Shown here: positions 1-64,000 of the stretch, piece after piece
Layout of the letters: each line of letters begins with the position of its first letter
Numbering within the stretch: the first letter of the stretch is position 1
From: an uncultured delta proteobacterium
Lineage (GTDB): Bacteria > Desulfobacterota > Binatia > Binatales > Binataceae
Direction: 5' to 3'
Length of the DNA: 64,000 bases
Assembly (NCBI GenBank): GCA_963711565.1
Contig: CAVQEQ010000003.1
Coordinates: forward strand, 800,001-864,000
Made by a program: the position numbers and the translations under genes
Notes under the pieces: generated by a model
Seen by the model: the letters and a program-made list of their open reading frames with translations, nothing else
The model's database searches: none
Told to the model about the DNA's origin: nothing

Positions 1-145
1 CGCGCAGCTTCAGCTTGCCGTTGGCGACGCGAAAGAAAGTGTCGCGCTGATTGAGTACCGCGCGGCGCGTGTATCCAATCGCGCTCACACGCTGCTCGGC
101 CTCGGCGTGATTCGACAGACGGAACTTCGCTTCGAGGTTTTTCAT
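1..145 (-). CDS. CYTH-domain protein (class IV adenylate cyclase-like), N-terminal part, runs off the window
   Basis: Manual translation from ATG 145: MKNLEAKFRLSNHAEAEQRVSAIGYTRRAVLNQRDTFFRVANGKLKLR; xExK start motif and QxDTFF...GKLKLR are typical of CYTH proteins. Confidence 0.75.
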   Translation of the reverse strand, partial: MKNLEAKFRLSNHAEAEQRVSAIGYTRRAVLNQRDTFFRVANGKLKLR

Positions 146-227
146 TTGATAGGGCCGCGTCGGCGTGAAAAACTTGACACTTCGCGAAGCTCGCGCATAG
201 GCTCCCACGACCTCGCACGGCATTCAC

Positions 228-1412
228 TTGAGTAAATCACCCGACACGAATCCGGACGACGCCAGGCTGATCGAGGCAGGCTTCGACCCTGCCCTTGCAC
301 CCGTCGATGCGATCGCGAAACTCCGCGAGCTGCGATGGAAGCCCGGCGTAGGGGATACCGCAATCGCGCGCGCCCTCGGCAATATCGCAGACGCCGGCGC
401 CGCGGCGATGCTCGTTGAGATGGAAGCCGGCGCGGCCCGCGCAATTCGTCGCGAGGTTCGCCGCGCGCTGTACAAGCTGAAGCAGCACGGCATCGACGCG
501 CCCGCGGCCACCGCGCCGGCGGCAACCGCGATCCACGATAGCGCCGCTGACAAGGAAACGGCGGCGATGTTCTCGCCGATCGACGGCGAAGGCGCGCGTA
601 TTGTGTGGATCGTCAAGCCGCGCATGCAGGGCGGCCTGATCCGGATGTGGGCGCTGATCTCGGAGCAGGAAGGTCTGGTCGGCGCGCAGAATACCCACCT
701 GTCGCGGCGCGAGCTGAAGTCCGAACGCGACGAACTCGAGCGGCGCGCGCAGGTCAAGCTGGTCGATGGCGACTGGCGCGTCGCCGACTTCATCGCGTGC
801 GAGGCATGGCGCAGCACGCCCGAGTCGCGCCGCGGACAGGTCGGAAACTTTCTCGCGCTGCGATCCGAGTTGATCGCGTCGCCGCCGCCGACCGAGCTGG
901 TGCATCCTGTCTATACGGAGCTTGCGGCAGAGGCGGCAGGCGAGCCGTCGGTCGAGCTGCTCAAGGAACCCGAACTGCTCGAATGGCGGCTGCCCGACGC
1001 GATTCTCAAACCCTACGTCGATGAGATTAACCAGGCTGGCGAGAGCGTGATCGTGTTGAGCCCCGTCCATAAGCAGGAGCGCGTGAATGCCGTCATCGAG
1101 CGCGCGACCGCCGAATTGCTGAGCGGCGACAGCGGCCGACGAATCCAGCGGCGGCTCGAAGATATCGCCTACTACATCGCGCGAGTCGGACGCCGCACGC
1201 AGGCCGGATGGGCCACAGCAGCGGCGGCGCGGCTGCGTGACGGAGTCGATGTGACGAAGGTGCTGTTCTTCCAAGCGTTCATCCGCACGCAGCTCGGCAC
1301 CGTCGCGGCGGCGGAGCAGCAGAAAGCCGAGGAGGAGCCGCGCCTGATTATGACTCCGGCCGAAGCGATGCGCGCCCGCGAAGCCCGCGAAGCAAGAACG
1401 CGCCGCCGCTAG
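228..1412 (+). CDS. Hypothetical protein (alpha-helical)
   Basis: 394-aa ORF with host-like codon usage; no motif recognised; TTG start uncertain. Confidence 0.7.
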   Translation: MSKSPDTNPDDARLIEAGFDPALAPVDAIAKLRELRWKPGVGDTAIARALGNIADAGAAAMLVEMEAGAARAIRREVRRALYKLKQHGIDAPAATAPAATAIHDSAADKETAAMFSPIDGEGARIVWIVKPRMQGGLIRMWALISEQEGLVGAQNTHLSRRELKSERDELERRAQVKLVDGDWRVADFIACEAWRSTPESRRGQVGNFLALRSELIASPPPTELVHPVYTELAAEAAGEPSVELLKEPELLEWRLPDAILKPYVDEINQAGESVIVLSPVHKQERVNAVIERATAELLSGDSGRRIQRRLEDIAYYIARVGRRTQAGWATAAAARLRDGVDVTKVLFFQAFIRTQLGTVAAAEQQKAEEEPRLIMTPAEAMRAREAREARTRRR

Positions 1413-1480
1413 AGATTCTCTCGCGCCACTCAGTCGGCTACGATGCGTCGAGTCGGGCCGCACCGGAAGCTGACGCTGAT

Positions 1481-1497
1481 TTAAAGCATAACTTTAA
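1481..1497. promoter_or_regulatory. AT-rich inverted repeat TTAAAG-N5-CTTTAA, candidate operator for the CoA-transferase/thiolase genes
   Basis: Palindrome ~20 bp upstream of ATG 1516 in GC-rich surroundings. Confidence 0.3.
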
Positions 1498-1515
1498 TAT
1501 TCAGGATAACAATCG

Positions 1516-2712
1516 ATGATCGATCAACAGCCGCTGCGTGGGGTTCGGGTGCTCGACCTGTCGCGCGTTTTGGCGGGGCCGTTTTGCACGATGAACCTGG
1601 CGGACCTCGGCGCCGAGGTAATCAAGGTCGAGATGCCGGGGCGCGGCGACGACTCGCGCAGCTTTGCGCCGATGATGCCGTCGGGCGACTCGGGCTATTT
1701 CTACAGCGTCAATCGCGGCAAGCGTAGCGTCACGCTTGACTTGCGCACCGACGAGGGCGCTGCGGTTTTTCTGGAGTTGGCGGCAAAATCGGATGTAGTG
1801 GTTGAGAATTTCTCGCCGGGCACGATGGATCGTTTCAAAGTCGGGTACGCGCAGCTCAAGGCCGCCAATCCGAAAATTATTCTGTGCTCGATTTCCGGAT
1901 TCGGGCAGACCGGGCCGAAGACCGCGGCGCCCGCCTACGACATCGTGGCGCAGGCACTCGGCGGCACGATGAGTATCACCGGCAATCCGAGCGGCGAGCC
2001 GGTGCGATGCGGCGTGTCGGTCGGCGATCTGTCGGCGGCGCTCTACGGCGTGATTGCGATCATGGCGGCACTGCGCGTGCGCGACCGCGACGGCGTGGGC
2101 AATCACGTCGACATCGCGATGCTCGATTGCCAGGTCGCGATGCTCGAGGATGCGCTCGCGCGCTACTCGGTGTCGGGCAAGATTCCCGGGCGGCTCGGCA
2201 CGCGGCATCCGTCGATCACGCCGTTTCAGCAGTTTCGCGCGGCCGACGACTACTTCGTGATGGGCGCGGGCAACGAGGCTATCTGGCAGCGTTTCTGCGA
2301 CGCGATCGCGATGCCGCAACTGAAAGACGACCCGCGCTTCCTGACCAACGCCGATCGCACGGCGAACCATCCGGAGCTCGAGGCGATTCTCGCGCGCGCT
2401 TTTGCGATGCGGCCGCGCGATCACTGGCTGCGAATCCTCACCGACGCGTCAGTGCCGTGCGCGCCGATCGCCAACGTCGAGGAGGTCACGCGCGATCCGC
2501 ATCTGGCGGCGCGCAACATGATCCTGCGCGCGGAGCATCCGGAGTTCGACGGCCTGATCGTGCCGGGATCGCCGCTCAAAAGCGCCGGCGATACGGATAT
2601 CCCTTTGACCCGATCGCCGCGGCTGGGCGAGAGCACCGACGAAGTGCTGGCGAGCGTGCTCGGCTACGATAGTTTGCGGCTATCGGAATTGCGTAAGCGT
2701 AGTATCATATAG
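1516..2712 (+). CDS. Family III CoA-transferase (CaiB/BaiF)
   Basis: PLRGVRVLDLSRVLAGPFC, LADLGAEVIKVE, NRGKRS, DVVVENF, SISGFGQTGP motifs. Confidence 0.95.
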   Translation: MIDQQPLRGVRVLDLSRVLAGPFCTMNLADLGAEVIKVEMPGRGDDSRSFAPMMPSGDSGYFYSVNRGKRSVTLDLRTDEGAAVFLELAAKSDVVVENFSPGTMDRFKVGYAQLKAANPKIILCSISGFGQTGPKTAAPAYDIVAQALGGTMSITGNPSGEPVRCGVSVGDLSAALYGVIAIMAALRVRDRDGVGNHVDIAMLDCQVAMLEDALARYSVSGKIPGRLGTRHPSITPFQQFRAADDYFVMGAGNEAIWQRFCDAIAMPQLKDDPRFLTNADRTANHPELEAILARAFAMRPRDHWLRILTDASVPCAPIANVEEVTRDPHLAARNMILRAEHPEFDGLIVPGSPLKSAGDTDIPLTRSPRLGESTDEVLASVLGYDSLRLSELRKRSII

Positions 2713-2769
2713 GGCTAACGATCTGCGGCGGGCGCCGGTATGGAGCGTCGCCGCCATAAGGAGAACATA

Positions 2770-3909
2770 GTGCGCGAAGTTGTTATCGTCGATGGAGTCA
2801 GGGTTCCGATTGGCAAGGCCGGCAAGGACAAGGGCTACTACAAGGATATCCGCGCCGACGACCTGGGCGCGATGTGCATCCGCCGCCTGCTCGAGAAAAA
2901 TCCGAAGCTCGACCCCAAAGAAATCGAGGACGTAGTCTGGGGATGCGCGAATCAGACCGGCGAGCAGGGCCTGAACGTGGGCCGAATGATCGGCCTGCTG
3001 TCGGGGTTGCCGGTAGAAGTCGCGGGCACGACGATCGATCGCCAATGCGGATCGAGCCTGCAGGCGGTGAACTTTGCGGCGCAGGAAATAATGACCGGCG
3101 CGGGCGAGGTCGCGATTGCGGGCGGCGTCGAGCATATGACGCACGTTGCGATGGGCTCGGGAATCCTGCCGAATCCCAAGCTGCTCGAGATGTTCCCGCG
3201 CGACATGTTCTTCATGGGAATGACGGCCGAGCGGCTGGCCGATATGTACAAGATAACGCGCGAGCAAGCGGACGCCTTCTCGCTGCGATCGAACATGCGC
3301 GCGGTGGCGGCGCGCGAGCGCTTCAAAGAAGAAATCGTGCCGGTCAAGCTGCCCGATGGACAGGTCGTCGACGTTGACCAGGGACCGCGCGCGGAAACGA
3401 CGATGGAAAAACTCGCCGGGCTGAAGCCTTCATTCAAGCCCGACGGCCAGGTGACGGCCGGCAACTCCTCGCAGTTGTCCGACGGCGCCGCGGCCGTGCT
3501 GCTGATGAGTGCGGAGCGGGCTAAGGCGCTCGGGGTCAAGCCGTTCGCGAAGATTCGCGCGACAGCGGTCGCGGGCGTGCGTCCGGAAATCATGGGATGG
3601 GGTCCGGTGCCCTCGACGCATAAGGCGTTGGCGCGCGCGGGACTCAAAATCGGCGACATCGACCTGTTCGAAATCAACGAGGCATTCGGCGCGCAGGTGC
3701 TCGCCTGCAACACTGATCTCAAGATCAACGAAGAGCGGCTCAACGTGAACGGCGGCGCGATCGCACTTGGACATCCGCTCGGATGCTCCGGCGCGCGGCT
3801 GGTGGTGACGTTGACGCATGAGATGCGCCGGCGCGGCGTCGCGCTCGGAGTGGCGACGATGTGTATCGGGATCGGCCAGGGTATCGCGACGGTGATCGAG
3901 CAGGTATGA
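2770..3909 (+). CDS. Thiolase (acetyl-CoA C-acyltransferase)
   Basis: DRQCGSS catalytic Cys, NEAF, GGAIALGHPLGCSG, MCIGIGQG; GTG 2770 after AAGGAG. Confidence 0.95.
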   Translation: MREVVIVDGVRVPIGKAGKDKGYYKDIRADDLGAMCIRRLLEKNPKLDPKEIEDVVWGCANQTGEQGLNVGRMIGLLSGLPVEVAGTTIDRQCGSSLQAVNFAAQEIMTGAGEVAIAGGVEHMTHVAMGSGILPNPKLLEMFPRDMFFMGMTAERLADMYKITREQADAFSLRSNMRAVAARERFKEEIVPVKLPDGQVVDVDQGPRAETTMEKLAGLKPSFKPDGQVTAGNSSQLSDGAAAVLLMSAERAKALGVKPFAKIRATAVAGVRPEIMGWGPVPSTHKALARAGLKIGDIDLFEINEAFGAQVLACNTDLKINEERLNVNGGAIALGHPLGCSGARLVVTLTHEMRRRGVALGVATMCIGIGQGIATVIEQV

Positions 3910-4553
3910 ACCGCGGCGGACAGGGACTGCGCGCGCTCGCCATCGTGATATCACTGGCGCTGATCGTTGGTGCGTTCTACAACTTCAGCCTTCGGATGCG
4001 CACAAAGCCGGCGCCGCTTCTCCGGCTCGACACGCCGCAAGCGGCCACCTCGCCCGGCGATGAAGGCCTCGAATTCAGCGCACCCGGCCTCGACGGCAAG
4101 GATATCAATCTGAGCAGTTACCGCGGGCATCCGGTGATCGTCGATTTCTGGGCGACGTGGTGTGGGCCGTGCCGCAAGCAGATTCCCGAATTGGTCGCGC
4201 TCTACAAGAAATACAACAAGTCGCGCGGCCTGGTGATAATCGGAGTTTCGTGCGACCTGATTCAGGGCGACGGAGTGAAGGCAGTCGCGCCGTTCGTCGA
4301 AGAGTTCCGGATGAATTATCCGATCGCGCTGGCAGACGAGCGGCTGACAGACAGCATGGGAATTGAAGCGATACCTACGACGCTGTTCATCGGACGCGAC
4401 GGTAAACTGGTCTCGCGAATAGTAGGCGCGGGTCAGGCGGGCGAAATTACCGACAGCGCAAAGCAACTGCTCGACGGTGTCAAAGGTCCGGTCGCGCCGA
4501 GCAAGCCCGACGACATCAATGGCCACGTCGTAAACATCTCGGTCGTGAAGTAG
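3906..4553 (+). CDS. TlpA-family thiol:disulfide oxidoreductase with membrane anchor
   Basis: DFWATWCGPC and IPTT motifs; N-terminal TM helix; ATGA overlap with thiolase. Confidence 0.9.
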   Translation: MNRGGQGLRALAIVISLALIVGAFYNFSLRMRTKPAPLLRLDTPQAATSPGDEGLEFSAPGLDGKDINLSSYRGHPVIVDFWATWCGPCRKQIPELVALYKKYNKSRGLVIIGVSCDLIQGDGVKAVAPFVEEFRMNYPIALADERLTDSMGIEAIPTTLFIGRDGKLVSRIVGAGQAGEITDSAKQLLDGVKGPVAPSKPDDINGHVVNISVVK

Positions 4554-4583
4554 GTTCGGGAGGCTGGCGCATTGCAACCATAG

Positions 4584-5594
4584 CTATTTCACCAGGTTGC
4601 CTTCGACGTACTCCCAATTTGTAGTTTCGGAGAATATCTCGCCGCTGCCTTTTGCGAAGGCACCCGCCGCGTAAGTGTCGCCCTGAAGCTGCGCCATCAT
4701 CCACGCGGTAGGGTATCCGAGGTAGCCGTAAACGCCGAAGGTGCATCCCAGTTGTCGCCTAAATATCCAACCGTTGGAGCATTCCGGCTGGCCCTGAACG
4801 TCGAGGTGATCGGACCCGATCAGCGTTCCCTTCACTTTTGCGATCCCGCTCGGCGCGGCGTCGTAGTAAGCCTGTATCGATTGCTCACCGGACTCCCATG
4901 AGTACTGGGTCGGCGGCGAGATCCCGTCCTCGGAACCGTCGATGAAGAATATGGATCCGTTCGTCAGGTTTTTAGTGTCGGTACAGTTGAGCTTGCTGCT
5001 GCAAAAGAAATGCTTGGGCAACTCGATCGCGATGACGGTCTTTATCGAGCCTTTGGATTTGATCAGCGCGTTGATCGCGCCGGTGGCGCCTTGAGAATGG
5101 CCCAGTGCGCCGATCTCCTTCACGTCGAGCTTCCGGTAGAAAATGCTCGCCGCGTTGCTGTTCTCACCGATCATGAAATTCGCCGCGTCGAGTATTGTCT
5201 GTCCGGGGCCGGTGTATTCATCTTCCGTGGCGACGACCACGAAACCCCACGAGGCCACGTGCCTCAGAAAGTAGTCGTATTGATCCGGCTTTGCGTAAGT
5301 CCCATTTCCCCAGGTGAGGATCGGGTGTTTGAATCCGCCGGCGCCCAACTTCGTCGGATAATACAGATCAAATCTGTTTCCTGACGAATCGCAGCACGCG
5401 CCCGCAGGACTGGCCGTCACCGCCCATGGGCCACTTGCATAATATTTCAACTCGATCGGCCTGCTCGGGTAGTTGCCCGTGTTCGCGGGCGTGCTCGTGC
5501 TGCATCCGAGCATCATCGCCATCGCCAATAGCCACGGAAGCGGCTTTGTCCGCACCGCCGACTGGCCGCCGCGAATGGTGTCTCTGTCGTGCAT
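4584..5594 (-). CDS. Secreted/lipoprotein alpha/beta hydrolase (cutinase/chlorophyllase-like)
   Basis: Lipobox-like LLAMAMMLGC, WGNGT, ASWGFVVVA, GHSQG nucleophile elbow; start uncertain. Confidence 0.8.
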   Translation of the reverse strand: MHDRDTIRGGQSAVRTKPLPWLLAMAMMLGCSTSTPANTGNYPSRPIELKYYASGPWAVTASPAGACCDSSGNRFDLYYPTKLGAGGFKHPILTWGNGTYAKPDQYDYFLRHVASWGFVVVATEDEYTGPGQTILDAANFMIGENSNAASIFYRKLDVKEIGALGHSQGATGAINALIKSKGSIKTVIAIELPKHFFCSSKLNCTDTKNLTNGSIFFIDGSEDGISPPTQYSWESGEQSIQAYYDAAPSGIAKVKGTLIGSDHLDVQGQPECSNGWIFRRQLGCTFGVYGYLGYPTAWMMAQLQGDTYAAGAFAKGSGEIFSETTNWEYVEGNLVK

Positions 5595-5684
5595 CGGGTT
5601 GACGGGACAGTAGCTGAGTCGGGCGCGATAGGAACAGGCTTGTGGATTCACATCCGCGATGCGGGCTAAGATGCCGGTTTAGTG

Positions 5685-5930
5685 ATGGACCCCAGGGAAA
5701 TCGAGACGATGATTGCGCGCGGGATCCCCGACGCTCAAGTCGAGGTGCGCGATTACACCGGCGGCGGAGACCATTTCGAGGCGCTGGTGGTCAGCCCGAG
5801 TTTCGAGGGCAAGGGTTTAATCGAACGGCATCAACTGGTGTATAAGGCGCTGGGCGACGCGATGCGCGTGCAGGTGCATGCGCTCACGCTCAAGACGCTG
5901 ACGCCGGCGCAATATCAGAACCGCAGATAA
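5685..5930 (+). CDS. bolA: BolA/IbaG family protein
   Basis: GDHFEALVVS-FEGK-LIERHQLVY-VHAL; adjacent to monothiol glutaredoxin. Confidence 0.92.
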   Translation: MDPREIETMIARGIPDAQVEVRDYTGGGDHFEALVVSPSFEGKGLIERHQLVYKALGDAMRVQVHALTLKTLTPAQYQNRR

Positions 5931-5942
5931 GAGGAAGAGAAA

Positions 5943-6275
5943 ATGGCGGACATAATCGAAAAGATCGAAGCGGCAGTCAAAGAAAACAAGATCATGATCT
6001 TCATGAAAGGCAACCGGAGTTTTCCGCAATGCGGATTCTCGGCTGCCACCGTTGCGATTTTCGACGAGATCGGCGAGCCCTACGCGACGGCCGACGTGCT
6101 GAGCGATCCGGAGCTGCGCGACGCGATCAAGCGCTACAGCAGCTGGCCGACGATTCCGCAGGTCTATATCGACGGCAAGTTCGTCGGCGGCTGCGATATT
6201 ATTCGCGAGATGCACGAGTCGGGCGAGCTCGAGCCACTGGTGAAGGCGGCAGTCGGGGCCCCGGCGCAGCAGTAA
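5943..6275 (+). CDS. grxD: Monothiol glutaredoxin (Grx4 family)
   Basis: FMKG-PQCGFS, WPTIPQ, GGCD. Confidence 0.95.
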   Translation: MADIIEKIEAAVKENKIMIFMKGNRSFPQCGFSAATVAIFDEIGEPYATADVLSDPELRDAIKRYSSWPTIPQVYIDGKFVGGCDIIREMHESGELEPLVKAAVGAPAQQ

Positions 6276-6302
6276 TCGGTTAGCGTTCAGCTAATCCGCG
6301 GA

Positions 6303-6361
6303 ACCCTCACCTACCGGCCGCGATGCGGCCGGCCGCCTCTCCCGTAAAGTAACGGGCGAGG
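6303..6361. repeat. Intergenic palindromic repeat of CCCTCACC..CCTCTCCC..GG(C/G)GAGG type
   Basis: Related copies at 13765-13800 and 52729-52764. Confidence 0.55.
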
Positions 6362-6384
6362 TAAGAACAGTCCGGGAGGCAATC

Positions 6385-7278
6385 ATGCTTACTGAGCAGG
6401 AACGTTCTTTTCTTGAGGCGATGGCCAAGACTCCGATGCCTACCGACGTGATTGGGCTACGGACGCTGATGGAAACGTTCGCGCCGATGATGAATCAGAA
6501 TCTTCCCGAGATTGGCGCGTTGCATGAAGCCGTCGAAATTCGGCCTGGTCTCACCGCCGACATCGCGGTGCCGAAGGGTAAGGGACCGCATCCGTTGGTC
6601 GTCTATCTGCACGGCGGCGGATGGGTCGGGGGCAGTCCCAAGTCGCATCGCAAACTCGGAATGCAATTCGCCGAAGCTGGATACCTGACGATCAATGTCG
6701 ATTACCGGCTCGCGCCCGAGCATCCGTTTCCCGCGGGGTTCGATGATTGCGTGTATGCGGTGAAGTGGACCGGCGAGAACGCCAAGCGATGGAATGGCGA
6801 CGCGTCGCGGCTGGCGGTTGGCGGCGATTCCGCCGGCGGCAATCTAACTGCGGCGACAGTTACGTCGCTGGCGGCGGAGAAATACGCGGGGCCGGCGAAG
6901 CCGAAGGCGGCGCTGTTGATTTATGGAGTGTTCGATTTCCCCGCAGTGATCAAGCGGGAGAAAGATGCCGCTGCATTCGACGGAATGGTAAGGGCGTACG
7001 CGGGCGCAGGCTATCCCGCGATTCTCGAGGATCCGCGAGTCAGTCCGCTGCGTGCAGTGAAACCGGGTGCGATGCCGCCGAGCTTTGTAATCTGCGGCGC
7101 GGCGGACACGCTGTTGCCGGAGACGCATTCGATGGCGGAGGCACTCAAGCGCGCCGACATCCGGCACGAAGTGGCGATCTACGACGACATGCCGCACGGC
7201 TTCCTGCAGATGGATGTGCTGTCGGGATGCAAGCAGGGACTCGACAAGATGTTCGATTTTCTGCGGCGCACGCTCTAG
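6385..7278 (+). CDS. HSL-family (family IV) esterase/lipase
   Basis: HGGGW, DYRLAPEHPFPA, GDSAGG, HGF. Confidence 0.93.
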   Translation: MLTEQERSFLEAMAKTPMPTDVIGLRTLMETFAPMMNQNLPEIGALHEAVEIRPGLTADIAVPKGKGPHPLVVYLHGGGWVGGSPKSHRKLGMQFAEAGYLTINVDYRLAPEHPFPAGFDDCVYAVKWTGENAKRWNGDASRLAVGGDSAGGNLTAATVTSLAAEKYAGPAKPKAALLIYGVFDFPAVIKREKDAAAFDGMVRAYAGAGYPAILEDPRVSPLRAVKPGAMPPSFVICGAADTLLPETHSMAEALKRADIRHEVAIYDDMPHGFLQMDVLSGCKQGLDKMFDFLRRTL

Positions 7279-7291
7279 CGCGTCCACGAAC

Positions 7292-7996
7292 TCAATCGAT
7301 GACGCGCTTGCCGGGTTGACGCACGCTTCTGACCAGTTGCTCGGTGACCTGCTCGACGATCCATTGCGGCTTCCATTTGCCGCCCTCGCGATACCAGTTG
7401 GCGACGGTGAAGGCGGCGCGCAAGATCACATAGGTCATGAGTTTCGGATCACCCGGGACGAAAACTCCCTTGTCGATTCCACTGCGCACGATATTCGTGA
7501 ACATCCGCTCGTAACGACGCCCCAACGCTCGGATGCGCTTTCGATTCTCGGGGCTAAGCGACACGGGGTCGGGCACCGCGCGTTCGTAACGCCCCTCCTC
7601 CTCGAAAATTCTGGCGATCGCGGCTGCGGTCGCCTTGCGCAGGGCCAGTTCTGGATCTTTGTCCGCTAACGGAGCGATCGCCGCCAGTTTTTCGATCAAT
7701 CGGTTTACCAGCTCGATTCGGATCTCGGTGAAGATTTCCTCCTTGGAGCGGAAGTAGTGATAGATGTGCCCCTTGGCCAATCCGCACTCGCGCGCTATCT
7801 GGTCCATGTTGGTGGCGTCGTAGCCGCCATACGCGAAAGCGCGCGCGGCTCCTCCCAGGATTTCCCGGCGGCGTTCCGCGGCCTTCGCGATGTCGCGGAC
7901 GCGATAGCCGCGGACACCGAGCGGCCGCGCTTGGGCCGCCGCGGCCGATTCGAGTTTTGATTTGTTCGTCGCCATTCCTTCGGCATTCCGGCGCAT
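7292..7996 (-). CDS. TetR/AcrR family transcriptional regulator
   Basis: HTH IARECGLAKGHIYHYFRSKEEI; start may be 7975. Confidence 0.9.
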   Translation of the reverse strand: MRRNAEGMATNKSKLESAAAAQARPLGVRGYRVRDIAKAAERRREILGGAARAFAYGGYDATNMDQIARECGLAKGHIYHYFRSKEEIFTEIRIELVNRLIEKLAAIAPLADKDPELALRKATAAAIARIFEEEGRYERAVPDPVSLSPENRKRIRALGRRYERMFTNIVRSGIDKGVFVPGDPKLMTYVILRAAFTVANWYREGGKWKPQWIVEQVTEQLVRSVRQPGKRVID

Positions 7997-8065
7997 ACTC
8001 CTTGACCGGACTGCTCGTTTTAGAATATCTGTTTTAAGAGGACGAAAGCAACGGGAGTTGTAGTC

Positions 8066-8837
8066 ATGGATCGAACCTACGTCGTCACAGGCGCCACGTC
8101 CGGCATCGGCGCGGCAACAGCGCGCCATCTTCGGGAACGAGGCGGCCGGGTGATCGGCTGCGATCTACGCGACGCGGATGTCATCGCGGACCTGACGACC
8201 CGCGAAGGACGTGCGGCGCTGGTCAACGGCGTAACGCGCCTGTCCGGCGGCAGCATCGACGCGATCGTTGCCAATGCCGGCGGCGGCCCGGCGGAGACCA
8301 TGCTCTCGTTGAACTTCTTCGGCACAGTGGCGACGCTCGAAGGGTTGCGACCACTCCTCAAGACCAGTCCCGCGCCGCGCGCCGTGATGGTCTCCTCAAT
8401 CGCCTCGATGCAGCCGGCCGATCCACTCGTCGAAGCTTGTCTGAGTATGGACGAACCTGCGGCAACCGCCGCTGCAAGGGACGCGATCGCTGCCGGAAAG
8501 GGTCCTTTGGATCTATACGGCAGCGCCAAGCGCGCGTTGAACTGTTGGTGCCGAAGAGTCGCGATCAAACCGGATTGGGCCTGCCGGAATCCCGCTGAAC
8601 GTGGTCGCGCCAGGCTTTATCGACACGCCTGCTGCCGCATATATCCTGTCAGATCCAGGCAGGAGTGCGGCGGCGGCAGGGATGGTACCGATGCGCGGGG
8701 CATATCCCGGCCGTCCTGAGCAGATGGCCGCCATGCTTGCCTGGTGCGTGAGCCCGGAGAATTCGCTGATGACGGGGCAAATCCTCTTTGTCGATGGCGG
8801 CGCCGAATGTTTGTCGCGCGGGGAGCGCTCGTGGTGA
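8066..8837 (+). CDS. SDR oxidoreductase (3-alpha-hydroxysteroid dehydrogenase-like), frameshifted near 8581
   Basis: TGATSGIG, NAG and YGSAK in ORF 8066-8719; C-terminal VAPG...TGQILFVDGG in another frame ending 8837; adding 2 nt restores WAGAGIPLNV. Confidence 0.85.
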
Positions 8838-10342
8838 AACACGATTCGATGTCCGGCCGTCCGCCGCTCACTCTATGGACCAACATCCTGTATGGCGTCG
8901 GGTCGATCGCCTTCGGGGTGCATCTGGCCGTGCTCACTTCCGCGCTCCTGCTGTTTTACAACCAGGTGGTTGGGCTGCCTGCGGCGTGGGTCGGGGGCGC
9001 GATGGCGCTGACGCTGATCTTCGATGCGATCTGCGATCCGCTGATTGGAGAATGGTCGGATCATACGCGATCGCGATGGGGCCGGCGTCATCCGTTCATG
9101 TACGCCTCTGCGCTTCCGACCGCGGTCGCATTCTACTTCCTGTTCGATCCCCCGATCGGATGGACGCAGGGCCATCTGCTCATCTACTTCGCCGTGATGC
9201 TGATGACGGTGCGAATGCTCTTGAGTCTTTACGAAATCCCCAGCTCAGCGTTGGGACCGGAGCTCACGCTGGACTACGACCAGCGCACGACGCTGATGAG
9301 TTCGCGCTTCTTTTTTGGAACCCTGGGCGGAGCGGCGATCTCGGTGCTCGCGCTGCAAGTCTTCCTGCGCAAGGACGCGACCCATCCGCTGGGCCTGCTT
9401 AACCGCGCGGGGTACCAGCAAACCGCGCTGCTCGCGAGCATCGTGATTTTCGTGTCGATAATTATCTCGTGCGTCGGCACTCAGCGCTTCATCGGCAGCC
9501 TGGTCCACGAGCCGAGAGTTCAGACCACGTGGCGGGAGAAGTTCGGAGAGCTGAGCGGCACCCTGACCAATCGATCGTTTCTGGCGCTGACTGTTTCGGG
9601 AATAATCGGCGCCGTTTCCGCCGGCTTGAGGCAGGGACTCGACTTCTACATCTCGGCGTATTTCTTTGGACTGACGCCCGCCCAAATGTCGTACCTTGCC
9701 GCAGCCGGGCTGTTCGCCGCGTTTGCCGGGGTTGGTCTGGCGCCGGCAATCTCGAAGCGGTTCGGCAAGAAGCAATCCATGATCGGCGTCTTTTTCGCCT
9801 CGCTGTTCGCTTCAGTGGCGCCGATCGCGATGCGTCTGATCGGGATGCTGCCGCCCAACGGCACCGAGGCATTGTTCGCGATCGTGTTCGCCTTCAATTT
9901 CTTCGCCGCGACCCTCGGGCTTAGCGGATTCATCATTGTAAGCTCGATGATGTCCGACGTGGTCGAAGATGCCGCGGTGTCAACCGGACAACGCTCGGAA
10001 GGGCTGCTGTTTGCCGCCAACGGCCTCATATCCAAATGCGTCACGGGAGTTGGCACCTTCCTTTCCGGACTCATGCTCGCATGGGTCAGCTTTCCGCAGC
10101 ATGCGACGCCGGGCGAGGTTGACCCGGCGATCCTGCATCACCTCGGCATGGCCTTTGTTCCGATCGTCACGACGTTCAGCGCGATTGCGATCGCAGTCCT
10201 GATGTTTTACGACATCGACCGCTCCACGCATCAGAGGAATGTCGAACGCCTGGAAGGGGCAGTGCAGCCCGATCCAGAAGCGGGCGCTGGGGTAAACGTG
10301 CTTGATGATGAGAGCGTACCGGCATCTGCGCGAGTTTCGTGA
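8834..10342 (+). CDS. MFS transporter, GPH/MelB-like family
   Basis: DAICDPLIGEWSDHTRSRWGRRHPF, DYDQRT, RSEG; about 12 TM helices; GTGA overlap with the SDR. Confidence 0.92.
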   Translation: MKHDSMSGRPPLTLWTNILYGVGSIAFGVHLAVLTSALLLFYNQVVGLPAAWVGGAMALTLIFDAICDPLIGEWSDHTRSRWGRRHPFMYASALPTAVAFYFLFDPPIGWTQGHLLIYFAVMLMTVRMLLSLYEIPSSALGPELTLDYDQRTTLMSSRFFFGTLGGAAISVLALQVFLRKDATHPLGLLNRAGYQQTALLASIVIFVSIIISCVGTQRFIGSLVHEPRVQTTWREKFGELSGTLTNRSFLALTVSGIIGAVSAGLRQGLDFYISAYFFGLTPAQMSYLAAAGLFAAFAGVGLAPAISKRFGKKQSMIGVFFASLFASVAPIAMRLIGMLPPNGTEALFAIVFAFNFFAATLGLSGFIIVSSMMSDVVEDAAVSTGQRSEGLLFAANGLISKCVTGVGTFLSGLMLAWVSFPQHATPGEVDPAILHHLGMAFVPIVTTFSAIAIAVLMFYDIDRSTHQRNVERLEGAVQPDPEAGAGVNVLDDESVPASARVS

Positions 10343-10367
10343 ACGGTTGTAAACCTCAGGCTGGTTG

Positions 10368-11048
10368 ATGACTAACCAATCGTCTTCCGCATCCGCTCAG
10401 GGCCTTGGCCGCAGAGAAGCGCACAAGTCGATCGGGCGCAGCCTGGCGATCAACGCGCTTTGCCCCTTTCTGCTCTATCGCATTCTGGAGTCCCACTTCC
10501 CGGCAAACAGCCTGATGCCGCTTCTATATGCGACGATCTTTCCCGTCATCGGGCTGATCGTCAGCCTGGCTCGCAAGCGCACTGTCAACGCCATCGCGAT
10601 CCTCGTGATGGTGGGACTCACACTCCACATCGTCGTCACGCTGCTTGCCCCCAACGTCGGCGTCGCGCTCGTGGTCCGCTCGCTCGACGGCGCGCTCATC
10701 GGGCTCGCATTCGTCATCTCCGCGTTGATTGGCCGCCCTATCCTTCTGTTCGTCGCGAAGCAGGCCGTCGCCGGGGCCGGTGCTGAAGGTGCGGCGTTAC
10801 TCAACAGGATGAACGCCAAAGACGGGGCGCGTGCGTTTTCCACGATCACGATGGTATGGGGCATCGCCCTGATGGCGATGAGCATGGTGCACGTCGTGCT
10901 GGCTCTGAAGCTGGCGCCCGCGGAGTTCCTGCTCGTCTCGCCGGTCGTCGGCGTCGTGACGATTGTGGTGCTTCTTGCCTGGACGGCGCGGTATTTGGCG
11001 GCGCGCCGGAGTCCAGTTCAGACGCCGGCGATCCGCGCGATGTCGTGA
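10368..11048 (+). CDS. VC0807-like membrane protein
   Basis: Six hydrophobic segments; SALIGRP and ITMVWG motifs. Confidence 0.7.
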   Translation: MTNQSSSASAQGLGRREAHKSIGRSLAINALCPFLLYRILESHFPANSLMPLLYATIFPVIGLIVSLARKRTVNAIAILVMVGLTLHIVVTLLAPNVGVALVVRSLDGALIGLAFVISALIGRPILLFVAKQAVAGAGAEGAALLNRMNAKDGARAFSTITMVWGIALMAMSMVHVVLALKLAPAEFLLVSPVVGVVTIVVLLAWTARYLAARRSPVQTPAIRAMS

Positions 11049-11097
11049 AAGTCTACGGCGGTTCGTCCGTCAAGCACGCGTAGCAGAGAGAGGATCA

Positions 11098-12978
11098 ATG
11101 AACAGAAGATCATTTTTGAAAACAATCGGATCGGCGGCGCTCATACCGATTTTGCCGCGCCGCCTGTTTGCGGCGAGTACGAGTTTCAGCCGACGCCGAC
11201 CTTCCGATGCGACGTGGCCATCGCAGGCGGCATGGAAGCAACTCAACGATGCGGTCGGCGGAAATTTGATTCCGGTCGAGTTTCCCCTTTCAGCATTGAA
11301 AACAGATCCTGACGGCGCCGCCGCCAAGCTTCTCATGGACAACATCCGAAATCCTTATTACGTCGGCGATCAACCGGGGCTCACGGAGACCCTGGGATGG
11401 GTCGATGCGTGGGCCACCAAGCCAAGCGCTTACGCGGTCGCGGCAAGAAATGCCCAGGACATTGCAGCGGCGGTGAATTTTGCCCGCGAAAATGACTTGC
11501 GCCTGGTAGTAAAGGGCGGCGGCCACAGCTACCAGGGCACCTCCAATGCGCCTGATTCGCTCCTGATCTGGACGCGGCACATGAACCAGATCGAGATGCA
11601 CGACGCATTCGTCCCGAATGGATGCGAGCATGCTATGCAACCGCAACCAGCGGTGACGGTGGGCGCTGGGACGATCGGGATGCAGGCATACGACGTTGTT
11701 ACGACCAAGGGTGGTAAGTACGTTCAGGGCGGAGGATGCACGACAGTATGCCTGGGCGGACTGGTTCAAAGCGGCGGCTTTGGGAGCTACTCGAAGCACT
11801 ACGGCACCGCCGCGGGAAGTTTGCTGGAAGCCGAAGTAGTCACCGCCGACGGCCAGATTCGTATCGCGAATGCATGCACCAACCCCGACCTGTTCTGGGC
11901 GCTGAAAGGCGGCGGTGGCGGTACCTTCGGCGTAGTGAGCAAGATGACGTTGCGCCTGCATGATCTGCCCGAGTTCTTCGGCGCCGCCGGTTTCACAGTC
12001 AAAGCGGCGTCCGATGATGCCTATCGGCGCCTGATTCGCAAGTTCGTGAGCTTCTACCACGACCATCTCTTCAACGACCATTGGGGCGAGCAGGCCCACG
12101 TCAAGCCCGACAACACGCTCGAGATCAGCATGACCTCCCAGGGATTGGACGCCGATCAAGCGAAAAAGACCTGGCAGCCGTTTCTCGACTGGGTCGCGAA
12201 TTCGACGAACGAATGTTCGATTACGGGACGGGTGAATATCGGATGCATACCGGCGCGACACTGGTGGGACGTGCAATGGTGGAAAGAGCATTGGCCTGAA
12301 ATCGCTTTCCCGAATCCCAATGGCAGTCACCTAATCGGGTTGCTTGACTACGGCCTCGTACACCTGATTCCGCAGCCGCTCTTCAACTTCGACAATCGTC
12401 CCGGCGCGGGACCCAACAACGCATGGTGGAAGGGCGACGGTGGCCAGGTCGCCTGGTTCATCTGGGGTTACGAGTCGCTATGGTTGCCCGCGTCGCTGCT
12501 CGAGAATGACGCGCAGGATCGTCTCGCCGACGCGCTGTTTGCGAGCTCCCGGTATTCAGGTCTCGAACTGCATTTCAACAAGGGACTGGCAGGAGCGCCG
12601 CCCGATGCGATCGCCCTGGCGACAGACACCGCAACCAACCCCGCGGTGCTGACCGCCTTCGCTCTGATGATAGTAGGCAACGCCCAAGGACCCGCGTATC
12701 CGGGAATCCCCGGTCATGAGCCATCCGTCGATAAAGGCCGGGAAGCTGCGAAGCGCGTTGATCGATGCGTAGATCAACTCCGCGCGCTCGTGCCAAACGG
12801 TGGCGCGTACGTGAGCGAGAGCAATTACTTCGAGAAGGGATTTCAGCAAGCATACTGGGGAAGCAACTTCGCTCGCCTCGCCGAGGTCAAAAGGAAATAC
12901 GATCCGGATGGGCTGTTCTTCGTGCATAATGGGGTTGGCTCGGACCAGTGGAGCACGGACGGCTTCACGAAGCTGTGA
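11098..12978 (+). CDS. Tat-exported FAD-binding oxidoreductase (BBE-like)
   Basis: MNRRSFLK Tat signal, GGGHSY, DLFWALKGGGGG, C-terminal YWG..LAEVKRKYDP. Confidence 0.93.
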   Translation: MNRRSFLKTIGSAALIPILPRRLFAASTSFSRRRPSDATWPSQAAWKQLNDAVGGNLIPVEFPLSALKTDPDGAAAKLLMDNIRNPYYVGDQPGLTETLGWVDAWATKPSAYAVAARNAQDIAAAVNFARENDLRLVVKGGGHSYQGTSNAPDSLLIWTRHMNQIEMHDAFVPNGCEHAMQPQPAVTVGAGTIGMQAYDVVTTKGGKYVQGGGCTTVCLGGLVQSGGFGSYSKHYGTAAGSLLEAEVVTADGQIRIANACTNPDLFWALKGGGGGTFGVVSKMTLRLHDLPEFFGAAGFTVKAASDDAYRRLIRKFVSFYHDHLFNDHWGEQAHVKPDNTLEISMTSQGLDADQAKKTWQPFLDWVANSTNECSITGRVNIGCIPARHWWDVQWWKEHWPEIAFPNPNGSHLIGLLDYGLVHLIPQPLFNFDNRPGAGPNNAWWKGDGGQVAWFIWGYESLWLPASLLENDAQDRLADALFASSRYSGLELHFNKGLAGAPPDAIALATDTATNPAVLTAFALMIVGNAQGPAYPGIPGHEPSVDKGREAAKRVDRCVDQLRALVPNGGAYVSESNYFEKGFQQAYWGSNFARLAEVKRKYDPDGLFFVHNGVGSDQWSTDGFTKL

Positions 12979-13017
12979 GGAACGTCGCCGATGCGCGCGC
13001 GTCCGAGGACATAAAGC

Positions 13018-13761
13018 ATGACCGAGTGGTACGAAGACGACGAATTCTGGGAGAGCTTCGCGCCCTACTTCTTCACGGCCGGCAGGCTCGAGAGCTCAGG
13101 CGCGGAGGCTGACGAACTCGTCAAGCTGCTCGGGGTCGCGCCGGGCGGCAGCGTGCTGGACCTATGCTGCGGCGTCGGACGGCATTCGATCGCGCTGGCG
13201 CGGCGCGGATTGGCCGTGACGGGAGTCGATCGCACGCGCGCATTTCTCGACCGCGCGGAAGTCAGCGCGCGCAAGGAAGGGGCGAGCGTCGAGTGGGTTC
13301 AGGAAGATATGCGCGTGTTCAAGCGATCGAACGCCTTCGACGGCGCGATCAACTGTGTGACTTCGTTCGGCTACTTTGCCGACCCGGCCGAGGACCTGCT
13401 CGTTGCGCGAAATCTCCACGAGTCGCTGAAACCGGGGGCGCGACTTGTGATCGAAATGATGGGCAAGGAGATTTTAGCCCGCGACTTCCACGAGCGGACC
13501 TGGGAGCGATTGCCCAACGGCGCGATTCTGCTGCAGGAGCGCAAACTCAGCAGCGGATGGGACTGGCTCGAGAGTCATTGGATTGTTGTCGGGCAGAAGC
13601 GGCGGATGGAACTGACCTTCTCGAGCCGGCCCTACTCGGGCGCCGAGATTAGGGAAGTGCTGAAGCGAGCGGGCTTCAGGGAAGTGGAACTATTCGGCAG
13701 CTTGAGCAGGTCGCCGTACGACAATCGGGCATCGCGACTGGTGGCCGTCGCGACGAAGTAG
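13018..13761 (+). CDS. Class I SAM-dependent methyltransferase
   Basis: VLDLCCGVGRH, TSFGYF, LKPGA. Confidence 0.92.
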   Translation: MTEWYEDDEFWESFAPYFFTAGRLESSGAEADELVKLLGVAPGGSVLDLCCGVGRHSIALARRGLAVTGVDRTRAFLDRAEVSARKEGASVEWVQEDMRVFKRSNAFDGAINCVTSFGYFADPAEDLLVARNLHESLKPGARLVIEMMGKEILARDFHERTWERLPNGAILLQERKLSSGWDWLESHWIVVGQKRRMELTFSSRPYSGAEIREVLKRAGFREVELFGSLSRSPYDNRASRLVAVATK

Positions 13762-13764
13762 GAA

Positions 13765-13800
13765 CCTCTCCCCCAACCCCTCTCCCTTCAGGCGAGGGGA
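13765..13800. repeat. CCTCTCCC-type palindromic repeat between convergent genes (possible terminator)
   Basis: cctctcccccaacccctctcccttcaggcgagggga. Confidence 0.5.
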
Positions 13801-13831
13801 GCCGGAACGGGCCATTTCAGGAAAAGAAGAT

Positions 13832-14425
13832 TTACCAATAGCGGACGCGGCCGGTGTCTACGTGCACGAAGTCGCTCTTCGGGTAGTAGCCGACGCCGCC
13901 CGAACGCTGCGCGAGCGCGGCGCCCCGGAGCTGCTCCAGACTTCGTCCCGGCACCGAAATGTCGATCGCCTTTCCTTCGATATGGAGGCTGTGAACGGCG
14001 ACGCCTTCGCTGTTCGCATGGAGCATCGCGTTGGTGAGCGGCGACCGGTATCCGGAAATCACTTGGAACGGTTCGTTCGTGCTGAGCCGATACTGGATTC
14101 GCGTGAGCAAATCGAGCAGCGAGGGATCGATCGGCTTTACTTCGTTGGCGCGGAAATCGCGCAGAACATAGTTGACGCGATCAAGTTCCTCGGGAATATA
14201 GCGGCCATTCTCCCAGTAAGTCGTGGTCAGGCTTTCTCCCGTGTGCAGGGCGTAGAACTTGAGCGAGCGGCGTCGAAGCTGAACTGTAGTGCGAGCCATC
14301 GCGACCGCGGGCACAACGAGCTGCGCCGCGGCCACCGCGCTAATGCGGAGGAACCGCCGCCGCGATAAGTCCGCGGGACGCGTGGATTGCGACTGTGACT
14401 GCTCCCTCAACTTTCGTCGCCGCAA
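13832..14425 (-). CDS. YcbK/DUF882 family peptidase M15 with Tat signal
   Basis: SRRRFL, LHTGE, ISGYRSP, SLH, GGVGYYP, FVHVDTG; start uncertain. Confidence 0.92.
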   Translation of the reverse strand: MRRRKLREQSQSQSTRPADLSRRRFLRISAVAAAQLVVPAVAMARTTVQLRRRSLKFYALHTGESLTTTYWENGRYIPEELDRVNYVLRDFRANEVKPIDPSLLDLLTRIQYRLSTNEPFQVISGYRSPLTNAMLHANSEGVAVHSLHIEGKAIDISVPGRSLEQLRGAALAQRSGGVGYYPKSDFVHVDTGRVRYW

Positions 14426-15458
14426 TAGTACCTGCTGGCGCTCCCCCTGCGAGCTCCGACGCGGCCGTCACGTCGCGCGCGATTCCATCCTGATCGGTGA
14501 CAACTTTCCCGGCCCGATTCCAGTCGATTAGACTATCAACCCCGGCGGCCTGCGCAAGGGCCCTGACCCCGCCGATTCCACCGGTGCCTCTACCGTAAAT
14601 GTCCTTCTCGCTCTCGAGGAAAATCCGTCCGTCGTCGAGTTGGGCCAGCATCAAGGGCAGGTAAACGGTTTCGCCGCGGTCATCCAGATCGACGGCATTG
14701 AACAGCGCCTCGATATTGTCGGGACGCAACCGCACGCAGCCATGGGTCACGTCGCTGTACACGGTCGCGGGATGATTGGTGCCGTGAATCCCTACGATTG
14801 GGAAACTCAGGCCGATCCAGTATTTGCCGAGCGGGTTGTTGGGCCCGGGACCGATCGCGCCGACGTGCCTGCCCTCCTCTTCCCCTTCCCGCTGAATCGA
14901 CGCGGGCGGACTCCAGCTCGGATTTTCCTGCATCTGGATCACCGTGAACGAGCCGATCGGTGTCTGCCATTGCTTGCCGGGTTGCCCGACGGCGACCGGA
15001 TACGCCCCGCTCAACTTGCCCTCTTCGAAATGAAAGAGCATCCGCTGTGGCAGGTTGACCTCGATGAAATCGGATTCTTCGGGAGGAACGATGTGACGAT
15101 TGTCGATGTGAATCGTGTCGCCGGCATGGAGTCGATCGGTGACCTGCTGGTCGTTGTCGCCGGCAAGTATCGCGGCGCTCTCACCGAATCGCGAACCGAG
15201 ACTTGTAAAAGAGTCGCGCGCCTCGGCGATGACATCGAATTCGCCGCCGACGATCTGATGCGCAATCGGCGGGAGCATCGCGGCGGGCGGTTCGACGATT
15301 GTCGCGGCAGGCGGTGGCCTTGCTTCCGACAATGGAGCAGGCGTTGCGTTTGGGCTCGCCTCGGCCAGGACAGATGCGCTCGATGCGCCGGCAGTGAGTG
15401 CGCACGAGAGGAACGCTACGACGATCGCGCGGTTCAGAGTTTGAATTGAAGTTGTCAC
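14340..15458 (-). CDS. L,D-transpeptidase (ErfK/YbiS/YkuD) with LysM-like region
   Basis: YPVAVG, TPIG, PGPNNPLG, IHGT, HGCVRL. Confidence 0.9.
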   Translation of the reverse strand: MTTSIQTLNRAIVVAFLSCALTAGASSASVLAEASPNATPAPLSEARPPPAATIVEPPAAMLPPIAHQIVGGEFDVIAEARDSFTSLGSRFGESAAILAGDNDQQVTDRLHAGDTIHIDNRHIVPPEESDFIEVNLPQRMLFHFEEGKLSGAYPVAVGQPGKQWQTPIGSFTVIQMQENPSWSPPASIQREGEEEGRHVGAIGPGPNNPLGKYWIGLSFPIVGIHGTNHPATVYSDVTHGCVRLRPDNIEALFNAVDLDDRGETVYLPLMLAQLDDGRIFLESEKDIYGRGTGGIGGVRALAQAAGVDSLIDWNRAGKVVTDQDGIARDVTAASELAGGAPAGTIAATKVEGAVTVAIHASRGLIAAAVPPH

Positions 15459-15566
15459 CCTTCAATGGTGACCGCTATTGAACGCCAGCGCGAAGGCAGT
15501 TCGTCCGCAAGGGGTCTTGTCGGGACGCTAATGTCGCTATTGAACGCGAACAGAGATCGAACGCGC

Positions 15567-16373
15567 CTATTTCCGCATTTTCTTCAGCGCTTGATCGACC
15601 CCCGGCATTCGCTTGGGGAGTTCTTTGCCTTGCATCCTGGCCACTACGCCGCCGATGCCGAGAACCATGTGATGCGAGTGGGCGTTGCGAATCGCGGTGC
15701 TGAAGCCCATCGCGTCCTGCGCGGAATTGACGGCCCACTTGACCATCCGCAGCGTGAACCGGTCGCTCTCCGCGATTCGATTCGCGAGCGCCATCGTTTC
15801 GGTTTCGAGCTCGGCGCGCGGCACCACCAGGTTGACGAAGCCGAGGCGGGCGGCTTCTTCAGCGTCGACGAAGCGGCTCTGGAAGAGAATTTCCTTGGCC
15901 TTGCGCGGCGGCATGTCCCACGGAATCGAGAAGTACTGCAGGAGCGAAGGCAGGAACTTGGCGTCGTCGGAAGCAACGACGAGATCCATCGCGGCCGCGA
16001 ACATCCAGCCGCCGAAGATGCACAGGCCCTGCACCTGCGCGATGGTGGGCTTGTCGAGGTCGCGCCATCGCAGCGTGTTGTCGAGGAACATCTGGCGCGA
16101 GCGGGAGTACTCGCCGCGCACGCCCTTGGGGAACGGGCGTCGCTGTTGGTCCTCTTTTTCCTCGGACGTGCCGAGGTCGTGGCCGGAGCAGAAATTGTCG
16201 CCGGCGCCGGAGAGAATGATGACGCGGACGTCGTCGTCGGCGTTGGCCTCGGCGAAGGCGGCGTCCATCTCCTCGAGCAGACGCCGCGATTGCGCGTTCT
16301 TGTAGCGCGGGCGATTGAGGATGACCTTGGCGATGCGGTCGTGCTTTTCGTAGAGAACTGGTTTTTCTTCCAT
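15567..16373 (-). CDS. Enoyl-CoA hydratase/isomerase family protein
   Basis: LNRP..KNAQ, FCSGHDL, KPTIAQVQG. Confidence 0.92.
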   Translation of the reverse strand: MEEKPVLYEKHDRIAKVILNRPRYKNAQSRRLLEEMDAAFAEANADDDVRVIILSGAGDNFCSGHDLGTSEEKEDQQRRPFPKGVRGEYSRSRQMFLDNTLRWRDLDKPTIAQVQGLCIFGGWMFAAAMDLVVASDDAKFLPSLLQYFSIPWDMPPRKAKEILFQSRFVDAEEAARLGFVNLVVPRAELETETMALANRIAESDRFTLRMVKWAVNSAQDAMGFSTAIRNAHSHHMVLGIGGVVARMQGKELPKRMPGVDQALKKMRK

Positions 16374-16447
16374 TGCGATGCGTCCTGATTGAGCGGCGGT
16401 GGACTTCTCTCCGATTACATAAGAAGAGCGGCAAAGAAAAGGACCGG

Positions 16448-16477
16448 GATTCTTCGCCGCAGCGGCTCTGAATGACA
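16448..16477. repeat. GATTCTTCG..GAATGACA small palindromic repeat-like half element
   Basis: Resembles a widespread intergenic repeat type; single copy in this window. Confidence 0.3.
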
Positions 16478-16549
16478 GGGGGCGGGCTTGCTTGAGATTC
16501 GACCGGTTGGATACGGTCACAATCATCTTGGCCAAGGCGGTGCGAATTC

Positions 16550-17941
16550 ATGGCGCTGTGGAAACCCGATCAAACATTTTACCCGTCGGCGCGAATGGCG
16601 ATGCAGGCGCCGCGCGAACAGCTCGGCTACGTCGTCACGTTCAATCCCACGCCGGCGAATGGAAAACATGACGCGTTGTGCGTGCTCGACCTCGATCCGA
16701 AATCGAAGACCTACTCGCAAGTCGTCGGACGCGCCGAAGTGCCGAACACCGGCGACGAGTTGCACCATTTCGGCTGGAACGCATGCAGCGCCGCGCTGTG
16801 TCCATATGCACCGCATCCTCATATAGAGCGGCGTTACTTGCTGGTGCCGGGCCTGCGCTCGTCGCGGATTTATGTTTTCGATACGAAGCCCGATGCGCGC
16901 AGTCCGAAGCTGGTGAAAACGATCGAGCCCGAGGAGATCGCGTCGCGCACGGGATACAGCCGGCCGCATACCGTTCATTGCGGCCCCGACGCGATTTACG
17001 TCAGCGCGCTCGGCGACCCGAAAGGCGACGGACCGGGCGGAATCTTCCTGCTCGATCACGAGAGCTTCGACGTGCTTGGGCGATGGGAGGTCGATCGCGG
17101 GCCGCAGCGGTTCGCGTACGATTTCTGGTGGCATCTCGGCTGGGACGTCGCGGTCACGAGTGAATGGGGCACGCCGAATATGATCGAAAACGGCGTCGTG
17201 CCCGAGCTGCTGCTCGGCAACAAGTACGGCCACGCAATTCACATCTGGAATCTGCGCAACCGGCGCCATCTGAAGTCGCTGGACCTCGGCGCCGAGAATC
17301 AAATGGCGCTCGAGCTGCGGCCGTCGCACGACCCGACCAAGACCTACGGCTTCGTCGGCGTCGTGATCTCGACCAAGGATTTGTCCGCGTCCATTTGGCT
17401 CTGGCATCGCGACGGCGGCGACTGGAAAGTTCGCAAGGTGATCGAAATTCCCGCCGAGCCGGCCGACGAAAGCCTGCTGCCGCCAGCGCTCAAGCCGTTC
17501 AAGGCGGTGCCGCCGCTGATTACCGACATCAACCTGAGTCTCGACGATAAATTTTTGTACGTCGCATGTTTCGGCACGGGCGACCTGAAGCAATACGACG
17601 TGAGCGATCCGTTCAAGCCGAAGGAGACCGGCAGCGTGCGGCTGGGCGGAATCGTGTCGCACGGAAAGCATCCGAAGAGCGGGCCGCTGAACGGCGCGTC
17701 GCAGATGATCGAGCTGAGCCGCGACGGGCGGCGGGTATACATGTCGAACTCGCTCTACGGGGCGTGGGATGCGCAGTTCTATCCGGAGGGCGTGCGAGGC
17801 TGGGTCGCGAAGATCGATTGCGCGCCGGCGGGCGGAATGACGGTCGATCCGAATTTCTTCACAACCTTCGACGGCGAACGTCCGCATCAGGTTCGCCTCG
17901 AGGGCGGCGACTCGTCGTCCGACTCATTCTGCTATCCGTGA
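16550..17941 (+). CDS. Selenium-binding protein SBP56 / methanethiol oxidase-like
   Basis: GDELHHFGWNACS, PHTVHC, YDFWW, SEWG, WDAQFYP, GGDSSSD; no signal peptide. Confidence 0.92.
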   Translation: MALWKPDQTFYPSARMAMQAPREQLGYVVTFNPTPANGKHDALCVLDLDPKSKTYSQVVGRAEVPNTGDELHHFGWNACSAALCPYAPHPHIERRYLLVPGLRSSRIYVFDTKPDARSPKLVKTIEPEEIASRTGYSRPHTVHCGPDAIYVSALGDPKGDGPGGIFLLDHESFDVLGRWEVDRGPQRFAYDFWWHLGWDVAVTSEWGTPNMIENGVVPELLLGNKYGHAIHIWNLRNRRHLKSLDLGAENQMALELRPSHDPTKTYGFVGVVISTKDLSASIWLWHRDGGDWKVRKVIEIPAEPADESLLPPALKPFKAVPPLITDINLSLDDKFLYVACFGTGDLKQYDVSDPFKPKETGSVRLGGIVSHGKHPKSGPLNGASQMIELSRDGRRVYMSNSLYGAWDAQFYPEGVRGWVAKIDCAPAGGMTVDPNFFTTFDGERPHQVRLEGGDSSSDSFCYP

Positions 17942-18574
17942 CGTCCGCGTGGCCGTGGATAGCGGTCGCGGCGCTCGGCGCGTATCACGGAATCGATCCG
18001 TCGATGGGCTGGCTGTTCGCGGTGGCGCTCGGGCTGCAGGAGCGGCGTCGCTCGAAGGTGATATGGGCGCTCGGCCCAATCGCAGTTGGTCATCTCGTCT
18101 CAATCGCGGCGGTCGTCGCGATCATCGGAGGACTGCGGCTCTTCTTTGCGATCGATCTGCTTCGCCCAATTGGCGCCGGCGCGCTGATCCTGTTCGGTCT
18201 GTTTCGCTTCATCTGGCCGCGCGCACATCCGCGCTGGGTTGCGATGCGGGTGAATGCGGCCGAGCTGGCGCTGTGGTCGTTTCTGATGGCGTCGGCGCAC
18301 GGCGCGGGCCTGATGCTGTTCCCGATACTGATCGGGATGACGCCGAACACCGCGCACGCGCATCAGATGGCCGCATTTTGCGGGACGAATACGATCGCGC
18401 AAGCGATAGCGGTCGTGCTGGTGCATACGGGCGCGATGATCGCGGTGACGGGCGCAATCGCGATCCTGGTTTACGAATGGGTCGGCCTAGCGATCCTGCG
18501 CAGCGCCTGGATCAACCTCGACACAATCTGGCCGGCGCCTGGTCGCCGCAGGAGTCCTATCGCTGGCGATCTGA
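17938..18574 (+). CDS. Membrane protein coupled to SBP56; frameshifted near 18530-18540
   Basis: GAYHGIDPSMGWLFAVALG, ASAHGAGLM; GTGA overlap; restoring two bases gives WAGALVAAGVLSLAI* (TGA 18572-18574). Confidence 0.8.
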
Positions 18575-18597
18575 GGGGTGACGTCTTTGCCCGAAAG

Positions 18598-19560
18598 CTA
18601 ACCGCGCATCCGCTCTCTCGGGCCTAGAAATCGATCGCCGTTGTAGTGGATCAGATGTTCTGGGAGATCAGCGATCCAGACCTCAGTGTCCCAAGCGATC
18701 GTGTTGGTATGGCGGCGAAATTCGGTCATGTCCGGGAATGCCGAAACGTAGATCAATCCAGCGGGACAGTTGGCCAGCATCAATTCGAGCTCAAGCACCC
18801 GTTTGCTAGACATCGGCCCATGCGACGTTACGGCCTCGACCAGGAAGAGCCAGTTCCGCTTTTTGTCGTAAATGATCACGTCCGGAAGCTTGTCATGCTC
18901 AGTTATAGGAATGCCGAGCGTCTTCAACATCTGACTATCGACATGGAGGTTCTTCTTCGCCGTATCGCCGAGATACAAGAGTCTGGGGTCTTCGGCGAAG
19001 CGCGTTGCAAATTGTTCAACAATGGCTTTCTGTAGCTCGTTATGCGACCCCGGCGAGAGGTTGACCACTCCTCCATCTGGAAACCGGACTGGAATCAAAC
19101 GTTTTGAACGGCGTCTCTGATAGATCTCGATCAGCGAGGTGCGACCGGACAAAAATTTCGCGAGCGCTGGCTGCCACTGGGACGTTCCGAAGGTCTTGAT
19201 AGCGTTCAGCGCGGCTTCAGATACTGCATAGTGGGAATGGGGACTGTTGGTTGCTAGGTTTGGCTCGAAAGGATTGTGTTCTGCGACTCCCGCGAGAACG
19301 AATTGATGTAAGACTTGGCGGCGTATTGTTTCTCTTGTGTTCGCCGCATACGCGACTCGGTATTTCTTTTCTCGGACGAAGTCCATGATGCCCTTGGTGC
19401 CAGAGCGACGATCACGGCTGGCCTTCGACCAGGCATCATTGACTGCTATTCCGCAGAGGGCCAAAAGCGTAAGGGCAGAAATCTGATTTTGCTGCGATCC
19501 GGGGAGCCCGAACGCTTTTAGAATTGCCTGAGCTTGTGCGATCTTTTCTGACTTTTTCAC
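18598..19560 (-). CDS. BsuBI/PstI-family type II restriction endonuclease
   Basis: YAANTRETIRRQVLHQF, LSPGSHN, HDKLPD, EAVTSHGP, IAWDTEVW, HYNGDRFLGP. Confidence 0.93.
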   Translation of the reverse strand: MKKSEKIAQAQAILKAFGLPGSQQNQISALTLLALCGIAVNDAWSKASRDRRSGTKGIMDFVREKKYRVAYAANTRETIRRQVLHQFVLAGVAEHNPFEPNLATNSPHSHYAVSEAALNAIKTFGTSQWQPALAKFLSGRTSLIEIYQRRRSKRLIPVRFPDGGVVNLSPGSHNELQKAIVEQFATRFAEDPRLLYLGDTAKKNLHVDSQMLKTLGIPITEHDKLPDVIIYDKKRNWLFLVEAVTSHGPMSSKRVLELELMLANCPAGLIYVSAFPDMTEFRRHTNTIAWDTEVWIADLPEHLIHYNGDRFLGPRERMRG

Positions 19561-21128
19561 CGCGCAGTGCCAATAGCCTCCTTGACGATATCGTCCAGGC
19601 TTTCGCCGCCGCTCTGCTTCCTCACGCGTTGTCCGATGAAGACGATCATATCGCGAGGCGGTAGAGGCATCGCGCGCAACTCCGTTGCGCTCACCTGTGT
19701 ATTGCCACTTGATACTCTGAAGTAGGTGTCGAGCAACTCGCTATTGAGAAGCGCGGCCAGCCCCAAAGCTTCGTTCTCGTTCATTTCGTCACGCATCGAA
19801 TATATGTAGTTCAAGTGATTCTCGATCCCGAGCAGTGACCCGGGAACAGAGCCTTTCAGCCAAGGCGCAGCAACTAATCGCCGCGCTTCTTCTTTCGCGC
19901 TGAAGCGTCGGATCAAAACGTAGTTGCGGTTGGGTAGTAGCAGAGATTTTTCGGTCGCGACTGTGCTGATGTATTGAGGTTTGCGCGTCTCAATTGGGAA
20001 GGTTACCTGCATCGCCAGGACGTGGTTCATCCAGATGAGAGGGGCATAGTCGTTCGATGGAACACCAATCTTGTCGATATACTCAGTTGCTCGAAAAGGA
20101 ACGACCGGTCCCGTCGAGATATTCATCTCGTACTGGTGGAGAGAGCCGGTCCACGAATCGACGAGGCGAAGCGCCGCGTCCTCACCCGGCAGAATCGGAA
20201 GGCGGAAGATTTTAGAGCTGCTAGCCATGTCCAGCGCGTCTCTAAGCGGAAGCGATCGGCGATTAAGATGAGCGAGGTCCGCGATACCGGCACTGCCAGT
20301 TATCTCCAGCTCGAAACCTTCGCGACTATGTTGCCATCCGTCGTCCCTGACACCTCTCAGAATAATGCTCTCCTGGAGAACCTCGTCTCGTCCGAAGGCT
20401 TCGCGGCGCGAGCCAAAGACGTGAACCCCCACAGGGCGGATGTTAGCGAAGAACTTTTCTCGAAAGAGCCGGAAGTATGGACCTGATGCGAAACTGCGAG
20501 GTGTTATGAACAGGAACTCTCCCCCCTTTCGTAAGAGGGCCGCGGTCGCCGCCATGAAGAGTGCATAAATGTTCGGCTGTCCATGAACGACGACCATCGC
20601 AGCCTGAGCCCGGGGATCGTCTTTAGAAATCTTGAAGTACGGCGGATTCGCGATAACTAGATCGAAGCACTCCCTCGATTGCGTATCAAACAAGTGACCG
20701 TTGGATCTGAAGCTTCCAGCGTGGGCCAACACGAAGTCCTGCTTTTCGATCCTGACACTCACTTCAACTTGATGCTCTTCGGCCCAGCGCTTGAGACGGT
20801 CCAGGACAGAAGCGAGAGCTTCTTGTAGATCCGGATCTGTCTCGTATGCGGTTAGTTCCACTTTACGCACCCGTGGTTCGGCTATTGCCAAACCCTCAAC
20901 AATCGCGCAGAGAAGAGTGCCGGATCCTGCGGCGGGATCCAGAATTCGGATCTCCGACGCGCTGGTATTTGCTTGCCCGGCAATGAAGTCGGCCACTTCG
21001 ACAGGTGTGAGGTACAGCCCGCCAGCTTTACGCTCGGCGGGAGTTTTGCGCGCTACGATCCCTGCGCCAAGACGGTCCGCAAACCGGCTGGGAAGACTCT
21101 CCCAACTGTGACGCTTATACGAAGCCAC
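19557..21128 (-). CDS. N6-adenine DNA methyltransferase (BsuBI/PstI, Eco57I-like)
   Basis: LDPAAGSG (motif I), ANPPY (motif IV), STGPVVPFR, RRFSAKEE, ENHLN, GNTQVSATEL. Confidence 0.93.
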   Translation of the reverse strand: MASYKRHSWESLPSRFADRLGAGIVARKTPAERKAGGLYLTPVEVADFIAGQANTSASEIRILDPAAGSGTLLCAIVEGLAIAEPRVRKVELTAYETDPDLQEALASVLDRLKRWAEEHQVEVSVRIEKQDFVLAHAGSFRSNGHLFDTQSRECFDLVIANPPYFKISKDDPRAQAAMVVVHGQPNIYALFMAATAALLRKGGEFLFITPRSFASGPYFRLFREKFFANIRPVGVHVFGSRREAFGRDEVLQESIILRGVRDDGWQHSREGFELEITGSAGIADLAHLNRRSLPLRDALDMASSSKIFRLPILPGEDAALRLVDSWTGSLHQYEMNISTGPVVPFRATEYIDKIGVPSNDYAPLIWMNHVLAMQVTFPIETRKPQYISTVATEKSLLLPNRNYVLIRRFSAKEEARRLVAAPWLKGSVPGSLLGIENHLNYIYSMRDEMNENEALGLAALLNSELLDTYFRVSSGNTQVSATELRAMPLPPRDMIVFIGQRVRKQSGGESLDDIVKEAIGTAR

Positions 21129-21217
21129 CGATGCCAGTATGAGTTGCTCCTAATCTTGGTTTCAATCGGGTCGGCCCAGCTTTTTTTGCGGGCGGCGGCG
21201 TGCCAGCATCGTAGGGT

Positions 21218-21898
21218 ATGAACGCGTTGCGGATTCTGTTGATCGAGGACGAGGCCCGGTTGGCTAACTCGATTAAGCAGGGACTCGTCGAGGAAGACTT
21301 TGCGGTCGAAATCGCCGGGAGTGCGGAGGCGGCCGAGCCGCTAATCGCGCGCGGCGCGATCGATCTGATCGTGCTCAACGTCGGCTTGCCGGGGAAAGGC
21401 GGGCTCGAGCTGCTGAAAGAGATGCGCGCGGCGGGCAACCAGACTCCCGTCTTGATCCTGACGGCTCGCGGCGCGCTTGAAGAACGCGTGGCCGGACTCG
21501 ACACGGGCGGCGACGACTACCTGACCAAGCCGTTCGCGTTTGCGGAGCTGGTCGCCAGAATCAAGGCGCTGGCGCGGCGGCCCCGGGCGGCGGCCTCGAC
21601 GATGCTCAAGGTCGGCGACCTGGAGTTCGACACCGTCAAGCGGCGCGCGAAAATCGGCGAGCACAATCTCAATCTGTCGCCGAAGGAAAAAATGCTGCTC
21701 GAATTGCTGATGCGCAACGCCGGGCAGGTGGTGACGCGCGACATGATCGCGGAGACCGTCTGGGATTCGAACTACAGCTCGCTGACCAACCTGATCGAAG
21801 TATTCGTCAATCGGCTGCGCCAGAAGATCGATCCGCGCGCCGATCGTTCGCTGATAGTCACCGTGCGCGGAGTTGGATACACGATGCGCGCGGAATGA
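21218..21898 (+). CDS. OmpR-family response regulator with Asn at the phosphoacceptor position
   Basis: LLIED, LIVLNVGLP, LTA, DDYLTKPF, winged-helix TVRGVGY. Confidence 0.93.
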   Translation: MNALRILLIEDEARLANSIKQGLVEEDFAVEIAGSAEAAEPLIARGAIDLIVLNVGLPGKGGLELLKEMRAAGNQTPVLILTARGALEERVAGLDTGGDDYLTKPFAFAELVARIKALARRPRAAASTMLKVGDLEFDTVKRRAKIGEHNLNLSPKEKMLLELLMRNAGQVVTRDMIAETVWDSNYSSLTNLIEVFVNRLRQKIDPRADRSLIVTVRGVGYTMRAE

Positions 21899-21928
21899 CG
21901 CCGCACGCGCCGCGCGCGCTCGCTGCCA

Positions 21929-23305
21929 ATGACGATCAGACTCAGGCTAACCATTTACTGGGCCGCGGTGCTGGCGGCTATCCTGCTGGTGGCGGCTATT
22001 GCGGTCGTGAAAATCTTCGTGCGTCAGCAATTCAGCGCGCTCGACGCGGCGTTGTTGGAAGAAGCGCAGACTGTAGCCGATCAGATCCAGGGCAAGGGCA
22101 GTTCGAGCGCGCTTGGAATCCTGCAGCGGTTGAGCCTCGAGACGGATATCGGGCCGGGCAGGCGCGTGCGAATCGTCACCCAGCACGGCGAGGTCGGAAA
22201 CTACGGCAACGTCCACACGACTCCGCCGCCATTCGATCGAAGCCTGCCGACGCATCCGGCGATTGTCGGCAACCGCGCGTTCAGGTTCGCGGTGGTGCCG
22301 ATGATGTACAACGGCGAGATCGCGTACCTGCAAAGCGGGGTACAGACGGGGCTCATCTACGAATCGGTCAACAGCCTGCGCAACCTGCTGCTGCTGATGG
22401 TGCCGATCATCCTGATCTTTTGCGTCGGTGGCGGGTATTTGCTGGCGGGCCGGGCGCTGCGCCCGATCGAATCTGTGACGGCGGAGCTTGATGCGATCGG
22501 TCCGACGAACCTGAGCTCGCGGCTGACAGTCCCGCCGGTGGCGGATGAAGTCGAACGTCTCACGGAAGTTATCAACGCGTTGCTCGAACGGCTCGAACGC
22601 GCGTCGGCGACGGAGCGCAGATTCGCATCGGACGCCGCGCACGAACTGCGGACTCCGCTGGCGGTGCTGCGCACGGGTCTGGAAGTAGCTCTCGCGCGCG
22701 AGCGTACCCCCGAGCAAAATCGCGCGGCGCTGGGCGCGGCGCATCGCGAGGCGCTGTCGCTGTGCCGGATAGCCGACGAGTTGCTGATGCTGTCGCGGCT
22801 CAACGGCGAGGTGATGGTCGATCGGCATCGGCTGAATCTTCGCGCGCTGCTTACCGAGATCGCGGCGACGGTCGGACCGCTGGCGCAGGCGCGCGAGATC
22901 AAGCTTTCGGTCGATGCGCCGCAGGACGCCTTCGTCAATGGCAACGAGGGACATCTACGCCGCCTGATCGTCAACCTGCTCGACAACGCTCTCAAGTTCA
23001 CGCCGGCGGGTGGTTCGATCGACGTTGGGCTGAAGAGCGACGCGAACCGGGCGATACTTCGCGTCGCCGACACCGGCGAAGGAATCCATCCGGCGGAGCT
23101 GCCGCACATTTTCGATCGATTTTTTCGCGGTGCGGGGTCGCCCGGCGAAGGCAGCGGGCTGGGCCTGAGCCTGTGCCGCGAAATCGCACGGGCGCACGGC
23201 GGCGAAATCGCGGCCGCGAATCTGCCGTCGGGCGGAACCGCGTTCGTCGTGACGCTGGCGCTTTACAAAGAGGATCCGAACAAAGCCACCGCGCCGCTCC
23301 GATAG
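21929..23305 (+). CDS. HAMP-domain sensor histidine kinase
   Basis: Two TM helices, HAMP, DAAHELRTPL, NLLDNALKF, DTGEG, GSGLGL. Confidence 0.95.
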   Translation: MTIRLRLTIYWAAVLAAILLVAAIAVVKIFVRQQFSALDAALLEEAQTVADQIQGKGSSSALGILQRLSLETDIGPGRRVRIVTQHGEVGNYGNVHTTPPPFDRSLPTHPAIVGNRAFRFAVVPMMYNGEIAYLQSGVQTGLIYESVNSLRNLLLLMVPIILIFCVGGGYLLAGRALRPIESVTAELDAIGPTNLSSRLTVPPVADEVERLTEVINALLERLERASATERRFASDAAHELRTPLAVLRTGLEVALARERTPEQNRAALGAAHREALSLCRIADELLMLSRLNGEVMVDRHRLNLRALLTEIAATVGPLAQAREIKLSVDAPQDAFVNGNEGHLRRLIVNLLDNALKFTPAGGSIDVGLKSDANRAILRVADTGEGIHPAELPHIFDRFFRGAGSPGEGSGLGLSLCREIARAHGGEIAAANLPSGGTAFVVTLALYKEDPNKATAPLR

Positions 23306-23335
23306 AGTAGCGCGCTCGTCGCAGCCCTAGGTACC

Positions 23336-24004
23336 TCATACGAGGCCCGGCCACAAACGGGACGGGACGCGGTCCATGTAGCTGCGATACTCGGGATCCG
23401 CGCTTAGGTGCGCCTCTTCCTGGTCGATTCGCCAGACCATAAACGGGAGCGTTGCTACGATCAGGATAATGTTGCGGTCGTTCGGATAAGACATCGCATA
23501 GCCGATCGAGAGTATGAGCCACCCGAAATATACCGGATGACGAACCCATCGAAACGGCCCCTTCGACACGATGCCGCGGTTCGCGGGCAATATGCCGAAG
23601 CTCCGGCCCATATAGACGCGTGCGACCTGGGTCAGCACTACGCCGAACAATTCGAAGATAAGTCCGGTCGTCGCAAGCGCGCCGGTAGACTGATTGATCG
23701 GACGCATGAAGCACGGGAGGATCAACATGCCGCCCGACGCTGCGATCGTGCGCAGACTTACGGTTGCGCTGCGCGGAGCAAATCGCGCGAACGACATTAC
23801 GGCCATGATCGCGGCGCCAGCGATCCACACAACATTCGCGGCGCCCGCGAGCGTGAAGCTGAGTTCGCGTCCAGCCGGCAGCATCGCCAATAAGAAAGAT
23901 ACCGCGAGCACGCAGTCGCCAAGGGCGCGCCTCAATCCTGCGATTGTTAAATAGGATTGTGGAACTGCGGCGGGCGCGGGAATGCGAGCGGCAATTGCTT
24001 CCAT
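23336..24004 (-). CDS. Isoprenylcysteine carboxyl methyltransferase/PEMT-family membrane protein
   Basis: GRSFGILPA, GPFRWVRHPVY, RIDQEE, YRSY. Confidence 0.88.
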   Translation of the reverse strand: MEAIAARIPAPAAVPQSYLTIAGLRRALGDCVLAVSFLLAMLPAGRELSFTLAGAANVVWIAGAAIMAVMSFARFAPRSATVSLRTIAASGGMLILPCFMRPINQSTGALATTGLIFELFGVVLTQVARVYMGRSFGILPANRGIVSKGPFRWVRHPVYFGWLILSIGYAMSYPNDRNIILIVATLPFMVWRIDQEEAHLSADPEYRSYMDRVPSRLWPGLV

Positions 24005-24196
24005 AAATACATAGTGTGCTAGTCACATTATACTAAGCAAACAGTCGCGAAATATATGTGAAAACCTCACTTACTATTCAGTTCTATAGTAACTTCCAGC
24101 TATCTCAGTACCGCGACTGTCGTCCTCGATTGGCTACTCATTCCGCCGGGTCGCGAACACGCCTGGGAAGCGCGAATCGGCGCCACTCGGTCACCA

Positions 24197-24224
24197 TTGC
24201 CGCCCGCGCTACCTTTGCTAAGAT
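24197..24224 (+). promoter_or_regulatory. Candidate sigma70 promoter for tRNA-Leu
   Basis: TTGCCG-N16-TAAGAT with extended -10 TG. Confidence 0.35.
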
Positions 24225-24255
24225 GGCGAGGTTAAAGTCTGCTGCTTCTCCGAGT

Positions 24256-24341
24256 GCCGAGGTGGCGGAATGGCAGACGCAGAGGACTCAAAATCCTCCG
24301 TGGGCAACCACGTGCGGGTTCAAGTCCCGCCCTCGGCACCA
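24256..24341 (+). tRNA. tRNA-Leu(CAA)
   Basis: GCCGAGG/CCTCGGC acceptor stem, GGAATGGCAGAC D-loop, anticodon loop CT-CAA-AA, long variable arm, GTTCAAGTC T-loop, encoded CCA. Confidence 0.96.
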
Positions 24342-24440
24342 ACTTCCGTCAGGCGACTTCTAGGCGACTACTAACCGTTGATTCCTGGCAGCCCTTGCCG
24401 GATGCGGATCTTGTATGAGCTTGACGGTCAGCCCGCACGC

Positions 24441-25166
24441 TTAGCCGACGACAGCAAAAGGAAAATACGGTTCTCCGCTCCTACCGCTATCGATCTGCGG
24501 ATTTTGAGCATAGGCCGTACGTTGCCTTACTACGCTGCGCGCTTTCTCATGAGCAGCCATAATAGACATGACTTGGAGAGCGTTGGGACCCTGAGCTTTC
24601 GCCCAATCAGAACCAGCCGTCATAAGGTGATTCGAATAGTAACCCCCGGTCGAGCTACTTCCGGCAGCTTCTTCGCCAGGACTGCATGCATACGCCTTGA
24701 TAGCAAGTTTAGTGCACCGCTCGATTTCCACGTCGTACATTACCCTACATAGTACGCCATTACGGTTCACGGCCGCTTTGGCTAGAGATTTTAGTAGCAC
24801 ATCTTCTGAGATTTCTGGTGTTCTTTCGACTCTGCAACAGTCAAGAATGATCGTCTGTTTTTTCCCGGTACGCAGGCTGTCCGAATCCAACGTCCCATCT
24901 TCCAGACCTATAAAGGTATCGCGATTAACTTGATCGCCGTGGCCGGCAAACACCACAAGAGAGTAATCTGCACCTTTAAGACGTTGGACGGCGTTCAGAA
25001 CGTCTGCCGTGTCCGGCCGTATCAGTCGTTCGATCTCTTCCGAGTACCAAAACCCTCCATGCTCATGCATCAAGAATGCACAATATTCACGGACGTCGAT
25101 CCGAACGCCGGTTCTGTCTGGCTCATCTTTGCCCGGATGCCCAATTATAAGAGCGCGTCGTTCCAT
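24441..25166 (-). CDS. Caspase-like (peptidase C14) protein
   Basis: RRALIIG, VVFAGHG (His) and IILDCCR (Cys) dyad, ACSPGE, GGYYS. Confidence 0.85.
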   Translation of the reverse strand: MERRALIIGHPGKDEPDRTGVRIDVREYCAFLMHEHGGFWYSEEIERLIRPDTADVLNAVQRLKGADYSLVVFAGHGDQVNRDTFIGLEDGTLDSDSLRTGKKQTIILDCCRVERTPEISEDVLLKSLAKAAVNRNGVLCRVMYDVEIERCTKLAIKAYACSPGEEAAGSSSTGGYYSNHLMTAGSDWAKAQGPNALQVMSIMAAHEKARSVVRQRTAYAQNPQIDSGRSGEPYFPFAVVG

Positions 25167-25184
25167 TCTGTTTTTAATCCTCGG

Positions 25185-25838
25185 CTAGCCTTCAGGGTGT
25201 AACGTCATCTCGTCTCGCAGAAATTCCTCAAGGCGTTCGCCACTAGGTTCGATCGCCGCCCGCGTCTTCCCTTCTTCCCTAGCTTCGCGTTCATAAAACT
25301 CATTGGCGACCCACTCGAATTCAGTGAACGATTGCGGCACATTTCCCTCGCGCTGACGATCGCGTTCGCGGAAAACATACTCCTTGCAGGCCGTCCACCA
25401 GCGAGACGCATGAAAGCCAAACGTGTTCCAAGCTAGCTCCTTGTGAATCAAACCGAGCCGATATAGAATCGCGAATGATTCAAAGAAGTCCATCACCGAC
25501 TCGGTGATCTCGTCGTGATTAGCCTTATCTAAAATCTTGCGTGCTAGGACAGCTCGATGCTTTTCCATCCGCTCGCCATCCCACTTCTCTTCAACCATCA
25601 TGTGCAGTCTGACTGCGAGGTCCGCTCTGAGATCATCTGACTGCTGCCGCATTGCGGTTCGCACATCGCCTGAATGACGTTCTAGTGCCGTCTGCGCGTC
25701 TTGCGCCTGCTGGCTTATGGCAGACTTCGTCGCATTAACTAAAGAACGAGTTAACCGATACAAGCCGAAGGTAGCCCCAGCAAGGACCCAAGTCCCGATT
25801 GCAACCCAGTCGAGTTTACATGCAGATTCGAAATTCAC
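25185..25838 (-). CDS. Membrane-anchored DUF4760-like protein
   Basis: N-terminal TM, coiled coil, MDFFESFAILYRLGLI...FTEFEWV pattern. Confidence 0.65.
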   Translation of the reverse strand: MNFESACKLDWVAIGTWVLAGATFGLYRLTRSLVNATKSAISQQAQDAQTALERHSGDVRTAMRQQSDDLRADLAVRLHMMVEEKWDGERMEKHRAVLARKILDKANHDEITESVMDFFESFAILYRLGLIHKELAWNTFGFHASRWWTACKEYVFRERDRQREGNVPQSFTEFEWVANEFYEREAREEGKTRAAIEPSGERLEEFLRDEMTLHPEG

Positions 25839-25851
25839 CCCTGCTTCCTAT

Positions 25852-26109
25852 CTACGAAACGTCTGTGACTGTCAGGAACACACTGCAGTGATTTTCCCAA
25901 TAGGTGAGGTAGCGCGAGAGCACCATGTATTTATTGGTCTGCCCCACGGCGCCGCCGACATTCTTGCAGTCAACAATATCGCCTACGTTCGGAAGAGGAA
26001 GCGACTGGCCAGCCGCGATTTCCACGGGTTCGTGTATGTCGGGAGATCCCTTCGCTCTGTACTTGACAAAGACGTGGGTATTATCAGTCATAGATTCACC
26101 GCTGCCCAT
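25852..26109 (-). CDS. Small hypothetical protein
   Basis: 85-aa ORF abutting the GrlR-like gene, co-oriented; beta-rich PLPNVGDIV. Confidence 0.6.
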   Translation of the reverse strand: MGSGESMTDNTHVFVKYRAKGSPDIHEPVEIAAGQSLPLPNVGDIVDCKNVGGAVGQTNKYMVLSRYLTYWENHCSVFLTVTDVS

Positions 26110-26436
26110 CTAATCAGCGAGCCGTGTAAGCACCGCTCGAAAAGTAACTCCAGGCACCTCGGTTGCAGTCCCCATCAACTGCGCGGAATCGCCCTGCGAT
26201 GAGCCGGTAAGGGTGATGTTGACTCGGTCTATGCCAAATACCGAAGTCATAAAAGAAGTATTCGTATGGAGATCCACTTTCACACGGGCAGTGACTTGTC
26301 CGCTGCTCTCGTTGAAAGTGCCGACGTAGTAGGTGCGCGAGTCACCACCCCTCACCTTGCCGTCTTGGATTGCCAAGACTCCGACTCCCGACCCTCGTGG
26401 CGTCGAGAAAGCAACTTTATATAGCCCATCTCTCAT
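26110..26436 (-). CDS. GrlR-family (lipocalin-like) protein
   Basis: MRDGLYKVAFSTPRGSGVGV...GGDS..YYVG pattern; GGAGG upstream. Confidence 0.8.
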   Translation of the reverse strand: MRDGLYKVAFSTPRGSGVGVLAIQDGKVRGGDSRTYYVGTFNESSGQVTARVKVDLHTNTSFMTSVFGIDRVNITLTGSSQGDSAQLMGTATEVPGVTFRAVLTRLAD

Positions 26437-26569
26437 CGGCCCTAACCTCCTGCTTTTTCAAATTCTAGCGGATGAGTTCACGGCAATCGAGACAGCGGAC
26501 CAACACGTTGTCAACGGTTGTCAAGCGATTGCCGACCCCGGCGCAGCGCAGGTTTAGCAGGAGTGCATT

Positions 26570-27559
26570 TCACATTAGCCCTTGCCGGATGCGGGCGGAA
26601 AAATCGGGAGAGTCGCCGGCGGCTTTTGCTTTTTCTGTGATGTTGCTCCGCGACCGCAGCTCCGCGAAGGGGATGCTTGTGTCGATCTGGCCGCGCTCAT
26701 AAAGCAGTTCGTCGAGATGTCCGTTTGCCAGCAGCCGCCAGTCGAGACTGCCGCCGGCGCCGATGTTTTGCGCGTGGCCTCGAATCGCCGTCGTACAGTT
26801 CTGCGTCAATGCGTTGTACCACTCCGGATGATCGGCGAGCTGATTCACTTCGTTCAGGTAATCAACCAGCAGCGCGCGCGCCTGCGCGGGAGTAGCGCTG
26901 ATGCGATACAAATAGACCTGCTCACCGCGGTAGTTGGCTCGCAGCCCGACCAGGTCGCGTTCATCGGCGACCACATAGTACAGCTCGTACTGGCGGAAGA
27001 AACCGCGGATCGCGGAATATGATTCGCCCTTCTCCTTGCGCGTCTCAATCGAGATCGCAAGATGCTGACCGTTGTCGAAATCCCAACTGACGATCGTGTG
27101 CGCGATCTCAGTCGGCCCCCAAAACGAGATAAACAGGTCAACGCCTTTGATCCGATCGAGGTCGCAGCTCCGCGTCTCCCAGCGCTGGTCGTAGTCGGAT
27201 TCGGATCGATATTTGAAATTTCGAACGTTCTCGATCGTAACGCGGCTGCCGTCAAAAGTTACGCGCGCTGTGCGGGACACATCGGGCGTCCAGTCGCGCG
27301 CATTGCTCGGCGGAATCAACGTCCACCAAAGCGCGACGACAATCACCGGAAATAACGCGACCACGAGTCCTCGTAGCAGCGGGCGAACGATAGCCGCCAA
27401 AATGATGCTGACGATCGCCAATCCGGCCGCCATCGGCGCCGCCAGCATGCGCGAATGCGGCCCGTCGAACCAGATCGCCATGACGCCCCATGCGACTGCG
27501 GCAACGACGATCACCAACATCACGATCGTCGCGACGATGCGAACTGCGCGCCGGATCAT
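26570..27559 (-). CDS. DUF4105-domain membrane protein
   Basis: NVRNFKY, IAHTIVSW, SIETRKE, YNALTQNCTT; C-terminus altered by the islet. Confidence 0.9.
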   Translation of the reverse strand: MIRRAVRIVATIVMLVIVVAAVAWGVMAIWFDGPHSRMLAAPMAAGLAIVSIILAAIVRPLLRGLVVALFPVIVVALWWTLIPPSNARDWTPDVSRTARVTFDGSRVTIENVRNFKYRSESDYDQRWETRSCDLDRIKGVDLFISFWGPTEIAHTIVSWDFDNGQHLAISIETRKEKGESYSAIRGFFRQYELYYVVADERDLVGLRANYRGEQVYLYRISATPAQARALLVDYLNEVNQLADHPEWYNALTQNCTTAIRGHAQNIGAGGSLDWRLLANGHLDELLYERGQIDTSIPFAELRSRSNITEKAKAAGDSPDFSARIRQGLM

Positions 27560-29469
27560 CAGTGGATTCCGGCGTGCTCGTAGAGGATGCGGCGGACTTC
27601 CTCGATCGTCTGGGGAGTGGCCTGCGTCGAGTGCCCCGAACGCACGACCAGCTCGGATTCGACGCCGTCGATATGCGCGCTCTGGTACTCGACGACGCCG
27701 TCGTTGCCTTCCTCGATCGGACCGCTGCCCTTCACCGGAATGATCGAATGCGCGTGCACGCCGGGCGCGATTGGCAACGAGGAGAGTGCCTTGATGAATC
27801 GGTTGGAGGCATCCATGTTGTCCAGCGCGGTCGGCATCGTAAACGGAGTTCCGATCATGCTGGCCTCGCGCAGGTTACCTAGCGCAACCGCTGACTTGGC
27901 GAGGCTGCCGGGCAGGTTGATGAATTTGTTTCCGAACTTGACGACAGGATTGCCGGCCATGTAGCTGCCGCGATGCGGTGTTGCGATGAAGATCACCTCC
28001 GTCACATATGGCTGCGGCTTGAAGAACATCGCGCGCAAGGCCAGGTCGCGCGTCTCGGGATCGAGATGCGCCTGGTCGAACGGGACCGACGTGACGTTGT
28101 TCCAGAAGCGATTGCCGCTATCGACGACCATCATCTTCGTCAACAGCCCGCCCTGGCTGTGGCCGATCACTACCATCTTGTTGAGCGCGACGTCCTTGCC
28201 CTCGGGATCGACGGCCCTGCGCACAGCCTGCAGAGATTCCCGCAAACGCATTGCGGACAGCACGATCGGATTACCGCTGTTATACATGAAGAACCAAAGC
28301 TGATAGCGCGACGCGATCTTCGGATCGCCCAGCAATTCATTCGTCATCTCCGCCCATCGCGCGGGGCTCGACGCCGTGCCGTGTACGAACACCAGCGGGA
28401 TCATGTTCGGGTGGTATGGATGCAACATGAAGAGCCCGTTGACGTCGTCGCCCTTGCCAACACCCAGAAGAGAGAAGTCTCCCTGGCGAAAGCCGGCGAT
28501 CTCGAAATCCCAAAGCGGCGCGCCTTCCAGCCGATAGGCAAGCGCGGCGCTGGAGTCCGATTCGAGCGGCACCGATTGCGTGCCTACCCGTACGGAATCC
28601 GCCCTGTCCTCGTCGTAGAGCTCGACGGTGCCGTGCAGACGCCCGGTGCTCATCGCGAGGCGCGGATCGTCGAAGCGCACGAACGCGGTCATCGGCACCT
28701 TCGCATTCGCCGGAATCCATCGGCTCGACGGGCTGCCCGGAGTCGGCTCGACTCGAGCCGAGAGCGCCGCACCAATACCAGGCCTGCGGTAGGTGTTGCG
28801 CAGCCCGCGAACCTTCAGGTCTGCGAGCGATACGAAGTTGGTCAGGTGATTTCCGGCGTAGTTGAATCCCTCCGGCTCGACGCCCAAGTTTAGCGACCCG
28901 AATGGCAACCTCAGTTGACGCGCGCTCAGGTCAACTTCCATTCCGTCTTTGGTCGCAAGTCCCAAAGCGATCCCCCGATTGTAAAGGTCAACGGCGAGCC
29001 GCAAGCGCGGGTCGTACGGACCGGGCGCGTCCGCCGGATTGGCAGGAAACAAAAAGGCGTACGCATAGGCGGCGGAGGCCAGGTAGTAGGATTGTTTCCC
29101 GGAGTTTTCCGCGTACGCAAATGACAGCTCGGACAGCGCGAACAAGCGATCGCGTTCGTCAGGTTTGCCGAGTCCCGAATTCAACTCGGCAAGTACCGCT
29201 TGCGGATCGCTTTTGAAGCGATCGATAAGCGCGGTCCGCTCCAGGATCTGCATCGAGTAGGCGCTCGGTTTGTCGGTCGAAAGAACGTTCGCATTCAACT
29301 CGCGATGCGCTGTCTGTTCGTTGAGGCGCGTGACTCCGACCGGTGTGGCGCAACCGCTGCTGAATAGAACTGCGAACGCAAGTACTGCAGTCCAGATGCC
29401 AGTCAACGGGCGTGCCCGTTCCGGCGCGCTGGAGATCACCGTAGCGTTTGAAACCAACTGAGTTCTCAT
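27559..29469 (-). CDS. Alpha/beta hydrolase lipoprotein
   Basis: FSSGC lipobox, FVHGTASS, GHSQGG, TPHRGS, DGVV, SGHS. Confidence 0.88.
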   Translation of the reverse strand: MRTQLVSNATVISSAPERARPLTGIWTAVLAFAVLFSSGCATPVGVTRLNEQTAHRELNANVLSTDKPSAYSMQILERTALIDRFKSDPQAVLAELNSGLGKPDERDRLFALSELSFAYAENSGKQSYYLASAAYAYAFLFPANPADAPGPYDPRLRLAVDLYNRGIALGLATKDGMEVDLSARQLRLPFGSLNLGVEPEGFNYAGNHLTNFVSLADLKVRGLRNTYRRPGIGAALSARVEPTPGSPSSRWIPANAKVPMTAFVRFDDPRLAMSTGRLHGTVELYDEDRADSVRVGTQSVPLESDSSAALAYRLEGAPLWDFEIAGFRQGDFSLLGVGKGDDVNGLFMLHPYHPNMIPLVFVHGTASSPARWAEMTNELLGDPKIASRYQLWFFMYNSGNPIVLSAMRLRESLQAVRRAVDPEGKDVALNKMVVIGHSQGGLLTKMMVVDSGNRFWNNVTSVPFDQAHLDPETRDLALRAMFFKPQPYVTEVIFIATPHRGSYMAGNPVVKFGNKFINLPGSLAKSAVALGNLREASMIGTPFTMPTALDNMDASNRFIKALSSLPIAPGVHAHSIIPVKGSGPIEEGNDGVVEYQSAHIDGVESELVVRSGHSTQATPQTIEEVRRILYEHAGIH

Positions 29470-29588
29470 TGAGCGTCTTACAGCGAATTCCGGACCGCTC
29501 AACTATGCACGATTTTGAGTTCCCCAGATAACGCGGTGCCCGAGCAACTTTCTAGGCTCGCAGCCTGCGGGTTGCCCATACTTGGGGG

Positions 29589-30953
29589 ATGAACGGCGAA
29601 CGAATTGCAGTCACGATGCGTCAGCCTGCGATCATTGCCGCAGTCTGGATCGTCGCGGTCCTTCTGTTGATCGGCACTCTGTCGAAGATGCCCGCGCAGT
29701 GGCACCGCCGCGACTTCTCGAACTATTACGAATCGGCGTGGGCGCTCCGCCATGGCATCGATCCATATTCTACAAATCTGACGCCGATCGGCGCGCACTT
29801 GGGCCTCGAGACCAACTGGCTCGTTCACGCTTCTGAGACGCCGCCGTTTCTACTTTGCTTCGAACCTCTCACCCGCTTGCGCCCGCGGATCGCATTCTGG
29901 CTGTGGATCGCAATCAACTTTTCGGCATCGGCGATCGCGATGTACCTGTTGCTCGCGCGTCAACGCGGCCTTCCCGGTCGCACCGCGTGGCTGCTGGCGG
30001 GATTGATGTTGATGTGGGCGCCGGTGACCTTAAACTTTTACTGGGGACAATCCCAACTCATAGTCCTGGCCCTGATGGTAGGCGCGATGCACGCGATGGA
30101 AAGAGATCGCGAGGGCACCGCGGGATTGCTGATCGCAATTGGCGCCCTTCTGCGCGCCTATCCCCTTCTGCTCGTCGGCTACTTTGTCCTGCGTCGAAAA
30201 TGGCACGCGGTCATTTTCTTGGCGGCTGGAATCGCAGCGGGAGGATTCGCGACAGTCGCGATTCTTGGTTTTCCGCAAACTCTCAGCTTCGTTCACGCTG
30301 CCATGTGGCTCACTGACTACTCAGTAGTGAAGCGGGTGGATAATCTTTCGCTAGGACCATTCGTGTCGCGGATGTTCTGGTTTCTAACGGGCACCTCGCC
30401 CGGCTCATCGGCCGATTGGATCAGACGCGCTGCTATACTCACTGCCGACGTAGTAGTACTTGGAGTGACTATTCGCGCGACGCTGGCCGACGAGAACCGC
30501 GGCGATCCTGACTGGAGGGTCTACTCACTGTGGATCGCCACCGCGCTCATGCTCACGCCCGTGGGATGGCATCACTACCTGGTCTTACTGGCTATTCCGT
30601 TCGTGCAGATGGTCGCATCGGCATCGGAGGGTCGATCAAGCTCGCGCGCGATCTGGATGGCGGCGTTGGCCTACCTTCTCAGCACGATTTCACTGCGCGT
30701 CTTCAACCGCTTGCTGGTGCCTCCCCCAACCGCGTTCCAGCTCGCCCTTCCAATGCTCGCACGCGCAATCGAGGAAACGAGCTTCATCGCCTTACTGATG
30801 GGATACATCGCCGCGTATTGGTTCGCGATAAACCACCTACAGCCCGAGCATCCGCCGCAACTTCACCGCGCTAAAGCCAAGCATCGTCTCGTTGCCGACG
30901 CGAATTACCGGAACCGCGCGAAAGCCCATGCCGGCCAGCTCGTCGATGAGTGA
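29589..30953 (+). CDS. GT87 (DUF2029) family membrane glycosyltransferase
   Basis: DFSNYY..A, DPY, WGQ, NLSL, PVGWHHY; multiple TM helices. Confidence 0.85.
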   Translation: MNGERIAVTMRQPAIIAAVWIVAVLLLIGTLSKMPAQWHRRDFSNYYESAWALRHGIDPYSTNLTPIGAHLGLETNWLVHASETPPFLLCFEPLTRLRPRIAFWLWIAINFSASAIAMYLLLARQRGLPGRTAWLLAGLMLMWAPVTLNFYWGQSQLIVLALMVGAMHAMERDREGTAGLLIAIGALLRAYPLLLVGYFVLRRKWHAVIFLAAGIAAGGFATVAILGFPQTLSFVHAAMWLTDYSVVKRVDNLSLGPFVSRMFWFLTGTSPGSSADWIRRAAILTADVVVLGVTIRATLADENRGDPDWRVYSLWIATALMLTPVGWHHYLVLLAIPFVQMVASASEGRSSSRAIWMAALAYLLSTISLRVFNRLLVPPPTAFQLALPMLARAIEETSFIALLMGYIAAYWFAINHLQPEHPPQLHRAKAKHRLVADANYRNRAKAHAGQLVDE

Positions 30954-31064
30954 AGGATCCTGCGCGATGCTTTTCTCGACGAAGCTGACGTTGTGCTGCG
31001 TGAGAAATTCTTTCGCCTGATGGCACGCCGAGCATCCTGTGTTCGTATAAATTACGACTTCCAT
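30837..31064 (-). CDS. Glutaredoxin/NrdH-like redoxin
   Basis: IYTNTGCSAC, AVPVI, GF; AAGGAG upstream. Confidence 0.88.
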   Translation of the reverse strand: MEVVIYTNTGCSACHQAKEFLTQHNVSFVEKSIAQDPSLIDELAGMGFRAVPVIRVGNETMLGFSAVKLRRMLGL

Positions 31065-31453
31065 GTTGTCTCCTTTTTTCGGCCGCGCGACGCACCCGTA
31101 GGCGCACACTGTCCGCCGCAAGCCTCGACCATTTTTCGCAGTGTCACTCGCAGACTCTGCAGCCGGGCGATTTCCTCATTCATCGCGGCTAGTTTCGCTT
31201 CCGCTTTGCGCGTGACCGGCCCGCATTCGGCCGTCGATTTGACCCCCAGCGACAGCAGCTCCCTGATTTCCTTCAGCGTAAATCCCAGCCGCTTCGCGTC
31301 GCCGATAAACCGCAAGCGGTCGAGTACGTCTTCGGAATAATTCCTGTAACCCGAGAAGCTTCGCCGCGGCGCCACGAGCAGCCGCTGCCGCTCGTAAAAG
31401 CGGATCGTGTCAATACTCACTCCCGCAGCATTAGCTACTCGGCCAATCGTCAT
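31052..31453 (-). CDS. MerR-family heavy-metal-responsive regulator
   Basis: MTIGRVA..AGVSIDTIRFYER, GYRNY, LGFTLKEI; three Cys (AEC, ACGGQC). Confidence 0.92.
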   Translation of the reverse strand: MTIGRVANAAGVSIDTIRFYERQRLLVAPRRSFSGYRNYSEDVLDRLRFIGDAKRLGFTLKEIRELLSLGVKSTAECGPVTRKAEAKLAAMNEEIARLQSLRVTLRKMVEACGGQCAPTGASRGRKKETTWKS

Positions 31454-31463
31454 CTCAACCCTC

Positions 31464-31495
31464 ACGCTAGACCCTTGACCATAGTCCAGAGTCAA
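31464..31495 (-). promoter_or_regulatory. MerR-type promoter/operator with a 20-bp spacer
   Basis: Minus strand TTGACT-ctggactatggtcaagggtc-TAGCGT with dyad ACTCTGGA..TCAAGGGT, like the ZntR-controlled zntA promoter. Confidence 0.75.
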
Positions 31496-31504
31496 GCACC
31501 TCGA

Positions 31505-32929
31505 TTAATCCGCGGGCAGCGCGGTCACGTACTCGAAATCGAGCGCCTGATGATTGATCCCGCGTGCGGGCGGCGCGATCCAGCTCGCGAGCCGGCCGGG
31601 CGCCGTGACCGGCTTCATCAGCGACGCGACGAATTCGCGCTCGGCCTGCGTCGGTATCCATTCCGATTTGCGCCGCTCCCACTCCGCTTCGCTGACAATC
31701 AGCCCGTCCGGCGTCACCTTGACGCCCGCGAACTCTCCGATCGATCGCCGGAACCCCCGATGCGGTAGCTTGAGCTCGAAATTAATTTCCGCTCCACGAA
31801 TAATCTTGTTCCATCGTGCGAGCGCCCGCTCGCAATCGGCAATGTAGGAGTCGCGAAGAGTCTCATTCAACGCATTGAGCGCGGGCTGTTCGGTCTGAAT
31901 GACTATCCCATTGACCGGCTTCAATACCGCGTAGCTGGTTCCCTTCAGTTGATGGTCGTCGTCTCTGTCGGTCTCCTTGAAGCGGCCCTTCAGACCCGCG
32001 CTGTAGTAATTCGCCGCATTGGTCGATAGCTCGGAACCGAACAAGTCGAGCGATACTGAGTAATGAAAGTTTATATACTTCTGAATAATAACTAGATCGA
32101 TGCCGCCATACTCACTTACTACTTCAGTGTTATGCTCTTTCATTAGTTGGCAAGTGCGGCTGATGATGCGGCCGACTCCCGACTCGCCGACGAACAGGTG
32201 ATGCGCTTCCTCGGTCAGCATGAAACGGCAGGTGCGCGCCAGCGGATCGAATCCCGATTCGGCCAGGCTCGCGAGCTGATACTTACCGTCGCGGTCCGTG
32301 AAATGCGCGAACATGAAGTATGACAGCCAGTCCGGCGTCTTCTCGTTGAACGCGCCGAGGATGCGCGGATTGTCAACGTTACCCGACCTGCGCTGGAGTA
32401 GCGCCTCCGCTTCTTCGCGGCCGTCGCGTCCGAAGTAGGCATGCAGCAGATATACCATCGCCCAAAGATGACGCCCTTCCTCGACGTTGACCTGGAAAAG
32501 ATTGCGCAAGTCGTAGAGCGAAGGGCACGTCCTGCCGAGATGACGCTGTTGCTCGACCGACGCCGGCTCGGTGTCGCCCTGAGTTACGATCAGCCGGCGC
32601 AGGACTCCGCGATGCTCGCCCGGCACCTCGCGCCAGACCGGCTCGCCTTTGTGTTCGCCGAACGGAATCTTACGATCGGGCTCGGGGTCGGCCAGAAAAA
32701 TACTCCATCGATAGTCCGGCATCTTGACGTATCCGAAAGTCGCCCAACCCTGCGCGTCCGTCGAAGTCGCCGTGCGCAAATACACATCGCAGCCCTGAAA
32801 AGTTTCGGGCCCCATCTCGCTCCACCACTGCAAAAATCCCGGCTGCCACGCCTCGAGCGCTCGCTGCAGGCGGCGGTCGTCGGCGAGATTCACATTGTTG
32901 GGAATCCGCTCGGAATAGTTGATCGGCAT
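31505..32929 (-). CDS. boxB: Benzoyl-CoA 2,3-epoxidase subunit B
   Basis: IPNNVNL, VKMPDYRW, QGDTEPASVEQQR, VNVEEGRH, TDRDGK, TEEAHH di-iron motifs. Confidence 0.96.
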   Translation of the reverse strand: MPINYSERIPNNVNLADDRRLQRALEAWQPGFLQWWSEMGPETFQGCDVYLRTATSTDAQGWATFGYVKMPDYRWSIFLADPEPDRKIPFGEHKGEPVWREVPGEHRGVLRRLIVTQGDTEPASVEQQRHLGRTCPSLYDLRNLFQVNVEEGRHLWAMVYLLHAYFGRDGREEAEALLQRRSGNVDNPRILGAFNEKTPDWLSYFMFAHFTDRDGKYQLASLAESGFDPLARTCRFMLTEEAHHLFVGESGVGRIISRTCQLMKEHNTEVVSEYGGIDLVIIQKYINFHYSVSLDLFGSELSTNAANYYSAGLKGRFKETDRDDDHQLKGTSYAVLKPVNGIVIQTEQPALNALNETLRDSYIADCERALARWNKIIRGAEINFELKLPHRGFRRSIGEFAGVKVTPDGLIVSEAEWERRKSEWIPTQAEREFVASLMKPVTAPGRLASWIAPPARGINHQALDFEYVTALPAD

Positions 32930-34578
32930 CAGACTCTCCTCGGATCGAACTCCGGCCGCGCTCCGGTGCCATAGAGTTTCAGCGCCCCTTTTTCGCCGAC
33001 CGCGTTGGGGCGCTGAAAAATCCAGTTCTGCCACGCCGACAGCCGCGCAAATATTTTCGACTCGAGCGTCTCCGGCCCGGCGAAGCGCAACGACGCTTCC
33101 ATCCCGGTCAGCGCGTCCGACGAGAACGCCGCACGTTCCTCGAGAGCGAGCCGGACCTCGTCGTCCCAGTCGATGTCGTCGGGCGTGAACGTGACGAGGC
33201 CCAGTTCATCCGCGAGCGACGCGTCGATCTGCTCTCCGATCCGGCCGCGCAGCTGCTCGACGCGCTCCGGCTCGCCTTGGAATCTGCTTTCCAGCCGCGT
33301 CAAGCCGTTGCACATCGGCATCGCGCCGAAATTCATTTCCGTCAGGCTGACGCTCGCCAGCATAGATTCGTCGCCGTCCCGCAATCCGCGCAGCATGTAC
33401 GCGCGATCCGACGCCAGCGCCAGCTCCAACAGGGTTCCGCAAAAGCATGAGCCCGGCTCGATCAACGCAAAGATCGATCGCGAGCTGACATCGAGCCTCT
33501 TCAACGTACGCTTCAAGTACAGCCGGATTTCTCGTGTTAGCCAGTCATCGGCGTTTGCGGCAAGGAACGCATCGTGCGACTCCGCCAGCGCTGAATCGCC
33601 TCGCGTGCGGAAGATCCACGTTCTGATGGTTTCCTCGTTGAAGCGCAGATGCAGAAGCGCATCTTCGAGCTCACGCGCAATCGCCAACGGCCAGAAGTCC
33701 GCTCCGATCGCGTGAGCCTCCTCGACATCGCGCGGCGCCGGATTCTTCGGACCTTCGACAGTGAACGCCGCGGTGGAGTTGTCGGGATCGATGTCGATCG
33801 TCAAATGCGCATACTTTACGCGTCGATCTTCCACCTCGCGAGAGAGCCTGCCGAGCGATATTCCTCGCGGATGCGCGCCCGCAGGCGAACGCGCCGCAAA
33901 CTCGAGCGCCCTTCGCGACGCCGCCTCGATCAGTTGCGAGCGCGGAACTACCTCATCCACCAACTGCCATTCCTCGGCGCGCTTGCCCCTCACTCCTTCT
34001 TCTGTCGTGCAGAAAAAATCCGCGCGGTCGCGCCTGACGCGCCGCTTATCGACCAGCCTCGTCAGCCCGCCCGTGCCCGGCAGCACGCCGAGCAACGCGA
34101 CCTCCGGTAGCGAAACGCTGGTCGAGCCATCGTCCGCCATCATTATATAGTCGGTCGCCAGCGCGAGTTCGTAACCGCCGCCCGCGCACGCTCCGCCAAT
34201 CGCAGTCATGTAGTACTGATCCGAGTTGAGCGTCGCGTCTTCGATCGCGTTGCGAGTCTCGTTGGTGAATTTGCAGAAATTCACTTTGAACGGATGGCTC
34301 GATAGGCCGAGCATCCTGATGTTCGCGCCCGCGCAGAACACGCGCTCTTTGCCCGACGTGACGATCACGCATTTTATTTCGGGATGCTCGAAGCGGAGCC
34401 GATTCACGGCGTCGTTGAGCTCGATATCGACGCCCAGGTCGTAGGAATTAAGCTTCAGCTCGTAGCCTGGCGCGAGGCCGCCGCTTTCGTCCACGTCCAT
34501 CGCGAGCGTCGCGACCGGGCCGGCGAAGCTCAAGCGCCAATGCCGATACGCGGACCGCTCGGTTCGAAAGTCGATCAT
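32929..34578 (-). CDS. boxC: 2,3-epoxybenzoyl-CoA dihydrolase
   Basis: YELKLNSYDLGVDIEL, KVNFCKFTNETRN, RLSAWQNWIFQRPNA. Confidence 0.96.
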   Translation of the reverse strand: MIDFRTERSAYRHWRLSFAGPVATLAMDVDESGGLAPGYELKLNSYDLGVDIELNDAVNRLRFEHPEIKCVIVTSGKERVFCAGANIRMLGLSSHPFKVNFCKFTNETRNAIEDATLNSDQYYMTAIGGACAGGGYELALATDYIMMADDGSTSVSLPEVALLGVLPGTGGLTRLVDKRRVRRDRADFFCTTEEGVRGKRAEEWQLVDEVVPRSQLIEAASRRALEFAARSPAGAHPRGISLGRLSREVEDRRVKYAHLTIDIDPDNSTAAFTVEGPKNPAPRDVEEAHAIGADFWPLAIARELEDALLHLRFNEETIRTWIFRTRGDSALAESHDAFLAANADDWLTREIRLYLKRTLKRLDVSSRSIFALIEPGSCFCGTLLELALASDRAYMLRGLRDGDESMLASVSLTEMNFGAMPMCNGLTRLESRFQGEPERVEQLRGRIGEQIDASLADELGLVTFTPDDIDWDDEVRLALEERAAFSSDALTGMEASLRFAGPETLESKIFARLSAWQNWIFQRPNAVGEKGALKLYGTGARPEFDPRRV

Positions 34579-34661
34579 CTCAAGATTCTCCCGCTCGGAA
34601 GAAATGCGCTCTAAGGCAGTATAGACCGTCCGCGACCCTCCGATTCAACGATCGGACCGCG

Positions 34662-36800
<2,139 letters not shown>

Positions 36801-36894
36801 TTTGAAAGTGACACTAATGGCAAGCCGTGACGATAGTGGCAACCGTTGCGATTACCGCCGCCGATCGCGCTACTATCGGGACGGCTTTTTGAAG

Positions 36895-37518
36895 ATGCGA
36901 TTCGTCGATTTCTATTTCGATTTCTCCAGCACCAACAGCTACTTCGCTGCGTTCCTGCTGCCGGAAATTTGCGCCCGCAACGACGCGCGCGTGAACTGGA
37001 TGCCCGCGCATTTCGCCGCGCTGTTCCGCGGCACCAGCTTCAACGTCATGGCGATGACGCCGCGCAAGGCTCGCTACCTGTGGCGCGATCATGCGCGCTA
37101 CGCCGAACGGACCGGCTTGCCGTTCAGGAAGCCCAGCCGCTTTCCAATCAAAACGTCATCGGCGTTGCGCGCGGTTCTGGCCGCCGGCCGTACCTCCGCG
37201 CCCGCCGACAACCACGATTTGCGCGAGAATGCGCAGCGCGCGATCTCACAGGCATTCATGCGCGCATACTGGGAACGCGACGAAGACATCAGCGACCGCG
37301 GCGTGCTCGCATCGATCGCATCGAGCGCCGGCTTCGACGGCGCCACGCTCATGGACATCGCCGATGCGAAACCGGCGCGCGACGAGCTTGCAGCTCTGAC
37401 CGAAACCGCAGTGGTGCGGGGAGTCTTCGGCGCGCCTACGTTCTTCGTCGGCGACGAAATGTTCTGGGGCAAGGACCGCCTCGACTTCGTCGAACAATGG
37501 CTGAAGCGTCCAGAATAA
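36895..37518 (+). CDS. 2-hydroxychromene-2-carboxylate isomerase / DsbA-like (GST-kappa) protein
   Basis: FYFDFSS, GVFGAPTF, FWGKDRL. Confidence 0.9.
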   Translation: MRFVDFYFDFSSTNSYFAAFLLPEICARNDARVNWMPAHFAALFRGTSFNVMAMTPRKARYLWRDHARYAERTGLPFRKPSRFPIKTSSALRAVLAAGRTSAPADNHDLRENAQRAISQAFMRAYWERDEDISDRGVLASIASSAGFDGATLMDIADAKPARDELAALTETAVVRGVFGAPTFFVGDEMFWGKDRLDFVEQWLKRPE

Positions 37519-37976
37519 TCGCCTTCATCTCCGGCAAGCGCCTGTTTTTCCGGCTGTTCTTTGTAAAATTTTCAAGGAACACTCCATGGTGTTGACACAC
37601 CAAAACGGGCAGCAAAGCCATCCTACAGTTCGTAGCTAAAGGCTTGACACATTGTAGGCAACGCTAAACAATACAGCCCATGTCAGCGTCGGGGATGGCA
37701 ATTTTGCGCAACCAGACCCAACAGGCCACGACACGAAGTGGCCCGTCGCAATGAGCGCGATTTGGACTTCAGCCCGACGGAGAGAATTGCATGATTTCGA
37801 TGGCGCCGGATTGGACCCCGGCCACATCGAGGTACGCGTCGCTGTCGCCTCAGATGCGTACTGATCGCGACGCGACCAGCCGGGACTTTGGGAGTATTTC
37901 CGGCTGGTTGCCCGTCGTGTCGACGGTTCAGAAATGCTCCGGGAGCGTTGCAGAAACGCGCACGGCGAAGCCTTCT

Positions 37977-37992
37977 ATACTATTGATAGTAT
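37977..37992. promoter_or_regulatory. Perfect palindrome ATACTAT-TG-ATAGTAT, candidate regulator site
   Basis: 7-2-7 inverted repeat ~30 bp upstream of a sigma54-like promoter. Confidence 0.4.
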
Positions 37993-38022
37993 GCCACCTA
38001 ATTGCGCTATCTACAGGTAGTA

Positions 38023-38038
38023 TGGCATACGGTTTGCT
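38023..38038 (+). promoter_or_regulatory. Sigma54 (-24/-12) promoter
   Basis: TGGCATACGGTTTGCT: GG-N10-GC matches TGGCAC-N5-TTGC. Confidence 0.6.
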
Positions 38039-38141
38039 GATTTGGCCCAACGTAGATGAGTATTGAAAAGCATCGCGAATCACTCAATATAAGGCACCGG
38101 TCCTGGCAGCCAATCTGGCATTTCGCTTCAGTAATCGCCTT

Positions 38142-39080
38142 ATGAGTGCATCGCTCACCTCATCGCCGACGATGGCGAAGCGAATCGCGCCGCGCGAACC
38201 CGAGGCGCTGGTAACTCGCGAAGTCGATCAGCTCGTTTCCAAGCTGCTCGGCGAAATCAAAGTCCCATTCGGCTCGCTCGGGACCCGAGTCCTTAATCAG
38301 CTGTCCGACCTCAAACGGATTCTCTCCACCGACTATATGGAGGTACCCGCGCTCCCGTCCAAGCCTCTGCTGCGGGAGTTGGAGCAGATAGTCGAGAATG
38401 ACATCAAGCAGCACATGCCCGCGCTCCCGTCCAAGCCTTTGCTCAGGGAGTTGGAGCAAATAATCGATAACGACCTCAAGCCGCGCACGCCGGCATATGG
38501 AAACTTCGGGAGTCTCGGCAGCCCCCAATTGCTGTGTCATCTGGGCAAAATATTCGGACCGCGCGAACTCGAGCTGCGTGCCGAGCCTTATCGCACCGGC
38601 GCCGGTCTCTCGCTGCGGGGATTTTACTGCCGCGCCAACGTCGGCGAGAAAAGCAAATTCGTGATCTTCGTCAACACCGCCCATCATCCCGGCGCCGTGG
38701 CAGCGACACTCGGCCATGAACTCGGTCATTACATCTACGGCTCGTTGGTTGGTGAAAAGGCATCTCACACCGCTTTCATGGAAGGCGCATTCGCGAATCA
38801 TCTGGTCGAAGAAGATGAACTCTTCGCCGACAGTCTGGTCGCGCTATCGGCCTACAGCCCGGAATTGATCAAAAAGATCGGCGGCGTCACGCATCTCAAG
38901 CCGGGTTCTGCGGACATGCTTTTCAGCAGCATCAAGGACGCCTACGGCATGATCGGCAAGAGTTACGATCTCGATCTCGCCAAGGGCAAGATGGAAGCGG
39001 CGTGGCGCGTCCGCTACCTCACCTCGATGGCGCACTTCTTCAAGCTGCGCTGCGCGCTCTACAAGTCCGCCGGCATCTGA
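38142..39080 (+). CDS. HExxH putative metallopeptidase (ImmA/IrrE-like) with an internal 24-aa tandem repeat
   Basis: IFVN...TLGHELGH...EDELFAD pattern. Confidence 0.75.
   Translation: MSASLTSSPTMAKRIAPREPEALVTREVDQLVSKLLGEIKVPFGSLGTRVLNQLSDLKRILSTDYMEVPALPSKPLLRELEQIVENDIKQHMPALPSKPLLRELEQIIDNDLKPRTPAYGNFGSLGSPQLLCHLGKIFGPRELELRAEPYRTGAGLSLRGFYCRANVGEKSKFVIFVNTAHHPGAVAATLGHELGHYIYGSLVGEKASHTAFMEGAFANHLVEEDELFADSLVALSAYSPELIKKIGGVTHLKPGSADMLFSSIKDAYGMIGKSYDLDLAKGKMEAAWRVRYLTSMAHFFKLRCALYKSAGI
38346..38480 (+). repeat. In-frame 72-bp tandem duplication
   Basis: PALPSKPLLRELEQI(V/I)(E/D)ND(I/L)K twice, starting at 38346 and 38418. Confidence 0.9.
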
Positions 39081-39123
39081 ATTTCAACGAAGAGGGACAA
39101 AACGGCCTCCCGTCAACGGGCGC

Positions 39124-39199
39124 GTGGCATAGGCTTCAGCCTGTGATTATTTCCTGGATTTGCATGAACCGGAAAATCACAGGCTAAAGCCTGTGCCAC
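39124..39199. repeat. REPIN-like element (inverted pair of REP-like palindromes)
   Basis: GTGGCATAGGCTTCAGCCTGTG ... CACAGGCTAAAGCCTGTGCCAC between convergent genes. Confidence 0.7.
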
Positions 39200-39252
39200 C
39201 AAAATCAGGAACCTGAGAGCAAAATGGCATCCTCGCCATTTTGCGATTGGTT

Positions 39253-39277
39253 ACTGGGTGCAGGGGTCACCCCTGCC
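39253..39277. repeat. 25-bp hairpin repeat ACTGGGTGCAGGGGTCACCCCTGCC, copy 1
   Basis: Identical to 40721-40745. Confidence 0.85.
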
Positions 39278-39356
39278 CCGGAAGCCTGAAACCACGGTGG
39301 TTTCAGTAAAATTAAGTGGATTCATTCTCCGGCGCGAGCGCGCCGGAGAATGTTCC

Positions 39357-40517
39357 CTAGAACGCCGCGAACATCGCGTTGAACAGTGCGCCCGCGCGCC
39401 CGTCGATCAGCGCATCCGAGCCCATCTGATTCATCGTATAGCCGAAGCCCACGCGCGCATCCGGATCGGCAAATCCGATCGAGCCGCCCGCCCCCGGATG
39501 CCCAAACGTGCGCGGATTCGGACCAATCGGCGCCACCGCCTGATTGAGCGCAAATCCCAGTCCCCATCGCGACTCGACGCCCAGGACAAGATCGGGTCCG
39601 CTGCACTGCTCCGTATGCGCGCGCTTGATACTCGCCGGCGTCAGCACGCGATAACCGTTCAGCTCGCCGCCGATTGCGAGCGCGCCATACAGGATCGCAA
39701 GCGCGCGCGCCGTCGCATGTCCGTTGGCGGCGGGAACCTCCGCGCCGCGCCACGCGCGGCTGTTTGTTAGCGCCGGATCGACGACTGGCCGCGGATTCGC
39801 TATCGCCTTGTACGTCATCGATTCCGGATCGACGCTCATCGTGGCGAGTTGATCCGGCTTGTCCGGCGGAGTCGGCGGCGCTCCGATTGTTTCCGCGATT
39901 CGCGAATCGAAACTGGCATCGACACCGATATGCATATCGAGCTTGAGCGGCCCTGCGATTTCCTCGCGCAGATAAGTGCCCGGCGTCTTGCCCGTGATCC
40001 GCCGAATCACCTCGCCGACCAGGTAGCCGAACGTGATCGCATGATAGCCGTGCTTGGTCCCCGGCTCCCACCAAGGCTCCTGCGCCGCAAGCGCCGCGCA
40101 CATCACGGGCCAGTTCGTGTATGCGTCCATCGGCAACTGCTTTCTGACAGCCGGCAGACCCGCGCGATGACTCAGCAGAAAATTTACCGGAATCTTTTCC
40201 TTCCCCGCCTGCGCAAACTCGGGCCAATACTTGGAGACAGGCGCATCAAGGTCTAGCTTCCCCTGATCGACCAGCCGATGCGCACACGTCGAGGTTATCC
40301 CCTTAGTCGTTGACCAAACATTGACGAGCGTATCGCGAGTCCATGGCTTGGTCTTGGCCTTGTCAGCGAACCCGCCCCAAAGATCAAAGATCGGTTTCCC
40401 ATCGACAACAGCAGCAATCGCCGCCCCAACCTCGCTCCCATTCTCAAAGCTCTCGGCAAAAATCTCGCGCACGCGTTTGAACCGCGCCTCGCACATCCCT
40501 TCAATCTTCACTGCCAT
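39357..40517 (-). CDS. Serine hydrolase (beta-lactamase class C-like esterase), paralog 1
   Basis: WSTTK (SxxK), LLSHRAGL, GYH, FGHPGAGGS. Confidence 0.93.
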   Translation of the reverse strand: MAVKIEGMCEARFKRVREIFAESFENGSEVGAAIAAVVDGKPIFDLWGGFADKAKTKPWTRDTLVNVWSTTKGITSTCAHRLVDQGKLDLDAPVSKYWPEFAQAGKEKIPVNFLLSHRAGLPAVRKQLPMDAYTNWPVMCAALAAQEPWWEPGTKHGYHAITFGYLVGEVIRRITGKTPGTYLREEIAGPLKLDMHIGVDASFDSRIAETIGAPPTPPDKPDQLATMSVDPESMTYKAIANPRPVVDPALTNSRAWRGAEVPAANGHATARALAILYGALAIGGELNGYRVLTPASIKRAHTEQCSGPDLVLGVESRWGLGFALNQAVAPIGPNPRTFGHPGAGGSIGFADPDARVGFGYTMNQMGSDALIDGRAGALFNAMFAAF

Positions 40518-40720
40518 ACGCCATCTCCTCGTCGACCGAACCACCAGATACCACGCATTCTCAGTCCTACCAAACTGAGCAAGATCGCCTCAGTTTCGAC
40601 GACCATCCGGGAACTGAACCCGTATATGTTTAGCCATTCCCACCCGGACCGCCGATACACCACCCCGTAGCCCGATGCAGCGCGACGAAGGAGCGCGGCG
40701 ACGCAGCACCATAAAAAATC

Positions 40721-40745
40721 ACTGGGTGCAGGGGTCACCCCTGCC
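40721..40745. repeat. 25-bp hairpin repeat, copy 2
   Basis: Identical to 39253-39277. Confidence 0.85.
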
Positions 40746-40803
40746 GAAGGAACTGTGAAACCCACTGCGGGTTTCGCATTCAATAATGTGATTTACCCTT
40801 CCC

Positions 40804-41964
40804 TTACATCGACGCGTACACCGCTTCGATCAGCGCGGTGGCGCGCGAATCGATCAGCAAGCCCGACTGCATCTTGTTCATCGTGTAGCCGAATCCAATC
40901 TTCGCCTCGGGATCGGCGTATCCGAGCGAGCCGCCCGCGCCCGGATGCCCGAACGATTGCGGATTTGGGCCGAGCGACGCGCCCGGTTGCGACATCATGT
41001 AGCCCTGCGAGAAGCGCGTGTTGATTATCAGCAACGCGTCGGGACCGTTCGATTGTTCGATCGAGCACTTCGCGACCTCGTCCTTCGACATCACGCGCAC
41101 GCCGTTCAATTCGCCGCCGCGCGCGAGCGCGCCGTACAACTGCGCCAGCGAGCGCGCGGTGCCGTGCCCGTTCGCCGCGGGAATCTCGGCCGCGCGCCAC
41201 TCGCGCGTGTTGACCATTCCAGGCCTCATCCCGCCCGGCGGATTCATGAACGCCTTGGCGACCATCGATTCCGGATCCTTCATCACCTCGGCGAAAAGGT
41301 TCGGCTCACCCGGCGCCGGCGGCGGCGCGGCGATCATGTTCGCAGTCCGCGCATCGTGCTTCGCGTCGAGCCCGATATGAAAATCCGCACCGAGCGGCCC
41401 GGCGATCTCGTCGCGCAAATACGCGCCCGGCGTCTTGCCCGAGATACGCCGAATCACCTCGCCGACCAGCCATCCGAAAGTCAGCGCATGGTAACCGTGC
41501 CTGGTGCCCGGCTCCCACCACGGCTCCTGCTCCGCGAGCGCGGTGGTCATCGTGGTCCAGTTGAAGAGCGCGTCGTCGGCGAGGGGCTTGCGCACGGCGG
41601 GAAGACCCGCGCGATGGCTGAGCAGAAACCGCACCGGGATCTTATCCTTGCCCGCCTGCGCGAACTCGGGCCAGTACTTCGCCACCGGCGCGTCGATGTC
41701 TAGCAGGCCCTTGTCCACCAGCCGATGCGCGCAGATCGCGGTGACGCCCTTGGTCGTCGAATACACGTTGACGAGCGTGTCGCGTGTCCACGGTTTGGTC
41801 TTCGCCTTGTCGGCGTGTCCCGCCCAAATGTCCACAACGCTCTTGCCGTCGAGCATGACCGCTGCGGCGGCGCCAACCTCGCTGCGCTTTTCGAAATTCT
41901 CGGCAAACGCGTCCTTGACGCGATTGAACTTGGGATCGCAAGTGCCTTCGATTTTCACCGCCAT
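40804..41964 (-). CDS. Serine hydrolase (beta-lactamase class C-like esterase), paralog 2
   Basis: YSTTK, LLSHRAGL, GYH, FGHPGAGGS; colinear with paralog 1. Confidence 0.93.
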   Translation of the reverse strand: MAVKIEGTCDPKFNRVKDAFAENFEKRSEVGAAAAVMLDGKSVVDIWAGHADKAKTKPWTRDTLVNVYSTTKGVTAICAHRLVDKGLLDIDAPVAKYWPEFAQAGKDKIPVRFLLSHRAGLPAVRKPLADDALFNWTTMTTALAEQEPWWEPGTRHGYHALTFGWLVGEVIRRISGKTPGAYLRDEIAGPLGADFHIGLDAKHDARTANMIAAPPPAPGEPNLFAEVMKDPESMVAKAFMNPPGGMRPGMVNTREWRAAEIPAANGHGTARSLAQLYGALARGGELNGVRVMSKDEVAKCSIEQSNGPDALLIINTRFSQGYMMSQPGASLGPNPQSFGHPGAGGSLGYADPEAKIGFGYTMNKMQSGLLIDSRATALIEAVYASM

Positions 41965-42028
41965 GATCAGTCTCCTTGGCGCTCGTCATATCACGGAAAT
42001 GAAATCGGACCCAAAAAGGCGGGTTGTC

Positions 42029-43009
42029 TTACGCGATCGCGCCGCCGCAGCTCGAGCCCGCGCCTGCGGTGCATCCGAAGCAGTGCGAGCCGGTCGCGAT
42101 GCGCGTGCCGGCGATCGCGCCGACATCTTCGATGTCCCAGATTGTGGCGGCACCGGCACCAAGCGGAATTTCCAGCATCTGGTTGAAGTCGCAGTCGTAG
42201 AGCCGCCCGTCCCATCCGACGCTCACCAGGTCGCGGCACATCAGCGCATCGACGGTCGCGGGATTGAAGTGATTCACGAGCAGGCTCATGTACGCCGAAT
42301 GACTGCCCGTGCCGTTCAACTGGTTGGCGAAGCGGGCGATCGGCATATTCGTGATTGTGAGCAGGCGATCGAAGACGATTCCGAAGTTGCGCGCGAGCTC
42401 GTCGCGATACTGTGCTTCAAGCTCGACCTGCGGCGGGGGCAGCGACGCGCCGATCGGGTTGTACACGAGGTCCAGCCGCAGCTCGCCGCGCCCGAATCCG
42501 GCGGCATTCAGATTCTTCAGCGCTGCGATGCTCTTATCAAACACGCCCGTCCCGCGCTGACGATCCGTATTCTCGGCCGTATAGCACGGGAGCGAACAAA
42601 CCAATTCGACCCCCGCGCGCCGGTAGAAGTCGATGAGCCATTCCATGCCGGGTTCCAGGGTCACCGTCAGGTTGCATCGCACGATCACCTTGCGGCCGAG
42701 CGCTCGCGCCCGCTTGACGATCATCGCGAAGTTCTCGTTCAGCTCCGGCGCGCCACCGGTGACATCGAGGGTCTCGACGCCGCCGCTCGCCGCGAGCAGA
42801 TCGATCACCCGTTCCGCCGTCGCGCACGTCATCCGCTCTGTCCGCCGCGGGCCCGCATCGACGTGACAGTGATGGCACGCCTGGTTGCACAGCTTGCCGA
42901 CGTTTACCTGGATGGTCGCGGGCGATTTGCGGATGAGCGCGCGAATCCCGTGGCGTGCGAGCGTCGCGCCGAAATGTGGATTCGAGTGTGACTCGGGTGT
43001 CGCCGCCAT
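42029..43009 (-). CDS. arsS: ArsS-family radical SAM protein (DUF3641)
   Basis: QVNVGKLCNQACHHCHVDAGP, SLPCY, YDCDFNQML, HCFGCTAGAGSSCGG. Confidence 0.9.
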   Translation of the reverse strand: MAATPESHSNPHFGATLARHGIRALIRKSPATIQVNVGKLCNQACHHCHVDAGPRRTERMTCATAERVIDLLAASGGVETLDVTGGAPELNENFAMIVKRARALGRKVIVRCNLTVTLEPGMEWLIDFYRRAGVELVCSLPCYTAENTDRQRGTGVFDKSIAALKNLNAAGFGRGELRLDLVYNPIGASLPPPQVELEAQYRDELARNFGIVFDRLLTITNMPIARFANQLNGTGSHSAYMSLLVNHFNPATVDALMCRDLVSVGWDGRLYDCDFNQMLEIPLGAGAATIWDIEDVGAIAGTRIATGSHCFGCTAGAGSSCGGAIA

Positions 43010-43071
43010 CGCGCCATCCTACCACGAGCAATGCTGTCGGTCAGGCGCAAAACTGGCGGTTCATTCTCCTG

Positions 43072-43111
43072 AAAAAAGAAAAAGCAGGAGGCCCGGGGAA
43101 AGGCCTCCTGC
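43072..43111 (-). terminator. Rho-independent terminator
   Basis: Minus strand GCAGGAGGCC-tttccccg-GGCCTCCTGC followed by TTTTTCTTTTTT. Confidence 0.8.
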
Positions 43112-43276
43112 GCTACGGGGGAATAACCGGTCGCGACGGTTCTAGTGGTCTCGGTTGTACACTTCCGAGCGTCTGCTACTTAGTACGATACAGAGCATAT
43201 CCGGTTTCAATCCGTCCCTGTGCGAGCTCACCAAATCCGGTTTATTTGTGAGCGGCTCTGGGTTAAACAAGCGTTG

Positions 43277-43699
43277 ATGAAGAAAAAGGAAATCGAAAAG
43301 AAAAAGCCGAACGAGCGAACCTATCGCGGCGGATGCCATTGCGGGCGCGTCCGCTTCGAAGTCAGGGGCATGCTCGAGCGCGTCTCCGAATGCAACTGCT
43401 CGATTTGCACGAAGAAGGGCTACCTCCACTGGATCGTCGAGCGCGCCGCGTTCCGCTTGCTCACGCCGTCGGACAATATCGCGGCGTACAGCTTCAACAC
43501 GAAAGTCGCCAAGCATCTGTTCTGTCCGAATTGCGGCGTCGCATCGTTCTATATTCCGCGCTCCGATCCCGAACGCCTCGACGTAAATGTGCGATGCCTC
43601 GAAGGTGTGAATCCGGCCAAGCTCGAGCTCGATCACTTCGACGGGCGCAACTGGGAGAAGGCCTTTCACGATCGCGAGAGCGGGCCAGCCGCGAAGTGA
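43277..43699 (+). CDS. GFA/CENP-V family protein
   Basis: GGCHCG, CNCSIC, FCPNCG, NVRCL. Confidence 0.93.
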   Translation: MKKKEIEKKKPNERTYRGGCHCGRVRFEVRGMLERVSECNCSICTKKGYLHWIVERAAFRLLTPSDNIAAYSFNTKVAKHLFCPNCGVASFYIPRSDPERLDVNVRCLEGVNPAKLELDHFDGRNWEKAFHDRESGPAAK

Positions 43700-43711
43700 G
43701 GTCAGAGTCAG

Positions 43712-44335
43712 GTGGCGACGCTGGGTTTTCTGCGCCGCGATTTCGAGGTGTTCGCAATCGAGGGATTCAGCGCGCGGATGGCGAAGATCGACGAGTTGAT
43801 CAACCCGCGGCTGACCAGGCTCGGCAGCCGGCTCGCGCCGGAGCTTTCGCAAAAACTCGGCATGGAATTCTTTCCGCACATCGCCAAACACATGCGGCGC
43901 ACTGCGATTCCCCCTGCTGAGACCTGCGTGGCATTCGGGCCGTCGCGCGCGGGATACAAGCGCTACGCATATCTCGCGCTGTGCGTGTCGGCGGCGGGAA
44001 TCCATGCGCGCACGGTCGTGAAGTCCGACGCCGACCATCGTCCCGAGATGGCGCGAGCTATCAAATCCAGGTCGGCGGATCTGGAGAAATCTTTTCGCGG
44101 CACGAAGATCCAGCAATACCAAAATTGGGATTGCCACGAATTGCCGCGCTCGACGGTGGCGAGCGCCGACTTTTTCGACGGACTCGGCGATGCGCTCGTG
44201 AAAAAAACCGGCGGCATCAACGTCGGCTTCGGATGGCCGGTGCGCGACGCCGTGACCGTCGATCGCGCCGAGATACTCGACGCGTTCCGCGAGCTCGAAC
44301 CGCTCTACCGCGTGATCCGCTCGGTCGCGCCGTGA
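43712..44335 (+). CDS. DUF1054/YktB family protein
   Basis: DFEVFAIEGF..RM, HIAKHMRRT..PP, RAGYK. Confidence 0.85.
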   Translation: MATLGFLRRDFEVFAIEGFSARMAKIDELINPRLTRLGSRLAPELSQKLGMEFFPHIAKHMRRTAIPPAETCVAFGPSRAGYKRYAYLALCVSAAGIHARTVVKSDADHRPEMARAIKSRSADLEKSFRGTKIQQYQNWDCHELPRSTVASADFFDGLGDALVKKTGGINVGFGWPVRDAVTVDRAEILDAFRELEPLYRVIRSVAP

Positions 44336-45528
44336 CGTTGGGCGTCGCGCCGGTGGATGAAGACCGGTTGTTGAGCCGCGAGGAGACGATCACGCGGCTG
44401 GCATATTCGTGCCTGCTGATGGTGGGCATCAACAGCGGCTGGCTCGGCCCGTTTCTACCGCAGATCTCGCACACCGCCCAACTGCCGATCGAACGCGCGG
44501 GACTGATCGTTAGCGCCTCGGCCGCCGGCTATTTCATCTCGGTGCTGATCGCCGGCGAGATCAATCAATCGCTGAGCGCGCAGAGGATTCTCGTCGGTGC
44601 GATGGCGCTGTTCACCGCCGGCCTGGCAGGTCTGGCCGTCGCTCCCGGACTTGCGGGAATGCTATGCGCCGGATTTGTGATCGGCCTTGCCAACGGCGGT
44701 ATCGACATCGGCGCCAACGCCCTCATCGTCGAGCTGAATCGCGAGCGGCTCGCCTCCGCGCTCAACTACCTGCATGTGCTGTTCGGCGTCGGCGCGCTGC
44801 TCGGACCGCTGATCGTGAGCGCCGCCTTCGCGAGCCGCGTGCCGTACTGGTGGGTATTCGGCGGTGGCGCAGTGGCCTGTGCCGCGATCGGATTTCGTCT
44901 GGGCATGACTCCGGCGCACGAAGTTCGAACAGAGGTTGCTACCGGCGACGGATTTCTACCGATGCTCGCGCGTCCGCTGATTTGGGCGATTAGCGGCGTG
45001 ATGTTCCTCTACGTCGGTGCCGAGGTGGGAATCGGCGCGTGGCTCTTTCTTTACCTGCGCACCGCGGGCACGCTCGGCCCGATGCTCGCGTCGTCGGGCG
45101 TCTCGCTGTATTGGCTGGGATTGGTATGCGGTCGCGCGTTCGGCGGACGCCTCGGGCATCGCATGGCACTGCCGAAATTCACGATGCTGGCCTCGTCGTT
45201 ATCCGCCGCGGCGCTGATGCTGTTGATCGCGGCGCCGGCGGCAGGCGGCCTCGCCGCGACCTCCATCTTCCTGATCGGTTTTGGCTACGGCCCGGTCTTC
45301 CCCAACATGATTGCGGTCGGCGCGGCGGCGTTCCCCCTCGAAGTCGGCAGGATGACTTCGATCGTAGTCGCAGCCGGCGCGCTCGGCGCGATCGTCGCGC
45401 CCTGGCTAATGGGCCACGCCATCGCCGACATAAGTCCCCGTGCAAGCATGGAGGTCGCGCTGGCATTCACGCTCGCGATGGCAGCGCTGGCCATCTCGCT
45501 GCGCACAGTCGATCGGCGCCCTCTATGA
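44332..45528 (+). CDS. MFS transporter (FucP/TsgA-like)
   Basis: About 12 TM helices; LNYLH..FGVGALLGP, FLYVGAE; GTGA overlap. Confidence 0.9.
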   Translation: MTLGVAPVDEDRLLSREETITRLAYSCLLMVGINSGWLGPFLPQISHTAQLPIERAGLIVSASAAGYFISVLIAGEINQSLSAQRILVGAMALFTAGLAGLAVAPGLAGMLCAGFVIGLANGGIDIGANALIVELNRERLASALNYLHVLFGVGALLGPLIVSAAFASRVPYWWVFGGGAVACAAIGFRLGMTPAHEVRTEVATGDGFLPMLARPLIWAISGVMFLYVGAEVGIGAWLFLYLRTAGTLGPMLASSGVSLYWLGLVCGRAFGGRLGHRMALPKFTMLASSLSAAALMLLIAAPAAGGLAATSIFLIGFGYGPVFPNMIAVGAAAFPLEVGRMTSIVVAAGALGAIVAPWLMGHAIADISPRASMEVALAFTLAMAALAISLRTVDRRPL

Positions 45529-45617
45529 AGCATCGGCGGCAAACACTATTGTAGATAAATTGCTCAGCCGCGATTTTCGGCGCTCGCGTCGGGAAAGCGG
45601 CGTCCAAGAAGGGATTC

Positions 45618-45884
45618 ATGGCGAACAAAGGAAACTGCAAAGCGAAAGATTGCGCGCGCGAAGCGGTCGGCAAAGGCTACTGCCGACAGCATTTTCGGCT
45701 CTGGAAGGCCGGCGAGATGCCCAAGGCGCGCTTCAAAACCTGCACCTTCGAGAAATGCCGCAAGCATCGCCACGGCACCTCGAGCCTGTGCGACGAGCAC
45801 TTCAAGGCCAAGCACGGCAAGCCGGCGGAAGCAGCGGCCGCGCCCGCAGCCGAAGCGGCGCCCGCCGAAGCTCCGGCGTCCTGA
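45618..45884 (+). CDS. Small basic Cys/His-rich protein
   Basis: Two C-x4-C-x9/10-C-x2-H units and an Ala/Pro/Glu tail; host-like codon usage. Confidence 0.75.
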   Translation: MANKGNCKAKDCAREAVGKGYCRQHFRLWKAGEMPKARFKTCTFEKCRKHRHGTSSLCDEHFKAKHGKPAEAAAAPAAEAAPAEAPAS

Positions 45885-45944
45885 TAGCGCGATAACGTCC
45901 GCATCGCACCCGCGTCGCGCGGGCAGCATGAAAAGTGACTTCCG

Positions 45945-46742
45945 ATGGCTAATCTAATTGTGGCTGGAGCAGCGGGTCGGATGGGCCGGCTGCTGATCGC
46001 GATGGCGTCGTGCGATTCGGCGCACAAAATCGTCGGCGCCATCGAAGCGCACGGCAATAGCGCGCTCGGTTCCGACGCGGGCGAACTGGCAGGCGTCGGC
46101 AAGCTCGGCGTCAAAATCGGCGACCACTACGCGATGCTCGCAAAGCCCGACACCGTCACGCTGGATTTCACGACGGCGACCGCCTCGATGGAACATCTCG
46201 AAGTCGCATCGAACGCGGGCGCGGCGATCGTCATCGGCTCGACCGGTTTCACGCCCGAGATGGAAACGCGCGCGCGCGAACTCGCGCAGAAGACGCGCAC
46301 CGTGATCGCGCCCAACATGAGTATCGGAGTAAACGTGCTCGCCAAGATCGTTGCCGAAGTCGCCGCAATCCTTCCCGACTTCGACGCTGAGGTTATCGAG
46401 ATTCACCATCGCACCAAGATCGACGCGCCCAGCGGCACCGCGCTGTCGCTGGGCAAGGCGATCGCGTCGGCGCGCGGAGTAGAGTTCGCACCCAACGCGG
46501 TCTTCGGCCGCGAAGGAATCACCGGCGTGAGGCCCGACGGCAAGATCGCAGTCCTCGCGATGCGCGCGGGCGACGCAGTCGGCGATCACACCGTGATTTT
46601 CGGCGGTCAAGGCGAACGCCTCGAACTGATACATCGCGCGCAGAGCCGCGACTCGCTCGCGCGCGGCGCACTCCGCGCGGCGGGATGGCTTGTGAACCGC
46701 AAGCCGGGCCTCTACACGATGCGCGACATGCTCGGAATTTAA
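45945..46742 (+). CDS. dapB: 4-hydroxy-tetrahydrodipicolinate reductase
   Basis: GAAGRMG, DFT, GSTG, APNMSIG, EIHHRTKIDAPSGTA. Confidence 0.97.
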   Translation: MANLIVAGAAGRMGRLLIAMASCDSAHKIVGAIEAHGNSALGSDAGELAGVGKLGVKIGDHYAMLAKPDTVTLDFTTATASMEHLEVASNAGAAIVIGSTGFTPEMETRARELAQKTRTVIAPNMSIGVNVLAKIVAEVAAILPDFDAEVIEIHHRTKIDAPSGTALSLGKAIASARGVEFAPNAVFGREGITGVRPDGKIAVLAMRAGDAVGDHTVIFGGQGERLELIHRAQSRDSLARGALRAAGWLVNRKPGLYTMRDMLGI

Positions 46743-46750
46743 CTGACGCT

Positions 46751-47788
46751 CTAAAGATGTGAGGTGTGACTGGGCCCGTGATCCGGCGGCGCCGGCGGCG
46801 GATCGCCCATCTCGGCGCCCTCGTGATCGAGCATCGCCCATCGCTCGACCAGCTTGACACCGAGTCCGCGATGGCCGCGGATAAAGTACGTCGCCATCGC
46901 GATCAGCGCGAGAATATTTCCGGCGACGATTTTCCACCATCCCAGGACCTCGAGCGCTGACTGATCGATCAGCGAAACAAATCCCACAAAGAAAACCTCG
47001 AACACCGCCAGCAGCAGCAGCGCGCCGAGGACCATGAACGGTTCCCACTCCGACGCGGCCAGCAGAATCGCGAGCGCCAGGCCGAACATGACGAAGGCGA
47101 AGAAATGCAGAATCGAGTAGCCGAGCACGAGAGGCAGCGTCGCCTGGATACCGTCACTCACGCCCGCGCTGCGAAAGACCATCGCGCCGAGAATCGCCGG
47201 CGTATGAAACGGATCGCCTGACGCGAAGTCGTAAGCCATGAACCAGATGGCAACGACGATCCCGCCGACCAGTCCCGCAGTCACGCCTTCGCGCGCAACC
47301 GAGATCCAGGCGCCGAGCAAGTCGAACGCGAGCCTGGGATGCTGCCAGAAAAAATATGAAAGCATCGCGCCCGTCGCGAGCAGGTTGCCGACGATGATGC
47401 CCCACCACGTCAGCTCCACCATCACGTTCGGCCCTAGGAACAGCACGACCGCGATGAAGAACACTTCGAACGCGACGAAAAAAATCGCGAGCGAGAAAAG
47501 CAATGACGATTCGGTCTCGCACGCTTCGAGCAGCAATCCGCCGGCGATGCCGAATGCGATGAAGGCGGCGAAGTGAAGGATCGAGTATTCCAGCGCCAGC
47601 AGCTTCAGCCCATGTTGAACTTCGTGACTGTGCGAGCCGTGCAGAATCGTCGCCGCCAGCAGCGCGGGCGTTTCGAGCGCGTGGCCGCGAATCACGTCGA
47701 AGATCAGAAACCAGATGGCGACGACGAAGGCTCCGATCAGCCCCGCGACCGCTCCATCGATAATGATCCGCGTCCTCGAGTGCTGCAT
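46751..47788 (-). CDS. Hypothetical membrane protein made of two tandem homologous domains
   Basis: G..AGL.G..VVAIWF..D, TPA.L, YSILHF, FEVFF and WW.I..GN each occur twice. Confidence 0.8.
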   Translation of the reverse strand: MQHSRTRIIIDGAVAGLIGAFVVAIWFLIFDVIRGHALETPALLAATILHGSHSHEVQHGLKLLALEYSILHFAAFIAFGIAGGLLLEACETESSLLFSLAIFFVAFEVFFIAVVLFLGPNVMVELTWWGIIVGNLLATGAMLSYFFWQHPRLAFDLLGAWISVAREGVTAGLVGGIVVAIWFMAYDFASGDPFHTPAILGAMVFRSAGVSDGIQATLPLVLGYSILHFFAFVMFGLALAILLAASEWEPFMVLGALLLLAVFEVFFVGFVSLIDQSALEVLGWWKIVAGNILALIAMATYFIRGHRGLGVKLVERWAMLDHEGAEMGDPPPAPPDHGPSHTSHL

Positions 47789-47882
47789 GCGTCAACTACT
47801 AACGCACAAGTTCCGCACCCGGCAAGCATCCGGACTTAGCTCGGCGGTCGCCTGCGGTATAAGATGACGGCGTTCCCGCGTC

Positions 47883-49202
47883 ATGCCTGCCACACCGCAA
47901 ACTTCCGCCGCCGCCAATCCCGACCCGCTCAAGATAGGGCGAATGCCCATTCATTTCTTTGTGGTAGCGGTCACGTCTTTCGCCGTCGGCGTTGCCGCGA
48001 TGCCATTCGTGATCGGCGACGTTGCAGTGTTCTTCTATCAGACTAAACCGCTGGCGCTCGTGCATACGTTCACGCTCGGCTGGATCACGGCGGCCATGAT
48101 GGGCGTGATGTATCGCTACGTCCCCGCCCTGACGCATCATCCGATCCCATTCCCCCGCATGGCGTTCGCGCAACTCGCGCTCTATGTCTTCGGCGTCGTT
48201 GGCATGATCGTGCATTTCGCGATCGGGCTCTGGCTTGGACTCTGGACGGTCGCGATAGTGGTGGTGATCAGCATTTTGACGTTCGCCGCCGAGATGATTC
48301 CATGTCTGTGGCCGTCGGCAGGAAGCGGCGTCGCGGAGACCGGGATGCTTCTCAGCGTGTGTTTCCTCGTGCTCGCGGCCGCGATTGGCCTGACCCTCGG
48401 CATCGACAAGACATACGACTTCCTTGGCGGCAGCGTGCTGACGAATCTCGCTAGCCACGTTCATTTCGCCGCGCTCGGATGGGTGACGCTGACAATCTGC
48501 GCCGTGTCCTACCGGATGATCCCCGCGTTCCTGCTGCCGAAAGAGAAACTCCCACCCGCCGCTATCTGGCAACTTTATGCACTAACGATCGGCGTCATCG
48601 GACTCGGCGTGACACTGCTGATTCGAGCGCCAGGCGTGGCGTTCTGGAGCATCCTGATTGCCGCTTCACTGCTCGCGTACATCTTCACGATAGGACGGCT
48701 GGTGCGTACGCGCCGGATGCCGCTGGATTGGACGTCGCGTCATGCGATCTGCGGAGTCGCGTGGCTGATCGTCGCGATCGCGATGGGCCTCGTACTTACC
48801 GTCACTGGCGCGGACGGCGAGTACAGCAGCCGCATCGCGGCGGCTTACGGCGTGACGGGAATACTCGGCTGGATATCGAATTTCATCATCGGCATGTCGT
48901 ACCAACTCTTTCCGGGATTCGTCACCCGCGCACGCACCAGCGTTGGATGGGCGCCCGTTACGATCGCTGAGCTGTCGATCCCGCGGCCACGGCCGTTTGT
49001 ATTCATCGCGTACAATCTCGGAATTGCAATGGTTGTATGTGGACTGCTCGCGGGATCGATCGATCTTGGCGTCGCGGGCTCCGCATGGATCGCGGCCGGC
49101 GGACTTGTTTACGCTGCGGCGACGCTCTGGACGCTCAGCTTTGCCTATCGCTCATCGATGCCGTCCGCGGTGCGAACCGATTTGCGCATCCTGCCGTCGT
49201 AA
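47883..49202 (+). CDS. Polytopic membrane protein with intramembrane His motifs
   Basis: About 12 TM helices; LVHTFTLGW, HVHFAALGW, GILGW repeats. Confidence 0.75.
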   Translation: MPATPQTSAAANPDPLKIGRMPIHFFVVAVTSFAVGVAAMPFVIGDVAVFFYQTKPLALVHTFTLGWITAAMMGVMYRYVPALTHHPIPFPRMAFAQLALYVFGVVGMIVHFAIGLWLGLWTVAIVVVISILTFAAEMIPCLWPSAGSGVAETGMLLSVCFLVLAAAIGLTLGIDKTYDFLGGSVLTNLASHVHFAALGWVTLTICAVSYRMIPAFLLPKEKLPPAAIWQLYALTIGVIGLGVTLLIRAPGVAFWSILIAASLLAYIFTIGRLVRTRRMPLDWTSRHAICGVAWLIVAIAMGLVLTVTGADGEYSSRIAAAYGVTGILGWISNFIIGMSYQLFPGFVTRARTSVGWAPVTIAELSIPRPRPFVFIAYNLGIAMVVCGLLAGSIDLGVAGSAWIAAGGLVYAAATLWTLSFAYRSSMPSAVRTDLRILPS

Positions 49203-49237
49203 GCCGCGACTCTATTCGGGAACGACGCAGCCTCGTT

Positions 49238-50035
49238 TCACTTTCCCTGGAAGTGGGCTTCGCGCCGCTCGACGAACGAACGAATTCCTTCCTTGGCGTC
49301 TTCGCTGTCCATCACGCGGTCCCTCACATCTGCGATGGCGGCAACCGCGGATCGTTCGCTGGCTTCAATGTATTTGAGGGCGGCTTGTTTCATCGCGCGA
49401 ATACCAAGCGGCGCGTTCTTGCAAATCAACTTTGCAATCTCAACCGCTCGCTCGATCTGCTTTCCGGCGGGAACGATCTCCTGAACGAGCCCGATTTGCA
49501 GCGCGCGCTCGGCGTTGAATTCATCGCAGAGCATCAGATGGTACATCGCGTTGCCCCATCCGGTACGCGTCAAAAAACGAAAGTGAGCGCCGCCGAGCGG
49601 CGCGATTCCGCGGCGCGACTCCATCTGGCAGAACCGCGCCGTGTCGGCCGCGACAACGATGTCGCCGGCCAGCATCATCTCGATACCGATGGTGTAGGTA
49701 ATACCCTGGACCGCCGTAACGATCGGTTTCACCGATCGGTTCCGCAAGCCGAAAGGATCGAGATTGCGCTCGGGGATCGGCTTCGCGGCTGCGCCGGGGC
49801 CGAAGAACTTCGGCATGTCGAGGCCGGCCGTGAAGTGATCGCCCTCGGCGCAGAGGACGGCAACCCAGAAATCGTCGTTGCGGTCGAATTCGGTCAGCTC
49901 ACTCGACAACTGTTGCATCATCTCGGGCGTGAAGGAGTTTCTCTTCGCGACATTGTCGATCACGATTTTGAAAACCCGGCCGTCCACTTCACGCCGCACT
50001 TCTCCAACCTTGTTTTGCACGCTCGTCGTTGACAT
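49238..50035 (-). CDS. Crotonase/enoyl-CoA hydratase family protein
   Basis: HFTAGLD, KPIVTAVQG, GIE, ESRRGI, EDAKEG. Confidence 0.93.
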   Translation of the reverse strand: MSTTSVQNKVGEVRREVDGRVFKIVIDNVAKRNSFTPEMMQQLSSELTEFDRNDDFWVAVLCAEGDHFTAGLDMPKFFGPGAAAKPIPERNLDPFGLRNRSVKPIVTAVQGITYTIGIEMMLAGDIVVAADTARFCQMESRRGIAPLGGAHFRFLTRTGWGNAMYHLMLCDEFNAERALQIGLVQEIVPAGKQIERAVEIAKLICKNAPLGIRAMKQAALKYIEASERSAVAAIADVRDRVMDSEDAKEGIRSFVERREAHFQGK

Positions 50036-50071
50036 CCTCGCTTCTCCTCTTATGAACAGCAGTACATCTGC

Positions 50072-50103
50072 AACTTGACAGTGTCAAGTTTCGTTGGCAG
50101 AAT
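50072..50103. promoter_or_regulatory. Perfect 9-1-9 operator AACTTGACA-G-TGTCAAGTT overlapping divergent -35 boxes
   Basis: TTGACA on both strands; plus strand TTGACA-N17-CAGAAT. Confidence 0.75.
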
Positions 50104-50160
50104 ACTATCGTCGTCGATCCGGGACGGCGTGAGCAACTGAATCACACCGAGAGGCAGATC

Positions 50161-51849
50161 GTGGCGGACGGCAGTGCTCCTAGATTGAAACCCGAAGTGC
50201 GCGGGTGGCTCCGACACCTCTGGCGCAAAGCGATGACCCCGGACGACTGGTCTCGAAATGGCGCACCCCACCCCTGGTGGGACGACAAGAGCGTTGCGCC
50301 GATGCTGTCGTTCGCGCGTTTCGATCTTTCGGAATCTTCCTATGGGCTCCTGCTGCTCGCCCGCAAGACGCCCGCGTGGCGGGAGGTCTACACGAAGATC
50401 CTCGACGAGCTGATCCGGCGTCACACCACGTTCTGGGCCGCGGTTGACTGGCTCACCAAGCTCGGCCCCGATCCCGACCGCGCGCGTTATCCGAAAGCCT
50501 ATCGAGGACTCATCCCAAAGGATCTCTGGGGCAACTACGATGTGCCCGGTTGGACCGCCAACGGCATCGAGCCGTGGGGACTCCAGCCGGACCCAATCGG
50601 CTCGACGGGGAATCTGTTCTTCCGCGGCTTCTTCACCTTGATGCTGGCGATCCATCGCGCAGTGTCGGGCGAGGCGACTTGGGACAAGCCCTTCGAGGTG
50701 ACTGGTCTCGACGACCGGACCTTCGCGTGGACCCATCGCGGGATAGCCGAGTACCTCGGCAATCAGTGGGCGGGTGTTCCCCACGGGCCGCATTGCGAGA
50801 ACACCAAGATCTGGCCGTTCTGCCTGTCGGCGGCAGGACTCGGTCTGCAACTTACCGACCTGACGCTCGGGACGCGGACGCATTGGGTTTACGACCGTTG
50901 GGTCGAGGAGGCCTTCAAAAAGAAGTTCATGGGCTTCGACGAGCGCGGCCGCCTGAAATGGGTCGCCTTCTATTATGACCCGCTGGTCGACCGTGTGCTT
51001 GGTGATCGCCGCATCTTCGGCCTCTTCCCGTCGATCTACGTCGTCCCGCAGAACCGCGAACTTGGCGAGTTGCTCTACCGCAACGCCGTCGCTTCGGTCG
51101 GCTGGGACAAGCGCTGGATGCCGGTGCTGTACAATGGCCGCGACCCGCGCGCGCTGACGATGGGCTTCCTGATGGCGCGCGAGTATGGCGATCACACGAC
51201 GGCCCGCCGGCTCGGACGGAAACTCGCGAGCATGGAGAACGCGCGCTTCTTCGACGCCGACGGCGGGCAAGACGCGGACGAGTATGGTTACTTCTTCCAA
51301 TACGGCGAGCGCTATCCCCGCGGCCAGGAGAGTGCGCTCTACATGCTCAAGAATCTGCTCGACGGCGAGGGCGAGTGGGGACGCGCATTCGGCGAACAAG
51401 ACACCGAGAAGTTCTCCGCACCCACCGTGTCGGACGCGGAGTATCCGAAATTGGGATTCTCCGTCGCATGGAATGATTCCGCGCGCGGCGTCCTTCAACT
51501 CGAGAGCTTCGCGGCGACCTCCAGCGCGCGCGGCGACGCGACCCGCTTCCGTGTTCGCAACCTCCCAGACGCGCACAGCGTCCAGGTTCGCCGCGACGAT
51601 CAGATCCACCAATCTTGGCGCGCGACCGATTCCAACTCGATCGAGATCGAGACCGTCGTCGGCGACCATCGCTACGAGATCGTGACCGGCTACCGGGGCG
51701 CGCAGCCGACCCGACCCGGCAAAACCGAATCGAACAAAACGAATAGTACCTCGACCACGATCGCACGGCCGCGAACCAGTATGACGGACATTGTAACGGC
51801 CGCCTCGACGGTCGCCGCCGCATGTCCCTGCTGCGCCAGCGCCGACTGA
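50161..51849 (+). CDS. Linalool dehydratase/isomerase-like protein
   Basis: GNLFFRG and CENTKIWPFC (CE-x7-C as in LinD CEPDNYFVQC), TPAWRE.Y; C-terminal beta domain and CPCC tail. Confidence 0.65.
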   Translation: MADGSAPRLKPEVRGWLRHLWRKAMTPDDWSRNGAPHPWWDDKSVAPMLSFARFDLSESSYGLLLLARKTPAWREVYTKILDELIRRHTTFWAAVDWLTKLGPDPDRARYPKAYRGLIPKDLWGNYDVPGWTANGIEPWGLQPDPIGSTGNLFFRGFFTLMLAIHRAVSGEATWDKPFEVTGLDDRTFAWTHRGIAEYLGNQWAGVPHGPHCENTKIWPFCLSAAGLGLQLTDLTLGTRTHWVYDRWVEEAFKKKFMGFDERGRLKWVAFYYDPLVDRVLGDRRIFGLFPSIYVVPQNRELGELLYRNAVASVGWDKRWMPVLYNGRDPRALTMGFLMAREYGDHTTARRLGRKLASMENARFFDADGGQDADEYGYFFQYGERYPRGQESALYMLKNLLDGEGEWGRAFGEQDTEKFSAPTVSDAEYPKLGFSVAWNDSARGVLQLESFAATSSARGDATRFRVRNLPDAHSVQVRRDDQIHQSWRATDSNSIEIETVVGDHRYEIVTGYRGAQPTRPGKTESNKTNSTSTTIARPRTSMTDIVTAASTVAAACPCCASAD

Positions 51850-51880
51850 TACATCGCCGCGTCTAATTGGAGAAAGATAA

Positions 51881-52618
51881 GTGAGTCACAACGCCTTGTG
51901 GAGCGAACTCGCCGCTCGTCTCGTCGCCGCCCTCAGACCGATAGCGCCCCCGATTGGTATCGCGTTCGTAGCGGAGGGCGCCGCGAGCGACGCGCCGCCG
52001 TTCGACGCGTCGTATCCGACCCCGAACGAGTCCGGCCGCACGGGCGCGGTGCCGGCGGGCTGCGTCTTCTGGATGAAGGCGGTCGATCGCACGTTTTCGA
52101 CGAGCGCAGCCGACCACGCCAACTGCAGCGTCGGTTCCTACACGCACGGCTTCATCACGTTAGACGAGGCTGCCCCGCGCGACGACGTTGTGGCTGCGCT
52201 CGAATCGGGATGGGTGAACGAAGCCGCTGTCGCCGCGTTGCCGCACGTGCGCGAGCGACCCGCGCAGGTTGTTTACGGTCCGCTCGCGAAGTTCGACACG
52301 GATCCCAACGTCGTGCTCGTGCGTATCAACGCGCTCGCGCTGATGGTCCTCAAGGATGCGTTCCCGTCGCTTCGCATCGAGGGGAAACCGCAGTGCCACG
52401 TAATCGCACTCGCCAGGGAGAATGGCGAGATCGCGGCGAGCGTCGGCTGCGCCTTGAGCCGCGCGCGCACCGGCATGCGCTCGGAGGAGTTGACCTGCGC
52501 GATCCCGGCATCGCGGCTCGCCGAGATCGTGCCGGTCATAGAGGCAGCCGCAGACCTCGACCGCGCGATGGCCAGCTACGCGGGCACCGACGCTCAGCGC
52601 TTCGACGCGAAGTCCTGA
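51881..52618 (+). CDS. DUF169-family protein
   Basis: PIGIAF, GCVFW, NCSVG, YGPL, SVGC..SR. Confidence 0.85.
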   Translation: MSHNALWSELAARLVAALRPIAPPIGIAFVAEGAASDAPPFDASYPTPNESGRTGAVPAGCVFWMKAVDRTFSTSAADHANCSVGSYTHGFITLDEAAPRDDVVAALESGWVNEAAVAALPHVRERPAQVVYGPLAKFDTDPNVVLVRINALALMVLKDAFPSLRIEGKPQCHVIALARENGEIAASVGCALSRARTGMRSEELTCAIPASRLAEIVPVIEAAADLDRAMASYAGTDAQRFDAKS

Positions 52619-52644
52619 AGCTCGCAAGGCGCTCGCCGTTAGAG

Positions 52645-52796
52645 GAGACCTTTGCATAACTTCGGTGAATACGCCCAGACAGAAACCAGAATCTTGAATC
52701 GCGCGCAAAAGAGCGCGCTGCATAAGGACCCTCACCTTCGATCCTCTCCCATTCTGGGAGAGGAGAAGAGGCGCGGCGCAGTTATGCAAAGGTCTC
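52645..52796. mobile_element. 152-bp MITE with IS5-like terminal inverted repeats
   Basis: GAGACCTTTGCATAACT (52645-52661) / AGTTATGCAAAGGTCTC (52780-52796), followed by TTAA; no transposase. Confidence 0.75.
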
Positions 52797-52840
52797 TTAA
52801 ATGAGTAGTCACCAAGACTGATCAAAGGTCAGGAGTCCTA

Positions 52841-53275
52841 TCACGAAACCGAATTTCGTCGAGTTAACGAAGCAGCTGAGCGGTTTGCAGCCGGCCACCG
52901 TATCGGCACGAACCAGAATGCCAGGAGCACCGCGGCGCCGAAGGTCAGGTAGATAGTCGTGAACACCCAGGGCGGAGCCTGATAGAAGATCAGCCAATCG
53001 AGCCAGTATCCGATGAAATCGTGCGAATAGCCGGATTCGCCTCCTTTTACTCGCAACATATTCTCCCAGATTGTGAGCGGACAGGTTGTGCCAATGAGCG
53101 CCTCGCAACAGACCAATAGGATCATTGCGAGGTGGATTACGCGAAAATAGACGTTCCGGACCCAATGCCATCCTGCGGCCCCGCCAATTAGAATGGCCGC
53201 GAATCCGATAACCACAAAGGCGACGTAACCCGCGTGAATTATTGTTACGAGGTCGGCTGCCGCCAGCCATAACAT
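52841..53275 (-). CDS. DUF2784-family membrane protein
   Basis: AD....IH..YVAFVV.G, CPLTIWEN.LR, FI.YWL. Confidence 0.88.
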   Translation of the reverse strand: MLWLAAADLVTIIHAGYVAFVVIGFAAILIGGAAGWHWVRNVYFRVIHLAMILLVCCEALIGTTCPLTIWENMLRVKGGESGYSHDFIGYWLDWLIFYQAPPWVFTTIYLTFGAAVLLAFWFVPIRWPAANRSAASLTRRNSVS

Positions 53276-53279
53276 CGAC

Positions 53280-54098
53280 TTACAAGTGTGCGACGCTTCG
53301 CGATCGCACCACGCGCAGCTCCGGCACCGCCGATGTGGGCATGACCGGAATGTCGCGGTCTTCTCGTTGCTGCCACCTATAAAAGATGAACGTGAAAATG
53401 AACATCAGATAGGTGCCCTGCCCGACCCACATGATCAATCCGCCCAGCACCTGGTCCTCGAGCGGCTTGAGGCCCCATCCGTGCGCGCCTTCGGTGTACC
53501 ACGGATAGATCACATGGGTCGCGAGCGTGATCGGCGCGGCGACCGCGGTCATCGGGATCATCAGCAGGAACAGGTAGAGGATTTGGGCCGGGTACGACAG
53601 GCGCGGCATCTCGGGCAGCGGACTCAGGATCGGCCACCACAGCAGGATGCCCGACGCCATGAAGCACAGGTGCAGGAAGATGTGAAAATTCTCGTCGCGG
53701 CACATCCGATCGAAGATTGGCGGAAAGTGCGCGGTGACGAAGACCGCCGAGAAAATCGCGAACGCGATTACCGGCTTCGTCAGCAGGCGCGCGACCGGCT
53801 TGATCGGCTTGCTGAGCACCCACGGCCTCAGCATCCAGTCCGGTGTCCCGAGCAGGAGCAGCGGCGGGATCACAAAGGCCTGCATCAGATGCTGCAGCAT
53901 GTGCATCGAGAAGATTCGCGCGTCTGCCAGTTCGTCGAGCTCGCTCTGTACGTATAGAATCGCGACCATCGCGATCGCAAACCACACCGCCTGCATCCGG
54001 GTCGGTCGGCGGCCGGTGACGCGGCATGCACCAAGGTAAATCGCGATCAGGATCGCGATACCTATCGGGATGCTCGGATGTTCTCCAAAAATGTCCAT
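53280..54098 (-). CDS. ctaG: caa3-type cytochrome c oxidase assembly factor CtaG
   Basis: FSMHMLQH, PPLLLLG, WWPILSP, EDQVLGGLIMW. Confidence 0.9.
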   Translation of the reverse strand: MDIFGEHPSIPIGIAILIAIYLGACRVTGRRPTRMQAVWFAIAMVAILYVQSELDELADARIFSMHMLQHLMQAFVIPPLLLLGTPDWMLRPWVLSKPIKPVARLLTKPVIAFAIFSAVFVTAHFPPIFDRMCRDENFHIFLHLCFMASGILLWWPILSPLPEMPRLSYPAQILYLFLLMIPMTAVAAPITLATHVIYPWYTEGAHGWGLKPLEDQVLGGLIMWVGQGTYLMFIFTFIFYRWQQREDRDIPVMPTSAVPELRVVRSRSVAHL

Positions 54099-54116
54099 TG
54101 TCAAAGACGCCCGTTG

Positions 54117-54446
54117 CTATCCGATCGGCGCCAGGTGATGCGACAGATATGCGAACAGCAGGATCAACGAGACCATCAACACCGTCGCAACCATCAACGG
54201 GAAGACGAACACTCCCGTCAGCAGCCATCCGTCGTACTTCAGGTGCATGTAGAACATCGCGACCAGCGCGAACTTGGCGGCGGCCAGCACGATCAGCACC
54301 GGCACCAGCACGGGACGGAGCGCATGCACGTAGAAGACGGTGATCTCCATCGCCGTCAGCACGACTAAAAACGCGGCGATGATAAGGTACGTCGCCGCAC
54401 CCGGATGATGAACCTGCCCAGTGTGGATGTCCGCAATGTCGCTCAT
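54117..54446 (-). CDS. Cytochrome c oxidase subunit IV (caa3 type)
   Basis: LVVLTAME, KFALVAMFYMHLKYD; ATGA overlap. Confidence 0.9.
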   Translation of the reverse strand: MSDIADIHTGQVHHPGAATYLIIAAFLVVLTAMEITVFYVHALRPVLVPVLIVLAAAKFALVAMFYMHLKYDGWLLTGVFVFPLMVATVLMVSLILLFAYLSHHLAPIG

Positions 54447-56917
54447 GCTCCGGGCACCGCCTGCATCAGATAGACGAGAGTAAAGATGATGATCCACACC
54501 ACATCGACGAAATGCCAGTAGAGTCCCGCGAGCTCGACCAACGTCGCGCGCGACTTGCCTAGGTTGCCCGTCATCGCGGCGACCAGCAGCACCGACAGCC
54601 ACAGCACGCCGATCGCGACGTGCGCGCCGTGAAACCCGACCAGCACGAAGAATGACTGCGAGAATAAGTTGGTCGTAAGCCCCATCCCCTCGTGCAAGAA
54701 GCTCGTGAACTCGTAAACCTGGCCGCAAAGAAAAATCAGCCCGAACAGGACCGTGCCGCCGAGCCAGATTCGCTCCCATCGCTTGTCGCCGCGCTGAGTG
54801 GCCGCGAGCGCCAGCACCATCAGCAACGAACTCATCAACAGGATAAACGTGCTGAACAACGTCAGCGGGATATTGAGGATCTCCGGCCCGGGTCCGCTGA
54901 CGCTGCGCGATTTGTAAACGATGAAGGTCGAGATCAAACTCGCGAAGAACACGCACTCCGACCCGATGAACGACCACACGCCGATTTTGCGCACGTCGAT
55001 TCCGCCTGACGACGGCGCATGCTCCGGGTCGTGCGATTCCTGGCCGAAGCTCGGGTACTCGAATCCCATCCCGATGACCGACAGGATCACGACCAGCGCG
55101 CCCATGATCACGATGCGATACCAGTCGATGATGAGCCCAAGGCCCATCATGCCCACGCCGAGACTCAGCACCAGCGGAAAAATCGACGGCGCCGGCATAT
55201 GGATGTGCTCGACGGATGCCGGCTCGCTCGGCGGCGGTTGCGACGGCGCCTGCCCCGACATGTAGGCTGCGACGCCGCGCGATCCGGCTCGCCCGTATTT
55301 GAGAATCCACCACGCGTCGCGCCCGCGGATTTGCGGGATCGTCGCGAAGTTGTACACGGGCGGTGGCGACGGCGTGGACCATTCGAGGCTGCGGCCGTCC
55401 CACGGATCGGCGGGCGCGCGCTCGCCGCTGACGAGACTTGTGAAAATGTTGATGTAGAAAAGCAGGAACGCGATGCCAAGAATGAACGCGCCGATCGTCT
55501 CGAGTTGGTTGAGATGCGTCCAGCCCATGTCGGCGCCGTAGGTGTAGGTGCGCCGCGGCATCCCCCACATCCCGAGAAAGTGCATCGGGAAAAACGTGAG
55601 GTTGAAGCCGACGACCGTCAGCCAGAAGTGCCACTTGCCAAGCCGCTCGCCGAGCATGCGTCCGCTGATTTTCGGCCACCAGTAGTAGAACGCCGCCATG
55701 ATCGCGAACATCACGCCGCCGAACAGCACGTAGTGAAAGTGCGCGACGACGAAGTACGAATCGGTCTGCTGCAGATCGACCGGCGCCGATGCGTGCATGA
55801 TTCCGCTGAGCCCGCCGATCGTGAACTCGAGAATCATCCCGAGTGCGAAGTAGAAGGCGGTCGTCATGCGCAGCGAGCCGCCCCAGACCGTCGCGATCCA
55901 GCTGAAAATTTTCACGCCGGTCGGAATCGCGATCAGCATCGAAGTGATCGCGAATGCCGAGTCGGCCACCGGGCCCATCCCCGTCGCGAACATGTGATGT
56001 CCCCACACCCCGTACGACAGGAATGCGATCAGGCAGATCGAATACGCCATCATCGGGTAGCCGAACAGCGGCTTGCGCGAGAACGCCGGCACGACTTCCG
56101 AGATGATTCCGAAAGCCGGCAGCGCCATGATATACACTTCGGGATGGCCGAACAGCCAGAACAGATGCTGCCAGAGAATCGGCGTCGCACCCGCGGATGC
56201 GATGTAAAAGTGCGTGTCGAAAAAACGGTCGAAGAGCAGAAAGATCAGACCGATCGTGAGCGCCGGAAACGCGATCAGAATCAGGATCAACGTCACCAGC
56301 ATCGACCAGATGAACATCGGCATGCGCATGTACGTCATGCCCGGCGCGCGCATCGCGATAATCGTCGTCAGGAAATTCAAGCCCGTGAGCACCGTCGAAG
56401 TGCCCGATACGAGCAGCCCAATCACCCACCAGTCGATCGCGAGGCCGGGCGTGAAGTACCGCTCGGTCAGGTTCGCGTAGCCGAACCATCCCGCATCGGG
56501 AAGCCCGCCGCGAATCCAGCCGAGATGGAGCAGGATTCCCGCGATCAGCGCCAGCCAGAAGCTCAGCGCGTTGAGCCGGGGAAACGCAACGTCGCGCGCG
56601 CCGATCTGAAGCGGGATGAGGAAGTTGCCGAGAAATCCAAGCAGCAGCGGCATCACGACCAGGAAGATCATCGTCGTCCCATGCATCGTGAAAAACGCGT
56701 TGTACGTTGCCGCCGACAGCGCGTGATTGTCGGGACGCCACAACTGTACGCGAATCGCCATCGCCTCGATCCCGCCGAACGCCATGAAGAACAGCGCGCT
56801 GGCGAGGTACATCACGGCGACGCGTTTGTGATCGATCGTCGTCAGCCATCCGAGTAACCCGCCGCCTTCGAGGTAGCTCGGCTGATGCACTGGCAATGGT
56901 TTCGGTTGCGCAGCCAT
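54443..56917 (-). CDS. ctaD: Cytochrome c oxidase subunit I-III fusion (A1 type)
   Basis: TIDHK, GHPEVY, WGHH, HFH; C-terminal subunit III motifs GSEC, GFHGAHV, YWHFVDVVW. Confidence 0.96.
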   Translation of the reverse strand: MAAQPKPLPVHQPSYLEGGGLLGWLTTIDHKRVAVMYLASALFFMAFGGIEAMAIRVQLWRPDNHALSAATYNAFFTMHGTTMIFLVVMPLLLGFLGNFLIPLQIGARDVAFPRLNALSFWLALIAGILLHLGWIRGGLPDAGWFGYANLTERYFTPGLAIDWWVIGLLVSGTSTVLTGLNFLTTIIAMRAPGMTYMRMPMFIWSMLVTLILILIAFPALTIGLIFLLFDRFFDTHFYIASAGATPILWQHLFWLFGHPEVYIMALPAFGIISEVVPAFSRKPLFGYPMMAYSICLIAFLSYGVWGHHMFATGMGPVADSAFAITSMLIAIPTGVKIFSWIATVWGGSLRMTTAFYFALGMILEFTIGGLSGIMHASAPVDLQQTDSYFVVAHFHYVLFGGVMFAIMAAFYYWWPKISGRMLGERLGKWHFWLTVVGFNLTFFPMHFLGMWGMPRRTYTYGADMGWTHLNQLETIGAFILGIAFLLFYINIFTSLVSGERAPADPWDGRSLEWSTPSPPPVYNFATIPQIRGRDAWWILKYGRAGSRGVAAYMSGQAPSQPPPSEPASVEHIHMPAPSIFPLVLSLGVGMMGLGLIIDWYRIVIMGALVVILSVIGMGFEYPSFGQESHDPEHAPSSGGIDVRKIGVWSFIGSECVFFASLISTFIVYKSRSVSGPGPEILNIPLTLFSTFILLMSSLLMVLALAATQRGDKRWERIWLGGTVLFGLIFLCGQVYEFTSFLHEGMGLTTNLFSQSFFVLVGFHGAHVAIGVLWLSVLLVAAMTGNLGKSRATLVELAGLYWHFVDVVWIIIFTLVYLMQAVPGA

Positions 56918-56927
56918 TCGACGCTCC

Positions 56928-57956
56928 CTATTTCAGACTCTCGAGATACGCGACCAGGGCGTTCAGCTTGTCCCCCGGCAACAGCAGCGCCGGCATGTTC
57001 GCGCCCGGCTTGATTTCCTGCGGATTCTCGATCCACTTCGCAACATTCTCGGGCGTGTTCTTCAACACGCCGGCGGCCAGCGTCGTGCGGCCGCCGAAAT
57101 GCGTCAGGTCTGGTCCGATATACCCTTTCGAAACGCCCTGGATCATGTGGCAAGTCGTGCACGGACTGTCGGCAAAAACTTTTGCGCCGTCCGCCGCCAA
57201 CTGATCGCTCGCCGGAGTCGGGACCGGTCCCGCAAGCTGCTCCCGGTCCCACTTGGCGAAATCATCCGGAGAATCGACGAACGTCCGAAAGCGCATGTTC
57301 GCATGCGACAGGCCGCAAAACTCCGCGCATTGCCCCGGATACATTCCCGGCACCGTCGCGACGAACGTAAGCTCGTTGATTTGGCCGGGCACCACGTCGC
57401 GTTTGCCGCCGAGTTGCGGCACCCAGAAACTGTGGATGATGTCGGCCGATTCCAGCGACAGGCGAATCGGCCGGTTGACCGGGATATGCAGCTCGTTGCC
57501 GGTCTTCGCGCCGTCGGGATAATCAAACTCCCACCACCACTGATGCGCGACCACTTTGATCACGAGCGCGCCCGCGGGCGCGACCGCCGGCTGCGATCGA
57601 AAGATCGTGCGTATCGTCGGCACCGAGATCATCAACAAGATCAGCACCGGGCCGAGCGTCCACGCGATTTCCAGACCCAGATCGGACGACGCGGTCGAAG
57701 GCGGCGCCGCCTCTCCCACACGGGTAGAGAACACAAACAGCGCGAGCACAAACGCCACGACCACGATCGCCAAGACCAGCGCGTCCCATAACGTCACATC
57801 GATGAAAAGATTCTGAATCCACTGCGCAAGGTCCGACTTCGGCGCGAGCGTGGTCATCGGGCGGCCGGCGTCCGAGCATCCTGCAATAGTCAGTGCAATA
57901 GCCACTCGCATAGCTACTGAGGCGACCGAATGCCTATTTGGTCGGCGCCGGATCAT
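56928..57956 (-). CDS. coxB: Cytochrome c oxidase subunit II with C-terminal cytochrome c
   Basis: HQWWW, DIIHSFW, CAEFCGLSHANM (CuA), CTTCH heme c. Confidence 0.96.
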   Translation of the reverse strand: MIRRRPNRHSVASVAMRVAIALTIAGCSDAGRPMTTLAPKSDLAQWIQNLFIDVTLWDALVLAIVVVAFVLALFVFSTRVGEAAPPSTASSDLGLEIAWTLGPVLILLMISVPTIRTIFRSQPAVAPAGALVIKVVAHQWWWEFDYPDGAKTGNELHIPVNRPIRLSLESADIIHSFWVPQLGGKRDVVPGQINELTFVATVPGMYPGQCAEFCGLSHANMRFRTFVDSPDDFAKWDREQLAGPVPTPASDQLAADGAKVFADSPCTTCHMIQGVSKGYIGPDLTHFGGRTTLAAGVLKNTPENVAKWIENPQEIKPGANMPALLLPGDKLNALVAYLESLK

Positions 57957-59173
57957 TCCGCCTCATCTCCTACCGGCTCTCCGGAGGTTGCGGCCTGCGC
58001 GACGCGGTTCAGTCCCGGCACTGCCGAAATCAGAAACGCGCCAAGGAAACCGATCGAGATCAGAAACTGCGTGGGTCCAAACGGGATCGCATCGAGCGAC
58101 AGCGACGGAACCACCAGCACGTAACGCTCGAGCCATATTCCGATGAGTCCAAGCGCGGACACCGTGCCGAGAATCATCGGCGTCTTCTTGGTCCGCACGC
58201 TCATCAGGACCGTAAATGGAATCAGCCAGATCAATACGACGCACGCCACTGACAACGGTGACCACGGCATGTGATGAACACGCTGGACAATGAAAAAGGT
58301 CTCGACCGGCAGGTCGCCGTACCAGATCACGATGTACTGCGAGAAGAGGAGGTACACCCAGAACACCGAGAAAGCGAACACCATCTTGCCGAAGTCGTGC
58401 ATAACGACGGGATTGGTGAACAGATTGTGTTCGCCCAGACGGCCGCGCAGCACGGTCGCTACCAGAGCCATCGCCGCCAATCCGCTCCAGAAAGCTCCCG
58501 CGAAAAAGTACCAGCCGAAAAGTGTGCTGCGCCAAACCGGCGCGAGCGACATCACCAAATCGAATGCGATCAGCGTGTAAACGACGGCGAACAGCACAGC
58601 AACCAGCGGCGCGAACACTCGTATCGAATGCGGCGGCAGCTCAATGTCGTCGGCCGCGATCGTCCACGCTCGGGCGTCATCGCCGCTCGAGACGCGGACA
58701 AATGCGAAACTCGCCGCCGCCATCACGCCAAGCCCGATTCCATCACGCGCAAATAGAAACGGGACGTTCAGCCACGCGGCCTTCTGCGGGATCGGATGCG
58801 TCACCCACGGGAAAATCAGGCTGCGGCCGAAGTACAATCCAAAGAATAGAAAAAATCCGACCCACAGAAACGGCGCGAAGGCCTCGCCGAGCCGATACGG
58901 CGTCGAGCCGCCCCACTTCGCTTGCGTGAGATAGAACGCCGCCGATGCGACGAGCGCGCCTTGTGCGACGCCGAGAAAAAATAGCAGGTTGACGAGATAG
59001 GCCTGCCATGCGATCGCGGCGCCGCCGCGCATCAGCGCGAGCCCGAAGGCGATCGCGCCGAGCACAATCATCACGGCACCGACCGCCTGCATCGTCGTGC
59101 CGGCGACCGACTCGACGACTTGCGGCTTCGTCGCCGCGCGCTCGCGATGCAATTGCTGAAGATTGGTGCTCAT
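57953..59173 (-). CDS. actF: Alternative complex III subunit F (NrfD-like)
   Basis: WLNVPF, DLVMSL.P.W.ST.FG.Y, HDFGK, QYIVIWYG.LP.E. Confidence 0.88.
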   Translation of the reverse strand: MSTNLQQLHRERAATKPQVVESVAGTTMQAVGAVMIVLGAIAFGLALMRGGAAIAWQAYLVNLLFFLGVAQGALVASAAFYLTQAKWGGSTPYRLGEAFAPFLWVGFFLFFGLYFGRSLIFPWVTHPIPQKAAWLNVPFLFARDGIGLGVMAAASFAFVRVSSGDDARAWTIAADDIELPPHSIRVFAPLVAVLFAVVYTLIAFDLVMSLAPVWRSTLFGWYFFAGAFWSGLAAMALVATVLRGRLGEHNLFTNPVVMHDFGKMVFAFSVFWVYLLFSQYIVIWYGDLPVETFFIVQRVHHMPWSPLSVACVVLIWLIPFTVLMSVRTKKTPMILGTVSALGLIGIWLERYVLVVPSLSLDAIPFGPTQFLISIGFLGAFLISAVPGLNRVAQAATSGEPVGDEAE

Positions 59174-59187
59174 GACCTTGGCGCCGC

Positions 59188-59700
59188 TTAATCCGCGCCC
59201 TCACGTACGACCTCTTCCGCGCCCGATTCCTTCATCATCGACTCGACGCGCTCCGCTTCACCCTCGTCGCATCGGACCACGATCCCAAATCGATCCCCGC
59301 CGAAGCGCCCGTCGTATCCCGGTGCACTCTCGATCGCAGGCACACCCGCGAGCCCCAGCACTCCAAGGAAGCCGAAGATTCCGCCGAGCAACACCATCAA
59401 CTCGAAACAGATCACTATGAACGGTGGCCATGACAGCAGCGGTTTGCCGCCCGCATTGAGGCGCCATTCGTAAGTTGTGCCGATCGTGATCGCGAGCCCG
59501 GTGAGGATGCCCGAGATTCCACCCACCAGCACGATCCATCGCACCGGACTTTTCTTCTTGCCGATCGCGTGCTCGATTTTGTGGCTCGGAAACGGCGCGA
59601 ACGTATGGAAGTCCGAAACCTGAGCAGCGCGCAACTCTTCTATAGCCTGCGCCGCATGCGTATCGTCAGCAAACGAGCTTATGATCGCAATCGTGCTCAT
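59188..59700 (-). CDS. actD: Alternative complex III subunit D (DUF3341)
   Basis: PFP, GGKP..SWPPFIVICFELMVL. Confidence 0.9.
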   Translation of the reverse strand: MSTIAIISSFADDTHAAQAIEELRAAQVSDFHTFAPFPSHKIEHAIGKKKSPVRWIVLVGGISGILTGLAITIGTTYEWRLNAGGKPLLSWPPFIVICFELMVLLGGIFGFLGVLGLAGVPAIESAPGYDGRFGGDRFGIVVRCDEGEAERVESMMKESGAEEVVREGAD

Positions 59701-61055
59701 GCGGCTTTGACTCGATCCATCTTGAGCGCCTTGCGCAGCCAGACGATCCCTTCCTTGAGTTCCGTCATCGAGAAGATCGGCAGGAACCTTGAAAATAGCG
59801 AGAACAGTCCGACGAACCACGCGAAGCTGCCGACCGTGATCATGATTTCAGTGATCGACGGACGGTACGGACCCCACTGCGAAGGTTCGAAGTTCACTCT
59901 CAGCGAGCCTGCTATGATCACGAAGCGCTCCATCCACATTCCGATATTCACGAAAATCGTGATTACCCAGAGCGCCCGCAGGTTGACCCGAATGCGCGGG
60001 GAAAACAGCAACAGCGGTATCACGCAGTTGCACAACACCATCATCCAGAACAGCGGACCCCACGGCCCGAAATACCGCATGTGAAAGGTCATTTGCTCGA
60101 TCGGATCGCCGGCGTACCAGGTCATGAAGCTCTCGGTAATGTACGAATACGAAACCACCAGCAACGTCAGCAGCACGACCTTGGCGAGATTATCGAAGTG
60201 CCACTCGGTCAGCAGGTCCTCGATGCCCAGCAGTCTGCGCATCGGGATCAGCAGCGTGATAACCATCGCCACGCCGGAAAAGATCGCGCCGGCGACGAAG
60301 TACGGTGCGAAGAGCGTACTGTGCCAGCCGGGTAGTTGCGCCATCGCGAAATCCCACGACACGACCGAATGCACCGACAGCACCAGCGGAGTAGCTAATC
60401 CCGCCATTAGCAAGTAGGCCATTGAGTAATGCCGCCACTGGCGATCGGTTCCCTGCCAACCCATCGCCAGCACCGTGTAGAACTTCTTGCGCCAGCCGGT
60501 CGCGGCCTCGCGCGCGTTGGCGATATCGGGAATCAGGCCCATCGTCCAGAACAGCGCGCTGATAGTCAGATAAGTACTAACCGCGAAAGCGTCCCATACC
60601 AGTGGCGAGCGAAAATCGGGTTGCAGGTATCGCTCATTGGGATATGGCAATAGCCAGTAGAAAAACCACACGCGGCCAAGATGTATTAGTGGAAACAGTC
60701 CCGCAGTAGCTACTGCGAATATAGTCATTGTCTCGGCGGCGCGATAAACCGCGGTGCGCCACTTGGTGCGGAACAGGAACAGAATCGCGGAGATCAAAGT
60801 CCCCGAGTGCGCGATACCGACCCAGAAAACGAAGTTGGTAATGTAGATTGCCCACATCACCGGCTGGCGAAGTCCCGTCACGCCCAGCCCCGTGTATATC
60901 TGCCGCATCCAGCACCCCGCCGCGATCGCCACCAGCGTGAAACAGAATCCGATCCATGCCCAGTACGCCATTCCCGCCGGTTCCATGACGCGCAGCACGC
61001 TGCGATCGATGTCGCGAAAGCTCGGCTCGGTGTTTATCTTGGGCGCCGCAGCCAC
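59697..61055 (-). CDS. actC: Alternative complex III subunit C (NrfD/PsrC family)
   Basis: ITNFVFWVGIAHSGTLISAIL, SPLVWD, SVHSVVSWDFA, GWHST. Confidence 0.94.
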   Translation of the reverse strand: MAAAPKINTEPSFRDIDRSVLRVMEPAGMAYWAWIGFCFTLVAIAAGCWMRQIYTGLGVTGLRQPVMWAIYITNFVFWVGIAHSGTLISAILFLFRTKWRTAVYRAAETMTIFAVATAGLFPLIHLGRVWFFYWLLPYPNERYLQPDFRSPLVWDAFAVSTYLTISALFWTMGLIPDIANAREAATGWRKKFYTVLAMGWQGTDRQWRHYSMAYLLMAGLATPLVLSVHSVVSWDFAMAQLPGWHSTLFAPYFVAGAIFSGVAMVITLLIPMRRLLGIEDLLTEWHFDNLAKVVLLTLLVVSYSYITESFMTWYAGDPIEQMTFHMRYFGPWGPLFWMMVLCNCVIPLLLFSPRIRVNLRALWVITIFVNIGMWMERFVIIAGSLRVNFEPSQWGPYRPSITEIMITVGSFAWFVGLFSLFSRFLPIFSMTELKEGIVWLRKALKMDRVKAA

Positions 61056-63973
61056 TCAGGTCTTTCCTTTCTCGCGATAGAGATCGCGCAGGTACGTGAT
61101 CGCCGGTTGAGTGTTGAGTTCCTCGAGTGCGCGATAGGTGCGCAGCTTGTTGTCATCGCGCCGGCGCATCATCGCGCTAGCCGGATCGTTGCTGTCGCCG
61201 AACGTGATTGCCCGCGTCGGACACGCCTGCATGCACGCCGTGACGATCTCGCCATCGCGCAGTTGACGATCCTCGGTCTTGGCATTGAGCTCGCCGAACT
61301 GGATTCGCTGGATGCAGAACGTGCACTTCTCCATTACGCCGGCGCCGCGGACCGTCACGTCGGGATTGAGTTGCAGGTTCATCGGCGCCGGCCACTCCGG
61401 CACGAACCAGTTGAACCGGCGCACCTTGTACGGACAGTTATTTTCGCAATAGCGCGTGCCGACGCATCGATTGTAAACTTGGCCGTTGAGGCCTTCCTCC
61501 GTGTGATACGACGCGAACACCGGGCAGACCGGCTCGCACGGCGCGTGATCGCACTGCTGGCACAGCATCGGCGCCAGGTAGAGCTGCGGCGCCTCTGCCG
61601 CTTCCTCTTCATTCGGGAAGTAGCGCTCGATGCGAATCCACGACATGATTCGCCCGTTATCGACACCCTCCTTGCCCACCCACGGAACATTATTTTCCGC
61701 GTAGCACGCCGTCACGCACGCGCTGCAACCGGTGCACGCGTTCACGTCGATCGTCATGCCCCATTTGTGCCCCACATATTTCCAGGGCGCGTACATTTCG
61801 AACGGCCCGGTAACTTCTTCCCCCTCGCTCTTCGGAATCACGCCGTTCGCTAGCTGCTCGATACTCATCGCCTCGACGATCGACCGGCCCATCATGTCGC
61901 TCTTGCCCAGCGGCGTCACGAGCTTGCGAGTGTCACCCGTCGCGCGCGCGGTCGCAGCCGCGTAAGTCGCGCCCGCCGCCAGTATCGTCCACGCATTCGC
62001 GCCGACATCCTTGGCGTAGCGGCCGTACTCGCGATGCCCCTGCCCAAGCGGCACCGCGATCACGCCGGGACGCACCGTGCTCTCCACCAGCACCGGCGCC
62101 TCGATTGCGCCGTGTTCCGTCTTGATCTCGATGATGTCGTCCCTGGCGACGCCGAGCTTGCGCGCGGTCTCGGGATGCATCTCGGCCCAACTGTCCCACA
62201 CGATCTGCGTGACCGGCTCGGGCAATTCCTGCAGCCACGGCTTGTCCGCGCCGCGCCCGTCATAAAGAAAAATGTGCGGATAGGCGTAAACGGAAAGTTC
62301 CATCTGCGCCGCGGTCGGTACGGCGCCCTTGAATGGCGACATGTCGAGCGTGAGCGCCGAGAGATGCTGTTCCTCGAACAATCCGCCTTCGCGCCGGACC
62401 TTCACCCAAAAATCTTCAGCATCGCTACCGTCTGCTTTGGGAGCCAGCGCCAGCCATTCAGTCTTGACGGCCTCCGCCGTAGTCGCCCACGGCAGTTTTG
62501 TGCTCGACGTTTTCGCAGCCGCCGCGATCAGGATGTCGCCCACCGGCTTGCTCTCGAACACCGGCTGCATCACAGGCTGCCCAAGTCCGCGGATTCCCGC
62601 GCGCGGCGCCGTGTCACGCCATGATTCGAGCGGGTGATGCGCCGGCAAAAGCAGACTCGCCATCGCCGCGGTCTCATCCGGCACGCCGCCCGCCCACACT
62701 ACGAACGGAACTTTTTGGAGCGCCTCGGCCATTCGCGCCGACGGCGGCTGAGTGAACACCGGATTTCCGCCCGCGATAAACGCCACGTCGATCTCGCCGC
62801 CGCGCATCGCGTCGATCGCCGCGTCCACTTCATCCGGCGTGCTGGTCTCCTCGGCGGGCGAATCTTCGAAGAACATTATCGTCTTGCCGAAATTGCCGGT
62901 GACCGCGTTGAGGATCATTGCCGCAAGATGTGCCGACGAATCGTCGGTGCCCGCGATCGCGAGCGCGCCGTCCGCCTTGCCGAAGGTCTCGCCGAGCTGC
63001 CTGATCGTTTCAACCGGCACGCCGGTGCGCGCGCTGGTCGCGGCCGGATCGAAATTCGCGACCGCCTTGGTCAGCGCCACGAGATCGAAGCCCGAGTTCT
63101 GCGAGATTTTCCCATTCTTGACCAGGACGTTGAGAACGCTCCACGCAACGTCGGCCTGCGCTCCTGGAGCCGTCGCGATCCATTCGTCGCACTTCGACGC
63201 CGTCATGCTGAGCCGCGGGCCGACGTAGGTCGCGCGCCCTATTGTCAGCGCTCCGCGCCAATTCTGCGGCGTGCGGAACAGGGAATATTGTCGCGCCAGC
63301 TCCACCGGCGATTGCCACGTCTTGAGAAAATCCGCACCGAAGGAAATCAGCACTTCGGCCTGATCGATTCGATACGTCGGCAGATCCCGCCGGCGAAGAG
63401 CGTTTTCGCCGCGGCCCGCGCCGGTTCCTGGTTGATCGCCTCGTAAAATATCGCACGCGACGAATTGCAGGCGCCGACAAACGCCAGCGCGATTTTTTTG
63501 AAGGTCGGCCCATTCGGCGCGCCGAAGTACGCGACGCGATCCTTGCCCGCCTTCGACGCCGCCACCAGCTTGTCTCCAAGCATTTTCCCGGCGTCGTCCC
63601 ACGATACTGTCCTTAGCGCCCCATCGCCGCTGCGCACCTGCGGACGCGCCAGCCGGTCCGGATTATACAGTCCTTGCAGCGTGGCCTGCCCGCGTGCGCA
63701 TAACGCGCCCTGTCCGATTGGGTCCTCCGGATTTCCCTCGAGCTTGACCACGCGCCCTTCGCGGATTCGCGCCACCACGCCGCATCCGGCCGGACACTCC
63801 GAGCAGGTCGTCGCAAAAAAACTCGGCACCCCTGGCACGACGTTCTCGTCCGGCACCACGTACGGAATCAGCTTGCGCGCTGCCGGCTCGCAGCCAGGCA
63901 GAGCCGCCGCCGCGCTCGCAGTCGCGGCCAGCTTGATAAACGCTCGCCTGGATATTGACGGTCCCTCGCGCAT
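61056..63973 (-). CDS. actB: Alternative complex III subunit B (molybdopterin-oxidoreductase-like plus Fe-S domains), frameshifted near 63393
   Basis: Tat SRRAFIK and CSECPAGC in ORF 63347-63994; CTGCSACVTAC, CQQCDHAPCEPVCP, CVGTRYC, EKCTFC in ORF 61056-63602; one added G gives LFGRRDLP. Confidence 0.92.
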
Positions 63974-64000
63974 CTGTTTTTTCACTTTCCTCACTCAGTG

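Follow-up and report, generated by a model that had tools for sequence, protein, structure and literature searches.

A foreign gene block between two gene stumps beside tRNA-Leu in an uncultured Binatales bacterium: probably a patchwork allele

Introduction

The window, a stretch of 64,000 nucleotides from an uncultured Binatales bacterium, holds an Lnb_N/DUF4105 gene whose 3′ end is present twice, once on the gene itself and once beyond a short block of foreign genes. How did one gene come to have two ends? The initial annotation proposed a single crossover: a four-gene block recombined at an 18-bp core inside the gene, displacing the old C-terminus and supplying a new one. The literature found on integration and islands made no mention of DUF4105, and 'Binatus' combined with 'genomic island' had no literature match.

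Results

One gene with two ends

The intact Lnb_N/DUF4105 gene (26570..27559, reverse strand) encodes 329 residues, matches PF13387 (E 6e-43) and ends in RIRQGLM*, as first described. Upstream of it, in the host flank, is an alpha/beta-hydrolase-like gene (27559..29502, reverse strand) with weak sub-cut-off Pfam matches, which is syntenic in the relative G041. The 18-bp repeat is also as first described, with one exact copy at 24390-24407 and the other, the proximal copy within the intact gene, at 26577-26594 (reverse strand). The distal copy indeed reads in frame to RIRQGLPGING*, with its TAG at 24371-24373. It forms part of a 37-bp Lnb_N 3′ stump (24371..24407, reverse strand), made up of the shared 18 bp and a 19-bp tail of ancestral type. 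A 29-bp spacer (24342..24370) separates this stump from the end, at 24341, of tRNA-Leu(CAA) (24256..24341, forward strand), the left edge of the variable segment. The spacer is as long as those at empty tRNA-Leu/Lnb_N sites (30-38 bp) and contains an 8-bp direct repeat at 11-bp spacing; the short repeats of the spacer and of 26506-26524 had no further copy in the 4.84-Mb genome (G000) or in the fetched loci. The distances from gene stops to the repeats are 33 and 19 bp, and promoter and terminator scans gave results near shuffle level.

It is next to negligible that the repeat arose from assembly or chance. The assembly is in four contigs and short exact repeats are common, with 496 exact repeats of at least 18 bp spaced 0.5-5 kb in G000; the certainty of homology therefore comes from the in-frame Lnb_N tail, which matches natural proteins. 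The chance expectation of the 18-mer in 2.2 kb is ~5e-8. Against an artefact, one public contig from run X1 covers 24301-27679, including both copies, and pieces from X4 (24342-24492) and X3 (25941-26648) show 0 differences. The 18-mer is not a dispersed repeat either, because G000 holds two copies at both 0 and 1 mismatch, and five at 2 mismatches; the search for further copies suggested by the initial annotation thus found no common repeat.

The distal tail shares 16 of 19 nt with the tails of G044 and G043, and the PGING end recurs in two of 120 listed full-length proteins (P0173, on a 31.7-kb contig, and P0225). Judged by this tail, the distal piece is truly the 3′ end of an Lnb_N gene. 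The PGING alleles among these 120 proteins are found only at 86.6% and 80.9% identity; the nearest six alleles (96.7-99.1%), the genomic DNA context being seen for one of the six, end in GLM*, and the next two (91.8-93.0%) end in GLI*. By this comparison GLM* is the usual gene end of the lineage. One of the six GLM* proteins, P0166, apparently comes from the block-bearing X1 contig. The proximal 19 nt match the tail of any relative at 9 of 19 positions at best, which is also the best match for a point-mutated native tail like those of G013 and G051 (stop at the same codon), a possible reading of GLM*.

One origin for the two ends would be an unequal exchange between a GLM* allele and an unsampled PGING* allele of the species. 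The Lnb_N region would have been briefly duplicated, and the block with its caspase gene would then have taken the place of the inner copy, with two stumps remaining. Exact identity over 18 bp would come free with such an exchange, and strains appear to recombine actively here: differences in Lnb_N are clustered, in a comparison taken among the runs themselves. A contig from X3 that links 24341 to 26580 across unread bases also speaks for it, but this contig is short, of low depth and may belong to another species. With no PGING end above 87% identity among the 120 listed proteins, we regard this origin as unlikely.

A second gene stump at the right edge

The true right edge of the block is a 38-bp 3′ stump with stop codon (26520..26557, forward strand) of a 765-aa spermidine-synthase-like membrane gene. 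It agrees with G045 at 33 of 38 nt and with G009 and G044 at 29 of 38, against 9-10 of 52 just upstream, and the G009 copy of the gene carries PF01564. As 26520-26557 is the end of this membrane gene, the foreign block sits between two gene stumps. No other copy of the membrane gene was found in G000, nor was any tRNA fragment found there near 26520.

A single study supplied two soil runs, X4 and X5, whose contigs (3,166 and 2,701 bp) match the window up to 24342 and again from 26520; by the record lengths, 2,451 other bases stand in place of 24343-26519. This haplotype keeps the Lnb_N gene end and 57 bp beyond it, and diverges after 24342, that is, at the tRNA 3′ end. Because it skips 24343-26519, it lacks both the PGING* stump and the four genes. 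The X5 contig matches 26520-26695 with one difference, and a 93.5%-identical contig from another study (X7) covers 26537-26980. We infer from their number and from the 38-bp stump that the 2,451 bases hold the membrane gene. On this count (2,451 + 38 - 2,298) the gene would have a leader of ~191 bp, and the G046 copy begins 192 bp past a different tRNA.

Turnover beside tRNA-Leu in the genus

The initial annotation had set the adjacent tRNA aside, a choice at odds with the relatives. Fragments of 51-58 bp from the tRNA 3′ end occur in 5 of 32 relatives, accompanied in G001, G013 and G049 by tyrosine integrases, and G049 carries a TrwC/TrwB mobilisable element at tRNA-Leu. On the evidence of these fragments and integrases, tRNA-Leu is an integrase target, and an integration hotspot, in the genus. 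Empty tRNA-Leu/Lnb_N sites, which the annotation had suggested seeking, are present in four of the 32 (G043, G045, G059 and G061), where 32-38 bp separate the gene from the tRNA; at the metagenome locus L174, the identical 18-mer and a full tRNA are 30 bp apart. In 17 of the 32, Lnb_N is followed by the tRNA or a fragment of it at distances from 30 bp up to 46 kb, and the cargo in between is unrelated. Conserved flanks enclosing alternative, unrelated segments are what characterises an integrase-free replacement hotspot, and the locus shows both.

Between 190 bp and 46 kb of DNA downstream of the gene was covered in the 32 relatives, and none carries a second Lnb_N end there. G041 does have a 66-bp stump of Lnb_N, an independent one that lies upstream, has a different breakpoint and adjoins phage-type genes.

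Site-specific insertion, transposition and circles

A direct repeat of the target end borders the foreign DNA on both sides, as in integrative elements of protein-gene 3′ ends. The short gene end does not occur only with the block: the X4/X5 haplotype keeps it without the four genes, and all eight nearest proteins end in GL[M/I]*. We found no integrase in the block and no cognate one in the genome, though one may have acted in trans: G000 has nine PF00589 matches and one PF00239 match elsewhere, and its best match to the G049 tRNA-Leu integrase is 27%. The suggested search for integrases beside the repeat found no exact or 1-mismatch 18-mer within 30 kb of these 10 recombinase genes. In none of the 32 relatives does this site hold an insert between flanking repeats. 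No joint between the two 18-mers was present in seven runs, seen as contigs, which lose rare variants. In a search for a circle bearing the 18-mer, 123 metagenome and viral loci with the exact sequence (118 + 5) were listed, and among the matches listed four were flagged, three in Lnb_N genes and one chance-like; none of those flagged has a second copy. An IS, MITE or non-autonomous transposon with a long target duplication was rejected, as 6 of 20 terminal bases match, no transposase is present and the block is single-copy. The block ends have no terminal inverted repeats, and the window's allele has neither the displaced tRNA fragment nor the integrase of an Islander-type island. The claim that a single crossover of the four-gene block at the 18-bp core created GLM* is not supported, given the GL[M/I]* ends of the nearest alleles, the block-free X4/X5 haplotype, the second-gene stump at 26520, the lack of inverted repeats and the missing downstream duplicates.

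An older and larger insertion at the 18-bp core would extend that proposal. A larger element that had the membrane gene and the caspase block at its opposite ends would have entered the Lnb_N 3′ end before GLM* and GLI* alleles split and given the gene its short C-terminus; the window's lineage would later have lost most of the membrane gene, and the X4/X5 lineage the stump and the four genes. A single event would explain why the repeat is perfect and why the two breakpoints lie so close together, and the rarity of exact identity between alleles (over the 18 bases, 3 of 528 genome pairs and one of the 32 relatives when compared with G000) keeps this history in play. The distal tail is of ancestral type, and the proximal 19 nt resemble no relative's tail closely; identical 18-mers occur at the sites in L174 and G001, and the G041 stump could be a second such junction. 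On the other hand, a non-coding copy must have stayed 18/18 identical across 7-8% protein divergence, and two extra deletions are needed, one of which stops at the tRNA 3′ end. The ends offer no inverted repeats and little space for att arms, and an 18-mer that differs on average at 4.3 positions between genomes is poor as a conserved target. The missing downstream duplicates, the lack of a second copy at the flagged metagenome and viral loci, and the distance of the 18-mer from recombinase genes also count against it. We consider this history possible, though not probable.

The block and its cargo

The foreign block (24408..26519) is 2,112 bp long, has 52.3% GC against ~61% for the genome and contains four co-oriented genes. 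Its features support a foreign origin, and the initial description as integrase-less was correct, as the block encodes no integrase, resolvase or other recombinase. All four genes are on the reverse strand. The first (24441..25166) encodes a standalone caspase-like protein of 241 aa (PF00656, E 1.6e-17). Its Peptidase_C14 match spans residues 3-227, His76 and Cys110 are invariant among 11 aligned homologues, and the His-Cys dyad and caspase fold place it in Peptidase_C14 as a predicted protease. PADLOC and NCBIfam gave only sub-threshold matches, and no PDB sequence matched. The family is large (568 clusters at E<1e-30) and was not found in the 150 class and 400 phylum genomes sampled or in viral contigs. 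Homologues in two other hosts adjoin defence-type genes, and the standalone caspase is likely to be defence or anti-phage cargo.

The second gene (25185..25838) encodes a 217-aa DUF4760 protein (PF15956, E 5e-9) of a family present in 17 of 47 genus genomes; a homologue in G049 is inside a prophage, next to a tyrosine integrase. An apparent pairing of caspase and DUF4760 genes in L222 was dropped, the second being a partial ORF with neither a Pfam match nor BLAST similarity. The third gene (25852..26109) encodes 85 aa with no Pfam match and has a partial 77% homologue in G042. The fourth (26110..26436, 108 aa) is a GrlR-like candidate by language-model features only, with an Atlas value of 0.98 to GrlR clusters at a low recognition score; it hit phrog_2483 (E 1.6e-5) and did not match PF16518, and an 85% homologue adjoins a prophage integrase in G049. 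A conserved four-gene system was ruled out, as the block occurs in no relative, and no donor with the stump-caspase junction was found in the sequences searched. Pieces of the block in seven runs differ from the window at 0-2 positions. Set against the Lnb_N alleles, which differ at ~20 sites in X1, this near-identity fits a recent arrival or a sweep.

Discussion

We think it probable that the window's allele is a patchwork, in which most of the membrane gene gave way to an incoming segment that was anchored at the tRNA and brought with it the 37-bp Lnb_N stump of a donor. The resident allele would have consisted of the tRNA, ~190 bp, the 765-aa spermidine-synthase-like gene and Lnb_N with its GLM* end, an arrangement partly shown by the haplotype that shares 26520 onward. 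In a donor with the PGING* end, prophage-type cargo would have become attached to Lnb_N 37 bp ahead of its stop. The donor segment could then have entered at the tRNA by either of two routes: recombination that used homology in the tRNA and upstream of it and closed illegitimately on the right, at 26519/26520, or integration of a tRNA-Leu integrative element followed by deletion of its integrase end. Since the donor stump would have been brought in alongside the resident gene, the 18-base repeat would be an overlap of two alleles, not a recombination core. The block is probably now immobile on its own, and its movement from strain to strain would depend on homologous recombination of its flanks. 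This patchwork must accept either a chance exact identity over 18 bp or a very close donor, which was not found.

A quite unlikely further reading is that an undescribed recombinase or capture process in Ca. Binatus repeatedly targets the last codons of Lnb_N/DUF4105 and supplies a short C-terminus, with the window's repeat and the G041 stump as its footprints and a standalone-caspase defence unit from a large, uncharacterised family as its cargo.

As a patchwork, the locus, two alleles of which share the same samples, would exemplify ordinary tRNA-side hotspot turnover in a soil genus that is little studied. It also carries a caution, that a short perfect repeat and a 'displaced' gene end may arise from overlapping alleles and not from an att site or a target duplication. 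The part most worth following up is the cargo, a standalone 241-aa caspase of a large family with defence-type neighbours in two other hosts and no TIR partner.

Some elements integrate into the 3′ ends of protein genes such as prfC, guaA and trmE and restore the gene. The window resembles them in that a short direct repeat of a gene end flanks foreign DNA beside an intact gene, but it has no integrase, its target is not conserved in relatives and the short end is also found where the block is missing. Type IV Thoeris is described as a TIR-caspase system (bioRxiv 10.1101/2024.10.24.620036); the block likewise places a caspase-like protease in horizontally acquired DNA, but it has no TIR gene, and the extent of the Peptidase_C14 match leaves no space for the extra C-terminal domain of that system. 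By the Islander criteria for tDNA-integrated genomic islands outlined in PMC4383910, G001, G013 and G049 carry proper islands with an integrase and a displaced tRNA fragment; the window's variable DNA also starts at the tRNA 3′ end, but its allele has neither. The 'dimorphic loci' of PMC2884548, where segments are described as replaced through homology-assisted illegitimate recombination, are similar in having two alternative segments at one locus, and here too one end could be anchored by homology and the other is sharp inside a gene. Finally, horizontal-transfer hotspots lacking recognisable mobile elements are reported to diversify by recombination of their flanks (Oliveira et al. 2017, PMC5635113). 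The locus shares with hotspots as portrayed there its fixed flanks (tRNA-Leu and Lnb_N), fast turnover of unrelated cargo, an integrase-free allele and apparent signs of recombination in the flanking gene; unlike them, it has both junctions inside gene 3′ ends, with the stumps left in place.

The 18-bp repeat and the two Lnb_N ends

The initial annotation described an integrase-less islet inserted at an 18-bp core in the 3′ end of a DUF4105 gene, beside tRNA-Leu. Its observations hold: exact copies of the 18-mer lie at 24390-24407 and 26577-26594, the gene (26570-27559, reverse strand) encodes an Lnb_N/DUF4105 protein with C-terminus GLM, and the distal copy reads on in frame to PGING and a stop, followed by 29 bases to the convergent tRNA-Leu(CAA). 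The 18-mer is not a dispersed repeat: across the 4.84 Mb of the genome (G000), a scan at ≤1 mismatch found these two copies alone. Of the interpretation, the true Lnb_N distal end and the empty sites stood, while the block as origin of the GLM end did not. Both copies fall within a single contig of X1, a public run, with 22 differences from the window, mainly in Lnb_N. Because this contig covers both copies, the arrangement is real and present in another strain, and an assembly artefact is exceedingly improbable.

Judged by its sequence, the distal piece is a genuine 3′ end of Lnb_N. Lnb_N is present in 33 of 47 genus genomes, including G000, and its downstream DNA was compared for all 32 relatives. 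Their tails include PGISG, PGISS, PGMSG and PGIRR, and the distal 19 nt match the tails of G044 and G043 at 16/19 positions. A protein with 97% identity carries the source label Candidatus Binatus sp. Among 120 matches listed of 891, a PGING end occurs in two proteins (86.6% and 80.9% identity); unequal crossover within the species, involving an unsampled PGING allele, seems unlikely.

Independence of the GLM end from the block

The GLM end is independent of the four-gene block (24408-26519). The six nearest Lnb_N alleles among the matches listed (96.7–99.1%) all end in GLM and the next two (91.8–93.0%) both in GLI, while contigs from X4 and X5, soil runs of one study, skip 24343-26519; the proposal that the block created this end by a single crossover is not supported. 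Of these eight alleles, only P0166, a GLM protein, has a clue to its DNA context: its contig equals the block-bearing X1 contig in length and is apparently that contig. One contig each in X4 and X5 fits the window from the tRNA through 24342 and resumes at 26520, with an intervening 2,451 bases in both, known by length alone (3,166-645-70 and 2,701-176-74). Over 26520-26695, the X5 contig differs from the window once. Within these runs, skip-type contigs are deeper (11.1 in X4, 7.1 in X5) than pieces of the block (~1.5–3.3), contig depth not being equivalent to share of cells. In X7, from a different study, a contig over 26537-26980 is 93.5% identical.

A membrane-gene stump at the right edge

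The right edge of the block is, to go by alignment, the stump of a second gene. A query of 26490-26580 matched relatives G045 and G014 from precisely 26520 to 26558, the end of a membrane-protein gene there, and identity to G045 is 33/38 within the stump vs. 9/52 immediately upstream. In full, as in G009, the gene encodes 765 aa and has a spermidine-synthase domain. Across the 47 genus genomes searched, it is present in 13 and was not found in G000. From its size, the X4/X5 segment may hold this gene, which would leave ~191 bp for a leader; the G046 copy begins 192 bp after tRNA-Met (L220:4686-6980). This low-GC, spermidine-synthase-like gene sits at unrelated sites across Binatus genomes (L215-L221). 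An 8-bp direct repeat with 10-bp spacing (26506-26524) spans the 26519/26520 junction, and this region has a 14-bp match, in opposite orientation, upstream of the G049 gene homologous to the block's 108-aa gene.

Proposed history

We consider it probable that an incoming segment, whose start is the 3′ end of the tRNA, displaced the greater part of the resident membrane gene. This segment would have comprised donor spacer, a 37-bp Lnb_N stump and prophage-type cargo. Two routes of entry fit the data: illegitimate recombination anchored by homology, or arrival as a tRNA-Leu element trimmed afterwards. A parallel exists in G041, where a 66-bp Lnb_N stump adjoins phage-type genes at a breakpoint different from the window's, with identity of 60/66 to the G050 allele vs. 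55/66 to G041's own. That stump (L079, G041:C22 about 127654-127720) lies upstream, 31 kb from the intact gene. Methylase and small-terminase genes adjoin the stump, and beyond it comes DNA that in G050 follows Lnb_N. Block pieces in seven runs are 0–2 bases off the window, with Lnb_N alleles more variable, and this low variation fits a recent arrival or a sweep.

Against replacement stands the rarity of exact 18-base identity between species (3/528 genome pairs). This keeps alive a less probable alternative, in which the 18-bp core received a single insertion of a larger element before the GLM/GLI split, and that element was then eroded in two ways. However, the non-coding copy must then have stayed perfect since that split, two further deletions are required, and a recombinase is needed, of which there is no trace. 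Inverted ends are absent, the occupied site is found in 0/32 relatives, and the suggested search for integrases beside further 18-mer copies found no near-exact core near any of the 10 recombinase genes examined.

A tRNA-Leu(CAA) hotspot in relatives

The locus is a tRNA hotspot. Empty sites, sought to check the insertion, occur in 4/32 relatives, with the tRNA 32–38 bp past the Lnb_N stop. In a metagenome locus (L174) the identical 18-mer has a PEIPGS tail, with the full tRNA 30 bp beyond. In fetched DNA, the tRNA or part of it lies downstream of Lnb_N in 17/32 relatives, 30 bp to 46 kb off, with unrelated cargo between. Five of the 32 have 3′ tRNA fragments of 51–58 bp, and a tyrosine integrase adjoins the fragment in G001, G013 and G049. 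The Lnb_N end is repeated downstream in none of the 32, the longest exact repeats being 12–13 bp.

At tRNA-Leu(CAA) in G049, an 18.5-kb mobilisable element (L026, G049:C11:139000-158950) carries a tyrosine integrase with kin in G001 (89%) and G013 (75%), TrwC relaxase, TrwB, RHS cargo and a 55-bp att duplication. The Lnb_N-to-tRNA-Leu space of G009 (L048, C6:131400-149000) holds an ATP synthase operon, a COX1-family gene and a molybdopterin oxidoreductase. Elsewhere in G000 (C3:301543-302223), a 40-bp, 90% match to the tRNA-Leu 5′ part adjoins a weak match to a tyrosine integrase N-terminal part.

Cargo genes

The block has 52.3% GC and GC3 of 0.48–0.64, vs. 0.70–0.76 in flanking genes. None of the relatives carries it whole, and no evidence of a conserved four-gene system was found. 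In G049, homologues of the 108-aa gene and of the DUF4760 gene adjoin a prophage integrase; a second DUF4760 gene in G000 lies ~9 kb from a tyrosine integrase (C3:1014182-1023636). The block caspase has invariant His76 and Cys110, and its confident predicted structure (pLDDT 86) resembles caspase and MALT1 folds. Its family has 568 clusters at E<1e-30, the best matches nearly all ~240–260 aa, and in two other hosts it adjoins restriction-type, AAA, Shedu and helicase genes. The block caspase lacks the TIR partner found in type IV Thoeris. A role in defence may be suggested. At 25752-25753, 4/4 runs compared differ from the window, which may be an error or a private variant. A Type II restriction-modification pair (BsuBI/PstI-like endonuclease and Eco57I-type methyltransferase; 18598-21128, reverse strand) occupies a low-GC stretch ~3 kb from the tRNA.

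Comparison with known systems

With subscription papers mostly outside the search, none of the papers listed linked DUF4105 to integration, and none paired 'Binatus' with 'genomic island'. The window locus belongs to an already known kind of arrangement. It works like integrase-free hotspots (PMC5635113) and replaced segments (PMC2884548); by the island definition of PMC4383910 it is not an island, whereas relatives at the same tRNA do carry islands.
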